Below, one piece after another: positions 1 through 64,000 of a stretch of 64,000 nucleotides of DNA. Position 1 is the stretch's first letter, and each line of letters begins with the position of its first letter. Made by a program: the position numbers and the translations under genes. A model generated the notes under the pieces. The model ran no database searches. It saw only the letters and a list, made by a program, of their open reading frames with translations, and was not told where the DNA came from. The DNA is from Klebsormidium nitens (Eukaryota > Plantae > Klebsormidiophyceae): assembly GCA_000708835.1 (NCBI GenBank), contig DF237452.1, positions 1 to 64,000 on the forward strand, in the 5' to 3' direction.

Positions 1-1275
1 GGGGACGACGCTTACTATAGCCCTAGCAAGTTGCATGACGACATGGAAGGCGAGTATTTGGCCCGCTAAAGTGAAAGAGGAGGGGCTCTGGAGAGCTATC
101 CAAGCTGCTAGGTGGACTTTGTAGCGGCAGCCGATGTCATACCAGCAAAACTTGAGCGGAATTTTGTAGACTGCTATGAGCGTGAGCAGCAGGAGGGTGG
201 CAAGACCGTATCTCTCCCCTCCGAAGACGTTCGCTCCTACTCCAAGAACGCCATGCCGACAAAAGACGCCTATGTAACCTGCGATGTCGTATGCCGACTG
301 CTTTGCTATCCCGTAAACCGAGTCTGCCTTGAACTCAGAGCAGGTGCTCTCCCCCGCGTCAACCGCGTTCTCTTTAATGTCGAGGAAGCCATTTACCACG
401 TTGTCCGAGATGAACGTGGTGTCGGAGATGTGCGGCCGTCGGTGGGCTGAGGCCTTGCCTGCCCGTGCAAGGTGCTTTATTTTGAAGCAGGCGTCGATGT
501 ACGTGGAGTGCAAAACCCGGCTGGCCTGGTCAGTAATGCCCGCAGCTTGACACGCGGCGCAGCTGGAAAAGGGGTTTGCCTCAAAGTGCTCCACTCCGAA
601 AGTACCCATGTTCTGCACTCCGTGCCAGACGTACCCGATTTCTTTGCACGCCTTTGCGAACCCCTTCCGGAATGGGTCTGATGACAACCTCGGCTCCACA
701 CACCCATGCCTCTCGTGAATTTTCTCGACTGCTGTGCAGAAGGACTCGACAGAAACTCCCCCCCGTTTGCCGTTGAACACTAGCGAGTCGTACAGCTCCA
801 GGAGGTCGAGACCGTACCACGTGGGCTGCCCCTGCCCGCCCCGCACCGCGTCGAGCTGAAACCCCCAAACGGCCGACCCGGGAAAAGCATTCGCTGTGAG
901 CGGGTGCACGTGCACCTTCTTTCCGCTCACTGAACACGCGAAGATGGGGACCTCTAGCAGGAAGCGGAACTGCTGGTTCACATACAAAACAGTTTGCGAG
1001 CTTTCCTTGGTGAGGCAAGCCCCACCAGAGGGGCCGCAACTTTGGCACCGAGGCGCCTGGCTGACTTGTTGCTGCAAGAAGGCCTGGCCGGCTCTCATTT
1101 GCTCTTGTAACAAACACTCCCGGGCGGCGCAGCTTTCCAGGAAGATACGCCGCGAGTTTTCCCGAGTTGAAGCCCAGTTCTCCTCCTTCGCATGCCTTCT
1201 CCTCCTTGGAAAACCGGAGGGTTTGAACAAGGGCGTCAACATCAAAAAAGTGCATAAAGCTGAACGTTGAATAGC
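1..1275 (-). mobile_element. KDZ (Kyakuja-Dileera-Zisupton) transposase with upstream CxC cysteine cluster; 3' part runs off the window edge
   Basis: By hand translation the minus frame is open from 1275 to base 1; it is absent from the ORF track, presumably because no stop lies in the window. It encodes ...RCQSC...VPIFACS...HPLTANAFPGS...LLELYDSL...SVESFC (CxC-type cluster), then CAACQ, YIDACFKIKHL, GVFCRHG, GGERYG and WYDIGCRY. These match the D..F.L / C.RHG / GERY / YDI.C motifs of KDZ transposases. The 5' exons (about 1300-2100) were not resolved. Confidence 0.82.
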
Positions 1276-2390
1276 TCACACTTTCATGGCGGACGCTCTG
1301 CTGATTGTAGATATTCTTTCTGCGCAGGCAATGCTGACCCCTACATGGTGTTTCCATAGTTTGAAACATTGGTTTGGATAGATATAGCTGTACGTGGTCT
1401 GACGTTGTAGCAGGCTCAAAATGGCTGCAAGCTGTATGATCATGGATTCAGAGTAAGGCCCATCTACCAAGACCAGCTAGCAGGTGGATCACTGACCTGA
1501 CATGCTTCAAAAAGCCACATCCACTTTGGCATATGCTTCCTGTGCTGCCTTGCTGAGCCTCAAGCTGCAAGCTGCCCCCAGAACTCATAAGTCTTGGACC
1601 ACCAACACCTTTCTGCTGCACAGAGATGGATAAAGAGGATGCAACTCTCAGCTACTGGGCAGCTACTCACTGCATTGACAAGATGTCATGTCTACATGTC
1701 TTGCTGAGTGCAACGAAGCTTGACATGTCATACAAGGGTTGCTTTCCAGCTGAAACCTCTACTGTTAGTACTAGCTATGCTATGCTATGCTAGCTATACT
1801 ATCATTGTCTCCCTGTGTAACTGCAGGCTTCAGAGCTTCAAGCTACCACGAATACAGCCCTACAGCCCGGCGGCCAGCGCGACATTGCTTTGGCATTGCA
1901 CAATGACGCTTTTCAGAAGCAAACCCTGAAAGGCCAGAGTACGTAGAAGTGAGCCGCTTACCTCTCGCCCGCCTTTCGCCTAGCCTGAACTTGATAAAGA
2001 CCAGCTTTAACCGACTCTCTGCTGGGCTTTCAGCTGCAGATCTCTGGGTTGATTCGCGGCCAAGAATTTACAACTGCGGGCAGCTCGCGCGGTGCCCGAT
2101 GCCCCGTATTTGGGCATTCCCGCGGTCGTGAAATGCCCGACAGTTGGTCATCGAGTTGTGGGCCTGGGCTCGTTATTGCTCTCGGCCTCTATGATGGAAA
2201 AACAGTGTGAGTTCACACCATCTACTTACATAGTATCCTAAGTTGTATTCGAGACGTCTGCCCTCGAGGCTCTGAGTCTATGCTGATCAGAATCAAACTC
2301 TAGCTGGTTTCTTGACGTGGGCGCTTCAATCTTTCTGCTGATTGGTTGCCATTGGTCGTGGCGTTCCCGTGTTTGCAATCAACAACCAAG

Positions 2391-5300
2391 ATGGCGTCGG
2401 CGGCGCTCAGCCTTGTCTGCAACCAGTGTGGTTCACAGCTGAAGAATATGAAGGAGGCCCAGTCTCATGCAGACGCCACAGGACATTCAGATTTTGCGGA
2501 AAGTACCGAAGCGGTCCTTCAGCTGGTGTGCAGGTGCGGTCTATTTCGGAAGATTTTCAGTTGCCTGTGTGTGTTTTGGATTGTTGTCCTTTGTTGCTTA
2601 CACAAAGCCATCTTCGCGCCCAATGAGTAAGCTGTGGTGGTGGTTGATGATTGACATGAATTTTGGGGATCCACTTCATGTTCAGCTCCTGCTTGGTTGA
2701 GGTTTTTGCCTCATCCAAATTTGTATGGTAAGACTACCACCAGCAATTGTGGAAGTCTCAGCGTGCGTAAGTAGAGCGGGTTTTCGCTGTCAGACTGGGC
2801 CCTGGTGTGGCATGTTTATGCCTCTCTCTTTGAGAGCGCCTTTGTGTGTTATTTATTGGCGGCCAGACTCCTGAAAGCGATAGAGCGTTCTTCTCAAGCC
2901 AATTGTTTTCAAATCCTCAGACAAGCATGCGAGGTGATTAATACTCCAAACCTGGAGCAATTCCATCGCTAATCATCTAGCAACCTTATAGAGTTACATG
3001 GTCACTCATATTGCCCGCGGTCAAAAGTTCGATGCTTCCCCCCATGCAGATGTGTGTTGTATGCAAGCAGCGAACTTTTTGAAGGGTAAGAGTGCTCCAC
3101 TGAATATACCGCATCCAGCTCGTTTTCCAAGAACCCGAGTGACAGGTTACTTCAAGTGTTGTTGGTTCATGATGAAAAGGAGAGCACGACCCAAACCCAG
3201 TCGCAGAATTCTGCAGATCAACAATCTTGTTGATAAACTTGACAAAGGCCGTGCAATCGACCATGAAACTTTTCTAGTTCGATGACAAGTCTTCACATTT
3301 GTAAGAGAACCAAGAGGCGACATTGACCGCTGAAGATGGAAGAAATAATAACTCAATTGCACTTCATTTTGCAGTGATTGCGGGAAGCCGTGCCGGTCCA
3401 AGACTGAACAGGATCTGCACACACAGCGGACAGGCCACTCCCAGTTCCATGACAAGACCGCGGAGGCGGCAAAGCCGATGGATACTGAGAAGCAGATGCA
3501 GCAGATCAGGGAGGAGGAGAAGGCGGCGGAGATGCCGTCAACGTCAATGGAGATTGACGGGGCTGCAGCAGAAGGTTAGGATTACTGGCACGGACATTCT
3601 GACGTGCCACGTAGAAGGCCCCCAGAATCTTGTTGCGTCCAGAATCTGCTGGCTCCTCAGTTAAATGTGACTGTCATGTTGGCTGATTGCTAGTGTCAGG
3701 TTTCGCCCACTAATAGGACTTACAGATCATTTTATTTGATACAATGACTGTGGTCTTTCCTTCATTTCTGGATCATCGTCCTCGAAAAAGTCTTCGTCTC
3801 CCGAAGGCAACGGTCGGCAATCCTCAATTCTTGTGACATATAGTTCCCTGTTGCTCCTGCCAATTGTATTTGCGCTCTCCAAAGAAAAGAAAAATATACG
3901 GTCTGCTTTGATCACTGCATATTTCCTGGTTCTTGAGATGGGCACAGATGAAAAGTCCGCTTGAAAAGCTGCGTAAGTCTGCGTTGGTTCATCTGGTGCC
4001 CACTATCGAACTTGCTGTTGACGATATGTGCATAGGATGTTGATTCCGGCCACTGGCTTCGCAGCCGCTGTTTCATGATTGGACAAGAACCGTCTATCAT
4101 ACAGGACAACTTGAAGTGTTATGCAGAGCTCGTTCTCAGGGCCATTTTATAAACTGCTCCCTTCTCTCTGTCAGAGATGGTGGTACCCCAAGTCGACGCT
4201 GCTGCGCTTCAGGAGCTTCAGGACATGGGCTTTGGGATTGAACGGGCAACCCGGGCGCTGCACTTCTCAGGTAGGCCCCAGACATCTTGTCAAGCAGTCT
4301 TATCTACCCAGCGCAAGGTTTATTTCAAACTGAGCATAGCGAGCCTTGGGTTTTGTGGCAGCTATGGGCAGATCTATCTATTTCCACACGTGAGAGACAC
4401 TCTGGGGTCAGCGTGTTAGGAGGCTTTGTGCGACCCTTTAGCCTTTTGTTGGGGCTGCGGGAATGGCCGCATATCCGAGTAGCTTCTGGGCCGTTTCATA
4501 GCGCGGCGGGGAATGGCCCCATATCAGAGCAGCTTTTGGGCCGATTCAGAACCAATCATGGTCTTGTTTGTGCGGCCTGGAAGCAGCGTGACGAGAGCGC
4601 CTTTGACAAGTTGTCCTGTGACATGCCTGCTGGTGACTACTTTCGAATCTTCTGTACGATCTGTGAAGAGCAGACTGTCACGATCAATCTGACGTTCAGG
4701 CAACTGACGATTTCTGTCTTTCTTATTTCTGTTGTCTCTTGTCGGGTCTTGTCGTCCCCCAGTAGGAGATTCTCTGAGCAGAGCCGCCAAGGAGTCGGGT
4801 CGTTCATCTACGGACGCTGCCTTCAGAAGCAAGACGATGTGTTTTGGTTCCCTCTAATCCACCCCTTTTTTCAACGCCCCGAAAGCTCCGTATTTGAACC
4901 CCCTGATAGTGAGTACCTTGAGGGCAAAGGACGCTGAGCTTGCTTTGCTCTCTCCTTGCGGCCAGGCGGTAGCGTCGAGAGCGCCATCAACTGGGTCGTG
5001 GAGCACGAAAACGATGCTAACATTGACGAGATGCCAAAAGTAAGCAAGCTCAATCTCAGCGCCCAGAACGCTTATTGCTGTCTGGGTGCTTATTTTCAGT
5101 CACAGCTGTGTCACTCCGTTGTGCTTCTGACTTGGAAAGCGGATCAGGTCGCTCTCGAAGAATAGGGCTGTAAATCTGCACAATTACTCCCAACTGCCTA
5201 TCTCGCTGTCTCTTGGCGCTTCCACCTTCCAATCAAGGAACTCCCTCTACAATCTACTTCGTAAATAACGAGGGAACGACTCTTGCCTACGTCCTGTGTG

Positions 5301-8300
5301 CTGCGCTGTGCTGCGCTCTGCTTTATTGATTTACGAACTTTCGTCAAGTGTTTGACAATGTTTTGGATAACTCAGAGAGAATAATCGCTGCAGCCTTCAA
5401 GAATGGACTTTTCTCCTTTTCTGCAGATTCCCAAGTCTCAGGACAAGAAGCCGCTCTCAAAAGAAGAGGCCAAACGCAAGGCGGCAGAGCTGGCGTGAGT
5501 ACTCCCTCGAACATTCCGATTGGCATTGCGTTTACGGCTCCTCTCACAAAAGTCTATTGAAAAGCTACATTTGAGAGTTGATCTTCTCTATCAAAAGCAT
5601 TCCCGCATTGTTGCAACGCTGGAGGGGTTATTGAGACCAGGCAATAAAAGCACAGCAGGGAAGCCGCTGCAAAATTCCGGATGCTTGCTGACGTCATACT
5701 TTGTCGTGCAAGGCGAAACGGAAGCGCGCCAAAGAATAATCGCGCATCGTTGACAGCTTCGGGTCCCTTGAAATGGCTATCAGCCGATCGAAGCCCAGCA
5801 CTGAAATTACTCTTGCAATCACGGCTGCTTGCTGACGTCACAGCTTGTCGTGCAGGGAGAAGGCGAAACGGAAGCGCGAGGAAGAGGAGCGTGCGCGCGA
5901 GCGTGAGCGGGAGAAGGAGCGGGTTCGAGCGGGGAAAGAGCTGCTGGAGGCCAAGCGGATCGAGGAGGCGCAGGAGAGGAAGAGGTAAGTAGCGGGGGTG
6001 GAAGACATGAGCACACCACTTTTCCTTATATTAAAGTAACACGGTTAAGATTCGAGCAATTTTTGAAATCTCGATTTTTGCTCGTTGGAGCGGATATGGG
6101 GAGGAAGAGCTGCTAAAGGCCAAGCGGAGTGAGGAGCCGCAGTAGCGGAAACGGTAAAGCAGCGAGTGAAAGACACGAGCACACTAGTTTTCCTGGTCTT
6201 ACCTTCTTCTTGAGAGATACAGGTTTTGTTGAGTACGTCTCTCTTCCTGCTAGTTGGAGCGGATATGTGCGGGGGAAAAAGACCTCAGGCGGATCGAAGA
6301 GGGGCAGGAGAGGAAAGAGCTATACATGCAAGATATGGATGTTTTGGAGAAAGATTTGAGGAAGGAGAAGAAGGCGGGTCGGGCGGTCGAGTACCTCAAT
6401 CGGATATGGCTAGTATGTTCTTGATATGTTTCTGTAGCACTGCGAAAGGTCCTAGGCTCGTCGGGCTTGACTATTAACAAACCATCGAAGCAGTTTCGTT
6501 TAAGTGTTGCGACTTTGCATCTGAAGCCGCAGAGGTTCGCGAAGTGATCTGTGAATTGTGTGAAGAGTTGGAGTGCGTACCAGGAAGCAAAGAGCTGGAC
6601 GGTGAGGAAGAGTCCTCATGTTTGATCTGCATCAGAGTTTTGGTCGGTTCCTTTTGAGAGCAAAGCGGGCGGTGGGCAGGATTTGCTTACGGGATCAAGT
6701 GTTGTCGCTCTCATCTAAGACTGAAAAGAGCTGTAAGCATTTATGACAGAAGAAAACTTCAAGCAGAGAGTCGCGCGTCGAGCTTCGATCCGCGTCTGCC
6801 TGCAGGATCATCGAGTTGAAGCGTCAGGAGAAGTTGGAGGAGCAGCGCGCGAGGGAGAAGATCAAGGCGAGGCTCGAGGAAGATAAGGTGAGCCGCAGTC
6901 CCGGCTGACGTCCAAGCCCTGATGGTCGATTGGAATTTGCCAAAAGCAGAGCTCCTGGTATGGCTCTGTAAACTGCGGCAACACTATTTGATGACGTTGA
7001 AGAGAACCAAGAGTATTTGGACCATCTGGGAGGTTGCAGAGTGTTTGTCGTTCTGTCGTTTCTGCCTCTGCTCTGAGAACTCGTGTGCCAATCCCCGTAC
7101 TAAGCACGGTTTGGATCTCAAGTCCCAGCGCGCTCATGTATCTTCGTGCTATTGCCTCTTTGAGCGTCTCTACTTTCTTGTCGAACCCACTCCTCTTGAC
7201 GTGGTGTGAAGTTTCTGGTAAGATGATGTCATCCTGACGTCATCCTTTTTCTGCTTTGCAGGCGGAGCGGCGGCGGAAAATGGGTCTGCCCCCGAAGGAT
7301 CCTGAGGAGGAAAAGAAGAAAGAGGAAGAGAAGAAAGAGGAAGTCAAGAAGGTGAGTTGAAAGTCTGAACGGGTTGGGGCTTTCGCTAAGAATATCTTGG
7401 CGATTCTGCTTACCATCATTGCCTTGGAATCTGCTTTGTTTGAAAGTGTCGGAGGTAGGCGACGGGGACTGCGCAAATCCCAAACATGGAGTGTCGGATT
7501 TGCCCAAATCCCAAACATGGAGTGTCGGGTTTTTATAACGGGTGGCCAGGTGACCTATCAGCAGAGTTCGTTCAGCTTCGCTGCATTGTCTTTTGTTTAC
7601 CGAGATGCTGGAGGTTGCAGCTGAGGGGGTACCCTCACACTGAAAATAGCGAGTGCAACGCGTTTCCCCCTGCCTCTTGAAACCTTTTTTCTGCGCACAT
7701 ACTAACTACCTTTTCTTCCCCACTATCCAGACCTCCAATCGCTGCGCATTTGCTTTCTAATATCCTTCAACCTGGAGGCTGGACCTGTCATGCTTGTCTC
7801 CTTCGTACCAGTAAAAGCTCCCCGTCGAGCCCCCTATGCGTTTGCCGCATTTCTAGATGAAATTCCTTCAAACGATCCGTTAACGCTTTTCAGCCTTTCA
7901 GTCCCCCATCTCTATCCCCGCCCTCACGATCTCCTGGTCAGTCATCACACTGCGTCAGCTTTGGGAGCCCCACGAGAATTGCTGACCCGCCCAATTCCCT
8001 GCCGCTCTCTCCACAAACCGCCTCCTGTTCCTCTTCCGAGTCTCCCGTTTCTGTGTCCATGCTTCCAAAAGCAACCACGAGTCCTCTTAGCCCCCTTCAG
8101 AATCTTTCCACTAACTTCTCAAAGAGCCCTCCGTCCATCTTGACTCCCTAAATTTGTGAGAATCAACCCTGTATCGTTTCTCTGGCAGCCGTTCGTTCCG
8201 ATGCGTCCGGCCTCAAAAGCGGAACAGATGCGGAACGTGCTTCGAACCATGAAGCAGCAGCACAAAGTAAGGGCTTTTGATCTGAAGGAGTCTCACCAAC

Positions 8301-9579
8301 TTCCTCTTTACTTATGGGTGTAGTTTCAATCTGGAGGCCGGCATTCCCCCGATGCCTCACACTTTGTGCCTCGTTAATGCCACTCCCGTCGCCACATTCT
8401 TTGTGCTTCTCTGATGCCGTGCATTTGTACCTTCTGGTACCTGACAATTCTCTCTGTTTCCAACTCCTGGTTGCTTTAAGTTTTGTTGCCTTCCTAGGCA
8501 GCTTCTTGTTGAAGCCTCCTCTTGCTCTCGCTGACACCAGAGGCTCATGTTTTCTGTGGAAGATTATCCTGTTTCCTTGCTGCAAAACTGTTCACCGATC
8601 TATGCTGACAAAGGGTTTCGATCTTGAAACGACCAGGACCAGGACGAACGGGTGAAGAAAGCGTTCCAAACACTGCTGACGTACATTGGGAACGTGGCGC
8701 GGGCGCCCGACGAGGAAAAGTACCGGACTATTCGGCTCACTAACGCAGCTTTCCAGGTACGTTTCGATTGCTATACAACGCTTTCGTAGTATGTTTGAGA
8801 CACGAAGCTAGGGCGTCGCAGCGGCAACAAGAGTAAGGCGGTCGTTGTTCGTTGCTCTTCGTACACTTGAAGGAAAGGGCGTCTGGGCGCTGATGAGCAG
8901 TATCTGAGGTCAAGTCGGTGAAGGCACCGGATTGAGGAGCTTGACAGAGATTCTCCGGTGAAGGACTCTGGAGATCGGATGGAGGCTTGACGCGGAAGGA
9001 GACAGTTCCACCGACGAGTTGGGAGAATGGGTTTGGGAGACGCTTTTATATAAAAGAGATCAGCAAAACCTTCAATTGCATCATCCAAAAGTTTAAACTG
9101 AATCTCCCTCACCTAAGCCTTGCGCAATGTTGCTGGATTTTGAGCAGGCCTTCGCTTTTTGCCCGTAGTCCTCTGACATGGAGGAATCGAAATCGAAAAA
9201 TCACCAGCTCCGCTTCGGGTTGAGGAGATCAGAAGGCCCTTTACGTCTGCCGCCCACAATTGACTTCGCCATGTTTCGCCTTGCTCCTTTTACTCTCGAC
9301 TGTTTAGTCTGCCGAGATAACCTCTTCACTATCCAGCCGCAATAGTCGCCGAGTTGCCGCAATCCTCGATGTCAAAGCAGCCTTGCTCATTGGTTCACGG
9401 TGCAGGATCGCGTGGGTTCGCTCGGGGGCGTTCCTTTTCTCGAGCTCCTTGGCTTTGAAAAAGACGCTGCTGGCGAGACGATCAAGCTCGATCGGAGTAA
9501 AGTAGACCAGACGCTACTAAACGCAGCCGGGAGTGAACTGAATACTGCTATTACCAATCCTTTCTTCGGAGTACTCTAG
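2391..9579 (+). CDS. Ubiquitin/p97-CDC48 adaptor: two C2H2 zinc fingers, UBA, coiled coil and PUB domain (Arabidopsis At1g04850-like), 11 exons
   Basis: Exons 2391-2533, 3375-3574, 4175-4270, 4966-5039, 5427-5494, 5856-5984, 6806-6887, 7262-7351, 8189-8266, 8637-8756 and 9406-9579, all GT-AG and phase-compatible. Translation includes [14 protein letters not shown]...HADATGH...[42 protein letters not shown] (UBA), [32 protein letters not shown] (PUB) and NPFFGVL*. Confidence 0.93.
5682..6320 (+). repeat. Degenerate intronic copies of exon 6 junctions of the UBA-PUB gene
   Basis: 5682-5728 repeats the acceptor and exon start at 5826-5878 (tgcttgctgacgtca...ttgtcgtgca...aggcgaaacggaagcgcg). 6085-6140 and 6253-6320 repeat the exon 3' half (gagcgg...aagagctgct...ggccaagcgga). 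The intron start gaagacatgagcacaccacttttcc (6001) recurs at about 6169. Confidence 0.75.
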
Positions 9580-10915
9580 TAATCAGAACGTTTTTAGGAA
9601 CTTGATATTGGAATGTGAAGGAAGCGAACTCGCACACACGCCAGTATATATCAGGGATCGACACGATCCCTGTCATACACGTCCTTTTCATTTGAGTTAC
9701 CGTTTGTTGCTTTCGATCTGGGATTGCCTATCTTGATTGGGTGATGTATAGCAAAAGCAAACCTCCATACATGTTATTTGATGCACTTGCCACATTCAAT
9801 ACTCTGATCCCATGCGCGTCAGCGACGTGGCAGGTCTCATGACCACTGAAGAAACGTACTGTTCAGTGAAATTTGATTCGTACCGTTCTCTCATGCAACC
9901 GTTGTTCCTTTATGTTGCCGCCGGCCATTGAATATTCAAAAAGGTCCGCGTCGGCGGGGCGAGCCGCCCGTTCTCACTTCCGAGGGCTCGCTTCCGACAA
10001 GCTACGGTATATTGCTGTTTCACGGTTAAGCGTGCGCACTGACGCAGCGCGCAGTCGATCCCGATCCAAACGTCGCGAGGCCGTTCGGGAACATGGCACG
10101 TCGCTGGCGCAAGCTGGCATCAACGCGAAACAACATTGCACCCGCGCGATTGCATTCCGGCCGGCCTGCGAACCGGGATACAGATTGAAAGTGTGCATGA
10201 GGTTGTACGGTAGGTGATTCCCATTTTAGGGCGCCGACCAACGGGACTGAGCAGGTCTGCGAATTCAATGCCAGCGCTTGCTTGCACGCATCCGACATCG
10301 AAATGGAAGACGGTTGCTCTTCCATTAAGTTAGTAATCTGAGTAAGCCTACAGGTCGACATTGAGGCCTCTACGTAGGGCGGCGGACCTGGCACGTTATA
10401 ATCTATGTTTCCACAATCCTCGGAATGCCAACACCCCGCGCACAGCTTAACATCGACCGAATCTACAGTGATGGATCCATACTGGCTTGATCGAGACCGC
10501 ATGACCAGTACAAAGCTTGCTTGTGATCCTGCTTAGCACACGGAGGCTCAATGGGTTTGGTTGTCGACCATCTTGCAACGATGCGACCAGAAATTGTTCG
10601 CCTCTTTTGCCCTGCATCGACATGGCATGACGGCACGAAAATAGGATGACGCGGAAACAAGCTCCCAAGTGCTTGCCACTTGAGGTCGACAACTGACTTG
10701 CAAGAGTCATGCTAGGTCCGTCGGTTAGAGCTCATGACGTCGGAGCACTGCAAGAATCGTTTACTATCAAATATTCTGCCACCCCCTCCCTCAAATTGGA
10801 TGCCTCACGAGCCATGACCCGTTCAACTGATGGTGCCCCGATGGTGCAAAAAGCCAGCAAGGCCAATCCGGTACCGCGGGATTACTGAACTCGATTGCAT
10901 GGGTACGTGACACTG

Positions 10916-11341
10916 ATGAAAAGGGCGGGGTCTTTGTTTAGCAACGGATCCCATGTTTCCAGTCGAGTCGGGGCTGTGAAGCGACTGCCGGAGCGCCGCT
11001 CGAAGAAAAACGCCCGCGGCCCGTGATAACATGGGGATACCAGCACGTCTAAATTTGAGTCCTTTGAACCAGTAGATCGACTTAGACTCTTGCCCGCAGA
11101 CAGCTTGTAGAATGCTTCATCACTTGAAGGCATTTCGGAACCCCCGGAGAGAAACGGCAAAGTTTTGTGGCTGAAGTGTACTTCAGGCGTGCGCGGCCTG
11201 ATTGTGGGCATTGTAATCGGATTCCTCGGACTAATGGTGCCTGCGTTGTGGAGTGCCTTCACTGATTATTACTTTGTGTATCGCGGAACTTTCTCAACCC
11301 GTTGCACAAAGTTGCACATTCAGATTCCGAGCCAAGTACAG
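10916..11341 (+). pseudogene. Probable pseudogenised first exon of a type II membrane protein
   Basis: One frame from ATG 10916 reads MKRAGSLFSNG...NARGP**HGDTSTSKFESFEPVDRLRLLPADSL*NASSLEG...GVRGLIVGIVIGFLGLMVPALWSAFTDYYFVY...IPSQVQ|gta. It has a basic N-terminus, a clear TM helix and three in-frame stops. No family could be assigned. Confidence 0.35.
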
Positions 11342-13746
11342 GTACCAAAGATGTAGACGTGTTCAGGTTGCTGGATACTGATTGTGGCGAAAGACACGCA
11401 ACGTCAAACAAGAAATCAAATTGACCACGAAAGGGCTGGGGGACGACCAGGAGTCGCAGCGCTGCCGTTCAGATTTTGACGTCAAAAAATGGACGCTCGA
11501 GATTTTTTTTGGGCATTTGGTTAGGCACGGTTTGTCTAAACCTCGGTATCCAGATCGGTCCTGCCGAAGCCGCGACCCCTGGCTAAACCTTGCAGACTGG
11601 AGTCTCATATTGCATCGAGCAATTTCGACCATCGCGAAGTTCTGCGGTCCGCCTTGAGTGGGAGCTGCTAGAATCATCTTTGCACACGCGGTGTGCTGTG
11701 GGTGTTGTCGTTCAGAAAGCATCAACAAAGCGCTTCACGCTTCAATCTGTCAATTGTGGCTACGGTCTAAAGATAGGCTCTTGGAATCAAACATCAAGCA
11801 TTCCTTCCATCGTATCAAAAAGGGGTTGCGCCAGTGCAGGCGGACCGCTGAAAAGATCATAAAGGCCAAGTCCTGAAAGCTCACTAGTTACACTATTGGA
11901 AATAAATAAATGACCATGATAGTTGGCCGATCCGCTGGCAGTGTTTCTAGACATCGGCGTTGACTTGACCTGAATGATTCGATCTGACTTCGACGTTGAC
12001 GTAATCTGCGGTCCTTTCGTTGTCGAGAATTTCAACAACGAACAAATCCTATCATAACTTCGAACCCGCTGAATGTCGGTGGAAGCGGCTGTTAAACGAG
12101 TCGGTGCGTTTTCTTGCGAATCAGTCCGTCAACCAGTTCAATCCGTTGCGGCGCAGCACGCTGCACAAATACGCAGGGAACTACGTGCAATTTCCTTCCG
12201 CCTTTCTTCCGTAGTATCGCTGTAGGACTCCTCTCTATGGCTGAGAAAGCTCATTCAAGTGAGAGCGCTGCTGTGGAAGAAGACGGGCGTTCTACTTTCC
12301 GACTGACTTCTTTCTACTTCCTTAATAGGAAACGAAGCCATTCCCGGAAGGAATCGTGGACAGAACTCACTTTCATCTGGAATTTAACAGTCCTTGGAGT
12401 AGTAATCCAGGGCCCGGGCCGGAATACGTCCTCTTGTCGTCGACGATCGAAGCGTCAACCCCTTTCTAAACCATCGAATCGGTGCGGTGGTTAGGACAGG
12501 TGCATCGCTTTTGACCCTTTCTCAAACCAAGGCACCGGGGGATGTTTTAATTTGACGTAGTTCTCTGTTTGAGCAAATCATCTTCGATGCGTCAGAACGT
12601 GTAGAAAAGCTCCAGAGCTTTCTTTGCATAGAGCTGCACGCCCGTTCTTACTGAGGTCGTTTTGAACAGCGATTACCACTTTAGGCTGGCACTAGCAAAT
12701 CAACCAGGTCTTACTTTACCGGGGTCCGGCAATGTCCTTCGAAGGATTAAATCTATATTTCTCCCTTTGTGCTCTATAAGAATCTACTCCAGCTACTCAG
12801 CACTGAAGCAGCACGTACGCAGAGGATGCGCGTTTCCCGCTAAGCCTACTGCGGTATTGATATTTCAAAAGCACCTCGGTAACCTCTTCCAGATTCCAAA
12901 GCCTTCCATTTTGGTTTTCCTCGAAGTCAATAGAGTGGTACTCCACTGGAACGAAAGAAAGCTTTTGATGGACCGCTCTACTAGGATATGAGTGGGTACG
13001 TCTACATGAAGACAAAAGGTTCTCGAGACGCCTAGTCAGTTCGCGTTTTTGCGGTTCTGCTGTCCACAGCAGCGCGGTAGCAAGCAACGGACTGCAGCTG
13101 CCACTAGTGATGTCGTGCTGGTTAGCAGTAGAGCAGTAGCAACTGAGAAGCTGAGACTTGTCGAGAGCCGGTCATACCGGTTGGTGCCGCTTTTAGCCCG
13201 CTTACCAACCTACCGGTATGTAGCATGTACAGAATTGCCCTCGTATTGCCAGGATACGCACTGATATCGGTATCCGAGTACCGGTATAGGTACCTAGGTA
13301 CGATACCGGTACTTGATTTCCTGTGAGCACTAATGGGAGTCGACAATCACGCGACAGATTTTCAAAGCCAGGCCACCGTTACACCCTACGACAACGCGGG
13401 CAAGCAGCTACCTGTACCTCCCACATATCTTTAGCAAGGTTTAGGGTTCTACCTATCTACCGGCAGATTCCTCCGTAACATGGGTTAGGATTCAGGACGC
13501 TTACTGTACATGCTAGGTAGTACCGTCCGTCTTTTAAGGAGCAGAGCCCGAGCAGAGAAGACCAGTTCCACTGACTTCCGCTCTCAAGGACCTTGAAAGT
13601 TGAACCTAAACGGCTATTGATCCCATGCACACCCGGTTGAGCTGTCACCCGCTTCACCCACCTGGTCCTAATTAAAAGGCAAGGCATCTCGAGTTTTGGA
13701 GGAAAAGCCGCAGACGTCGTATCCGACATTCTGGACGAAGTGTTCA

Positions 13747-13991
13747 CTATTTATAAGGCAGGGGTGCGGAGCGCGTGATGTTTAGGCTAGGGTTTTCAGT
13801 ACGTGTGCCCGGGGCTTCTGAATCTTTAATAGTGCTAAGTGAACACTTCCCTTGCCATACCTAATACGTATCCGGCCTGTCCGGCCCGGGCCCGACCCTC
13901 AGGAGTCAGGTACCAACCTCCACTTGACCTGAGTGGAGTACCATTCGAGTTTCGAGGCCCCGGTTGAAATGAATCGTCAATAATGTGGCCC
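13747..13991 (-). promoter_or_regulatory. Promoter-like motif set (site II TGGGCC, telo-box AAACCCTA, TATAAATA) with no intact gene identified downstream
   Basis: The minus strand reads tgggcc (about 13991-13986), aaaaccctag (about 13796-13787) and ttataaatag (13756-13747). A ccag|gtggg donor follows at about 13661. Confidence 0.3.
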
Positions 13992-14977
13992 ATAAGACAT
14001 GCATGCATTTACTGCTCATTCTATAATTGTAATCTGTGACCCGTGAGATTCTAACAATTAGGTATCACGGGCGCCGCGGCGGCATTGCTACCGTAGGTAC
14101 CTATTTGTGAACATTTTTGCGGTACGTACCCATAGAGTACCGCTCAATCCCAATGATTTCGCATGTACTGGACAAATTTCGAATACTGGTAGCAATAATC
14201 AAAGCGTTTAATGCACGTGCAAGTCGGCAAATTACGTCACTGCGTCAGACTGACAAATCGGATTCGTAAGCGGCAAACCTGTAGGGCAGTGTGCAGTGTG
14301 AACACCTTGCCACTTGGTCTACTGTACCGGTACGGCGGTACTACCTACCTACAGTACTGGTACTACCTAGGTACCTACAGTGTACAATGTTAGCCGTTGC
14401 TCTGGGCTCCCTCGGAGTCCCCTTTCAAGTTCCAATTGAAGACCGGGGATCGTGCGGTGGACTTCCCGGGAATCTTGCTAGGAGGAAATCTTGCCCTTGA
14501 TCTAGGTATCGGCTTGGCCCGGCCCACATTTCCCGGTCGTTCAGATCGTATTATAAGAGCACCGCCAGTACAGCCGCAGAGCCAGATTGCAGTCTGGACT
14601 TGGGACTCTGGAGTCTGAAGTTCTGAAGTTTGAACTCTTCGAAGAGCACTGCCCTGAGCTGGTTAAAGTCTTCTGTCCAGTGCATCGGACCCGCCTTCCA
14701 CACTGGGACTTGCAAATTCCCTATCCAGGCTTATACTTGGGAAGAAGTGCAAGACAAACATGGACTAGCACAAGGGCACGGCTCAATTGAAATTGCAAAG
14801 GACGGATGGCGTAAACAAAAAGTGGCGGGTCCTTTCTTCTTGTACTATTTTCACTCAGTCTATATAAGCACTGAGAAATTGGATCAACAGACCATATAAT
14901 GGGACAATAAAATGAGCTAATCTGCTGCTTGTTTTCCACTTCTCGCAACTGAGGGCTTTATAGCAAAGATTATGTTT

Positions 14978-17900
14978 TTACACTTCAACTGGAGATGGGC
15001 TCGACAGTCGGTCCATGATCTCTTGCACCACCTGCCTCACGTTGCAAGCTACAGCAACTTCGACAGAAGGCCTGCTGCACCATTGCGTCGCGGCTGCCCA
15101 TCTGGCAAAACAAAACGCGCGTGCAGATGTAAGAAGCCAATTTTAATTTTGATCGTCAACAAACTGGCACATCATGGTTCACCAACAGATCACTACCTCT
15201 CCTACGACCAGAATTTTAAGTAGCACGAAGGCTCCTCGCATAAAAGCAAGACCGAAGGAGCGCATGCGACTTGACGCGTCTAAGATTCCAGAACTTTCAA
15301 TAGACGTCTAAACTGATAAATATACGCCCCCACCGACTTGCTCGTAGGCAGGCAGAGTTGCTTCCTCAAACTGAGTTTGCAATCAGCACTTAAGAGCGCT
15401 GCCCATTCTTACTTCCCACGTCAAAGGGGTTCCCTTACTCAGTCAAATTCTTCCAATGAGCTTCTGCCCGATCGTCGACAGACGGTTCTGATGATCAGGT
15501 ATGCATAGAAAGCGAATATGGGTGCTGTTCATGACCGAAGGCCAACAGCGTCCGTTTCCATCGGGGTTTAGGATGCGCCCTGATCCGAAGAAAAATCGCT
15601 TCAAAATTACTTCAGAACCATGCTTCATATCCGCTTGGTTGCAGATGTCCGTGTCTGACACTCACAGATAACTTACTAAACTGCTGAAAGACAGGAGGTG
15701 CAAGGAAGGGCTGAACAGAACAGTGACGAAACGAAAGAGGACAAACATGACTCACTTTTTGTTGCCGAAGTAGGCGAGCGTCAAGGCGCGGAAGGGGCCC
15801 TCTTCCACTTCGACGCGAACAGGGCCTTCCCGAAATGTAAATAACGACGGCTGGATAACCGCCATCATAACGGACGGGTCATGTAGCATGATAACTGCAA
15901 ACAAAATCGTAGGTCTTGAGAATGTACAAACTCGCATGTAAGAATCATCGCAAACCGGTGTCCACGAAACGTCGCAAAGGTCGGATACCTCGGGACCTGC
16001 CTCAGGATAATTTCTTGTTAAGCAGCCAGGACAAATGTCAATTCGCGCGGGCCCAGACGTTCTAAACCGTAAAAACATAGTGCTAAGAACCCACGACAAT
16101 CGCCAACGTGCCTGTTACCAGACATCCTGGAGCCTTACATGACACTGGAACAAATTGTCTCTCAGCGGGATAATAATGCGTACATCAGAGCTTGTAGCGA
16201 CCTGGTCACAGCGACGCAAATAATCACTACCAAGATGTAAGCAGGAGCAACGGACTCGTAGTCCAGCTTCGTGGCAGCAGCCTCCTTCAAGACAAACCGC
16301 AAATAAGAGAGACAATCATAGCGGTACGTTACCCTTTACCCACAATCGACTTACCGTTTTGTTGGTAGGCTTCGACGTGGTACTTGAGGTAAAAGAGGGA
16401 CGCGTTGTGTAAGTACTTCCCAAAGGGGCCGTCAGAGTCGCGCAACCGTTGAAGCTGGACCTCTGCAATCACGGATGTTGTGCTTCAGGATAAAGCACAT
16501 GGGTAAAGCGGGAACGATACATGTTTTAAATAGTAAAAAAGAACACAGGCATGAAAACAGGATTTAATTTTTAAGATTAAAGCTATTTATTTAAAACATA
16601 AAGTTATTTTTAATTAAGGTAAAATTAAGCCTTACCCTCAAATTTGGTAACGTTTAAGATTTCCACATGACGCTGATTGTCGTTTACGGGGGGAAATGAT
16701 AGCACCAATGCTCGATCCAGATAAGCAGTCGCTTCGCACAACTTCCATCCTCCTCATGTCTCTAGAGGTCGGATGAGGCGAAGCTGGGTCTCTGAGAATG
16801 AGGTGGCCTTATTCCCGTCGTCGACAAGAATTCCGCCTGGTTTCTTGTGGGGAGGGGTAGCCTCAGATGATCAAGCGGGATCCTAACGACCGAGTCGGGT
16901 CACAAGTCTCAAAACACGCTGGATAAAAGTGGTAATGGAAGTCGGACAGCAGCCTAGGCGCTCTAAATTCCAAACTTGGCGTTGGGTCCTGTTGAAAACA
17001 TCCGCTGATTCTGTTCAGTCACGCAGTAAGACTCTCTAGTCCAACCCTCTCTGTTTCTCCGCTCTGAGACTCCGAGCAGACACTGCACCCTTTGCCGTTA
17101 CACCTCCAGTCACAAGGCTTTCGTAGTCTAAACCTTGCACTGGTTGTCAGCCCACTCAATGACATGTTCCGTCCGAGCAGTAACATAACTTTCGAACCCT
17201 CTGACGTTTTGTGTGTAGTCACGAGGCTTCTGTCGGTATTGAAACCATTTAAACTCTCTGCTTACCCACCTGTCATTAGTATGTTTCGTGTCACGTCCAG
17301 ACCGATGACCTTAATGGGCGCGCCACAGCCGAAAACAAGGTCGGCCGCCTCCGGATCGCCCAGAATCTGTCACCAAAACACGGAAGAAGTTAGTTCACCG
17401 CCATCTCCGTTTGTCTTAGTGGCTCGTGGTAGAGTTCCGTCTTCTTTGACTGCGTTCTCCTTAGTGTCTCCGTAGAGACGTATTACAGCAACTGCTGACC
17501 CGACCAATTTCTTAGCAGTGCTTCAAAACAATGAAGGGCCAACATATCTGACGAAAGAACAATTAGTACGACCACGATCGGCCCTAATAATGTCGACCGG
17601 AGAAAAGGCTGCAAAGCAAGACCTCCAGAGTGCAACACACAAAAGCCTCGGTTCCCTGAACCGAGGGTGACAAGCACAAAGAAAACCTTGTTGAAAGATC
17701 GACCCAAAGACTCACGTTCGCTTCCGCCGCCGGATTTACATTCCCGTTCGAGAGGAAGGCCCCTCCCAATATGACAATCTCCCCAACGTTGGATGCAAAA
17801 TTAGGGTCAAGCAGAACCGCCTGCGCTAGGTTGGTTAACGGCCCCAGGGCGACTATGGTTATCTCCCGAGGGTTTTTCTTGACCACGTCAACTAGGTACT

Positions 17901-19599
17901 GAGCGGCCGAGCCCGTTAGGGCCTTTCCAACGGGGGGTCGGGGCCACGTGTTTCCCAACCCGTCTTCTCCGTGGACAAAACTCGCAATGCGCTCTTTGGC
18001 TACTCCCTGTGGAGTGGGAAGAAAAAGTCAATCACCGCATCAGGAATGTCAAAAGATGCCGGGCAGCTACATGCTTGTGGCAGAGAGCATAGCCAAGGGC
18101 AGGGGCAGTTCTAAACCCAATCTCGTCAATGGAGTTGGGGCCGTTACATGGAGAGCTAGAGCAGGAGGAAGCGATTTAGAAATGTGGTCAGAGTGAAAAC
18201 GACTCAGGTTCAAGTCGTACTGTAAGGCCGGTTGGAAGGGTCAGTTGTCTTGCTTCGTGGCAGTGAACATGTTTTTGGTCCGCTACGCGCAAAGTGTTCA
18301 ATAGAACCATGACGATTCCGGACCACAAGCGGGTAACAAGGGATCGTAACCATCTTCGATCCATCTTAACGAATGTTTGAATCTTTGATGCTTTCGAAGC
18401 TTCGCAGCACAAACTTGCTTCTTCTGTACTTCGCATGCAAGTTCGAGTGTCTATATTTGGAGTCTGATGACCACAGAAAACGAATCCAAATGTCAATGCC
18501 AGTGAACCTGTTTTTAAGTCTGCGGAACCTTCTCTGCTTTGAAAAAGTGAATGTTGGCGTACCTTCAAAGACTTGACCTCCCCTTGAATGACAGGGATGT
18601 CAGGGCGACCGGCCAACTCTAGCTGCACAAACCATGCATTCCGTATAAGACAAGTTCGAAATAGAAAGACAACATGATGTTCGCACAAGGAATCATCTAC
18701 GACTCTCTGAAAGGAAAAAAGCGAGGGACTGAGCTTGTTCAATGTTCCCTCTTAGACAGGATCACGTCCGGGAGGACAGAACAGCGCGACACAATCCTCC
18801 AGATTCTCCCAAGGAAAGGAAGATCGGGGTAAGGAAGAGGTAGGTGAGATCCGAAGTAGTCACTACGTCAAGTCGTTAGTGGGGGACTGGCAGACTTCGT
18901 GCAACATTCTAGGCCCCGGAAAGCATCTACCACTCCAGGCAAAGCTTTTGCAGTGAAGGAAGCCCTTACCAGGTGCAGAGCATTAGAAGTAGCCAGCGGC
19001 GTCCGTACGTTCCCAAATATTGTCGTGAGGGCAAGCAATTCCAACTCCGATGACTGCAGCGCCAATAGAATGGCATACGCGTCATCTATGCCTGGGTCAG
19101 TATCAATAACAATCTTCTTTGCATGCGGCCTCCCCCCCCCTCGCCCCAACACAAGCGGACTCTCCCCAATAGAAACATCCGACCCAGCCGGCTGATCCGG
19201 CGGTGTGGACGGCTCCTCAGCCGCCACCTGGCGCTTGTCGGTTGGACCCGAAACCCTTTGCCTCTTTGCCTCCCCCCCTTGCTGTTCCAAAACCCGTTTG
19301 GGATCGCCCTCTCCTGCTAACAGATGCTGGTCCGCGCTCGCGATTGCTGTGACAACAGCGGCAGCGACCGACGTCCCGGGCCCCCCTAGCCGGGACTTCT
19401 GAGCGAAAGAAAAGGGCTGTGCTGCAGCGGGGGGGTCCCGAGAGGGGCTTTCTGCATGCTGGTCGGAGGGGAGGAAAACATCTTGGGAGGGGCCGTCCAC
19501 CGAGGGGGTACTCGACTTTGAGACACTGTCTATTCCGTGCTCGACGGCCTGGATGGAGGAACCTGGGCCGTCGGATGGCTTGCCTTTCAAGCGGTCCAT
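14978..19599 (-). CDS. Inosine/uridine-preferring nucleoside hydrolase (plant NSH/URH family) with an approximately 160-aa N-terminal extension, 7 exons
   Basis: Exons 19599-18970, 18622-18563, 18006-17716, 17366-17270, 16462-16355, 15894-15756 and 15101-14978 are phase-compatible. Motifs are KKIVIDTDPGIDDA, FVHGEDGLGN, ALGPLTNLA, LGGAF...GNVNPAAEAN, ILGDPEAAD, VIGLDVT, MLHDP and VEVAV. The start codon is uncertain because an AG acceptor lies just upstream. Confidence 0.92.
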
Positions 19600-20860
19600 T
19601 GCTCCCACTGACGCCTTGAAAGGCGATCCTGCGACAGGACAAACGACGTGTTCAAGTCCGAGCTGTGTTGAAGGAATGAAGTGCCCTGCTGTTTAGAGGA
19701 TGAAGCTGAGGGGAGGCATTTGCTCAAAGTTTGCCTTGGGGATAAGCAACGTCTGAAAGGATTTCTAGATACATTGGTGCACCAGAAACATGGTCATTGG
19801 ATCAAAAAAGAAAAACATTCTAGCTCACTGATTGTCTTTCAGCAATTTGGGTATATGGAACCGTCAAAAATCCTAGCGTAACAACGGGAGATCTACAAAC
19901 CCTCTCATGCCAAACCCTAAGGAGAGGGACCAAGTCAGATTTGGGAAGGCAATGAACGAGAGCTGAGGTCAGACACTTCTGCAATGAAGCTTCTCAAAGT
20001 ACTGACGGTCTCTCAAGCATTATGCTGTGTCCTGCATTTGAAACCTCGTTCCTGACAGAGTGTGTGGGAAGAACGGGCACATTAGAAGGGCAGAATTGTC
20101 TAATGCAACTCTATTTTGGTGTGCAGCTATAACAGCAAGAGTTTGGCAAGAGCCTGCTGGACGACCAGGCGAAAGAAGGATCGAGCACAACAAATGTATG
20201 CCGATGGAATCACAGGATCAGAGCTTCATTAACCAATCGCTTTCAATCATGAGCCTAAAAGTGAACTGATCTGACCAGGTGTTCTCCTGCGACTCAGAAT
20301 CCGGCAAGTTACGTGTTTCTCATTGAATATTCTGGGGACATGTGCAACCAGAGGCGCTCTCAAATTTTGCAGCTTATCGATGGAAGAATAAAGCTCACCT
20401 CAATGCAGATTCTAGTGGATTGCAGGATTGAGATTCTCCTCCTGCATGAAACAAACTTCAACGAGGTGACAGCACCGTTCTGAAGGAGGGAGATTGGGAC
20501 TTGTGCCAATTGTTGTGGCAGATCTGCTAATATGAGAGGATGAGAGAACCTGAGTACTACCTTTCTTACTATTACTAGTATTAGTATCTGCCACTAATGC
20601 TTCAATTTCAAATGCCAATTTGGCGTCTTCTCTTGCCATTGGCATTGCCATTGGCAGACAAATTCAACCGACTCTGAGGTCCTTGTTCTAAAACTGCCGT
20701 GTCGAAGTGGGGCAGTTGGTCGGTAGTCGGTACCGGGAAAGAAGAAGGGCATGAAGTACGGAACTCTATTCCCGGGAGCTGCTCACCCGGGACGATAACT
20801 TGGATAGACATGACCACATTTCTTCAGAACTGATCGAGCAGCTCAGTTGAATGGACGTAG

Positions 20861-21216
20861 GTATGTAACTTCACTAGTTTCAACTGCGACGTCATCATAG
20901 TTAAGGACGTGCCCAACCTAAAACCCTAAGGTCAAACTGAGAGCAGTAACCGGGTTTTGACGATACCCTAAGGCGTTCCGCCATAGCCCGCCCGTACCCA
21001 CCCTAACCCCCCAACTAACCCCACCAAGATCAGTCGGTTGCCCTCTAGTAACCTTAACATCCCCCGAGCACTCCGACTCCCTGCAATCGAGTGCCCGGTT
21101 GAACACTGCACGGTACCGACCAATGTCGACTCGGTAGCGTACCGCCGCACTGTTCACCGTAGGTACCGATGATGTCATGCCTACGTTGCAGTTGAAACTA
21201 GTGAAATAATACATAC
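20861..21216. mobile_element. MITE-like element of about 355 bp with approximately 30-bp imperfect terminal inverted repeats
   Basis: The left end gtatgtaacttcactagtttcaactgcgacg (20861-20891) is the near reverse complement of the right end cgttgcagttgaaactagtgaaataatacatac (21184-21216). It is non-coding and its interior is rich in ctaacc and gtac. Confidence 0.7.
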
Positions 21217-21776
21217 TCTACTGGTTGAATTGGCAAAAGCCTGAAGCTGAGCTGTGAGTCCCATTTCTGTGCGATTCTCAAGCGATGAGTTTTCAAATGC
21301 CCCATTCTACCAGTGCATGCCATTGCCTGTTCATTGTAGTTTGTATCAAGGGCGCTAGGGAATGGCTTCTTTGATGTAAGGATTGGGGGTAGATGATGGG
21401 AAGGATTTGTAAAGTCAGCGGGCAAGGCTGTCTGTGCACTTTCCAAAGTACTCTCAAAGACTTGATGAACACTCCCGCATGAATTGATGGCGACTAGTAG
21501 CCGCACTTGAAAGCTGTTTTCTGGCACTCTGATGGATGCAACAAGCATCCACTTAGAGGGTTCATTTGGAAGCAGACGGAAGGCTGCATTGTACTGTAAT
21601 GGCAGATTGGCAGACAGTTGTTTTCATGCGGATCAAGCAGATTGCAGAGGCTTCAGTGTGAACTGCGCAACTTGGCACGCAAGTTCAGCGCTGTTTCAAT
21701 CAGTCAGCAACCACCTTTGAAGCAGCTTAATAGACGTTGTAATATAAGTTCAGAGGCTTGTGTTTCTAGAAACAAA

Positions 21777-24700
21777 ATGAGTTTAATATCAGGAAGGTTT
21801 GTGCTCGCTTGGGTGCTCACAGCGGTGAGCACTCTGTTGTTGCTTCTGTCATACCATGGGTTGCGAGACGCTGTTTCTGCGAAGCTGTGGGAGACAAGCC
21901 CTGCAAATGCTGCCCAGCCAAACCTCGCCGTTCAATCTGGAGACGATCACTTTGGGCCACTCGATACGGCTCAGCAGGTGGAGAAAAAGGACAAGGCCCT
22001 TCCGACGAGTCCCAAACTAGAGAGTGAGCTTGTAACAAGAGAGGGGAACGCTTTTCTGGAGCATCAGACGAGCGCCGTTCGGAAGCTCCAGGCGGCCAAA
22101 GTAGAAAGGACCCTTCAGACAGTGTCTGAAAGTAGTGCAACTAGAGGGGGAGCCAAACCCTCAGGCACCGGGGGAAGCGCTTGGTGGAAGTATGTGGAGC
22201 AACTAGGGGGGTGGCAAAACTACATCGACCTGGTCGTCGCGACCACCCCCCGCATTCACTACCAGGGGAGTAAACCCCACTACCCCCGGGCGTCAACCAC
22301 TCCCAGTGCGCGTGAGTTAGAAAGCCGGTTAGCGCTGAGTTTAACAAAAAAGGGGAGTGCGTCTGGGGTAGCAACCCCCGTCGAGGACGTCAAATTCGAG
22401 AAGGGGAGCGGGGAGTTTTCATGGTTCTTTTGGGCGCCCAAACCGGCTGCGGTTAACTATAACCGCATCATTGAGGACGAGCTTCAGGAGATGGTCAATG
22501 CGCGGCTGCACAAGCGGGGCTTCCCGCACGGTGTGAATAAGCCCTCTCGCGGGGTGAACACCCCCGAGGAGCACCCCGCTGCCGTTCGGGAGCGGCTGCT
22601 TCAAAACCCCGCTTCTTTAACTGCGGATAGCGGACCGGCAACTCAAGGAGAGGAGTCTGGAGATGGAGAAGTCTTAGTCGATGTTGGAGAAGGGCTAATG
22701 GCCGACGTTGGATTCCACGCCAAGAACGTAACTTTGGAACCTGGGTTGGTTGGAGTTTTCATGAGCGGGTGCGGAGAGACGTGCGGACAGCACGGGACAT
22801 GTAATGAAGAAATGGGGCGGTGCGATTGCCCGTGGGACCATACGGGACGAGACTGCGCCGTCCTGGCCATGCCGGCGTGCCGCATTGGCCAGAATGTGAG
22901 CTACCCATGCGCATGCGAAGGCTTGAGCTCTTGATGTCACTCGAAACGCGTCTCTACAATGCTTGATGTTGAGGCTTGGAGTTATGAGGCCCTGCTCAAA
23001 CTTGTTGCATCTCTTCTCTGTCTTTACGTCTAGTCTCACAGTCCTGTGAGGATCCATAAGGCTCTACTCAGACTTGTTGCATCTTTCTTCCGCTCGAAGT
23101 CTCATCTCCTTTTTTGCGTGGACCAGAGACATGTGAGCGCTTTTGACTGCAGAGCGAAATCCGGTTCGGAGGGCCCTTCCAACAAGTGTTTTGTGTACCA
23201 GACAGTGTTTTGTGTACCAGACAGTGTTTTGTGCTCAGACTCTGCACGTCTTGTAGAATGTGTTACTCTTTGGACTTTGATGCAATCAGATGTGACCTAA
23301 CCCTCAAACCCGACACTGTTGCAGCGCACGATTCCGTGCAATCAGCCCGCCCCCTGCGCATGCTACCTTCAATGCGAGCGCTTTGGCTTTGGCCACAGCC
23401 ATGCCTGCTTCGACGTCAACCCGCCGTACATAAGCGAGGGTGCCATATGGAGCGCCCCTCAGGTCAGAGCTTTGGCCACGGAGTCTGCCTTCCGTACCGC
23501 AAGACAGAAGAGAAGTAGAAACAGTATCTCTGAGTTAACGAGATGGAGAAAGGTATTGGTCGGACAGCAGGCTGACACCCGTCCGTCCTTCCTTCGTGAA
23601 TACCTGCGATCTGCCGACTCGCAGGTCGATACGTCTTTTGCGATGCCTGGAAACATTTGTTCCGTTTGCAACTTCTCTCTAACGAATCACGAACGCATGA
23701 ATCAGGTGTAAGGAAAGTGTTTCCGCCATCAAATTCATGTGCCACTCTCAAGCCAACTATGAATGCATGAAGCAGGTGTAAGGAAGAAATTTCAGCCGAC
23801 TGAATTTATGTGCGGGCACATTTGAAGGGAGACCTGCCAGTCTGAACCTTTTCTGAAAGTTTGAAGCCACTTTCTCTCACCTCCTCTTACACCAGACAGC
23901 AAGCCAAAGGAAACATCGTCAACCAGAGTCATATCTTGCTGAGGAACCGCGAGTTCCAACATCCTGTTACGGGATTGTCGTGACACCAATTTTGCGTTGC
24001 TCTCAGGTCGTAATACGGACGGACGGACGCGGCCATGAAGAAGGGTCCGTTCGGACGTCCATCGACGAGTCGGACCCCAATTGGCGGAAAGTACTGCCGT
24101 CCCGCTTCTGCCCGTTGGGCTGCAGCGACGTCGGCTGGTGCGAGCGGGACAGCGAATTGGGCGTCGAGTAAGGACCCTAAGCTCTTCAACACTGCTTCTG
24201 CTTTTGCTGCTTGTCTAGCTTTTCACCCCTCCCAACTCCCTTGAGTCGACTTTGGTGTCTCTCCTCTGTGAAGCTTTTCTACCTGCTCATCCGCTTTCGA
24301 ATCAACTACTCTCTATTTCTGGTCAAATTTAAGCTCTTTGTGCTTCTCTCATTTCCTTCTGGTCTTAGATGCTGTCCTCCCGACCAGCTTTTATCCTTTC
24401 GCTGTTCCATCTCGTTTCTTCCATCCTCAACGCCAGCCTTACGGTTCGTGCTCACGTAGACAAACGCCCCCTTCTCTTTCTTTCCACGATCGTAAACCCG
24501 TTGCCCCCAAGTCTCGCCCCCGCAGCAGCTGCTTGCGCTTTGCCACTGCACAGCTGTTGATTTGTTTCTCCTTTTCGTTCCCTCCCTTCCTTACCACGGG
24601 CCACAACAAAGCGCATCACGCTGACGCATGCACTCATCACCTGCGCAGCCCGCCGTCCGCGCACTGCAACTGCCCGTTCGGCTTCGCCGGCGCCGGCTGC

Positions 24701-27700
24701 GAGATCCCCGAGAAGCGGCGCGACATCCGCGTCTCTTGCCTCAACGACTGCTCGGGGCGCGGGGTTTGCAACCGGGGCTTCTGTCACTGCAAGCCGGGGG
24801 CCTTCGGCATCGACTGCTCGCTCTCTCCGGGCACCCCCAGTCTAGTTTTCACTCAGCCGGGGACGCTTCTCGCAACCGGTTCAGAGGGCCGGGATCGGAT
24901 GCAGAAAGACGAGGAGTCGTGGATCTACACGTACGAGCAGTCACGGCGGCCGATCTTCATGGCGAGGAAGCGCGCGAAGGCCGAACTAGAGCAGGCGGGG
25001 TTCGCGGACCCGCTCTTTGTGCCGGAGCCGTCGCCGTCCGCGACACCGATGAAGAGCTACGGGCCAGGTGGCTGGCGGAAGCAGGTGCCACGTGGCATCC
25101 CTCAGGGCGTGCCAGGTGGCGGCGCGGACGTGGAGTACATTCCGTTCATTCAGCCGCAACTGATTGAGGCAAACCCCGCTGTTCTGCAGCAGGCGATTGA
25201 TTCCGCTTTGGGGGGGGTGGAAACGGGGCAGGAAGCGACCCCCTCCACGAATCCCGCTCTCCTGCAGCAGGTGATTGATTCCGCTCTGGGGGGGGGGGAA
25301 GCGGGGCAGGAAGCGACCCCCTCGCCGCAGCAAGCGGCGGTTGCGGCGGTCGTACTAACCGGGCAGTCAGAAGAGCAGGTTACGGAACTAACCGGTAATC
25401 CCGCAATGGATGTGGGAGCGGCAGAGGGGGAAGGCGACAAAGAGGTTTTGGGGGGGGTCGTTGAGCAGGGCGAGGAGGGGGGGGCGCAGCGGAGGGAGGA
25501 GGTTGAAACGGCGGAAGAGGAAAACCAGGGGGGAACTAGGGGCGAGGGGGAAACGGGTGTGGATGACAGTGCAGGGCCGGAGGAAAAGGCGATCGAAGCT
25601 TTGGAGGAGGGTCTGCCTCTAGTGGAGCACTTTGAGGGAGTTGCCGGGGATGGAGGGGAGACGGGTGGTCTGGTCTTGGAAGAGGATCGAACGGGTGGGG
25701 GGGAAATGGGGCAAGAGATTTTGGGGGAAGAGCAAGACACTCTAGGCGGAGTGCAAGATACTCTGGGGGCGGAGGGCGAAGCAGACGGGGAGGTAAAAGA
25801 ATGGGTTGGTCAGGAGGATCCGGGGAGAATCGGGGAAGCCGTTGACGAGCCAGCAGAGGAAACGCCTCAGTTGCGGAGATCGTCTCGGTTCCGAAAAGTT
25901 TTGGAGTGGGTGGAGTTCAGAGTGGGCGGTGAAGAGCACCGAGGGAAGATGCGAGGGGGCGGGGTGGGCAACCGGGCGCTTCTGCTCGTCCAGGCAGGGG
26001 TTGATGAAGTAGATCCGAATGAGTTCACCGAAGAAAAAACCCCGGACCAGTATCGGGGCGCGGAAATGGTTTCCAGAGGCGCCGCTCACGGAACCGCTGT
26101 TTCCCGGGGATTTAACCGGACCGCGAATCGGAACCCGTTCTTCAACCCGATGAGGACGCCTTCCCCGTCGGAAATGGACGAACTGTATCTAAACCAGACG
26201 GTGCAGAACCTGATTCGGCAGGAGGAGATGCGGTGGTTTGCGCTGAAGCGCGCGTATCCGAACAACACGTTTTACCAGAAGCCGCTGAGCCTGAACATTA
26301 CGCAGCTTCGGCAGACCGCAGTAATCCAGCTGAGAAACGTGCGCCTGCAACTAGAGATGCAGCAGCGGATCCGCGAGGCGAAACTAGAGGAGGAGCGGCG
26401 GTTCGTCGCGTCACTCGCGCACATGCGCAACAAGACGCGCGGCAGGGGGGCGGCGCAGCCCCTGATCTACGTGTACGAGCTGCCCCCCCATTTGAATACG
26501 TGGACGTACGTCCATTCCGGGGCGGGCGCGGATCGGACGGCGCCGGTGATCTTTCTGGAGCGGCTTTTGCATTCCCCCCACCGAACGACGGACCCGAAAC
26601 TCGCCGACTTTTTCTTTGTACCCGCTTGGCCGCGTTGGCACCTCAACCGGGGGCCGTACCTAGAGTCCGTCGTCCAATACCTGAGAGCCACGTGGCCGTA
26701 CTTCGACGCTCGGGGAGGCGCCGACCACATCTGGTTCACGACCGACGACTGGGGTCCGTGCGAGGAAACCGGGTTTAGGAACCGGGTCATCGGCGCGGGG
26801 GTTCTGCTAACCTTCTGGGGTTACGACAAAAACGCCCGGAATGGGGGGGACGAGCCGTGCTTCATTCCCGGGCAGGATATCGTTGTCCCTCCGAATTTGG
26901 AGTACGACATTCTGGCGAAAAGGAAGGAGGCGGAGGAGCGGGGCCGGTTGAGAATCGGATTAAGGAACCGCACGAACTGGTTCTACTTTGCGGGGAGCTC
27001 CGGCCGGCTGGCAGAGAGCACAGGGACGGGGCGGAAGGAGTACAGCTTTGGGGTGCGCCAGGTGAGGGTTACGAATGTTAACCGTGAAATTGAATCTAAC
27101 TCGTCTTCCGTCGTTAGGTCTTCTCACGTGGAAGTCAAGAAGAGCAGCAAGGTCCATTTGAGTTGCTTCAAATTTGAAACTGTTTGGGCTGAAGGACGAT
27201 CGGTCCTGTTGTGGTACACCCAGCGATATAATACTGTCTGGGTTCTTATCTGCACATTCGTGAGCTTTGACTAGGTTGTCTGTCTCCTGAATCTGCTCGA
27301 CTTGGGCGCAGGTTGTGTTGTCAGTGGTTTCCGATCCCGAGTCTGAGCTTGAGGAAAGCAGACTCTATCGAAAATGCTTTGTTCTGTTTGTGGCTGCTAG
27401 TCCCGTTATGCTAATTGAGGTGTGCAGCAACTCGCTGACTCAAAGATCGATTGGAAGCAGAGAAATTTTAACTTTAGAAAGCAAAGGCAGAATAGGGAAA
27501 CGTGCATCCTGTGCTTTCAACCGCAGGGCTTAACCTGCCGTGCAGAGACTCTCCCCTTTGGCGCAAAGCAAACAAGTTGACGGTTACCATTACCGATCAA
27601 TCGCAAAAGGCGGAGTACAGTGATTGGGCTTTGAGCCAAAAACTAAGCTCGTTTGCCTTCGACAACTAAATGCGCCGCACTGTCGCAGGCGGTTTTCGAC

Positions 27701-29652
27701 CACTTCGAAGACGACAACCGGTTCAAGCTCGAGGAGCTGCGTTTCGGCGCGTCGGACTACCTGGCCGAGATGGCCAACTCCCTCTTCTGCCTCGCGCCCT
27801 CCGGCCACGGATGGGGCACCCGCGCCACGCAGGCGGTCATCCTCGGCTGCGTCCCTGTCGTCATTCAGGTGGGTGACGTCAGCAGGGAGGTTAGTACGGA
27901 CGTCAGCAGTGGTCTTTTTAAAGGTCTGAGGTTTAGAATCTTGATATTGTAGAACACCGTCTGGCCATCTGGCTGGGGCACCCGCACCACGCAAGCGGTC
28001 ATCCTCGGCTGCGTCCCCGTCGTCATCCAGGTGGGTGACGTCAGCAGCGACGTCAGCAGTCGTTCTCAAGGCTCTGGGGTTTACACGTCTGATCCCGTAA
28101 GCACCGCTCGGCCACGTGGCTGGGGCACCCGCCATGCAAGCGGTGAGCGGCCCCGGTGTCGTCCAAGTGAGTGACGTCAGCAGCGACGTCGATAGTGGTT
28201 TCTAGAGGGTCTGGTTTTGAATTGGTATTGCGCTTCGCAACGCACCACCTGGCCACATGGCTGGGGCATCCGCCCCATGCGAGCAGTCAATCTTGGCTGC
28301 TTCCCTGTCGTCAGCCTGGTTTGTGACGTCAGCAACTAGCTCACGTCAGCAAGAGTCTCGAGGTTATAGAATGGTTGTCCTTTCCTCGTCCATCACGGCT
28401 TGGGTACCAAGCGCTTATGCTGGCGGTGCCTCTTGCTTGCGTCCCCTCCGTCAACCATGCGCACAACAGGGTTTTGGATCCAAGGTCGTTCGGCGTTCAA
28501 TTGTTTTGGAGTCCAAGTTTGCCTTGTGCCATTTGAGTTTCAATAGCTTTAGCCTGGTCAATCGCTCGTCTGCACGCAAGTCTGCTTCCACGTTCTTAAC
28601 GTCGGTAACGACGTCAGCGCTTTCAGAGCCCAAGCTCCTCACGTATGGGTAAAAGAGTCTGGCGGCTGAGCTGTGAAATGCAGCATCTGGAATGACGTCA
28701 TCGCCGTTGAATTCTGAGTCTCTTCTGGAAAGACGTACAACTTGCCAAAGGACAGCGTCGCAGAAGAAGTGGCAGACAGTGTAGCAGCAGGTGCGCGGAA
28801 CTGGAGGTACCATATGACCGAGTGACGGGTCGAGGTGTGCTTCAATGATGGTTCGAAGAACCGGTCCCTTTAGTGGCGGCTTGATGGCCGGCGTTGGAGT
28901 CAATGTGTCGCTCTAGGCCTGGCTGGACAAGATGCTTTCAAAGGATAACGATGTGTCGCAAATTCTATTGTGCAGAACGATGTGACGCAACCGTTTGAGT
29001 ACGATTTGATTGACTGGGAGACGTTCGGCGTCCGGATCCGGAACGAGGATGTGCCACGTATCCCCCAGATCCTGGGAGCGATACACGTGACCGAGATCGA
29101 GAAGAAGCAGAGGATTATGGGGCAGGTGCGTGATACGACTTCCCAAAATATTCGTTTTTGCTGCTGAGATGTGAAGCGCTCTTTCGCGTCCTTGATTTGT
29201 TTCGCTCACCGTGCTGGAAACAACATCTGTTCCCATCCTTTTTTTCCGTTGGGTTGAGGTGATTATCCGAGTGCCCCCTACCGGCTTGCGGATCTCCGTT
29301 TTACAGGGAATCTGCATCTAGCAAACAAATTTCCATGTGGAGCTTTAGGGGCTTTGAGGATTGCCTTACAGATCCTCAAAAGTCCTCGGTCAAAGTTGCC
29401 CCGGCAAAACGTTTTCATGGTTGAAATCCAGACTTGTCTTGAGTTCTCAAGCATAGGCATAGCGTCATGGTTCAGCGTCTTATGCGTCTGCAGGTGTGGC
29501 CGCGATTCTTGTGGCAGTCACATTCAGAGGGACCGCTAGAGGTGATTCAAGCAGGTGATTACAAGGATAGCTTGAAGGAGGTGTTGCAGCGTAGGGATGC
29601 CTTTTCTACGACGATGGAGGTATTGCAACAACGGCTTCAAATGGAAGACTAA
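21777..29652 (+). CDS. Exostosin-family glycosyltransferase (GT47) with N-terminal signal anchor and EGF-like domains, 7 exons
   Basis: Exons 21777-22895, 23325-23462, 24007-24167, 24649-27061, 27689-27868, 28976-29125 and 29494-29652 are phase-compatible. It has a TM segment FVLAWVLTAVSTLLLLLSY and EGF-like CGQHGTCNEEMGRCDCPWDHTGRDC and CLNDCSGRGVCNRGFCHCKPGAFGIDC. GT47 motifs are PLIYVYELP, RTTDPKLADFFFVP, GADHIWF, FCLAPSGHGWG and GCVPVVIQ...VTQPFE. Confidence 0.93.
25172..25324 (+). repeat. In-frame 78-bp (26-aa) tandem duplication within the GT47 acidic linker
   Basis: NPAVLQQAIDSALGGVETGQEATPST is followed directly by NPALLQQVIDSALGGGEAGQEATPS. Confidence 0.9.
27953..28340 (+). repeat. 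Three degenerate tandem copies of the GT47 exon 5 3' end plus donor site
   Basis: ggctggggcacccgc...ggctgcgtccc..gtcgtcat.cag|gtgggtgacgtcagc recurs at about 27970, 28117 and 28257, with a period of about 145-160 bp and increasing decay. Confidence 0.9.
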
Positions 29653-31357
29653 GTTAAACGAGAAATTTTTAGAGGAAAAGGCTTCATGTAAACCATTTTA
29701 AGTATGTCGACATTCAAGTGCTCTTCAGCACGTTTCAATGGAGGTGACTCAATGGAGAAGTGTTTGCTCATGCATGATGCAACGCTTTGTTATAAGAGGT
29801 GTAGTGATTGCATCCGGCCCGACGCGGTATTTGAAGTGCATTCTTTTGCATATATGATTCTAATGGCTTTCAAACATGATCAGGAACCATAGATGGTATC
29901 ATTACCTTGATGATGTGCGCTTGAGTTTATGCTAAATGTTATATTTTGTCTGTGAACGGTACAACTTAAAGAAGATTCTGAGTAATATGCACTTGATTGG
30001 TCACTGCATGTTAGTGTCGGTATATCCGACGACACAACGGCAAAGTCGTGGATCGAACTGATTTATCCTATAATTACTACAATTGCATGTCGGGTAAATG
30101 TCTTCATATTTCCGGAGAATTACAGGATGCATATGTCACAGTATGGATATGCATATATTTTCGATGTACTGACGATCGCGACTTACAAGAAGGATGAAAA
30201 TCGTGCGTATACGGTACCTGGGGGGCTTCATGTTGCAGACAGACTCTTTAGAGAGCATGCAGTGATGCGAGCACATGGCCCTGTTAGTAAGAGAGACAGA
30301 GGCAGAGAAGAACTGACCCTGTGATCAGATAAATTATTACAACGTTTGAGCCGAGCTCAGATCTATCTAGTCTCTTTGTCGAATGATAACTTAAGTTTTT
30401 GTGTATGTCACTGCCCTTCAGCCAGCTGGATGGTTGCTGATTTACAAGGAAGGTTGTCAGGATGGGAAGCTGCTCCACTAGCTACACTAACGTAGCTTGC
30501 CTACCTAAAGTATTGCTAGCAACGTTAGCAAAATTCAGGATTTGTAAGGCAAATGTCGATCTCAGTTCCTATACCTCAAAGAATTTGAACACAAGTAATC
30601 AACTGTTTAGACTCGAGTTGGAGAATCTGTACTCGGAAGTGAAGTTTCTCGCTGATGGCTTAGCTTTGTCGCTAAGAACAGTGACGACTAGCTGTTTGCG
30701 CGCGCACAAAGCTCGGGCTATCACTCTTTACAGGCCGGCTATTGGTATTCGAGCAATAGTTGTTCCGGCGGGAGCCTCTTATTTGTTCGCGAGCGGCGCG
30801 CGCTGAAGTCCACTAGCTTGTGGTTCAATGTCCTGTCAGGATCTACACAAGGGCAATCCAAGGACTGGCAGAGCCTTATTGTTGAGCGTCAGTGAGAGAA
30901 CTGACAGCGGTCTAGGGTCTTGAAATACCATCCTCTCTAGTCTAAAAGGCTGGCATCTCGACTTTTCTGTTGGCGTTAGTTGCCGGTCCGCAACGGACTA
31001 CTCTGAAGTTTATTGGCTGCCGCCTGATGGGAAAACGGGCGACACCGCGGCGACCGACAACGACCTGCAGCGCCACCATGTGTGTTAGATCCAAGAATCT
31101 TATTGCAGGTTGGTGAAATGATGTCAACCAAGGAAATCACTTCCTGCGCAGGAGACTGCTGCCAAGAAAGTCGGTTGTCAACCAACGGAAGTGCTCCATT
31201 TTAGGGTCTCGGAAAGGATGCAAAAGACTTCCCAATCCTTTTCTAATGAACTCTATCACAACAGGGCACAAACATAACATCACACGACAAACTTTCAGGA
31301 CATGCTGCAGGAAGTATATGGCAAGGGGATTCGCGCTCACCTTGTCTAGCTGGATAC

Positions 31358-34300
31358 TTAGACGGGTTGGCAGAAGGGATTGGGGCCGTCGGTTCCCCCG
31401 CACTGGTAGAACGCACTCGGGCAGCAGACAGCGGGACCGCTACCACCCGCGGGGTAGCACTGCAAACAGAAGACCGCCCATTCTTAACAATCCAGTAGCA
31501 TTACAATCGGCTCTACGGCCTGACTTTTCCTAGGTTTGGTCTCCCTGTGCAGCGTCTACAAGTATAGCTTTGTGCTGTAAGTTCCAGAGCAGAAAAGACA
31601 AGACTTCTAAGTCGAAGATAAGAGTCGAAACAGAAAATGCTCACAGAATTGAGGAATTGACGAATTTATCATCTGTGACATACCGGTTGGTTGAAATCCG
31701 GATTGGTACAGGTTCCATCCACAGTAGGAGAAACACCGGCCAACAGCGCTGAGGGAGAGGGGGTGGTCCCAATGGGGGTGGCGCCAGAGTCGACACCGCC
31801 ACCTGGAAGAGTGCAGAATTGCACGGCATCGTTCGTGGAGTCGGGCGGGCCGTACTGGCCAGAGCACTGGCTGGGGTTCCTGCAGCAGGAAACGTATTTG
31901 CCGCCAGTGGAGTAGCACTGCACAGCACAAGTAAGAGGGTTAGTGGGGTTACGTGAGTGGTTTGAGAAGGCATGTTTCGATGAAGCATGCAAGTTCGTTG
32001 GTTTCAAGGTAACCTTTACTTCCCACACTGCAGAACAATGCGCGGCGGATGAGAGCAGCTTCACCGAACGAAGAAAAGAGTGCCTACTCAAACGGGGTTA
32101 TAGACTTGACACTTGGACTCCGTCCAAATCCAACACCTAGGCAATATCCTCCTCGAACTCTGGTACTCTGATCCAGACGGGTGGGTCGACTTACGTAGTT
32201 AGCATCGCTTGGGCAGGAGCCGTCAGGATTAGCGGGAACAGTGGTGACTGCAAAATAACGGAGAGAAAGTTTTAGGATTTGTTTTGGTGTCCACCGCCAT
32301 TTACCACGAGAAGAGTACATGCAATCCCCCTACACTACTGAGCACCCAGGATCACGTGGTTGCGAAAATCCACACAGATCGCATGATTGCGAAAATCCAC
32401 AATGATCACGTAGTTGCAAAATTCCACTAAGACCAAGTCTGGATTCGAAAAACCGAGTATTTTGATGCGTTACAACTTTAGGTCGTAACCAAAGAAACCC
32501 ACGCAGCGTCTGTTTCTGAAACTCAGAAGAATCCGAAACAGAGCACTCTCTTCAGAGCTTCGAAGCTTCCTCCTGCATGCGGACTTGTACAAGACATCCA
32601 AGAGAACCCAGTGCATATTCGCAAGAGTCGATCTCTAAGCAAGGGGCGACCAGGAAGAGGCGTCTCCTCACTGTTGCCCTGGAGCAGCTTCCTCATGGTC
32701 GCCTGAACTGCGTGCGTAAACTCATTCCGGGAGACGCGCTTAAGGGCAGGGTGGGCGGCCGCCTGACGCTGGCTGAAGGCCACCTCGAAGGTGGTGAAAG
32801 GAACGGGCGTCACAATAACGTCAGCACCGGTCAGGTCAACGCAGGAGACGGGCTCGTGGTTGATGGTGGCGGGGGGGAGGGGCACCACAGAGAAGCTGCA
32901 AGGACAGATCGTGGCCAAGGTTAGAGATTTGCTTGGTTCAAAAGCGAAATGAGAATTAAATGAATAGAGAGCGTATTTCAATGTGCACAGAAGGATAGAA
33001 GGGCTTGTCCTTGACGCTAAAGGTTGGCTACCATCCAGGGGTAATGTAAAATGCAACATTAGAACCTGCATGCAAAGGGTCACTTAGAAGATCTAATCGC
33101 CAGGTAATGTTCTTTGAGGACACTGTTGCTGATGACAAGCTAATGGCAAGCTGATGTCACTTGAAGCACCCACAAAGAAAGAGAGGCTTCCAAAGATACA
33201 TTTCTGCATGCACCCCACAGGCGCCTTGAGAGCAGCTTAACCCAGTAGGATCAGCAGCGAATTTGGTCCAAGAACTCTCAGGCTCGAAAAAAGCTCAACC
33301 CAGCAGGATCAGAAGCAAATATATGGATCAAGAAAATGTCACGGGGAATAATGGGACCAACAAGGACCTTCTTCACCCACCTCTTGCCAGCAGCCACAGA
33401 CTTCATGACCTGCCACTTGATGTCAGCACCGTGCTTGATGGAGTTGTGGTGCAAGAAGAGGGGAGATCCCTCGACATCGTGCTGCACCATGGTGTGCCCG
33501 CAGAAGCTCCCGGTCTCAGTCTCTGACCCAGCTGCCGCCACTGGCGTCTCCACCATGAAGAAGGGGGTGCCAGTCGCGAGGAACGCGAGCCGGAATGCCT
33601 CCTTGTCTCCGTTCACCAGCTGCTGGAAGGTCGCATCCTTGGCAAGGAAGAATGCGAGGTTGAGAGCGGCCCAAGAGCGGCGCTTGTTGACCACCATCTG
33701 GCCAGACTCCTGCTCCCAGCCCTGGGCAGCAACCTCCAGAATGGACCAGATGGGGTTGGAGGATGCTGTTTGCCAGAAGTCGGGCCAGAAGAGGGCTCCG
33801 GTGGCAAGGTACTCGGGAGAAGAGAAGAGGGCGGCGGGGTTGGACAGGGGGACGTTGTCAGCATCAAGGAAGAGGACCTCCTCAAAGGCAGAGTTGATGA
33901 TGGCCAGGGGCTTAGCCTGCAGTGAGGAAAGGAGAAGGGTTAGTTAGTGCTTTTGCTAGAGGAATAGCAACTCCCTGCTAAGGCTAGATTACAGTCAGCC
34001 AGGAGGTTGGCCTGCTAGAGGAAATTGTGCATGTGCTGAATAGATGGATCAACATTGAGAAAGAAGGGGGACTTGGAGCTGCCAAAAGAAATAATTGCTG
34101 ACTGAGTAGCACTAGTAACCCTCCCTGTCGAGAGACAAGCTCTAGGTACCAAGCAGCAATGCCTACAATATTTTCAGCTCAATTTGAGAAGCATCATGCA
34201 TCAAAAGGTCCAGTAGACACTATGCTCTTGTTGAGAGGACAAATGGGAGAGAATGGTGTATCTGGCCTTGCTATGAGTGAGAGAAACGCAAGTATACAAA

Positions 34301-36132
34301 TCAAGAAGCTTTCCAGAATCGCAAATACAGGGCTCAACACTTCACCATTCACACATGCAGATCAGATTATCCAGAAGGCACAAACATGAACATCAAGAAC
34401 AATCTCAACAGTCTCACAACCCCAAGTCAAGAAGTATTCTCACAATCGCAGGTGCAGGTTAAGAAGCACTCCCACAAAAGCAAGGCGCCCATGCACAAGT
34501 TGAGACCTTTCAACATTTGCAGAGTGTCCCCCACTCTTCCCCGCCCAAAGCAGAAGTGCTAGCTTTCTAAGAGGCAAGAAGTGCGAGCAAGACTACCGAT
34601 ACCACAGGACACTCCCTCTTACCCGGAAATTGCAGAAGGAAGAGCTATTTCATACCCTCATACATGATGAGATAACCACTTCCCTGAACGTTTAATCTAG
34701 TATGAAACATTCCCGCTTCTACCTGATATGACAGACCTCTTACTAATGCAAGGTTTCTTGGACATACACACTTAGTGCAGTAACATCTGTGCGGAAAGCA
34801 TACAACGCTACCTTGGGCGCTACATATGCAGCCTACCCCAACAGAAACAAGGTTGGAGTGGCACTGTTGCCCTAACAGCAGAACAAAGAAATTTGCATCC
34901 TCGCAGCTTTCGAGATCTTTTCGTGAACCAAGGGGTTGACTTCTCAGGGATGCCAGAAATGTCACTACCTGGGGACTGACTGGGTGTTCAAAATGGAACA
35001 CAAGATTCACTCAAAATGCACACAAAATGCACACGTGTTCAGAGAAAGACAACCAACCTGGAACACGCGCTCTCCCTGGCTGGTGACAGTGCTCGTGAGG
35101 TCCTTCGCACTGGCATAGTTGGCTACATTGCGGATCACCAGCTTCCGGTAGGTGCTCGACAGGGTGGCGATAACATCAGCGCTGACCTCACCCGAGTACC
35201 AGATCTGCAAGGGAGGGAGAAAGCAAATTACAGATATTGTCATGTATTGCTCTGGTTCTCCTTGATGTGCACATAGTATTGTCAGCCTGCAGTCCCACAG
35301 GCGAGTGCATAATGCTAGGCGCTGAGCTTAAAGGTAGAAGGACAGAGGAGCTTCTCCATCAATGAGGGAGTCCTGTGAAGAGATGTGGCATTGAGAACCT
35401 GCCGTGTTAACCCACACCAGCACCAAGAACAAACAATTGCAAAGCGCATCATGCACTGACTAACTTTCCTCACATTCTTGAAGTTTCAAGACACTGTTTG
35501 ACCACAACCAGACCGTCACAATGACCAAATAAAGCAATCCTCTATAAGACCCGAACATGGCATAGTGTCATCATAGTTTGTCAACCTAGTTCAGCAATCA
35601 AGAACCAGCTGCCGGATACAGCACCTGCTTTCAAACATCTCAGGTGACTGGGTGGCTAACAAAGCTCACATAGTCTGATTCCTGCGCAAGACCCCCCTTT
35701 TTCTCTGCACTCTTGCACCTCTTCGATCAGATCTGCACTCGTTGTACAATGTACCTCTCCAGATCTCTGACAACAAATTCATTGATTGCACCTGCTGCAC
35801 AAACAATGGCGCCTCACCTCAACAGGAAGGTTGAAGCCTTCAGACTGGAGCGTCTCCAGGATGGTCGGCACATTCACCAGATCCAGTGTAGTCGCCGTTA
35901 TCACCAACCCCCGACCTGAGAAGCGGCCTGTTGGGAACTCAGGAGTCTTAGCCACAACCGACTTCCAGACGGCTGAAAGTTGTGCTGATTGGCTGGCAAG
36001 AAGCGGCCATTGGGGGGAAGACAGGCTGTGGAAGTTGCAATCCACGTGCGGTTCCCGGGGGACGCACGCAGCGGCGCAGAGAGCAATGGCGGACAGACCA
36101 AAGAGCGCCGCGAGGGCTACCCTTGGAGCCAT
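31358..36132 (-). CDS. GT71 / MNN2-like alpha-1,2-mannosyltransferase with signal peptide and two C-terminal six-cysteine modules, 7 exons
   Basis: Exons 36132-35818, 35204-35058, 33916-33381, 32895-32672, 32247-32195, 31917-31684 and 31459-31358; every junction is GT-AG with matching phases (0,0,2,1,0,0). Motifs are GRGLVI, LPVEIWY, KPLAIINSAFEEVLFLDADNVP, TGALFWPDFW, EQESGQMVVNK and GDKEAFRLAF. The C-terminus reads GSCPSDANYCYSTGGKYVSCCRNPSQC...QFC...GTCTNPDFNQPCYPAGGSGPAVCCPSAFYQCGGTDGPNPFCQPV*. Confidence 0.88.
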
Positions 36133-36530
36133 TGCGAACTGCGATTGGAGGGGCGGGGAGAAAGCGGGTGAGAGAATTGTAATCTTGGAACCTTGGATCT
36201 GAAGGCTTTTCAGGCAGAAGGAAGGAGCCGGCTGGTAGGTAGAAGATGATGGCTGACGACTCACAAGAGCTCAGCTCAGAGCTGCAACAGTGCAAAGAAG
36301 ACTGTCTGCAGTGTGCACGAAATGGAAGGACGCCCGCTGAAGGTTGAAGGACCACAGCTGTACCGTAGTAATTACTAGTTACTACCTAATACCGTACACT
36401 CCCACACTTTGCCCAGCGTGAGTGCTCAACTGACAACATACCGTACCGGTACTCCTAGATTTTCGGTACGGAGAACATGTACGGTAGGTTAGGATAACAT
36501 GAGTCAGGGGCGATTCGCACCCGCAGCATT

Positions 36531-36790
36531 TTGACTTTCCGATATTAAAGCTTCTTATCGGATCGGTAAAGTTCAACTTTCCGATAAGTCCTTATCGGTA
36601 CTTTGCTTATCGGAAAGTCACGCCGATCCGATAAGGAATTCTGGCCCTTATCGGAAAATTATGACTTTACCTTTCCGATATCCTTATCGGATCGGCGCAA
36701 AACTCGGGCAACTTTCCGAAAACTCCTTATCGGTACTTTGCTTATCGGAAAGTCACGCCGATCCGATAAGAATCCTATAAGCTTCCCTAT
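36531..36790. repeat. Array of alternately oriented CTTATCGG/CCGATAAG motifs with an internal direct repeat of about 135 bp (fold-back or subterminal-repeat-like)
   Basis: ccttatcggtactttgcttatcggaaagtcacgccgatccgataag occurs at about 36590 and 36725. Inverted pairs are actttccgataag / cttatcggaaagt and cgccgatccgataagg / ccttatcggatcggcg. Confidence 0.75.
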
Positions 36791-36913
36791 CGGGGTTTCG
36801 ACAATAAAGTTTCGAAAATCTCCACGCACCGTCGACAAAATTGCTGCAATCCAAATCAAGTACACAACGTACTGAAAAGTACTGCAAACGGAGCTAAAAG
36901 TAGGGGGGGGGGC

Positions 36914-37535
36914 NNNNNNNNNNNNNNNNNNNNNNNNNNNNNNNNNNNNNNNNNNNNNNNNNNNNNNNNNNNNNNNNNNNNNNNNNNNNNNNNNNNNNNN
37001 NNNNNNNNNNNNNNNNNNNNNNNNNNNNNNNNNNNNNNNNNNNNNNNNNNNNNNNNNNNNNNNNNNNNNNNNNNNNNNNNNNNNNNNNNNNNNNNNNNNN
37101 NNNNNNNNNNNNNNNNNNNNNNNNNNNNNNNNNNNNNNNNNNNNNNNNNNNNNNNNNNNNNNNNNNNNNNNNNNNNNNNNNNNNNNNNNNNNNNNNNNNN
37201 NNNNNNNNNNNNNNNNNNNNNNNNNNNNNNNNNNNNNNNNNNNNNNNNNNNNNNNNNNNNNNNNNNNNNNNNNNNNNNNNNNNNNNNNNNNNNNNNNNNN
37301 NNNNNNNNNNNNNNNNNNNNNNNNNNNNNNNNNNNNNNNNNNNNNNNNNNNNNNNNNNNNNNNNNNNNNNNNNNNNNNNNNNNNNNNNNNNNNNNNNNNN
37401 NNNNNNNNNNNNNNNNNNNNNNNNNNNNNNNNNNNNNNNNNNNNNNNNNNNNNNNNNNNNNNNNNNNNNNNNNNNNNNNNNNNNNNNNNNNNNNNNNNNN
37501 NNNNNNNNNNNNNNNNNNNNNNNNNNNNNNNNNNN
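36914..37535. other. Assembly gap (N run)
   Basis: Continuous Ns preceded by a G homopolymer. Confidence 0.99.
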
Positions 37536-39043
37536 AATCCGGTTCCTGGATTCCGCTCGAGTGTATGAAGGCATGAGGGTATTAGGACCATGAAGGGTAA
37601 CTGGCCCCTGGGACGGGAGGGTTAGCTTGGGGGTTAGACTGGGTGCGGACTGCGGAGCGTGCAAACTTTGAGTTTACGTTTTCAGTTAAGTTTTGCTGTT
37701 ACCCTTCGTAGCGCTTATACCCTCATTGGAGCGACTGAGGGTTAATGCTAACGGTTCCTGGGGTAACCGAAATCTTCGATCAAAAACCGACGATCGAAAT
37801 TCGAAAATGTAGGCGCTCCGCAGTGGCGGCCGCCCGGGCCACCGCACCGGGCACTGCATTGTCTGAATCCAACTCTCAAAACCCCCCGCACCCGTTCCCC
37901 CGGCTATAGCCCGGTCCACGATGTTCACCAGATCGACGACAGACGGGCCCTGGCCCCGGAATACAATATTACCGATCAGAGGGTCAGAATATCCGGCAAG
38001 AATATTGAATATCAAAGCTGAGCAGCTGGAGAGCTCCCCACGGTGGCGTAATACTAGGTATGGGGGTTGTACGGTTGTGGAGCGGGTGATGGATTGGGTC
38101 GGTTTCCGGTGTTAGTCAAAAACTGAGCAATGAGTTACGAATTACACAATGAGAAGCTTTCAAATTGCAACATATACGCATAATTTCATTTTGAACATTC
38201 CAGTTGCTTATTCGACCGTACCTATTCATTGCTGGCAACTCCCTTTCAGTACGGTTACCGGTAGGCATCCTGAGGGGCTTGTCACCTGAAATTTGGAAGC
38301 ACCGGGCACCACAGCTATTTAACCGGACGATCAACACAAAAAGCTACCTGCTCCGCACCCCTATACGTATTAACGACCCTAACCACCAAACAATTGCCCA
38401 AACGAGTCCCCCGGGGCCCGGCCTATGAACCGAGAGACAAGCCTGAGCCTGGGAGTGGCCGGCCACACCATAAATTGGCATATGCACGAGGCAAGCCGCC
38501 TGCTCGGCCAGGCAAGTTGGACTATGAAAGTTGCAGTCACCGTGCACATACAACGAGCCTCGAGGGACGTCATCAAGTACGGTACGCCACTTGGGGTTCG
38601 CGAAGGGCCGCGGCGCCAGAAAGATCAATGATTGAGTCTGATGGCTACCGGTAGTAGGTACCAACTCCGAGGTACCAAGGTACCGGAGTACCTAGGTAGG
38701 TACTTCTCCAGCTATACCTACGGTAATTATATTAAATAGAGCTGAGCTGTGAGAGCCTGTGACCCGTGGCTGCGCATGAAATACGGAAAAGGTACGTACC
38801 AGTCCCTGCCGTATGACGATGTCAGAAAGGTATACCTACCATGCCGGTATCGTGCTCACAGTGAATACCTGGAAGCCAAAACCGTACGTCTGACGTCACT
38901 CGATCTGCCGTACAAAAAACCATTTCAGGTGTACCTATTGGCAGATTTGAAGTCACGAGGTACGTGCTACGGTAGGTACCGCTGCCATTTCAAGAACGAG
39001 CCGTGGGCCCGTGGCCCGTCAGCCGTCAGTGAATGTACTAGCA

Positions 39044-39106
39044 TACGGTATACGGTATACGGTATACGGTATTAGCATATACGGTACTAGCATACGGTAT
39101 ACGGTA
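39044..39106 (+). repeat. (TACGGTA)n minisatellite
   Basis: Four contiguous tacggta units (39044-39071) plus three more interrupted units. Confidence 0.9.
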
Positions 39107-39296
39107 CAGTGTACATTGGTAGGTACCTTCAGGCTACAAATCGTCGCGCAGGTACCGGTATCACCTACCGGTACCCCATTGATGTGTAATATGACTCATT
39201 GATTTGTGGCAAGCCGCAAACTGCAATACCTACGGTAGGTAAGTACCGGTACCTATTACAAAAAGGATGAACAATCTGAGGACACCACGCTCATCA

Positions 39297-39316
39297 NNNN
39301 NNNNNNNNNNNNNNNN
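39297..39316. other. Small assembly gap (20 N)
   Basis: N run; cggtacctattac occurs both about 50 bp before and immediately after it, suggesting a local repeat. Confidence 0.95.
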
Positions 39317-41246
39317 CGGTACCTATTACGGTACACACAGACTCAGTCGAGACTCCAGTTCCGGACACGTGCCTACAGCTACCGTAGTTAGGTAGTGAAG
39401 TGTTGCCGGTACCCTTCATGAAATCGTGAAATTTTGAAATATGGGAGTTTAATACCAGTACTACTAGTAGTGGTACCGTATACCGTATTTACGTGGGGGT
39501 AAACTTTATCATATCTACCTACATCAAATTGCTGCGGTTTTTCCCCGGTGCGACCGGACGATCACCTACCGGTATAGTATAAGGTCGCACCCTTATCCCG
39601 AAGTCTGGGGTGACGGGTCGATCGAGAGGAAATGAGAAGAAAGCGGTCGTGTCAAGATTCAGACCACCAGTGATTCCGGGTTTGCGCGTCGCATTATAGT
39701 CTGCCGGGCAGCCGGAGCTTTTACTGTCATTGAATGTGTTACTGTTAGGTTTAGTCCTACCTACCGGTACTTGCAATCTGCGTCATCATGGAGCCAATTG
39801 GCAATACCTACAGGTGGGTAGCCGAATCTTTATTTGCCTGAGGGTTCCGCGAATACGCGCAACCGTCCGATGAAATTTATCAACCTCACCGCCGCTCGAT
39901 CAATCAAGGAAGAAGGGGCCTAATCGCAACTCGCAAACCATCGACAGACTGGAGACCCGTCCTGGTCAAGGACAATGCCTATGCCAGCTCGAATCACAGG
40001 TGCCATTCCGCCATGGCTGCCTTGAAGCTCCCTACTGCAGCCATTGTGAAGCTGAAAACTCAGCTTCTTGCGTCAGTAAACTGCTCCTTCCTTCTTTTTC
40101 AGCTACTGCAAGCTTTTAGAAATGTCATTGAACCTTGAATGAGCTTGCAGAAGGCTTGCTGCATGGGGATTTGATGAGGTCCTTGAGCCTCCCGAAACCA
40201 TACGATACACTTTACGGTCTTGGGACAAGGGTCAAATGACCATGCCTGAGCTTGAAAAAAGTGCGAGCAGCTAGCATTCTGAATTCACTACGGGATAGGA
40301 AGCTTCATTGTCCTGATTGATGGACATGGTGAGGAGCGCCGCAGCAAACACCACCCTAGGTTCAACAAGGAAGTCGGAAAGCTTGGCAGCCATTGTTAGT
40401 AACTCGTCAGCCTGACGTCATCATAATTGCTAGGACTTCATTCTGGCCGTCCGATGCGTTCATCGCGACGCTCAACACTCGAAATTGCTGGAGCCAATGC
40501 GCTATCAGAAAGGCCAAATAATTTTGAGATTCGGCGTTCCACCTGCTATACCCGGCTACCGTAGTCAAGACTCAAATGAACCCAACTAGCCAGCTAGAGA
40601 CAGAGTTACCGGTACCTAGGTAGGTACCTACTTCAATGGGCCCATACCAATATACCGTACGGTACGGTACCTTACCTACTTGTATAAAGCCCAGTATACT
40701 GTATAGGTAGCCTGGCTTTTTTCGTCCGTCCGGCCCACACATTCATGCATGATCGGCTCCGAACTCATCAGGATTTGCAGCAGGGTTGCCAGAAATGTTT
40801 GGTGGTACCTTTTCTCCTTCTTGTATGGGGAGTTTTTTTAAGGCCGCCTCAAACTCTCAACAGTCAATGTACGTACAGGTGTGCATTGTTTGGTGGAACC
40901 CCTGACGAAGGCGACTGCGATAGACTGACAAGGGGCTGGACATTGGGACAACCGCTCAAAATGTGCACCTACAATGGTTCATTGTCCAAGTACAGCTTAG
41001 GGGAATCACCTCAAAGAGCCTCTAGTCTTCAAAGATTGCAGGTCAGCCTTACGTCTCATTTGGGTTCCATCAATCAGTTGCCCACTTGCATACAATCTAA
41101 CTTACCTGAAAGTTACAAGTAGAATTAGGCATGGTTCGTTATGCATGCGACACATACGCACCCGCATCATGGAGGCACCCAATTTGTTCACAGGTGGTCG
41201 CTTGCAACCGCCCTATTGTGAACAAGCCCGCTGCGATGCTCAGTGC

Positions 41247-44200
41247 TTATATGATAGACTCTTGTTGCGTAACCACGAAACGTATTGCCCGCTGGGCTGA
41301 CTCCCCTGCTTCTTCGTGATGAGTACTCTGTACTGTCCTGGATTTGTAGACCACATACTCGACTATGATACAAAGCTCAAAACTTGAGCAATCAAATCGG
41401 TCTTTTTCAAGTTTCGCCATCACCGCTCTATGTACCTCACGCGGCAATACAGGCACTCTGCAACGCCGCATCCTATTTACAAGCAGATGTTCTGTACAAC
41501 TACGGAATCCAATAATTGATCAACGTGATCGAACGACTTGGTCAGGCCTCTTACCAACAGCCTCAACTCGAGGTGTGACGTCGCTCCCAAAAGCTTCAAG
41601 CTCCGAAAGCTGCACCCGCTGCTTTTCCAAGAATGTGAGCACCTGCAAGCGTCAATAGAAGTCAGTGGCGCTCTGAAATATGAACCAGGTCGTTCATCTT
41701 AATCCCTCTTTGATTCATGCTCATTACTGGATCCGGGGTCGCTCTTCCGTCTGACTGAGTGGAGGCCAGAAGATCATAAGCTATAGGTGTGAGCAACCAA
41801 TGGGCACTGGCAAACTCAGAGGTCGCGTGGAATCACATCAAAACTCCACCTGTTAACGTTCGTGGTTCGTTTTTAAAACAATCAGAAGAGGGACCTTTCC
41901 TCGAGCTTTGATATCGCGGGAGAACAGCCTTCATTACCTAACATGGTTCGAACCATTGCAAGAGATACTTCTATCGAAGGTGGCAGTGCAAACGTTGTGA
42001 CATAACCCCTTATAAGGCGAAGCCAGTGGGAGGAGGCATCCAAAAAGGCTTTGCAGGTATTGACATGTGCATCAGAAAGCGAGCCTCCGCCACGAACCGC
42101 AACTACTACAGGTCCGGTCAAAAACTAGCTGCCTGACCCATGTCCAATCTCAGTCTGGCCGTCAACTTGTCCCACTCCGAAAATCTGGACCCTTGAATAG
42201 GAGCATCCGGCTTTTTGATTGGCACAATTTCAGCGTACTGGGTCAAGTTCTGCAAACGCCTCGATTCGAACTCGGATCACGTGGCAGGGTTTGACTAAAT
42301 ATACATTCAGGTAGCAAGCCCAGATTGCAAGAATCCAGGCGTTTCGACATTCCCAACTCCACAATCTCGATCGATTTCGGGCGTCGTGCTTATTGTGTTT
42401 GCTCCAACATAAGAGCCACACGTTTACCAAGGGCAATGATTTTCCAAGTAAAGGACCCAATAAAACGACCAAGTAGAAGTCAGACTCGACCGGCTTTCTC
42501 GTCTGGTTTTCCTAATTTTACTCACCACTTTCGTAGGCCACAAAAGACGGCGTGAACTTACCTGAGACTCTACATACGCCGCTGCCTGCTTCACGTTCAT
42601 CGGAGGCTGCCCGAACATGCCGTACAAGTATACGGGATCCTCCGTCAGCTGTGCGGCCAATTGAACCAGCTCCTCTTGCCACTCGCTCAGGGGGCCATTC
42701 CCAGTGGGGGCACTGTGACGGAGCGCCTTTGGGGGGTCGGGAAGCGTCACTGGGGGAGGAAGGGGAAAGAGAAAATTTAGCGTGTAGGCCGAGGAGTGAT
42801 GGGTCCGTGGAAAAGGAAGTTGCGGCGCACCTGCTTGAAACAAACCTGAGGTTCCTTCATGTAGTTCGAACATTTTGGGAGGGTCGGGGAGCGTCACTTT
42901 AAAAGGAGGGGGAAGCGCAGATGATTGTTAGCGTGTCAGCTTCGAGTAGGTCTGCGAGTAATCAGAGGGACGGGCCGGAATAAGGCACCCGCTCGAAAAT
43001 GGATCAAAAGTCCGTTGCTCAAGGTATGGCGAAAGCGCCTTGGGGGTCCTAGAAGCGTCATTGCGGACTGGGCGGGAAAAGGGGATATTCATTTGGCATA
43101 TCAGCGGAAAGTGAGACAACGTGAGGCCTTGGGCGGGTCTGCCTGTGAGTGAGGGGGCGGGCGACTCGGAAACCGTTTTCAGAAGAGCGCTGAAACCCCT
43201 CAGCTTTATCTGAAAACGTTAGAGCGCTTTGGGAGCATCTGGAGGCGTCACTAAGGAGGAGGGGAGTGAAGACAACGCTTTAGCGCGTCAGCCAAGGGTG
43301 ACAGAAGCTGAGGCCTTGGGTGGGTCTGCAACTAGTTTGGGAAAAGCAGAGTAGCGAACCCGCTTGGAGATGTTTGACGAATCTTCTTTTTAGGATACAA
43401 AGTTTGCGAGAGCCGGGGAGCGCCATTTATATGGAAATGAAGGAGGCCCCAGCGTGTCAGCCAAAGACGATGCAAATAGAACACTTGAGGATCTTTGTGA
43501 ACAGAGACTATTGAGAAGGGGCATGATAAAAAGAAAGTGTGTTGCATGAAACAGTTGAAATACATTCCTCCTCTTAGATACGGCGCAGCGCTTTGAGACG
43601 AAATTCGAAGCTGCAAGGAAGGGGGGCCGCAAGGAAAGGAGCCACGATTGCCTGTCAAGCAGACAATGTCAAAGCTGAAGTCCTGGTGAAATCTGGAAGC
43701 GTCACAGCGACCGTGGGACAGGCATAATAGCGTATAAGCATGGAATTGATACGATCAGACGTGGCTTCAGTCGGTCATAGCAAAGCGCCGTACAAACATT
43801 TGGAAGCGCCTGTGTGGAGAAGGATCAAGGACGACAAAAATGTCGCCGTATACACAAGATGACGAAGTCAAAGTCAGTCTTCTGAGAAAAGCGCGAGGCG
43901 GCGCTTTGGAGGGGTCTGGATGGCCCAAAGGCGAAGGGCGGGAGGGCAGCGGAACTTGAGCACCATGTTATCTGAGAGTGCAGTCAGAACGGACTGCTGC
44001 CACATCGGGTTTCCAAAGTCTCTGGTGAGAACGGAGAGTCAAGGCAGAGACTTGGAATGATCTAATGATATTCCCAAGTTGCGTACTTGTTCCAAGAGGA
44101 AGTTTACGCTGCTTGATGAGCTTGCGTCGGATAAGGTACTTGGTAAGGAATTGGCTTACTTTAAGGACTGTCGGGCACGATCCTCTCAGATGCTCCAATA

Positions 44201-47200
44201 GCATCTGACAGTGCTTATGTCATCAAACAAGTACGCAGAACGTTCTGCGGAAAAGAACCGAAAGGACCGGAGGCGGGAAAGAAACGAAAGACAACGGACG
44301 CACATTCACAGACGACCGCGGGTTCACAAACTCGCAAAGCGTGAAGAGGAGTTCAGACAACGAAAGCGCTTCAGAGGGGCGTATTCTCACTCGGGCAGTC
44401 CGTCCTGGGCGTGTCCCGCAGTGTGAATAAGTCCTCGAACGTCGCCGCCCAAGCGTCGCGCTTCGTCAGGAAGTCGGAGGAGAGGTTGAACAGTTTCTTG
44501 ACGGTCGCCGGAATTGATGAGTGCTCGAACTGGCTGCTCGGACTGGGCTTCAGTCGGGGCTCATGCACAACTGCACAATGAGCGCAATTCAATGTCAGCG
44601 ACAAAAGTCAGATCTTGCGAGCGGTATCGACAAGATTTAATAAGGAATTCAGATGATTAGTTGTCCGAACATTGGGAGTCGGCGAGTTCCTTAATGGTCG
44701 GGCTGGGCTTCAACCAGGGCTCGTGAACTACTGCACCAATAAGCGCAATCGAGTGTCAGTGACCGTCAGAACTCGTAAACAACTGCACCATTAAGCGCAG
44801 TCGAGTATCAGTGAACGTCAGAACTCGTTCAACGGCACCAATAAGCACAATTAAGTGTCAGTGAAAGTCAGTATCTTGCGAGCAGTTCAACAAAGCCTCA
44901 AAGGAACCTCAGATGATTTCCAAACTATGTGTAAGTAGGCAACTTTTAGACTGGTCGGGCTGGGCTTCAATCCGGGGCTCGTGCACAATTGAACAAAGGC
45001 GGAGATCAGACAGTCAGTGACAAAGTCGGGTCTTGCGATCTCATATGCTTATCATTCCGGATGTTGTGGGAATCAACGGATGTTTGGAAGGCTGGTAGAG
45101 ACCGGCTTGAGCTGCGGGTCGTTCAATTTGCCCAGAAAGGAAAAGGTCGCGCTTCCATTTTGTCTCTGATTTGTCACTTGAGGTAACCATGTCAGGATGC
45201 AATGCTCAGACTCAGCGTTCAAAAGCATCCGAAGAGCAGCTTTGAGGGGCGAAAATACTGACGTCAAAAAAAAAAACAAGCGCAATATAAGCCGCAACTG
45301 ATAAACTGATCAGAGAACAACTCTAACAAGACTAGTTTGAGCAGCCAATGCGAGAAAAACGGGGAACCGACAAATCTTCAACAGGTACTCCAGTCCAGCT
45401 TGCGTCGGCGTTTGCAGATACTCTTGTTGACAGTACGATTACGATCATCCGTCATCTCCGACTCTGCTTCGAAGATATCGACTTCGCAACGTGGCCTCAG
45501 GATCCTTTATTCAGGAGCGAAAGCAACGGGCCAACGCACAGTAGCTACTTTGGAGAAACCATACCAACAAAATTCTCCTGAAAACGGGATTTCTGTGGAC
45601 GGAAAGAAGCGAGCCAACGCAAATCAAACGCAATGTTCACATCATATATCAATGTTGGTACGTCATGGAAGGCGCCCTCGCTGTTGGCTTTTACAACTTG
45701 ACGGCAGACCATCGCCGTGGCCGCATCAGAACGCCGCTCATCCGCTAGCTTTGGAGTCACAAGCTTTATACCACAACCATCAAGTCCAATGCTTTCCAGA
45801 CACTCAAAAGCATATGAGCGCTACCCAAAGCGTATGCAAAAAGCCCTCACCAGTGCCTTTCTCGACCCACGGCGAGATTGCCAGCGTGGCAACCCGCACC
45901 CCGAGCCGGTCAAACCCAAAGTTAAAGGGCGGCGGCCCGGTTATTCCGTCCGGGTTAGGGATTCCGGTTACCGGGGTCGGGACGTGGTCGAAAAACCCGC
46001 CGTGCTCATCGTACGTTACGAGCAGCAGGGACTCGTCCCACTGAGGACTTGCGCGCAACGCCTCGTAAACTTTCTGCAGGAAGGTATGGGGGAATTTCAG
46101 TCTTAAACCTATTGTTTTGATCCAGTCTGATATCGTGTCTGTTCGTGAGCGACTGATTTGATATTTATCTATGTTCGGACCCTTCAGATCTTTACTATTG
46201 GAGTATGTTCTGTAAGGACTCGTCCCATTGGCAATTGGCAAGCACCGCCTCAAGGGCTTTCTACAACGGAGCCGGGTGAAACATCTGGTTGAAAAGTCCT
46301 CCTTTCACCCTTGTTGGTTCTGATCACCCGTTCGGAGTTTTTTGCGAAACAGCGAGTGAGAAAAACATTCAACAGAGGTCTTTGAGGGGCTCTTAAAAAG
46401 CTTTCCGAAACGCAGGGCAGAAGGGCACAGCAGTATGATTGAAACGCAGAACGAAAGGAAGTTCGACGCAGGGGGGACGTGGTAGATTTTGACGCCCCCT
46501 TAGCTCGACGAAGGACAACATGATTCACAATAGCGCGTTTATATTGGCAGGAACGGCAGATATACTTCCAGCACATGGCGTTACCATTTCGCGCAAGCAG
46601 ATTGCACGCATCGTGGATTGTCCTGCAGAACGGAGTTGAAAATCGAGGACGAGGCTCAGCTTTTAGATTTTGAGTTCCGGTTCCCAACCAAACCGGTCGG
46701 GTTACCAGCCAAACCACACATGAGGGAAAACCCCAAAAAGACTCGGAAGTTTGGTTCCTGGGCTCCCAAATGCACAGCCTGATTTACAGTTTCCAGAATT
46801 CAGTATTGATTGCTTGAACCCAAACCCTTTCCCTTGCACAGAAACATACAATTCTCCTTCCCTGCGCCCCAAGGCCCAACTTTGTATAAGAGATATGAAA
46901 AGTTGTTACTCCCAATCACAGGATACCCCCCACCAACAACCCCAGATCGAATTAACCTAAAGGAAAGGCTCGCTCCACCCTTCAGATCGAGCCAGTTCCA
47001 ATTAGGCTCTCAGCTGAACCCAGAAGCTTCTCCTCACCTACCAGACAAACTTTGTAAGGCTTCGACTCCAAATGCGGATGCGAACCCAAAGCTAATCCCA
47101 GGTGCGGATACAAACCCTAAACCTGAACCCAAGATTTGGAATGCAAACCGGAGCTCGAAACCACATCTTGACCCTCAACCGAAGACCCACCTTGAGCATC

Positions 47201-50200
47201 TTCTGCCCTTCTGCCACGTCATGGCTCGGGTGATTGTCGTTACGTTCTAACCTCGAAACCGAAACCCTGATCTTAACCCTGAAACAATGGCCCACCTTGA
47301 GCATCTTCTGCCCTACCCTCACGGCGAATTCTGACCCTAAAATTGAAACCCTTATCGTAACCCTGAGCCGACAACCCACCTTGAGCATTTTCTGCCCTTC
47401 CGCCACGTCATGGCTCGGGTGGTCGTCGTTCGCCGGGAAATCCGGAAGGTCAAAATACCGCGGCTCCAGGATGACGTAATTCGGCAGGACCCCCCTTTTC
47501 GCGTGGTTGAAAAAGAGGTCGAACGCATGGAAGTTGAACGCGCGGCGCACGGTGCGCAGGTTCCGGAAGAAGAGCGTCGATGGCAGGTTGGCGAAGTAGA
47601 CGCCGAAAGAGAGACCGGATTCTTCGATAGAGTCGAAGATGGTCTTCTGGGGGAAGCCGTGGGTCAACTCCTGCAAGAGAAGAAGAAACAGTATCATGAA
47701 GGAGCTGCGGAAGCTGATTGTGAGATAAGTTGTCAGATCCAGGGATTGGGGTGCTCTTAGATCTGTTTCGTACAGGCCGTGCGTCAGCTTGTGCGAGTGA
47801 AGGAAGCACGAGTGTGATAGTCCGCAAAACGAATTCGTGTTTCAGTTTCGGTTTCAGTATACCTTTGATATCGGTAGAAATTTTTTGCAAAATCTCGAGG
47901 GTCAAGCCTGCGGGTAAACCATGCACCGGAAGTGGGGTCCATTAAACCGTCCGACGCAAATCCTCTGCCCGAAACCAACAATGAAACATCGGAAGAATGC
48001 AACGGAAGAATGCAGAGAGAATTCGGAGCAAAACGAGACACGGACTCTCGTCAGATGGTTCTCTAATGAGCAATGAAGATGACGTCAAAGCGTGTAGATG
48101 TTGTGGCGCAAGCCTGGGGATACGAACAGCTGTGTTCCGGTACACAGAATTGTAGTATTGCTTGCTGACCTTCTTATCATTCCACGTGGCGCCATGTGAG
48201 GTCGCCGAGTGGATGTAGAGCCGATTGGGCTGTGTCGAGGACGGCACCGCCGCAAACCACCTGCCAAAGGACGCGCCACACGTCAGCATGAAGTCATACA
48301 AGATGGATCGTCAGAGAGCGCAGGTACCCAGGAAACCGAAACACAGAAAGTAGTGTGTAACATAGGGGTTCTCGTAAATCGCGCTCAATGTAGAGATGCC
48401 AGTGGGTATGAGGAACCAAATTCTGGGCAACGGACACGCATTCTGCAATTGCAATCTAGCAATCTGTTTTGGTGGGCATAGGCTGACTGAAAGTTATTGT
48501 AATATGCAAAAACGCCCCTCGCGCGGCTCCTGACGAACGAGAAGAGGACCCGTAAGCAAAACTGGTCATGTTAGTCAGACGAAGCCTTGTGATATTACTC
48601 AAACTTGCAATCCAGAATCCAAGCAGCAATGAATTCTTTGGCACAGAAAAGTAAGCTGGTGTTGACAAAACTCGATTGTATCAGCTTGTGGGCAAACAAC
48701 GGTCGAATGAGCGACTGTAAAACCTTCAAGCGGCTCGACTCTTTGTTCGAGAGATGTAGCGATATTACCAGCTGACCTGTCAAAGAGCGCGAACTCCATG
48801 GCGAGTGACGTCAGCGAGGAGACGACTTCGGGCCGGAAGGCGCTCATGACGCGGCGCCCGAAGCCGGTGAACATGTTGTTGGCGTTCTGGACGAAGCCGT
48901 TCATGGGGGGCGGGTCCTGAAGAGAGAAATGAAGGGGAAGAGTTCAAAGAATCCTTCGACATACTGAAAATTTATTAGATATTCGAACGGACTCCGCTTT
49001 GCAAAAGAAGAAAGAGCTTTTTTTTTGGAAAAGGTGATATGAAAACAAAAATAAAAAAGAACCCAGACATGATGTCGGAAAGAAGACTGATACTCCGATA
49101 CTAGGGGCATCAGATTGGGGGAAATATTCACAGGAATCGATGCAACGGGTATTGACCTTGAGTGTCAGGGGTATGTTCTGAGAACGATCGAAACCGTGCA
49201 ATCGGCCCTTGTTGGCGTTCTGGACGAAGCTACTCATTAAAAGCAGGTTGTAGGGGGCACAAAGACCAGAAAGAACCAAGAAATGATGTTGAAAGGGAGA
49301 CTTCCAGTCGATAATAGGGGCTGCAAATTGCAGGGAGCGGGTGGAATCAATTCAACAATTTGAATAACCACGGGTATGCTCGGAAAGACGACGATTGGTA
49401 GTCCATCGCATGAACCCTTGATTGGCAAACCGATCATGCGGGGGATTGCCTACTGAAAGTAGGCATCAACAGTCTTGTGAAACCAAAACCAGGGATGAGT
49501 TTGTGGCATCGTCTCTGATCGAGTGTGGTATTCGAGTGTGGTATTTGAGGAACCAGTCAAAGCCACGTTGAAATTCTCGCGTGTTGGGCAAAGAAATCAT
49601 CACGACAGGATTCTGGGGAAGAAAAGGGAAAGAACGATGGACAACCAAACCTAACCTGAAGAGACATTCATAGCGCGGAACAACAGACATTGCGACTCCT
49701 CAAGAAGTAGGAATGAAAGGACGAGATGCGCTCACAATCTGAATCTGATGACTGTCTGAGTACGAGACAACTTGAAGTGTCGTTGCAGGCCATCTGAAGA
49801 TATCAAAGCTTGTCGCGGACTTTGAGCTACAGGTAGCATGCACGGAGGGTCCTGTGCAGGTTGTTTGACGTTTTTTGGGGATGTTCTGAAAACCTGGATT
49901 TCTTAGGCCCAAGACATCTTCTACAAGGCTTCTACTGGGCCAAGTTAGACCCTGACCGCAAGTCCTCAGAAAGGCGCACATATGCTCAAGAATGACTCAT
50001 GCTCTACTCATCAGAGCTTTAACGGCCAAAGACGCTGCACAAAGCTCTGTTTTAACAAACCCTGACAAGCGTGTGCTTTTGCCCTTTCTTTCTGGCTGAC
50101 GTTCCACGGGGAGACTTGTTGAGGTAGACATGGTGATACAAATGTGGAAGTTCGGAGTCTCAAAGCAGAGCCTTGGCAGATCGTGAAGAAGTTGTAAGGG

Positions 50201-51285
50201 TGCAAAGAATAATCAATAAGCCAACTCATGAGTCCAGTCTAACCGGAGGGGATGGTGGTTCAAGCTGATGCAAGAACGTGCAGGAAATCATCAAATGATG
50301 CAATTGGTGGCAGAGACTCACATAAAATGTAGGGAAGTTTGACAGTGCGATCAAAGATGAGATGAAGAAACTGAAAGCGCTGGGCTCTGTTGTTTTTTTT
50401 AGGCCCTTCAAGCGGCTGTCGAAGACTCCGTGCGACAAAGATGTCCCTGAGTATTGACTGAACCAGGGCTTACTACAAGCGTCTGTCTGAACCTTAGACT
50501 ATCATCGATGGAATCCAACTATCGGGTCGCCTGTTCACTATCCTGCCTCTGTATCCCTGACAGTTCCCACTATGTGCCTGATAGGAATGCCTCCGGCAGT
50601 TCGGACGAATATGACGCTGGCTCAGTGATTCACAGATAAGATCAAACTTGATCAGCCCTGTGGCGCGTCACACCACCGTACCATCAATGAAACAAACCAC
50701 CGCCACTACCCCTGAAGATATCTGAACATGCATTTGTACAACAAGTTTGGAGATGGAGTAAAAGGAAGGAGCAACAATGGGCCAGATTGCGAGCATGTTT
50801 GTTAAGAACTGCACGGTGGAAAGCCAGCTAAAGAAACTGTACAGGCCAAAGAATCAAAGCAGGAGAAAGTGAGAAAGAAAGAGAGGCCAGTTTCTTCGTA
50901 CCTGCTTTTTCAAATCTGCGTCCATGCCCCCAAAAACCTCCTCCTGGATTGCCTGGAAGCTATGGCCCGGGTCCGGATCCACGTACTCCGCATCATCCGA
51001 CACAAACACCCGGGGAGAGTTTGGATCCCTTGCCCTCTCAGGGTTACTTTCCTCCCCAGTTAGGCCGTCAATTTCTGGGTTAAGCCGCTTCAGCCAGCCG
51101 ACCATGTGGTCAAAGGAGCGGTTCTCCATAACCAGCAACACGATGGTTTTGATCTTGCCATCAATCTGTGCCTTTTTGTGGTGGCGTGGCCACAAGTCTT
51201 CAAACGGCCAGTCGAGCGCAAGTGCCGGGGTAAGCAACAAAGCGAGCAGGGTTAGCGTGAGCAGGGGGCGCGGAGGGGAGCCCAT
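41247..51285 (-). CDS. NPC: Non-specific phospholipase C (phosphoesterase family) with signal peptide, 9 exons (last two less certain)
   Basis: Exons 51285-50902, 48916-48777, 48260-48170, 47670-47380, 46073-45851, 44570-44391, 42749-42562 and probably 41642-41555 and 41362-41247, all phase-compatible. Motifs are [106 protein letters not shown] and [12 protein letters not shown]. Confidence 0.92.
42873..43920 (-). repeat. Degenerate intronic copies of the NPC exon 7 acceptor and exon start
   Basis: The plus-strand junction agcgcctttggggggtcgggaagcgtcactg (42722-42752) recurs at about 42873, 43034, 43223 and 43901. Confidence 0.7.
44690..44990 (-). repeat. Degenerate intronic copies of the NPC exon 6 acceptor and exon start
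   Basis: gggcttcagtcggggctcatgcacaactgcacaatgagcgcaat (44545-44588) recurs at about 44701 and 44953, with partial copies at about 44780 and 44830. Confidence 0.75.
47191..47425 (-). repeat. Tandem in-frame copies of the NPC exon 4 3' end plus donor
   Basis: GQKMLK|gtggg occurs three times, with exon ends at 47380, 47296 and 47191. The offsets are 84 and 189 nt, with no stop codon between them. Confidence 0.9.
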
Positions 51286-51499
51286 CCTTGCCCCTGCCCT
51301 TGTCTGTCTTTTTTAAGCTCTGCGAGCGAATACTTCTGTATCAAGGAACCTTGGCAACACCAATGTTCAGGATTTTCCGCCCTGTCCAGTGCTGCTGGAT
51401 GGACCTTTTGAAAGCTCAGAGTCTGACTCTAGCATCCCTGCAGGCTGCATGCTACATGCCAGCCATTCATGCCAGCTGAGCTGCCCAAGGAGTACGCGT

Positions 51500-51974
51500 G
51501 CCGCTCGCGGGTTCGTCTCATGGTCCAAGTACGCCGATCATTCGCCCGACGACAGGCTCATCCCTGCAGCCATAGAGACCTTTGGCTGTTTTGGCGGTCC
51601 GTTCGACCGGCTCCTCCATATGTGCGCCCAGCGCGCAGCAGCTCTGCGAGTCAGCGATGAGAGTCAGGTTGGAGACGAGGCTTCTCGTCTGCTGCGTTAT
51701 TACCGTCAGCGCATCTCAGTCAGTCTACAGCGCAGCCAGGCCAGAGCCGTTCATCATCGATCAGCTCGTGCAGTTCAGAGCACGCTAGGTGCGCGGCCTC
51801 TGGCGATGACTGGTTTCGTTAGTCGCGTTGATTTGTTCACGATTGCTGGAGCGAGGCATAGCAGTGAGGAGTGACATTTGAGGTGCTGTGGCACTCACAT
51901 GCGACATTGAGTTGGCTTGGCCAACGACCATTGTTCAGATTGATATTGATATTGATATTGATATTGATATTGAT
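51500..51974 (+). mobile_element. 5'-truncated non-LTR retrotransposon 3' end (restriction-like endonuclease C-terminus, CRE-like) with an (ATTGAT)6 tail
   Basis: The frame encodes SKYADHSPDDRLIPAAIETFGCFGG...LL...YYRQRISVSLQRSQARAV, matching the KY...P.A.ETFG...QR.S..LQR pattern of RLE LINE C-termini. Stop at 51874, then a short 3' UTR and six ATTGAT units at 51939-51974. No TSD was found. Confidence 0.75.
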
Positions 51975-52913
51975 TCCGTCGGACTCGGCTGTAGTATCCG
52001 CGAGCGGAACACGCAGTGCCAAGCGTGCCTAGGCGGAATGCAGCAGGGCAGCGGGCGCTAAATTAAGTTTGTAAAGTGTACCGTACTGCACTGCAGCCAG
52101 GATGTGAGTCAGTTCCCACGAGCTAGCCTAGTGGCCGGTGTATGAAGCAACTGCGAGCAGTGTGGCCAGTTACCGCTCAGTTTTTGATGTTAATTCCCAT
52201 GATGCATGAATTGCGTCGGGATATGCAAGAGCACAATTCCTCATCGGGTGGTCACATCTTCAGAAACTACCGCATGTTCAAGTTGCTCGGGAAGCTGAGC
52301 ATCTTCAAGGTCGATCCTATATCTACGTCTTGAATGCTTCACGTTACACCAACATATTACATAGGCATGTGACAAACGGAAGCTCAACGATGTACGATTG
52401 TGCATCACCTCCATTGAGCAGTCCGACTCGGAGCGACCTCTTCCCTTTCCTGGTGTCCACTGAACCACTTTCCAAACGTTGGGGCTGTCGAACCAAGAAT
52501 ATGGAATGAATCTTGGCCGCCTTGATTCTTTCAAAACGGACGGTATTTATGGGCGTATGCACTCTTGAATCAGCAGATTCAAGCTTCAGAATAGCAAAGT
52601 TCTGCGATCATTAACTGTCGGCAATGCCCTTTTGAAGTACAGTACTTAGCTCTGTAACTAAGCTGCGGCAACCTAGCGCTGCCGCAACCTAAAGTGAGTC
52701 GACTCTGTGTTCCTGTAAAGGTTTACACAACTTCGTTACATCTTAAGGCTACTTCGAACAAGAAAACAATTGTACGCTTTGGTCAGTCGCAAACGACTTG
52801 GATCGTGACGTCCTGGAAAGGTACTCTACTATGTGGCGCTGCTTTTAAACGTTGTTGCATACAACGAATGATACACTGATATGATAAACTCACGTTGTGC
52901 ACTTTACGCGCCC

Positions 52914-55900
52914 CTATGTGTTCCCCGGTTCGTCGCTGTTCCATATGCTCCATCCCCATTTGAGGTTTCCTTTGCTGAGCGGGCTCCTGTTACTGCCCTC
53001 CGCCGACTTTCCTGGGTGGACCTCCCAGAAGATGACTTGCTTTCCGACTTCAGTAACGTTGGACTGCAGTGAAGAAGACATGTTACACTTCAGCAGCAAC
53101 AGATTATTACGTGCTGTTGCACACGAGATTGCTCCTTCGGGCGTGCTTGCTTGAGCAACGACTTGAAATGTCGTAGAGAGCAATCTAAGATGCGATACCG
53201 GGAAGAAACATCTATGAAGACAAAAGACCCGACTGTCTGCAATGCGTGACTTTCTCGACGAGATTAAAGCAACATAAGTTCTCGAGCGAAATCGACGACA
53301 GCGTCGTGACGCCAAAGATTTCCCGAAACGCCGCAACAAAGGTTCAGAACAGAAGGAGTGGCAGACCTTGCCGTCACCCGCAACAGCCGTAGACGTGACT
53401 GACGTTGGAACCAGTCAGAAGACCAACGGTTCTTCGAAAGTAACAAACCTTGCAAACAGCCCAAAATGAAACCGGAAACATGTACAGTTCAGGAGGTGAC
53501 AAAGGGCTAAGCGCAAAGAAAGAAAACGTACCTGTATGTACGAGTTGATGAAGGCATCATTCTCAAGGACGAAGTATTTGACCTTGGTGTACGAGGAGCT
53601 TCCTGCGCCGCGGACGATTCGCCGGCCCTTGAACAGTAACGCCTCGTTGATGTCGACCTGCTGCGTTACGCCCGCCTGCAGACGGGGCGAGGCACCGGAA
53701 AGGGTTGAGCAAGGGCTTTTTAGATGGGCAGTTTGGGTGGCTTTATACTGAACGGATGTGGGAAACGAATCTTTCGATAGTACTGCAACCGTGCCTAAAC
53801 TCACTTGGAAGAAACTCCGCGGCGGAATATGCTAAGCAGACTTGGATTCAGAAGTAGGCTGAAAGGGAACGAAAGGGGTGACCTCGACCTGCAGAACGGG
53901 ACACGTATCGCAATCGTGCAAGTGCGGCAGAAAAGGTCGAGTGATCTTTGAGCGCCGGGCTGATAAGAAGGCGCTTCGCTGCGCAGAAGGTTTCATCGTA
54001 CATACGAAGGTGGGCAGAATGCGCCGGAAAAGCTCCCAACGATTGACTTTTCAAGGGGACTGCCCAGTCGCCGTTGTTACAAAGACCCTGGACATGCGCA
54101 CTGCATTGATTTCCACTGTGAAGAAACCACGCAACAGGTACCTAGAGAAAGTTCTACGTCACGAAATTCAGAGACCAGCGAAACTAGATGGAAAGCACAT
54201 TGGAGGAAAGCGGATAAGCGATACATTTGAAAGACAGATCCCAAGTATCGAATCTCAAGCACTTCGAACAACAAGGCTTCTTGAGAAGGAGGTCGTTGAG
54301 AATTTTGACCTGAGGTCCGCCAAACCAAACGGGCTTCGTTTTAAAGAGCATTGACTTTCAAGCGTTTGCAAAGCAGCGGGGTCACGTTTACGGTAGACCC
54401 AACCTTATTCCAGGCGGGTTCGCAGCAAACGACTACAGAAGCGGTGTTGAATCTTGCTCAGTCTCCGAAGCCCTTACGGGTCCAAGTACGCCTTCACGTT
54501 CTCCCAATCCAAAGTTCTCGCAAAGAGATGCAATGGCAAGTTTGTCCATAAAAATATCGCACCAGTCGACCGAATAAGCTCAACTCATGTAATGATCGGA
54601 CGCTATTTTTGATCTCCATTTTGCGCCAAGGCAAATTGTCCTCGTTCCACTTTGACGAACTCACCTGCACAAAGGCCTCGCACACCTCCTTCAGCTCCGA
54701 CCCACGGAGGGCGGGGTTGCCCGGGGGCATGATCACCGTGTCTGGAGAGGTTAAGTCGAGGCACCCGGTTAAGTCCCCCCGGGTTAGGGCGTGGTTGAAG
54801 TCGCTCCATCGCTCGCGCAACGAGCAGTACAATGACTGCAAGGCAGGAAGAGAAAGGCATGTGCTTAGGAACCTGGTTAGCTTTGAACAAGCGTCCTTCT
54901 ATCGCGCAAGTTCGTAACTTCATACCCGCTTAAACTCTCCCGGGCTAAGGAGTGGCTAAAGTCGCTCCACCGCTCGGGCAACGAGCAGTACAGTGACTGC
55001 AAGGCACGTAGAAAAAGGCAAGTGGTTAGGAAGGTGGTTAGCTTTGACCAAGCGTCCTTCCCTCGCGCATGTTCGTAACAGTTCAGATGGTTACCCGCTT
55101 AGATTCCCCCGGGTTAGGGCGTGATTGAAATAGCTCGACCGCTCGCGCAACAAGTCGTACAGCGCATGCAAGGCACGAAGGAAAAGGCGCATGGTTAGCA
55201 AGTTGGGTAGTTTTGACCAGGCAACTCTCTGACTTGCAGATTTCGGTACAGATATCAGACACCCGCTTAAGCTTCCTAGGTCAGCGCGTAGCCAGATCTG
55301 ATCCACCGTTTGCGTAACAAACGATTCAACCTGTGCAAGGTACAAAGAGAGCCTTGGTTTGAAAAGGTGGTTGGCTTTGATCCAGCGTCCTTCTCACACG
55401 CAAGTGTGAGCCTAACCGTCAAGAAACAAAATAGTTTGTTGTGCACTGCCGCCGACCGTCGAAAGCGCTGCACCGCTCGCGCAACGAGCAGTACAAAAAC
55501 TGCAATTGACAGCAAAAAAGCGTGGTTATATTTCACCGAGTCTACCTCGCAAATTTGTGGGCTTCCCTTCAGGTACCCCAAGCAGGCCCTCGTGCATCAG
55601 CTCATGGTCGAAAAGGACTCCACCGCTCGTAAAAGAACGGAGGAGAACCTGTCAGAGCGCAAAGGCCGGACTGTCTGGTGCAGCGTATTGACGTTAAGTA
55701 CTCGGAATTAAAGGTGGGTGGTCAACCGCCCCACCGCTTGCCTGCTCCGTGACTTGGAACACGGCTACTCAGGACATAGACACGGGAACGTGTCGATAAG
55801 CGTAAACCAGGGCACCCGGTCAAGTTTCTCAGATTTGGACAGATGCCAGAAGGGCTGTAGCGCTCGCGCTCTTCGCCAAAAAGCCGCCGCAGGAACCAAA

Positions 55901-58900
55901 ACGAACGAGGTAATGAGGTTAGGGTTACTTGACGATTCGAAGGCACTCGATGGAGTTTCTCGGATTCAGGGCGTATTTGTAGACGCTCCGCCATATTCCG
56001 AGCTCACAGTACAGCAATTGCGGGAGACAAAGGGAAGAGACCCGACGTAGATGGAGCGGGCGAAAGCAGTCAGGCTTGCTCTTGTCGTGAGAAAGTGTCC
56101 AACGACCAGGTCGTTTCCATCGAGGCTCACGATTGGAGGGACATGAGCATAACTTCGCGTTTTCCTTGAGTTCGAAGTATGTTTCCACATAGTCTTCTTT
56201 GTCTCCTTTGCCCTCGTTAGCAAGGCTGTAGGCACTGACTGAGAGCTGGGCGACTAAGCTGGGTTCAACGGTTCTCAGGACATTCATGCCACACCGAACC
56301 CTTCCGTTTGACCGACTGATTATGTTATATTAGTCCGAGATCAAATTTCCAACCCTCGTTGCACGCGACAAAAGCGGAGGTAATAGTTGCGCCCAACGGT
56401 GACCACACGTTTAGCAGCCTCGCTGCCCTGCTCAAACTTCGAATTTCCAGCGCTATGTGCCCCTGAAAACCCCACTGACGGATGCGTAGACGCACGCGGT
56501 TACTGTCGCCCAATTTGTTACAGTTTGATCGAAAGACTCGAAAGGAAAGACGACGTTTGGTCTTCTCCAGGAAGAACGGGTTAACACGACTTTCAGCCAT
56601 AGAAAACATGACATTCAGCCAAAACAAGGTAGACATGCAGCCGAACGCGATAGCATTTTCGCCTCCCGCGAAGGGGCGTCAATACGCAGACCAGAATCCG
56701 ATTCGCTGGGGCCCCTGCGTAAAGGGGTCCAAACCAAGAAAATCTCCAAAGAAGTTCGGGAGATAATGGAACAAGGAGAGGAAAGCGACAGGGGGAGGAA
56801 ATCACACGGAGGGGAAGACCTTCGGCAGATCGTCTCCGAAAAGGGAGCAGAACAAGTGCACTCGGAATATCACGCGTCTAAACGTCAGCAGACCTTATCA
56901 ACCCCGTTTTCCAAACGGGGTTGATAGTATAGCCGAAAACAAGCACAAAGAAGAGAAAAGGTCATGCCTCGATATCAAGATAGGGGAAATTATGCAAGTT
57001 AGAACCCGACAGGAAAGAAAGAAACAGAAAGAAGGAAACAACAATCAAGACCTTACCCTAAGAGACGAACTTTCTAACTCCTCCGCTGCTTGACGCTCCA
57101 TTCCCCCTCTTCGCACGCCCCCAATTGTGCCTTGGGGGCTTCTCAGAGAAGCGGATACGCTATCTCCATCGTCGTTCCAAATCCACCATCTGATCATCAG
57201 CCGGCCTTTGGCATCGTCCGCCTCGGACTCTAGGTTAGCCTCGGTTTGCGCTAACCCCGGAAGGAGCTGCCATAAAATGACGGCCTTTCCACCCTGGGTT
57301 ACTCCCTGCATGACGAAGATCCTGAAGTTAGGAATCATTGTCAGACCCCGGAGTGGTTTTGAGTGGTTAAGTTGCTGGTCACTGCTGACCCAATTAAGAA
57401 GCGACCAGAGGGTCTCGGCCTTACCGTCTTGGGTCGCCCCCTCCACGCCAATGATTGTTTTCGGAATAGTGATAGTGCTGAACCTTGGTTCTTTGGGAGA
57501 TTCAGTTACTGGTCAGAGCCATCGGGCAGACATTTGTCCTGAATCTCGCCGGCTCCACGGATCCACAAAGAATTGTCAAACGGATTATTCTTTTTATGCG
57601 AAATCTATGGACCTTCTCTAACCCGAAAAGGTTTTTGGGCTGGCTCTCGGTTTCCAATTTTTAGCTAGAGGCCTTACGTCAGCTTTGAAGAAGAGAAGGC
57701 CCATACACTTTTGGAAGCGCAGGCCTTCCTGGAGCGCCCGCAGCTATTCTCGTTAACTGCAGAGCCCTTTCAGGTAGATTGACATAGTGGACCTCGAAAT
57801 CAACACTGAGGTGGCTGTCACAATCTCCTTGACGTCACAACCATGAAGTGAGCTACACGTTGCTCCGTCTTCTCTTCGACATCCTCAGAAACAGAAAAAA
57901 GGAAATAGGTGTTGCAGGCAGCGAGTTAGCCTTGGAGGAAGCTAACCCAAGAGACGCAAACAGCAGCAATCTGCAGCAGAAAAACACTCTGTAGATTTGC
58001 CACGTCCAATGCTCATAGAAAGCGAATCGCTTTCATTGTTCATCGAAGCCAGCTGGTGAGAGGGCCGCAGTGAACTGTCGACAAGAGCCCAAACTCACTC
58101 TTCCATTCATGACTGGAAAGGAGTTCCGGGTCAGGAGGAACCGCGATGTGTCGGGGTCGTTCTGGCCCTTGAGACGGACCTCCCGCAGTTGGATCACCTC
58201 CTCTTGAATGACGCTCCGATGGCCCTGAAACCAGTGACACCGCGTTTGTTAATTCAGCAGATTTCCTCGAATTTCCCAAAAATGGTTATGCACATAGCGG
58301 CCAAAAAAGGCTGTTCATACTGCGGGCTTGAAGGTTCGGAGCAGAAACTTCTATTGCTTGGTCAATTGACAGTACACCTCGACTCTTTTTGAACCGGAGA
58401 TGGTCGAGTTGGAACACCTGGACATGAAGAGAGAACGTCAGCAGATGGAAAATATATCCGCGGGAACAGCAAAGAGGATCCTAAGATTGCGGACTTGAGG
58501 GTAACACTCTTGGTTTCTGGTTGCAACCCATGTTATTCCTTTTGACCATATAGTATAAGCAAACAAGCAATAATAAAGCCTTAGCCTGGGGCGACTTCTG
58601 GTCTTCACAAACCGTACATCCGCCTACCTAGTCAATATTGAGAAGTTGTAGAGTTCAGGCTTCCTGTACCCTGGACTCCTCGACTTCTCTTGACATGCTC
58701 CGGCAGTATCTATTTTAAGCCCACAACAATTTGTCTTTTTGCTGATCTCCCCTCAATGCACAATTAAAGGATAGAATCTGGACCATGCACAAGGTAACTC
58801 CGGGGATATCCCTTCCGAACCTTGACAGTTGCTGTGCCCGCACATAGTGTGGCCTAGCTGGATGTGCATGATTGGATGTGTTTGTCAAAGGGCGCACGCT

Positions 58901-59700
58901 GTCGCAATGTTGTGTTACGCTTGCTTTGGACCCATTCTCCCAAATCACTTAGGTAATCCGCTTTGATCTGTCACATGCTCTGGAGGCTGGGTTTGAAACA
59001 TCACTGGGTAAATTTCTGAAGACTTGCTCATATCTTTAAATCCTTGCTCACGTCTCTGGAGTCCGTCCTAAAATCCGGCCAACCTCTTATGCGACCTGCT
59101 CACCTTCTCCATGAAGAGCGTTTGGAGAGCAAAGACTAGGGCAGCGCCGTGCCCTTGCACTCTTGGCCGGCCGGGCGCATCCACCTTCACATTTGGTGCG
59201 CAAAAGCGCAGCAGTTCCTGCACATTTCCTGTTGCAAGCACTTGGTTCAATTTTCTCAATTGCTCTTGCAGTGCTACGTCCAAGCTGGAACTCTTCAGCA
59301 CAAGTGAGTCTCCATCTTCAATTTCTAGCTGCTCTCCTGTCTGAGGCTTGCCAGTGAAGGTTCTTTGCTTCAGAAGGCTGCTCAATAGTTCGCTTCCTCG
59401 CAAACTGACACTGGATTGAAAGGACAAGAGTTGCTGTGAAAGAGTGCGGGGCACGGTGTCACGTGCTTCAGAGGCTATCTCTGTTCGGGCTGGCTGCAAG
59501 TCTGCGTGCTGGAGCTCAGCCTTTGACACCATTGCTTCGACACCACCACCACCACCACCTTCACCACGGTGATAGAGCTGAATGAGCCCTTGTGTCAAGT
59601 CAGTGCCCACCAAAAAGAGCAGGACGAAGAGGCTCAGTTTCGCGTGCCCAAGCTTGCCTTGAGCCAAGCGGGCCACCACTTTGCATTGGCCAGTCCTCAT
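52914..59700 (-). CDS. Signal-anchored protein with two SnoaL-like/DUF4440 (NTF2-fold) domains, 6 exons, about 478 aa
   Basis: Exons 59700-59104, 58224-58099, 57305-57057, 54835-54665, 53675-53532 and 53063-52914, all phase 0 and GT-AG. Domain 1 reads LRKLNQVLATGNVQELLRFCAPNVKVDAPGRPRVQG...GKAVILW...IRWWIWNDD. Domain 2 reads WSDFNHALTRGDLTGCLDLTSPDTVIMPPGNPALRG...GKQVIFW...WGWSIWNSD. The N-terminus has a hydrophobic stretch LSLFVLLFLVG. Confidence 0.8.
54925..55510 (-). repeat. About four degenerate tandem units of roughly 165 bp copying the SnoaL-gene exon 4 acceptor and exon start
   Basis: cccgggttagggcgtggttgaagtcgctccatcgctcgcgcaacgagcagtacaatgactgcaaggca (about 54778-54845) recurs at about 54940, 55106, 55270 (decayed) and 55470 (partial). 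The intronic part ggttagctttga.caagcgtcctt is repeated as well. Confidence 0.88.
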
Positions 59701-60520
59701 CTCGCCAGTTTCTGATTGAAAAGCAGCACGAAAAAGACCGCTGCCGCTATCGACTGCTCTTTCAGCGCCTTTCTAGTATTTCTGGTGTGGCCACCTCAAG
59801 TGAACGTCTGTTCAATGCATGCACTTTTTATGCATATCACTCGCAAGGGATTATGCTGCAGGACGCATTTATCCAAGTCTCCATGCACCATGGTGAAAAA
59901 CAACTCAGAACGCCTTCTCTTTGTCCTGTTTGGTCCGCCTTTCTTCCAAGCCAATCCTGGTATCATGCGGAGGTTGGTGGTTCACGAACCTATTGGACGC
60001 TGACAGCCGTCCGATGAACATTCTCAGTGACTTTGAACGGCCCCCGCGGCGGCTCAATATTGGTAAGGCTTCTCCGGCGAGAAGTTGGAAACGGTTAGAG
60101 TACTGCTAAAAGGAGTGCCTCTCTAGTTCCCAGCTTTTGCTGCAAAGGTCCTATACAGGCTCAGGTTCAACTTCATGACGACGACGTCTCGTCCAAAGCT
60201 GGCGTTCTTTACGTTTGAAAGGGCACAACGTAAGTGACTCACCAAGTAGAAGTTAGGTCAGAGTCTAGAGAGCTTCTTTGGGCGTCCTGAGTTGCTGTTC
60301 CAGCTTCAGTATCTGCTTCACAGGACATTTCCTACGCAGTCCCACGAAGAGGGTTTTCAGGAGACTCCCCCCTCATCAGACGAATTAGTTTATCCTTCCA
60401 CCTGCGCAGTAATCAGGAAGAGAAGCAAAGGGGTTAACGGGAGCGAAGCACATTTTTGCTGCTCTGGAACACCTCGGTAGGGTTGTCTTTGGCCACGAGA
60501 AGCGGCCCCTTGATTGAGCA

Positions 60521-63500
60521 ATGCCGCGACGGAGGTACCAGCCCGTGGGTCCGAACGAGAGGTTGCCGGACGTTGGGGCGCAGCGGTACATTGTGAAGCG
60601 CAGCAAGCGCTGCAATTATGCAATGAGCATCACAAAGGTGCGAGCGCACGGATTTCTAGAGATTATACATTTTCTCCCCCACCCTAATCCCCCTAACTAA
60701 CCCCACCCGTTCGAGAATTAAAATCTGAGCTTCTTATAAGTAAGCTGGAGACAAATGGACGGCGAAAAAGACTCGGGGGTTTTCCTTCGACTTCTTTCCA
60801 CCGTCGTCTTTTCTGTCCGAATTCAAGCTCTATCTTTTGCCTCTATATTTCTCTTCAACTTTCTGTCTCTCCCATTATTCTCCAGTTGTTTTCTTGATCT
60901 GTTGGCAGGCAAAAACTAATTCAGTCTCTGGAAGCCGCAAGCTAAGGTGAGTTAGATCAGGTTTACTTTATTCTCGATTCACAACAATTAATACTTTGCC
61001 ATTTACTGGAGTGCATCCGGTGGCAGTCGCTGCCTCTGCACTTGGGCGCACCATATCTTTGCGAGCTTCCTTATTCTAACTAGAAGGACCACGCTCCTCT
61101 TTCTGGAACTTCAGCAACCCAGAGTGAAATCTGGGTTTCTTCCTGCATCGACCTTCCTTCTCCTCAACGATCAAATCACCATGGTCAGCCCTGCTTGCCA
61201 GCTTTTTCCTAGTGAAGATTGAAGGAGTTTGAGCCACGTTTCATCAACTTTGGATGTGGCAAGATCAAATACCCGTTCTTGAAAAGAGCACTGCAGTGCA
61301 AGTCCATCTTTTTGCTGTGATGAATGCCACACGAGTGTCCTCAATAACAGGGCTGTGGTTGGAATAGAACAGACCATGCGTTTGGCGAGCAGCGACTTCA
61401 TTGTGTTTGGATCGAGTGATAACTCTTGACAGAGTTCTGATATACTTATCATATTCTGTCGTGGTCAGATTGGCAAAGGCGCAAGGAATGCACGCAGACA
61501 GAGTTTCATCTCCATCTCTACTCCTTCTCCTCTCCCTTATCTTCTCTGTTGTCTTTCTTAATGTCTCATATTGTTCGATTAACAAGGCTGCAGATGTCAG
61601 CCTTTCCCTTTGATGATATTGTTGAAGTTTGCAGCCTCGGAATCTCTTGTAACAATCGAGCGGTCCCCAACTTTTTAAGATGTCAGTGGCTTGCAGGCTA
61701 AACAGGGTGACCAAAAAAGGACTGTCGAGAAGCATCTTTTTGTTGCGTGTGTCAGCTTTTCATACTCGCCGCCAACATCAATCTGAAACGGCTCTCAGAG
61801 CATAAAGTCTCTCAAAATTTGCACCCTGATTGGCAGGCGCAAGAATCAGTAGCCTTTTCACAAACCCTGCCAAAAAGGTTCAAGGAGTTCTCGTAATTCG
61901 ATCAAACCCAACGATGCTTCCCAATCCGCAAATCCTGTCGACTTCCGATGAACAAAGTGAAGCCTAAAAAAGGAACATATACACTAGTTACCTTCGAACA
62001 GACACGGAGCAGTCTTACAGAATCATCTGGCGGGGAAAACTAAGCATGGCTCTCTTCTTGTTGCAGCACCCAGACCCGATTGGCGAGTCTCTCGCGCAAG
62101 AGGCCTGGTTGGAATCGTTTGAGGGGTACGGCCCGCCCGGAATGGCCAAGCCGACAAAGTTTTTAGGGCTTCAGGTGAGGGTTCCGCAGGCCTTTGAGCA
62201 TCACTACATGTGGAGGGCTAGCTAAATTGCAGAATCAGAATAGGTCCACTGAAGAGAGATAATGATAACAGAAGGAACGACACCTATATGCCTAGTCTTG
62301 CAGCACCTAGCAGGTAGGTGTTCTGCAGGCCAATTGCTTATAGAGAGGGTTAAGAAGATTGCATTCGAAACAGGCCAAGCGATGACGAGTGTAAGGTTAT
62401 TCTTGCGGCACCTACCAAGCAGCGAGGGTTCCGCAGGCCACTCGTTTGTCACAGAGGGTTAGCTAAATCGCATTTCGAACAGAACAGAACAGAAGGGTTG
62501 ACAGCAGTATGTTTACTTCTGCGGCACCTAGTTAGATGTTCAGGGTTGATCACAGGAGCACGAGTTGGCAGGGGGACGAATGAAAGGCGAAGCGCTGCCG
62601 TTTCCTTTTTCAACCGAAACCCGACAGAGCGGAAGAAAGGAGAACAGGGACTCCAGGCAGATTCTCTAGGGGCCCCCCTTCCATTTTAAGCCCTTCGATT
62701 GACGATCATTGGGGAATCTGATCAGCCCAGACCGTCGATCCTAGGGGGTAATGGCTAGGTGGGGTCCCATACGTCGGCTTGGTAATCCACGTCATCCCCT
62801 CTTCCTGTCTAAGTTGACACGCAGATTGTCATCAATGATGACGTATCCTGTTCCTGCTCGTCTCCAGGTGTGGCCCCCACCGTTTGCGGCGGCGCTAAGT
62901 CCAATCGGAAAAGAGATCGGGACGGTCGGAAAGGTACGTTCCTCACCAGGTTCTGTGTGCTAGGCACAAGACGCGTGCTTATGCGCGCAACTGCCAGTTG
63001 ATTGGTCCTTTCGTGCCTTCAACGGCGAAGTGTTCGAAGCACGTTCTTTGGCGATGATAGGACGCTGGTCGTAAGTGTCAACCGGTAACTCGTCTGCTGC
63101 GATTGTCGAGGGAAGCTTGCGCGCTCGTCACTTATCAGTGCGGTATTCACAAATCGCCCAGGTCCATTCTGCTTCGGTGCTTCATCCTTGAACTTAAGAG
63201 AACAGAAAATGGAAGTCGGCGCCCGGTTCACTTGTTCTTACTGGTCCAGCGTCAATCTTGAACGGCGACAAATGAAGCATCGGACCTGTCACCTTCGGCG
63301 GTTGCCCGAGATGCTCCGTCTTTAGCCGCGTGCTTCGAAATTTGGAGCGAAAACTTACCTTGAGGTCGCCTATCCCCAGCCGGAAGAGTTTTGCGGCACC
63401 AAACCCTCAGTTTCAGGAGACACGATCTGGTGTCGTCTCGTCGAGGCAACAACATCTGCTAGTATTGTTAAGCAGCCCGTTTCTAAGCGGTCCGATGTTA

Positions 63501-64000
63501 GAAAAGAAAAGAGCGCGATCCTCATTGTAAGGGTTTCAAGTACAAGGGCACGTCATAGTTCCTGAGTGCAAATCTTCGAACTTGAGATGTGAGCTGATTG
63601 ACAGGATACTCACTTCCGGCAAATGGGAGAAGAGCAGTGGTCTGATTGTTGATTCTGCCAATTCTTTGCCTGTAAAGTCAAGTTTCTCCGACAGGCTGAG
63701 CCAGCGCTTGTCTACTAGCGAACCCGCCCACGAAACGAGAGGCACCGCCAGCTCATTACGAGGTACCGCCACATTTGAAACGTCAGATGTTTGCGGTAAA
63801 AGAAGTACCTTTCTGAATACCTCCCAATCTGACAGGTGCAAATGGCTGGACACAAGATTGTCTACGAAGTGAGTTTAGCTTCTCCGATTGTAGTCCGTTT
63901 CTAGTCGTCATCCGTACATCCACGCCTGTTTTCCTACCCTACAGGTCGTTTTAAAATTCAGCGAACTTATCGAAGCGGGGCTCCCGGGGGGCGGCCGGCG
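60521..64000 (+). CDS. Unidentified multi-exon protein, 5' part (continues beyond the window)
   Basis: Phase-0 GT-AG exons 60521-60637, 62067-62174, 62868-62933, 63836-63868 and 63945-64000. They give MPRRRYQPVGPNERLPDVGAQRYIVKRSKRCNYAMSITK-HPDPIGESLAQEAWLESFEGYGPPGMAKPTKFLGLQ-VWPPPFAAALSPIGKEIGTVGK-VQMAGHKIVYE-VVLKFSELIEAGLPGGGR. No family was recognised. Confidence 0.6.
61171..61950 (-). pseudogene. Decayed antisense coding relic inside the first intron of the 60521 gene
   Basis: Overlapping protein-like minus-strand frames (156 aa at 61735-61265 and 93 aa at 61452-61171), plus upstream ...FADWEASLGLIELRELLEP... broken by stops and a frameshift. Confidence 0.3.

Follow-up and report, generated by a model that had tools for sequence, protein, structure and literature searches.

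Does a fungal-type mannosyltransferase domain of family GT71 form one protein with two small cysteine-rich modules in Klebsormidium nitens, a land-dwelling green alga, and if so, what do the modules do? The question is raised by a locus in a 64,000-nucleotide stretch of the genome (the window), in which an original prediction, made from the letters of the DNA, had joined the two parts by splicing and had likened the modules to known carbohydrate-binding families.

Gene structure

The gene consists of seven exons on the minus strand (36132-31358), and all of its splice junctions are of the GT-AG type. The coding sequence of 1611 nt contains no internal stop codons and specifies a product of 536 residues; the GC content is 57-67% in the exons versus 43-50% in the introns. 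Three homologous proteins, aligned to the window with tblastn, are collinear with it across all seven exons.

Exon 1 (35818-36132, 105 codons) carries the start codon, a signal-peptide-like N-terminus and, behind it, the conserved CVPxEPxVDCNFH motif and the beginning of the GT71 domain; residues 1-107 of the homologue P0002 align to 36132-35815 with 62% identity in tblastn. Exon 2 (35058-35204, 49 codons, phase 0 at both ends) continues the domain. The 1141-nt intron hides no missing exon, because residues 107-155 of P0002 follow on directly from exon 1 and lead directly into exon 3. The catalytic core is in exon 3 (33381-33916), with the DXD motif, in the form D-A-D, at 33865-33857. Exon 4 (32672-32895) encodes the C-terminal part of the catalytic domain, is 72-76% identical to its counterparts in the paralogues, and ends with the residues RKLLQGN at a phase-1 donor.

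The tail occupies the last three exons. Exon 5 (32195-32247), of only 53 nt, includes a short connector, the first cysteine of module 1 (codon 32215-32213) and the six-residue loop behind it, and ends in phase 0; it aligns with a TVPxxxxxC...ANY segment in the homologues P0002, P0005 and P0003. Exon 6 opens with the second to sixth cysteines of module 1 (31813-31917, CYSTGG...CC...C...FC), continues with a linker of 34 residues rich in G, T, P and S (31711-31812), the composition originally noted, and closes in phase 0 with the first cysteine and the eight-residue loop of module 2 (31684-31710, CTNPDFNQP). Exon 7 (31358-31459) contains the second to sixth cysteines of module 2 (31459-31370), followed by QPV and a stop codon at 31360-31358. 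The three junctions that connect the catalytic domain to the tail and the tail exons to each other, 32672/32247 (phase 1), 32195/31917 and 31684/31459 (both phase 0), are all GT-AG and preserve the reading frame.

The predicted fusion by phase-consistent splicing thus agrees with these in-frame junctions, and it is borne out by two further sequences. The first, the JGI contig L001 of a close relative, is 2287 nt long, has no introns, resembles an mRNA, and contains a single uninterrupted ORF of 1620 nt (539 aa) that comprises a signal peptide, the GT71 domain and both modules. Exons 1-4 of this contig share 87-94% nucleotide identity with the K. nitens locus L019, and the contig lacks the L019 introns of about 1.15, 1.24 and 0.36 kb. 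The second is the K. nitens protein KFL_001710080 (P0005, 529 aa), which is annotated with the same architecture as the window gene. Loci L002, L019 and L020 have the same exons and intron positions; besides KFL_001710080, two K. nitens loci with the same exons have gene models that are wrong at the tail. Judging from the relative's paralogue and KFL_001710080, the GT71 domain and both cysteine modules belong to one gene. It should be noted that L001 has diverged much more in the tail than in the catalytic part, and its assembly could therefore have merged the transcripts of two paralogues; even so, GT71 sequence would have to be present in both of them.

The GT71 domain and the N-terminus

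The protein segment encoded by exon 3 (33916-33381) matches the Pfam family PF11051 (Mannosyl_trans3) at 1.1e-30, with 107.4 bits versus a cut-off of 22, and the homologue P0002 matches it at 6e-42 (144.3 bits). The GT-A DXD motif (FLDADN) is kept in all paralogues, and its region aligns with the LMDSDT region of the solved GT71 enzyme MNT2 (PDB 7XJV), although identity between the two proteins is limited (about 130 residues aligned, E 4e-6). Among the paralogues, the catalytic domain has pN of 0.13-0.17 versus pS of 0.4-0.65. By these sequence features, the window gene encodes a putative mannosyltransferase domain of the GT71 family (Mnn2/Mnn5/Mnt2-type, GT-A, DXD-bearing).

The yeast GT71 alpha-mannosyltransferases Mnn2, Mnn5, Mnn1 and Mnt2 have PF11051 and the aligned DXD region in common with the algal proteins, and work in the secretory pathway, where the algal proteins are likewise placed. 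In yeast, these are membrane proteins of type II that are not known to have cysteine-rich modules at the C-terminus. The algal proteins, in contrast, combine a signal-peptide-like N-terminus with a two-module tail.

The N-terminus of the window gene (about 36132-36067) starts with MAPR, followed by approximately 19 uncharged residues ending in AAA|C. In P0002, P0005 and P0006, the hydrophobic run is 11-12 residues long and is followed by R or H and then SxAA|LC. The N-terminus is probably a cleavable signal peptide, as originally proposed for a soluble enzyme; this part of the proposal holds clearly for the paralogues, with their short run and subsequent basic residue, and is ambiguous for the window gene itself, where the run of about 19 residues could be a type II anchor rather than a cleaved peptide. 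The C-terminus of the protein has no retention signal such as HDEL.

The cysteine modules

Both modules pack six cysteines, arranged C-C-CC-C-C, into roughly 30-45 residues, as in knottins. The spacings, C-x6-C-x9-CC-x5-C-x16-C in module 1 and C-x8-C-x10-CC-x6-C-x9-C in module 2, were reproduced on the minus strand exactly as first reported. A six-frame search of the whole 64-kb window with the regular expression C-x(6-12)-CC-x(4-8)-C-x(6-20)-C returned both modules and one antisense artefact, which sits inside a GC-rich exon of another gene.

All 12 tail cysteines are conserved in the five homologues, together with three aromatic positions per module, and the linker is conserved as GGGVD...TP..TTPSPS. 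Exon 7 is 83-87% identical to that of the K. nitens paralogues. In the tail exons overall, pN is lower than pS, and in module 2 the comparison of the window gene with L019 and L020 yields pN of 0.065-0.08 and pS of 0.40-0.50; module 2 is clearly under purifying selection. Gene conversion as the source of the likeness of module 2 among the K. nitens paralogues was rejected, because synonymous sites have diverged as much as in the catalytic exons.

Each module is interrupted by a phase-0 intron directly before the second cysteine, which is followed by tyrosine (TGC TAC), and this intron is kept in both modules in four K. nitens loci. The shared intron is the part of the proposed exon duplication that stands. 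The profiles of the two modules, compared with hhalign, show no significant similarity (probability 0.6%). An origin of modules 1 and 2 by duplication is plausible.

Distribution of the tail

A HMMER scan with the 78-aa tail exon against 1.84e9 protein representatives produced three true matches, all of them Klebsormidium GT71 paralogues, and three word searches with the tails found nothing beyond GT71 paralogues; E-values in both kinds of search are scaled to billions of sequences, a setting in which remote kin could be missed. One additional match from the large search (P0004) was discarded as a low-complexity or retroelement artefact. The metagenome scan with the tail alone returned no match, and the scan with the GT71 alignment returned 16 more distant GT71-like loci, all without the tail. 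Looking for similar tails on other GT71 proteins, as had been suggested, thus leads back to the Klebsormidium paralogues. In the searches run, the modules are a previously undescribed sequence family restricted to a small clade of Klebsormidium GT71 paralogues, represented by at least four K. nitens loci and, in the relative, by one transcript. We found no description of an architecture with GT71 and two cysteine modules in a literature search; a 2019 survey of plant lectins includes CMT1/GNA fusions and none for GT71 (PMC6362431).

Possible function of the tail

As a whole, the locus is best explained as an intact seven-exon secretory GT71 gene encoding a soluble enzyme, with the six-cysteine tail as a binding appendage, and we consider this reading moderately probable. 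From the N-terminus, the product would consist of (i) a signal peptide, probably cleaved, (ii) the GT71 domain, (iii) a short connector, (iv) module 1, (v) the G/T/P/S linker, which is expected to be flexible and probably O-glycosylated, and (vi) module 2. We infer that the tail of an enzyme without a membrane anchor is most likely a binding appendage. In the Golgi lumen, the tail would keep the soluble catalytic domain attached to its acceptor, either a glycan or a polymer, or to a partner bound to the membrane, and such binding may raise the local substrate concentration or retain the enzyme.

This role is suggested by analogy. The best functional analogy is to the polypeptide GalNAc-transferases (GT27 with a C-terminal ricin-type lectin domain, CBM13), Golgi enzymes in which, as predicted for the algal protein, a catalytic domain is connected by a linker to a disulfide-containing C-terminal appendage; in the GalNAc-transferases, this appendage attaches to glycan and thereby guides the enzyme along its substrate. 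The GalNAc-transferases are membrane-anchored, unlike the algal protein, and belong to a different glycosyltransferase family, and their appendage is a beta-trefoil of about 130 aa, to which the algal tail, with two modules of about 40 aa each, is unrelated in fold. A second analogy for the proposed role is the carbohydrate-binding module (CBM) of a secreted glycosidase. In sequence and fold searches, the tail resembles no known CBM or lectin family.

The strongest alternative, possible but rather unlikely, sees in the tail a generic tag for anchoring outside the cell or in the cell wall, or for docking to other proteins, rather than a module that targets an acceptor glycan; the protein would then leave the cell and be fastened to the wall or matrix, where the GT71-like domain may bind or transglycosylate. 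In keeping with this, the protein combines a probable signal peptide with a P/T/S linker and modules at its end, and the lack of an HDEL-type signal fits export. Neither the exhaustive HMMER scan nor the three word searches, at E-values scaled to billions of sequences, link the tail by sequence to proteins other than the GT71 paralogues. Furthermore, the DXD motif and the catalytic domain as a whole are well conserved, with pN below pS in the range given above, which argues for a working nucleotide-sugar enzyme in need of the Golgi lumen; a glycosyltransferase in the wall would lack GDP-mannose, and catalysis is therefore difficult to square with a role wholly outside the cell.

The reading as a binding appendage can be extended to the proposal that the modules are a new, genus-restricted CBM family that gives a soluble Golgi GT71 enzyme a grip on its acceptor glycan; the enzyme would then be the first of its family to have a lectin-like targeting tail. 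Standing at the base of the land-plant lineage, the modules might also be deeply related to hevein and CBM1, the CBMs with a knottin fold. We regard this extension as unlikely.

Relationship of the modules to known folds

An AlphaFold (AF2) model of the tail alone has a mean pLDDT of 63.1, with 75-82 for module 2, which contains four short strands, and about 53-61, i.e., low confidence, for module 1. In the model, each module is predicted to be a small domain of two beta-hairpins that would be stabilized by disulfides. The model of the 210-aa protein P0003 has a mean pLDDT of 46.7, and fold searches with it were swamped by the C-terminal helical hairpin of GT71. A feature-based search of the ESM Atlas returned no usable match. 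A profile match in the PDB to the BP39L lectin was spurious, with seven matches of approximately 3 bits each to a cysteine-free repeat.

These data bear on the original suggestion that the modules are genuine, if highly divergent, members of hevein/CBM18 or CBM1, the knottin-fold carbohydrate-binding families. Hevein/CBM18, the six-cysteine hevein-like peptides and CBM1 are small (30-45 aa) and disulfide-rich, as the algal modules are predicted to be, with conserved aromatics and P/T/S linkers; each algal module has three conserved aromatic positions. The six-cysteine hevein-like peptides and knottins have the same C-C-CC-C-C order. Module 2 contains the motif CC..(F/Y)QCG.TD...FC, the motifs GGSGPAVC and QCGG are also found, and the spacing is reminiscent of CBM1, in which cysteines are arranged as C-x10-C...C-x9-C.

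Loop lengths and signature residues differ. The PROSITE signature of hevein is C-x(4,5)-CCS-x2-G-x-CG-x(3,4)-[FYW]-C, whereas the algal modules have CCP or CCR in place of CCS, a loop of 9-10 residues rather than 4-5 between the second cysteine and the CC pair, and, in module 2, a CG...F-C spacing of x7. Compared with CBM1, the modules have six cysteines versus a four-cysteine frame, and QCGG is located at the fifth cysteine, not at the N-terminal start. Pfam, including PF00187 and PF00734, gave no match for the tail at E<=10, either exon by exon or with the complete modules from the intronless contig. Searches of PDB sequences with phmmer and the module profile retrieved no hevein, WGA or CBM1 chain. 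The fold comparison that had been suggested was run on the tail model and matched no solved fold, with no Foldseek match in the PDB at E<=0.001 and no VIA-align Z>=2, measures on which small domains score poorly. Membership in these families is therefore not upheld by Pfam, PDB profile, Foldseek or VIA-align, and we consider it quite improbable.

Gene models of the clade and significance

That the cysteine exons are a separate downstream gene, or that the fusion is an artefact of gene models, is extremely improbable: the K. nitens annotation does divide one paralogue into models of 327 and 210 aa, and the window gene's own annotated product is absent from the results of the tail search, but the split falls at a frame change in exon 3 of that paralogue, exon 4 of GT71 and the tail are still together in the 210-aa model, the sequence upstream of 32247 offers no start codon with a signal peptide, the intron phases match, and the architecture is unbroken in both L001 and KFL_001710080. 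Of the four K. nitens gene models in the clade, two are wrong at the tail and could be corrected.

The architecture is a lineage-restricted variation on a known theme. Glycosyltransferases with a binding appendage of their own are rare, and those that are understood, the GalNAc-transferases, are informative about mechanism. In this alga, which stands near the ancestry of the land plants, paralogy has produced several such enzymes from a fungal-type mannosyltransferase and a disulfide module not described before. A glycan-binding tail would found a new CBM family and would point to a mannose-containing acceptor of the GT71 enzymes of streptophyte algae; a tail that served solely for anchoring would still be an example of how the Golgi can keep a soluble enzyme.

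Gene structure and predicted product

The stretch described in the original prediction is the 3' end of a seven-exon gene on the minus strand of the window. Reading this strand in its three frames, we placed exon 1 at 36132-35818, exon 2 at 35204-35058, exon 3 at 33916-33381, exon 4 at 32895-32672, exon 5 at 32247-32195, exon 6 at 31917-31684 and exon 7 at 31459-31358. All junctions are GT-AG, the summed exons (1611 nt) correspond to 536 codons and a stop with no internal stop codons, and the GC content is 57-67 % in exons compared to 43-50 % in introns. Exon 3 matches the Pfam family PF11051 (Mannosyl_trans3, CAZy GT71; 1.1e-30). Exon 5 supplies the first cysteine of module 1, exon 6 encodes CYSTGGKYVSCCRNPSQCSGQYGPPDSTNDAVQFC, followed by a G/T/P/S linker and CTNPDFNQP, and exon 7 encodes CYPAGGSGPAVCCPSAFYQCGGTDGPNPFCQPV and the stop codon. 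The predicted cysteine spacings of the two C-terminal modules, C-x6-C-x9-CC-x5-C-x16-C and C-x8-C-x10-CC-x6-C-x9-C, were recovered exactly from the minus-strand translation, as was the phase-0 intron immediately 5' of the second cysteine (TGC TAC) in both modules. A regular-expression search of all six frames found the six-cysteine pattern in the window only in these modules and in one antisense artefact. Intron 4 carries a 27-bp unit repeated 3.1 times (32350-32432), and a repeat with units of ~40 bp, in which CCGATAAG is frequent (cggatcggcgtgactttccgataagcaaagtaccgataagga), lies 5' of the gene start (36540-36900), adjoining a 642-N assembly gap (about 36900-37540).

The product is a GT71 enzyme of the secretory pathway that carries, on a flexible linker, two conserved modules of the disulfide type. 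Its DXD motif is intact and aligns with that of the solved yeast MNT2 (7XJV). The enzyme had been predicted to be soluble, with a signal peptide. This fits the N-termini of the paralogues, in which Arg or His and SxAA|LC come after a hydrophobic run of 11-12 residues, a pattern suggesting a cleaved signal peptide rather than a membrane anchor; the N-terminus of the window gene itself (MAPR, then ~19 uncharged residues ending AAA|CVP) would be compatible with a type II anchor as well. Because the enzyme would lack a membrane anchor, the tail (both modules and the linker) would most likely be a binding appendage, by the same logic as the lectin domain of GalNAc-transferases. The main rival reading, that the tail serves as a general tag for the wall or matrix, would place the enzyme at a site where its conserved nucleotide-sugar chemistry is cut off from the donor.

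Several other features were noted in the window. A long open frame on the plus strand (24338-27274), 4 kb from the window gene, encodes an Exostosin GT47 domain (PF03016, 2.8e-19) together with EGF-like repeats and a lengthy acidic stretch of low complexity, and is a further glycosyltransferase with extra extracellular-type modules; an ORF upstream of it (21618-22934) also ends in an EGF-like cysteine pattern. Exon-sized ORFs on the minus strand match the inosine-uridine nucleoside hydrolase family (18871-19608, PF01156) and the phosphoesterase/non-specific phospholipase C family (47095-47697, PF04185).

Homologues and the integrity of the fusion

Searches were run with single exons of the window gene or with homologues. 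An exhaustive HMMER search with exon 6 (78 residues) against 1.84 billion cluster representatives gave four matches at E<=0.001, of which three are genuine. One of the three, P0002 (539 aa), contains PF11051 (6e-42) and has both modules at its C-terminus. It is encoded by a 2287-nt JGI contig (L001) as a single unbroken ORF (nt 94-1713) with UTR-like flanks, in which the catalytic domain is continued directly by the tail. The L001 equivalents of exons 1-4 are 87-94 % identical in nucleotides to the K. nitens locus L019 (KFL_010750010); they are contiguous in L001, whereas L019 has introns of ~1.15, 1.24 and 0.36 kb between them, so that L001 is spliced, mRNA-derived sequence of a close relative. 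In tblastn, P0002 is collinear with all seven exons of the window gene, with no residues missing between exons 2 and 3.

A word search with the P0002 tail added two further proteins. The first, K. nitens KFL_001710080 (P0005, 529 aa; UniRef name 'Glycosyltransferase family 71'), has the complete architecture. The second, KFL_010750010 (P0006, 636 aa), has an aberrant annotated C-terminus, and the genome contains intact exons for both modules. After GGGVDNGGTP the annotated product becomes Pro-rich (L019:8116-9320, DF238024.1); this gene model is probably wrong at its 3' end. KFL_003270110 (P0003, 210 aa) comprises GT71 exon 4 and the tail, and a 327-aa PF11051 model just upstream is the remainder of the same gene. 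The split coincides with a single-base shift of frame that tblastn shows in exon 3 (near L002:7407). This paralogue (L002:5259-9719, DF237276.1) represents either a recent pseudogene or an error of assembly; its tail retains all 12 cysteines. The window gene is identical to none of the homologues found and is therefore a further paralogue; at least four K. nitens loci share these exons and all six intron positions. The predicted union of GT71 and cysteine modules in one gene is thus borne out by the L001 ORF, KFL_001710080 and the collinear tblastn match, and it is very improbable that the cysteine exons form a separate gene, since no ATG with a signal peptide precedes exon 5 in the frames read.

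Conservation and selection in the tail

We compared five tails (the window gene, L001 and the K. nitens loci L002, L019 and L020). All 12 cysteines are kept in all five, together with CYS.GG...CC...CSG.(Y/F) in module 1 and C..AG...P.(V/I)CC....(F/Y)QC..T....PFC in module 2. Sequence change has been faster in the tail than in the catalytic part: the window protein shares 50-60 % amino-acid identity with the others in the tail, compared to 74-76 % in the catalytic part. In all comparisons of tails, nonsynonymous differences (pN) are nevertheless lower than synonymous differences (pS). The window gene has a module 2 with 83-87 % identity to those of L019 and L020, and this module is under purifying selection. 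Gene conversion was rejected as the source of this likeness, given a pS of 0.40-0.50 against a pN of 0.065-0.08.

Between L001 and L019, pN is 0.02 in the catalytic exons and 0.24-0.30 in the tail; the L001 tail (1320-1710) has 53-67 % amino-acid identity to that of L019, with synonymous sites near saturation. Fast tail evolution, exchange of tails between paralogues, and assembly of a chimera with its junction within the GT71 part are all possible, and all three leave a GT71-containing transcript with a tail.

Nature and distribution of the modules

The proposed knottin, hevein or CBM1 identity of the modules is unsupported. Neither the single tail exons nor the complete L001 modules matched any Pfam family, including hevein (PF00187) and CBM1 (PF00734), at E<=10, with the HMMER filters dropping many matches above E ~0.1. 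A search of all PDB sequences by phmmer, and another with a module profile of five rows, recovered no chain of the hevein, WGA, CBM1 or knottin type; the only match was a spurious, cysteine-free repeat. The ESM Atlas yielded no usable neighbour of the tail. AlphaFold2 gave a poor overall model of P0003 (module 2 pLDDT 72-80) and, for the tail alone, a mean pLDDT of 63.1 (module 2, 75-82; module 1, 53-61), with four short strands, i.e., two beta-hairpins, predicted per module. Foldseek against the PDB gave only generic cysteine-rich repeats (TNFR, ErbB) at E>=5, and neither a VIA-align search of 48,161 representatives nor its second look gave a match at Z>=2; because small domains tend to receive poor scores in searches of this kind, these results do not prove a new fold. 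As to exon duplication, a common origin of the two modules is suggested by their shared cysteine frame and CY..GG...CC motif and by the intron, which lies at the identical position in both; an hhalign comparison of their profiles was not significant (probability 0.6 %).

The exhaustive scan and three word searches (lengths 43-136, 116-368 and 296-943 aa) detected the tail on this GT71 clade and on no other proteins, and a metagenome scan with the tail gave no match. The tail is absent from 16 GT71-like metagenome loci that are more distant (26-52 % identity). The database entries are public and labelled only GT71 or hypothetical, and, as originally supposed, we found no paper on the GT71-plus-tail architecture. 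A glycosyltransferase with an appended small module is a known theme; the module family is undescribed and its combination with GT71 is lineage-restricted. As a binding appendage, the tail would tether the enzyme, within the Golgi, either to its acceptor glycan or to a luminal partner.
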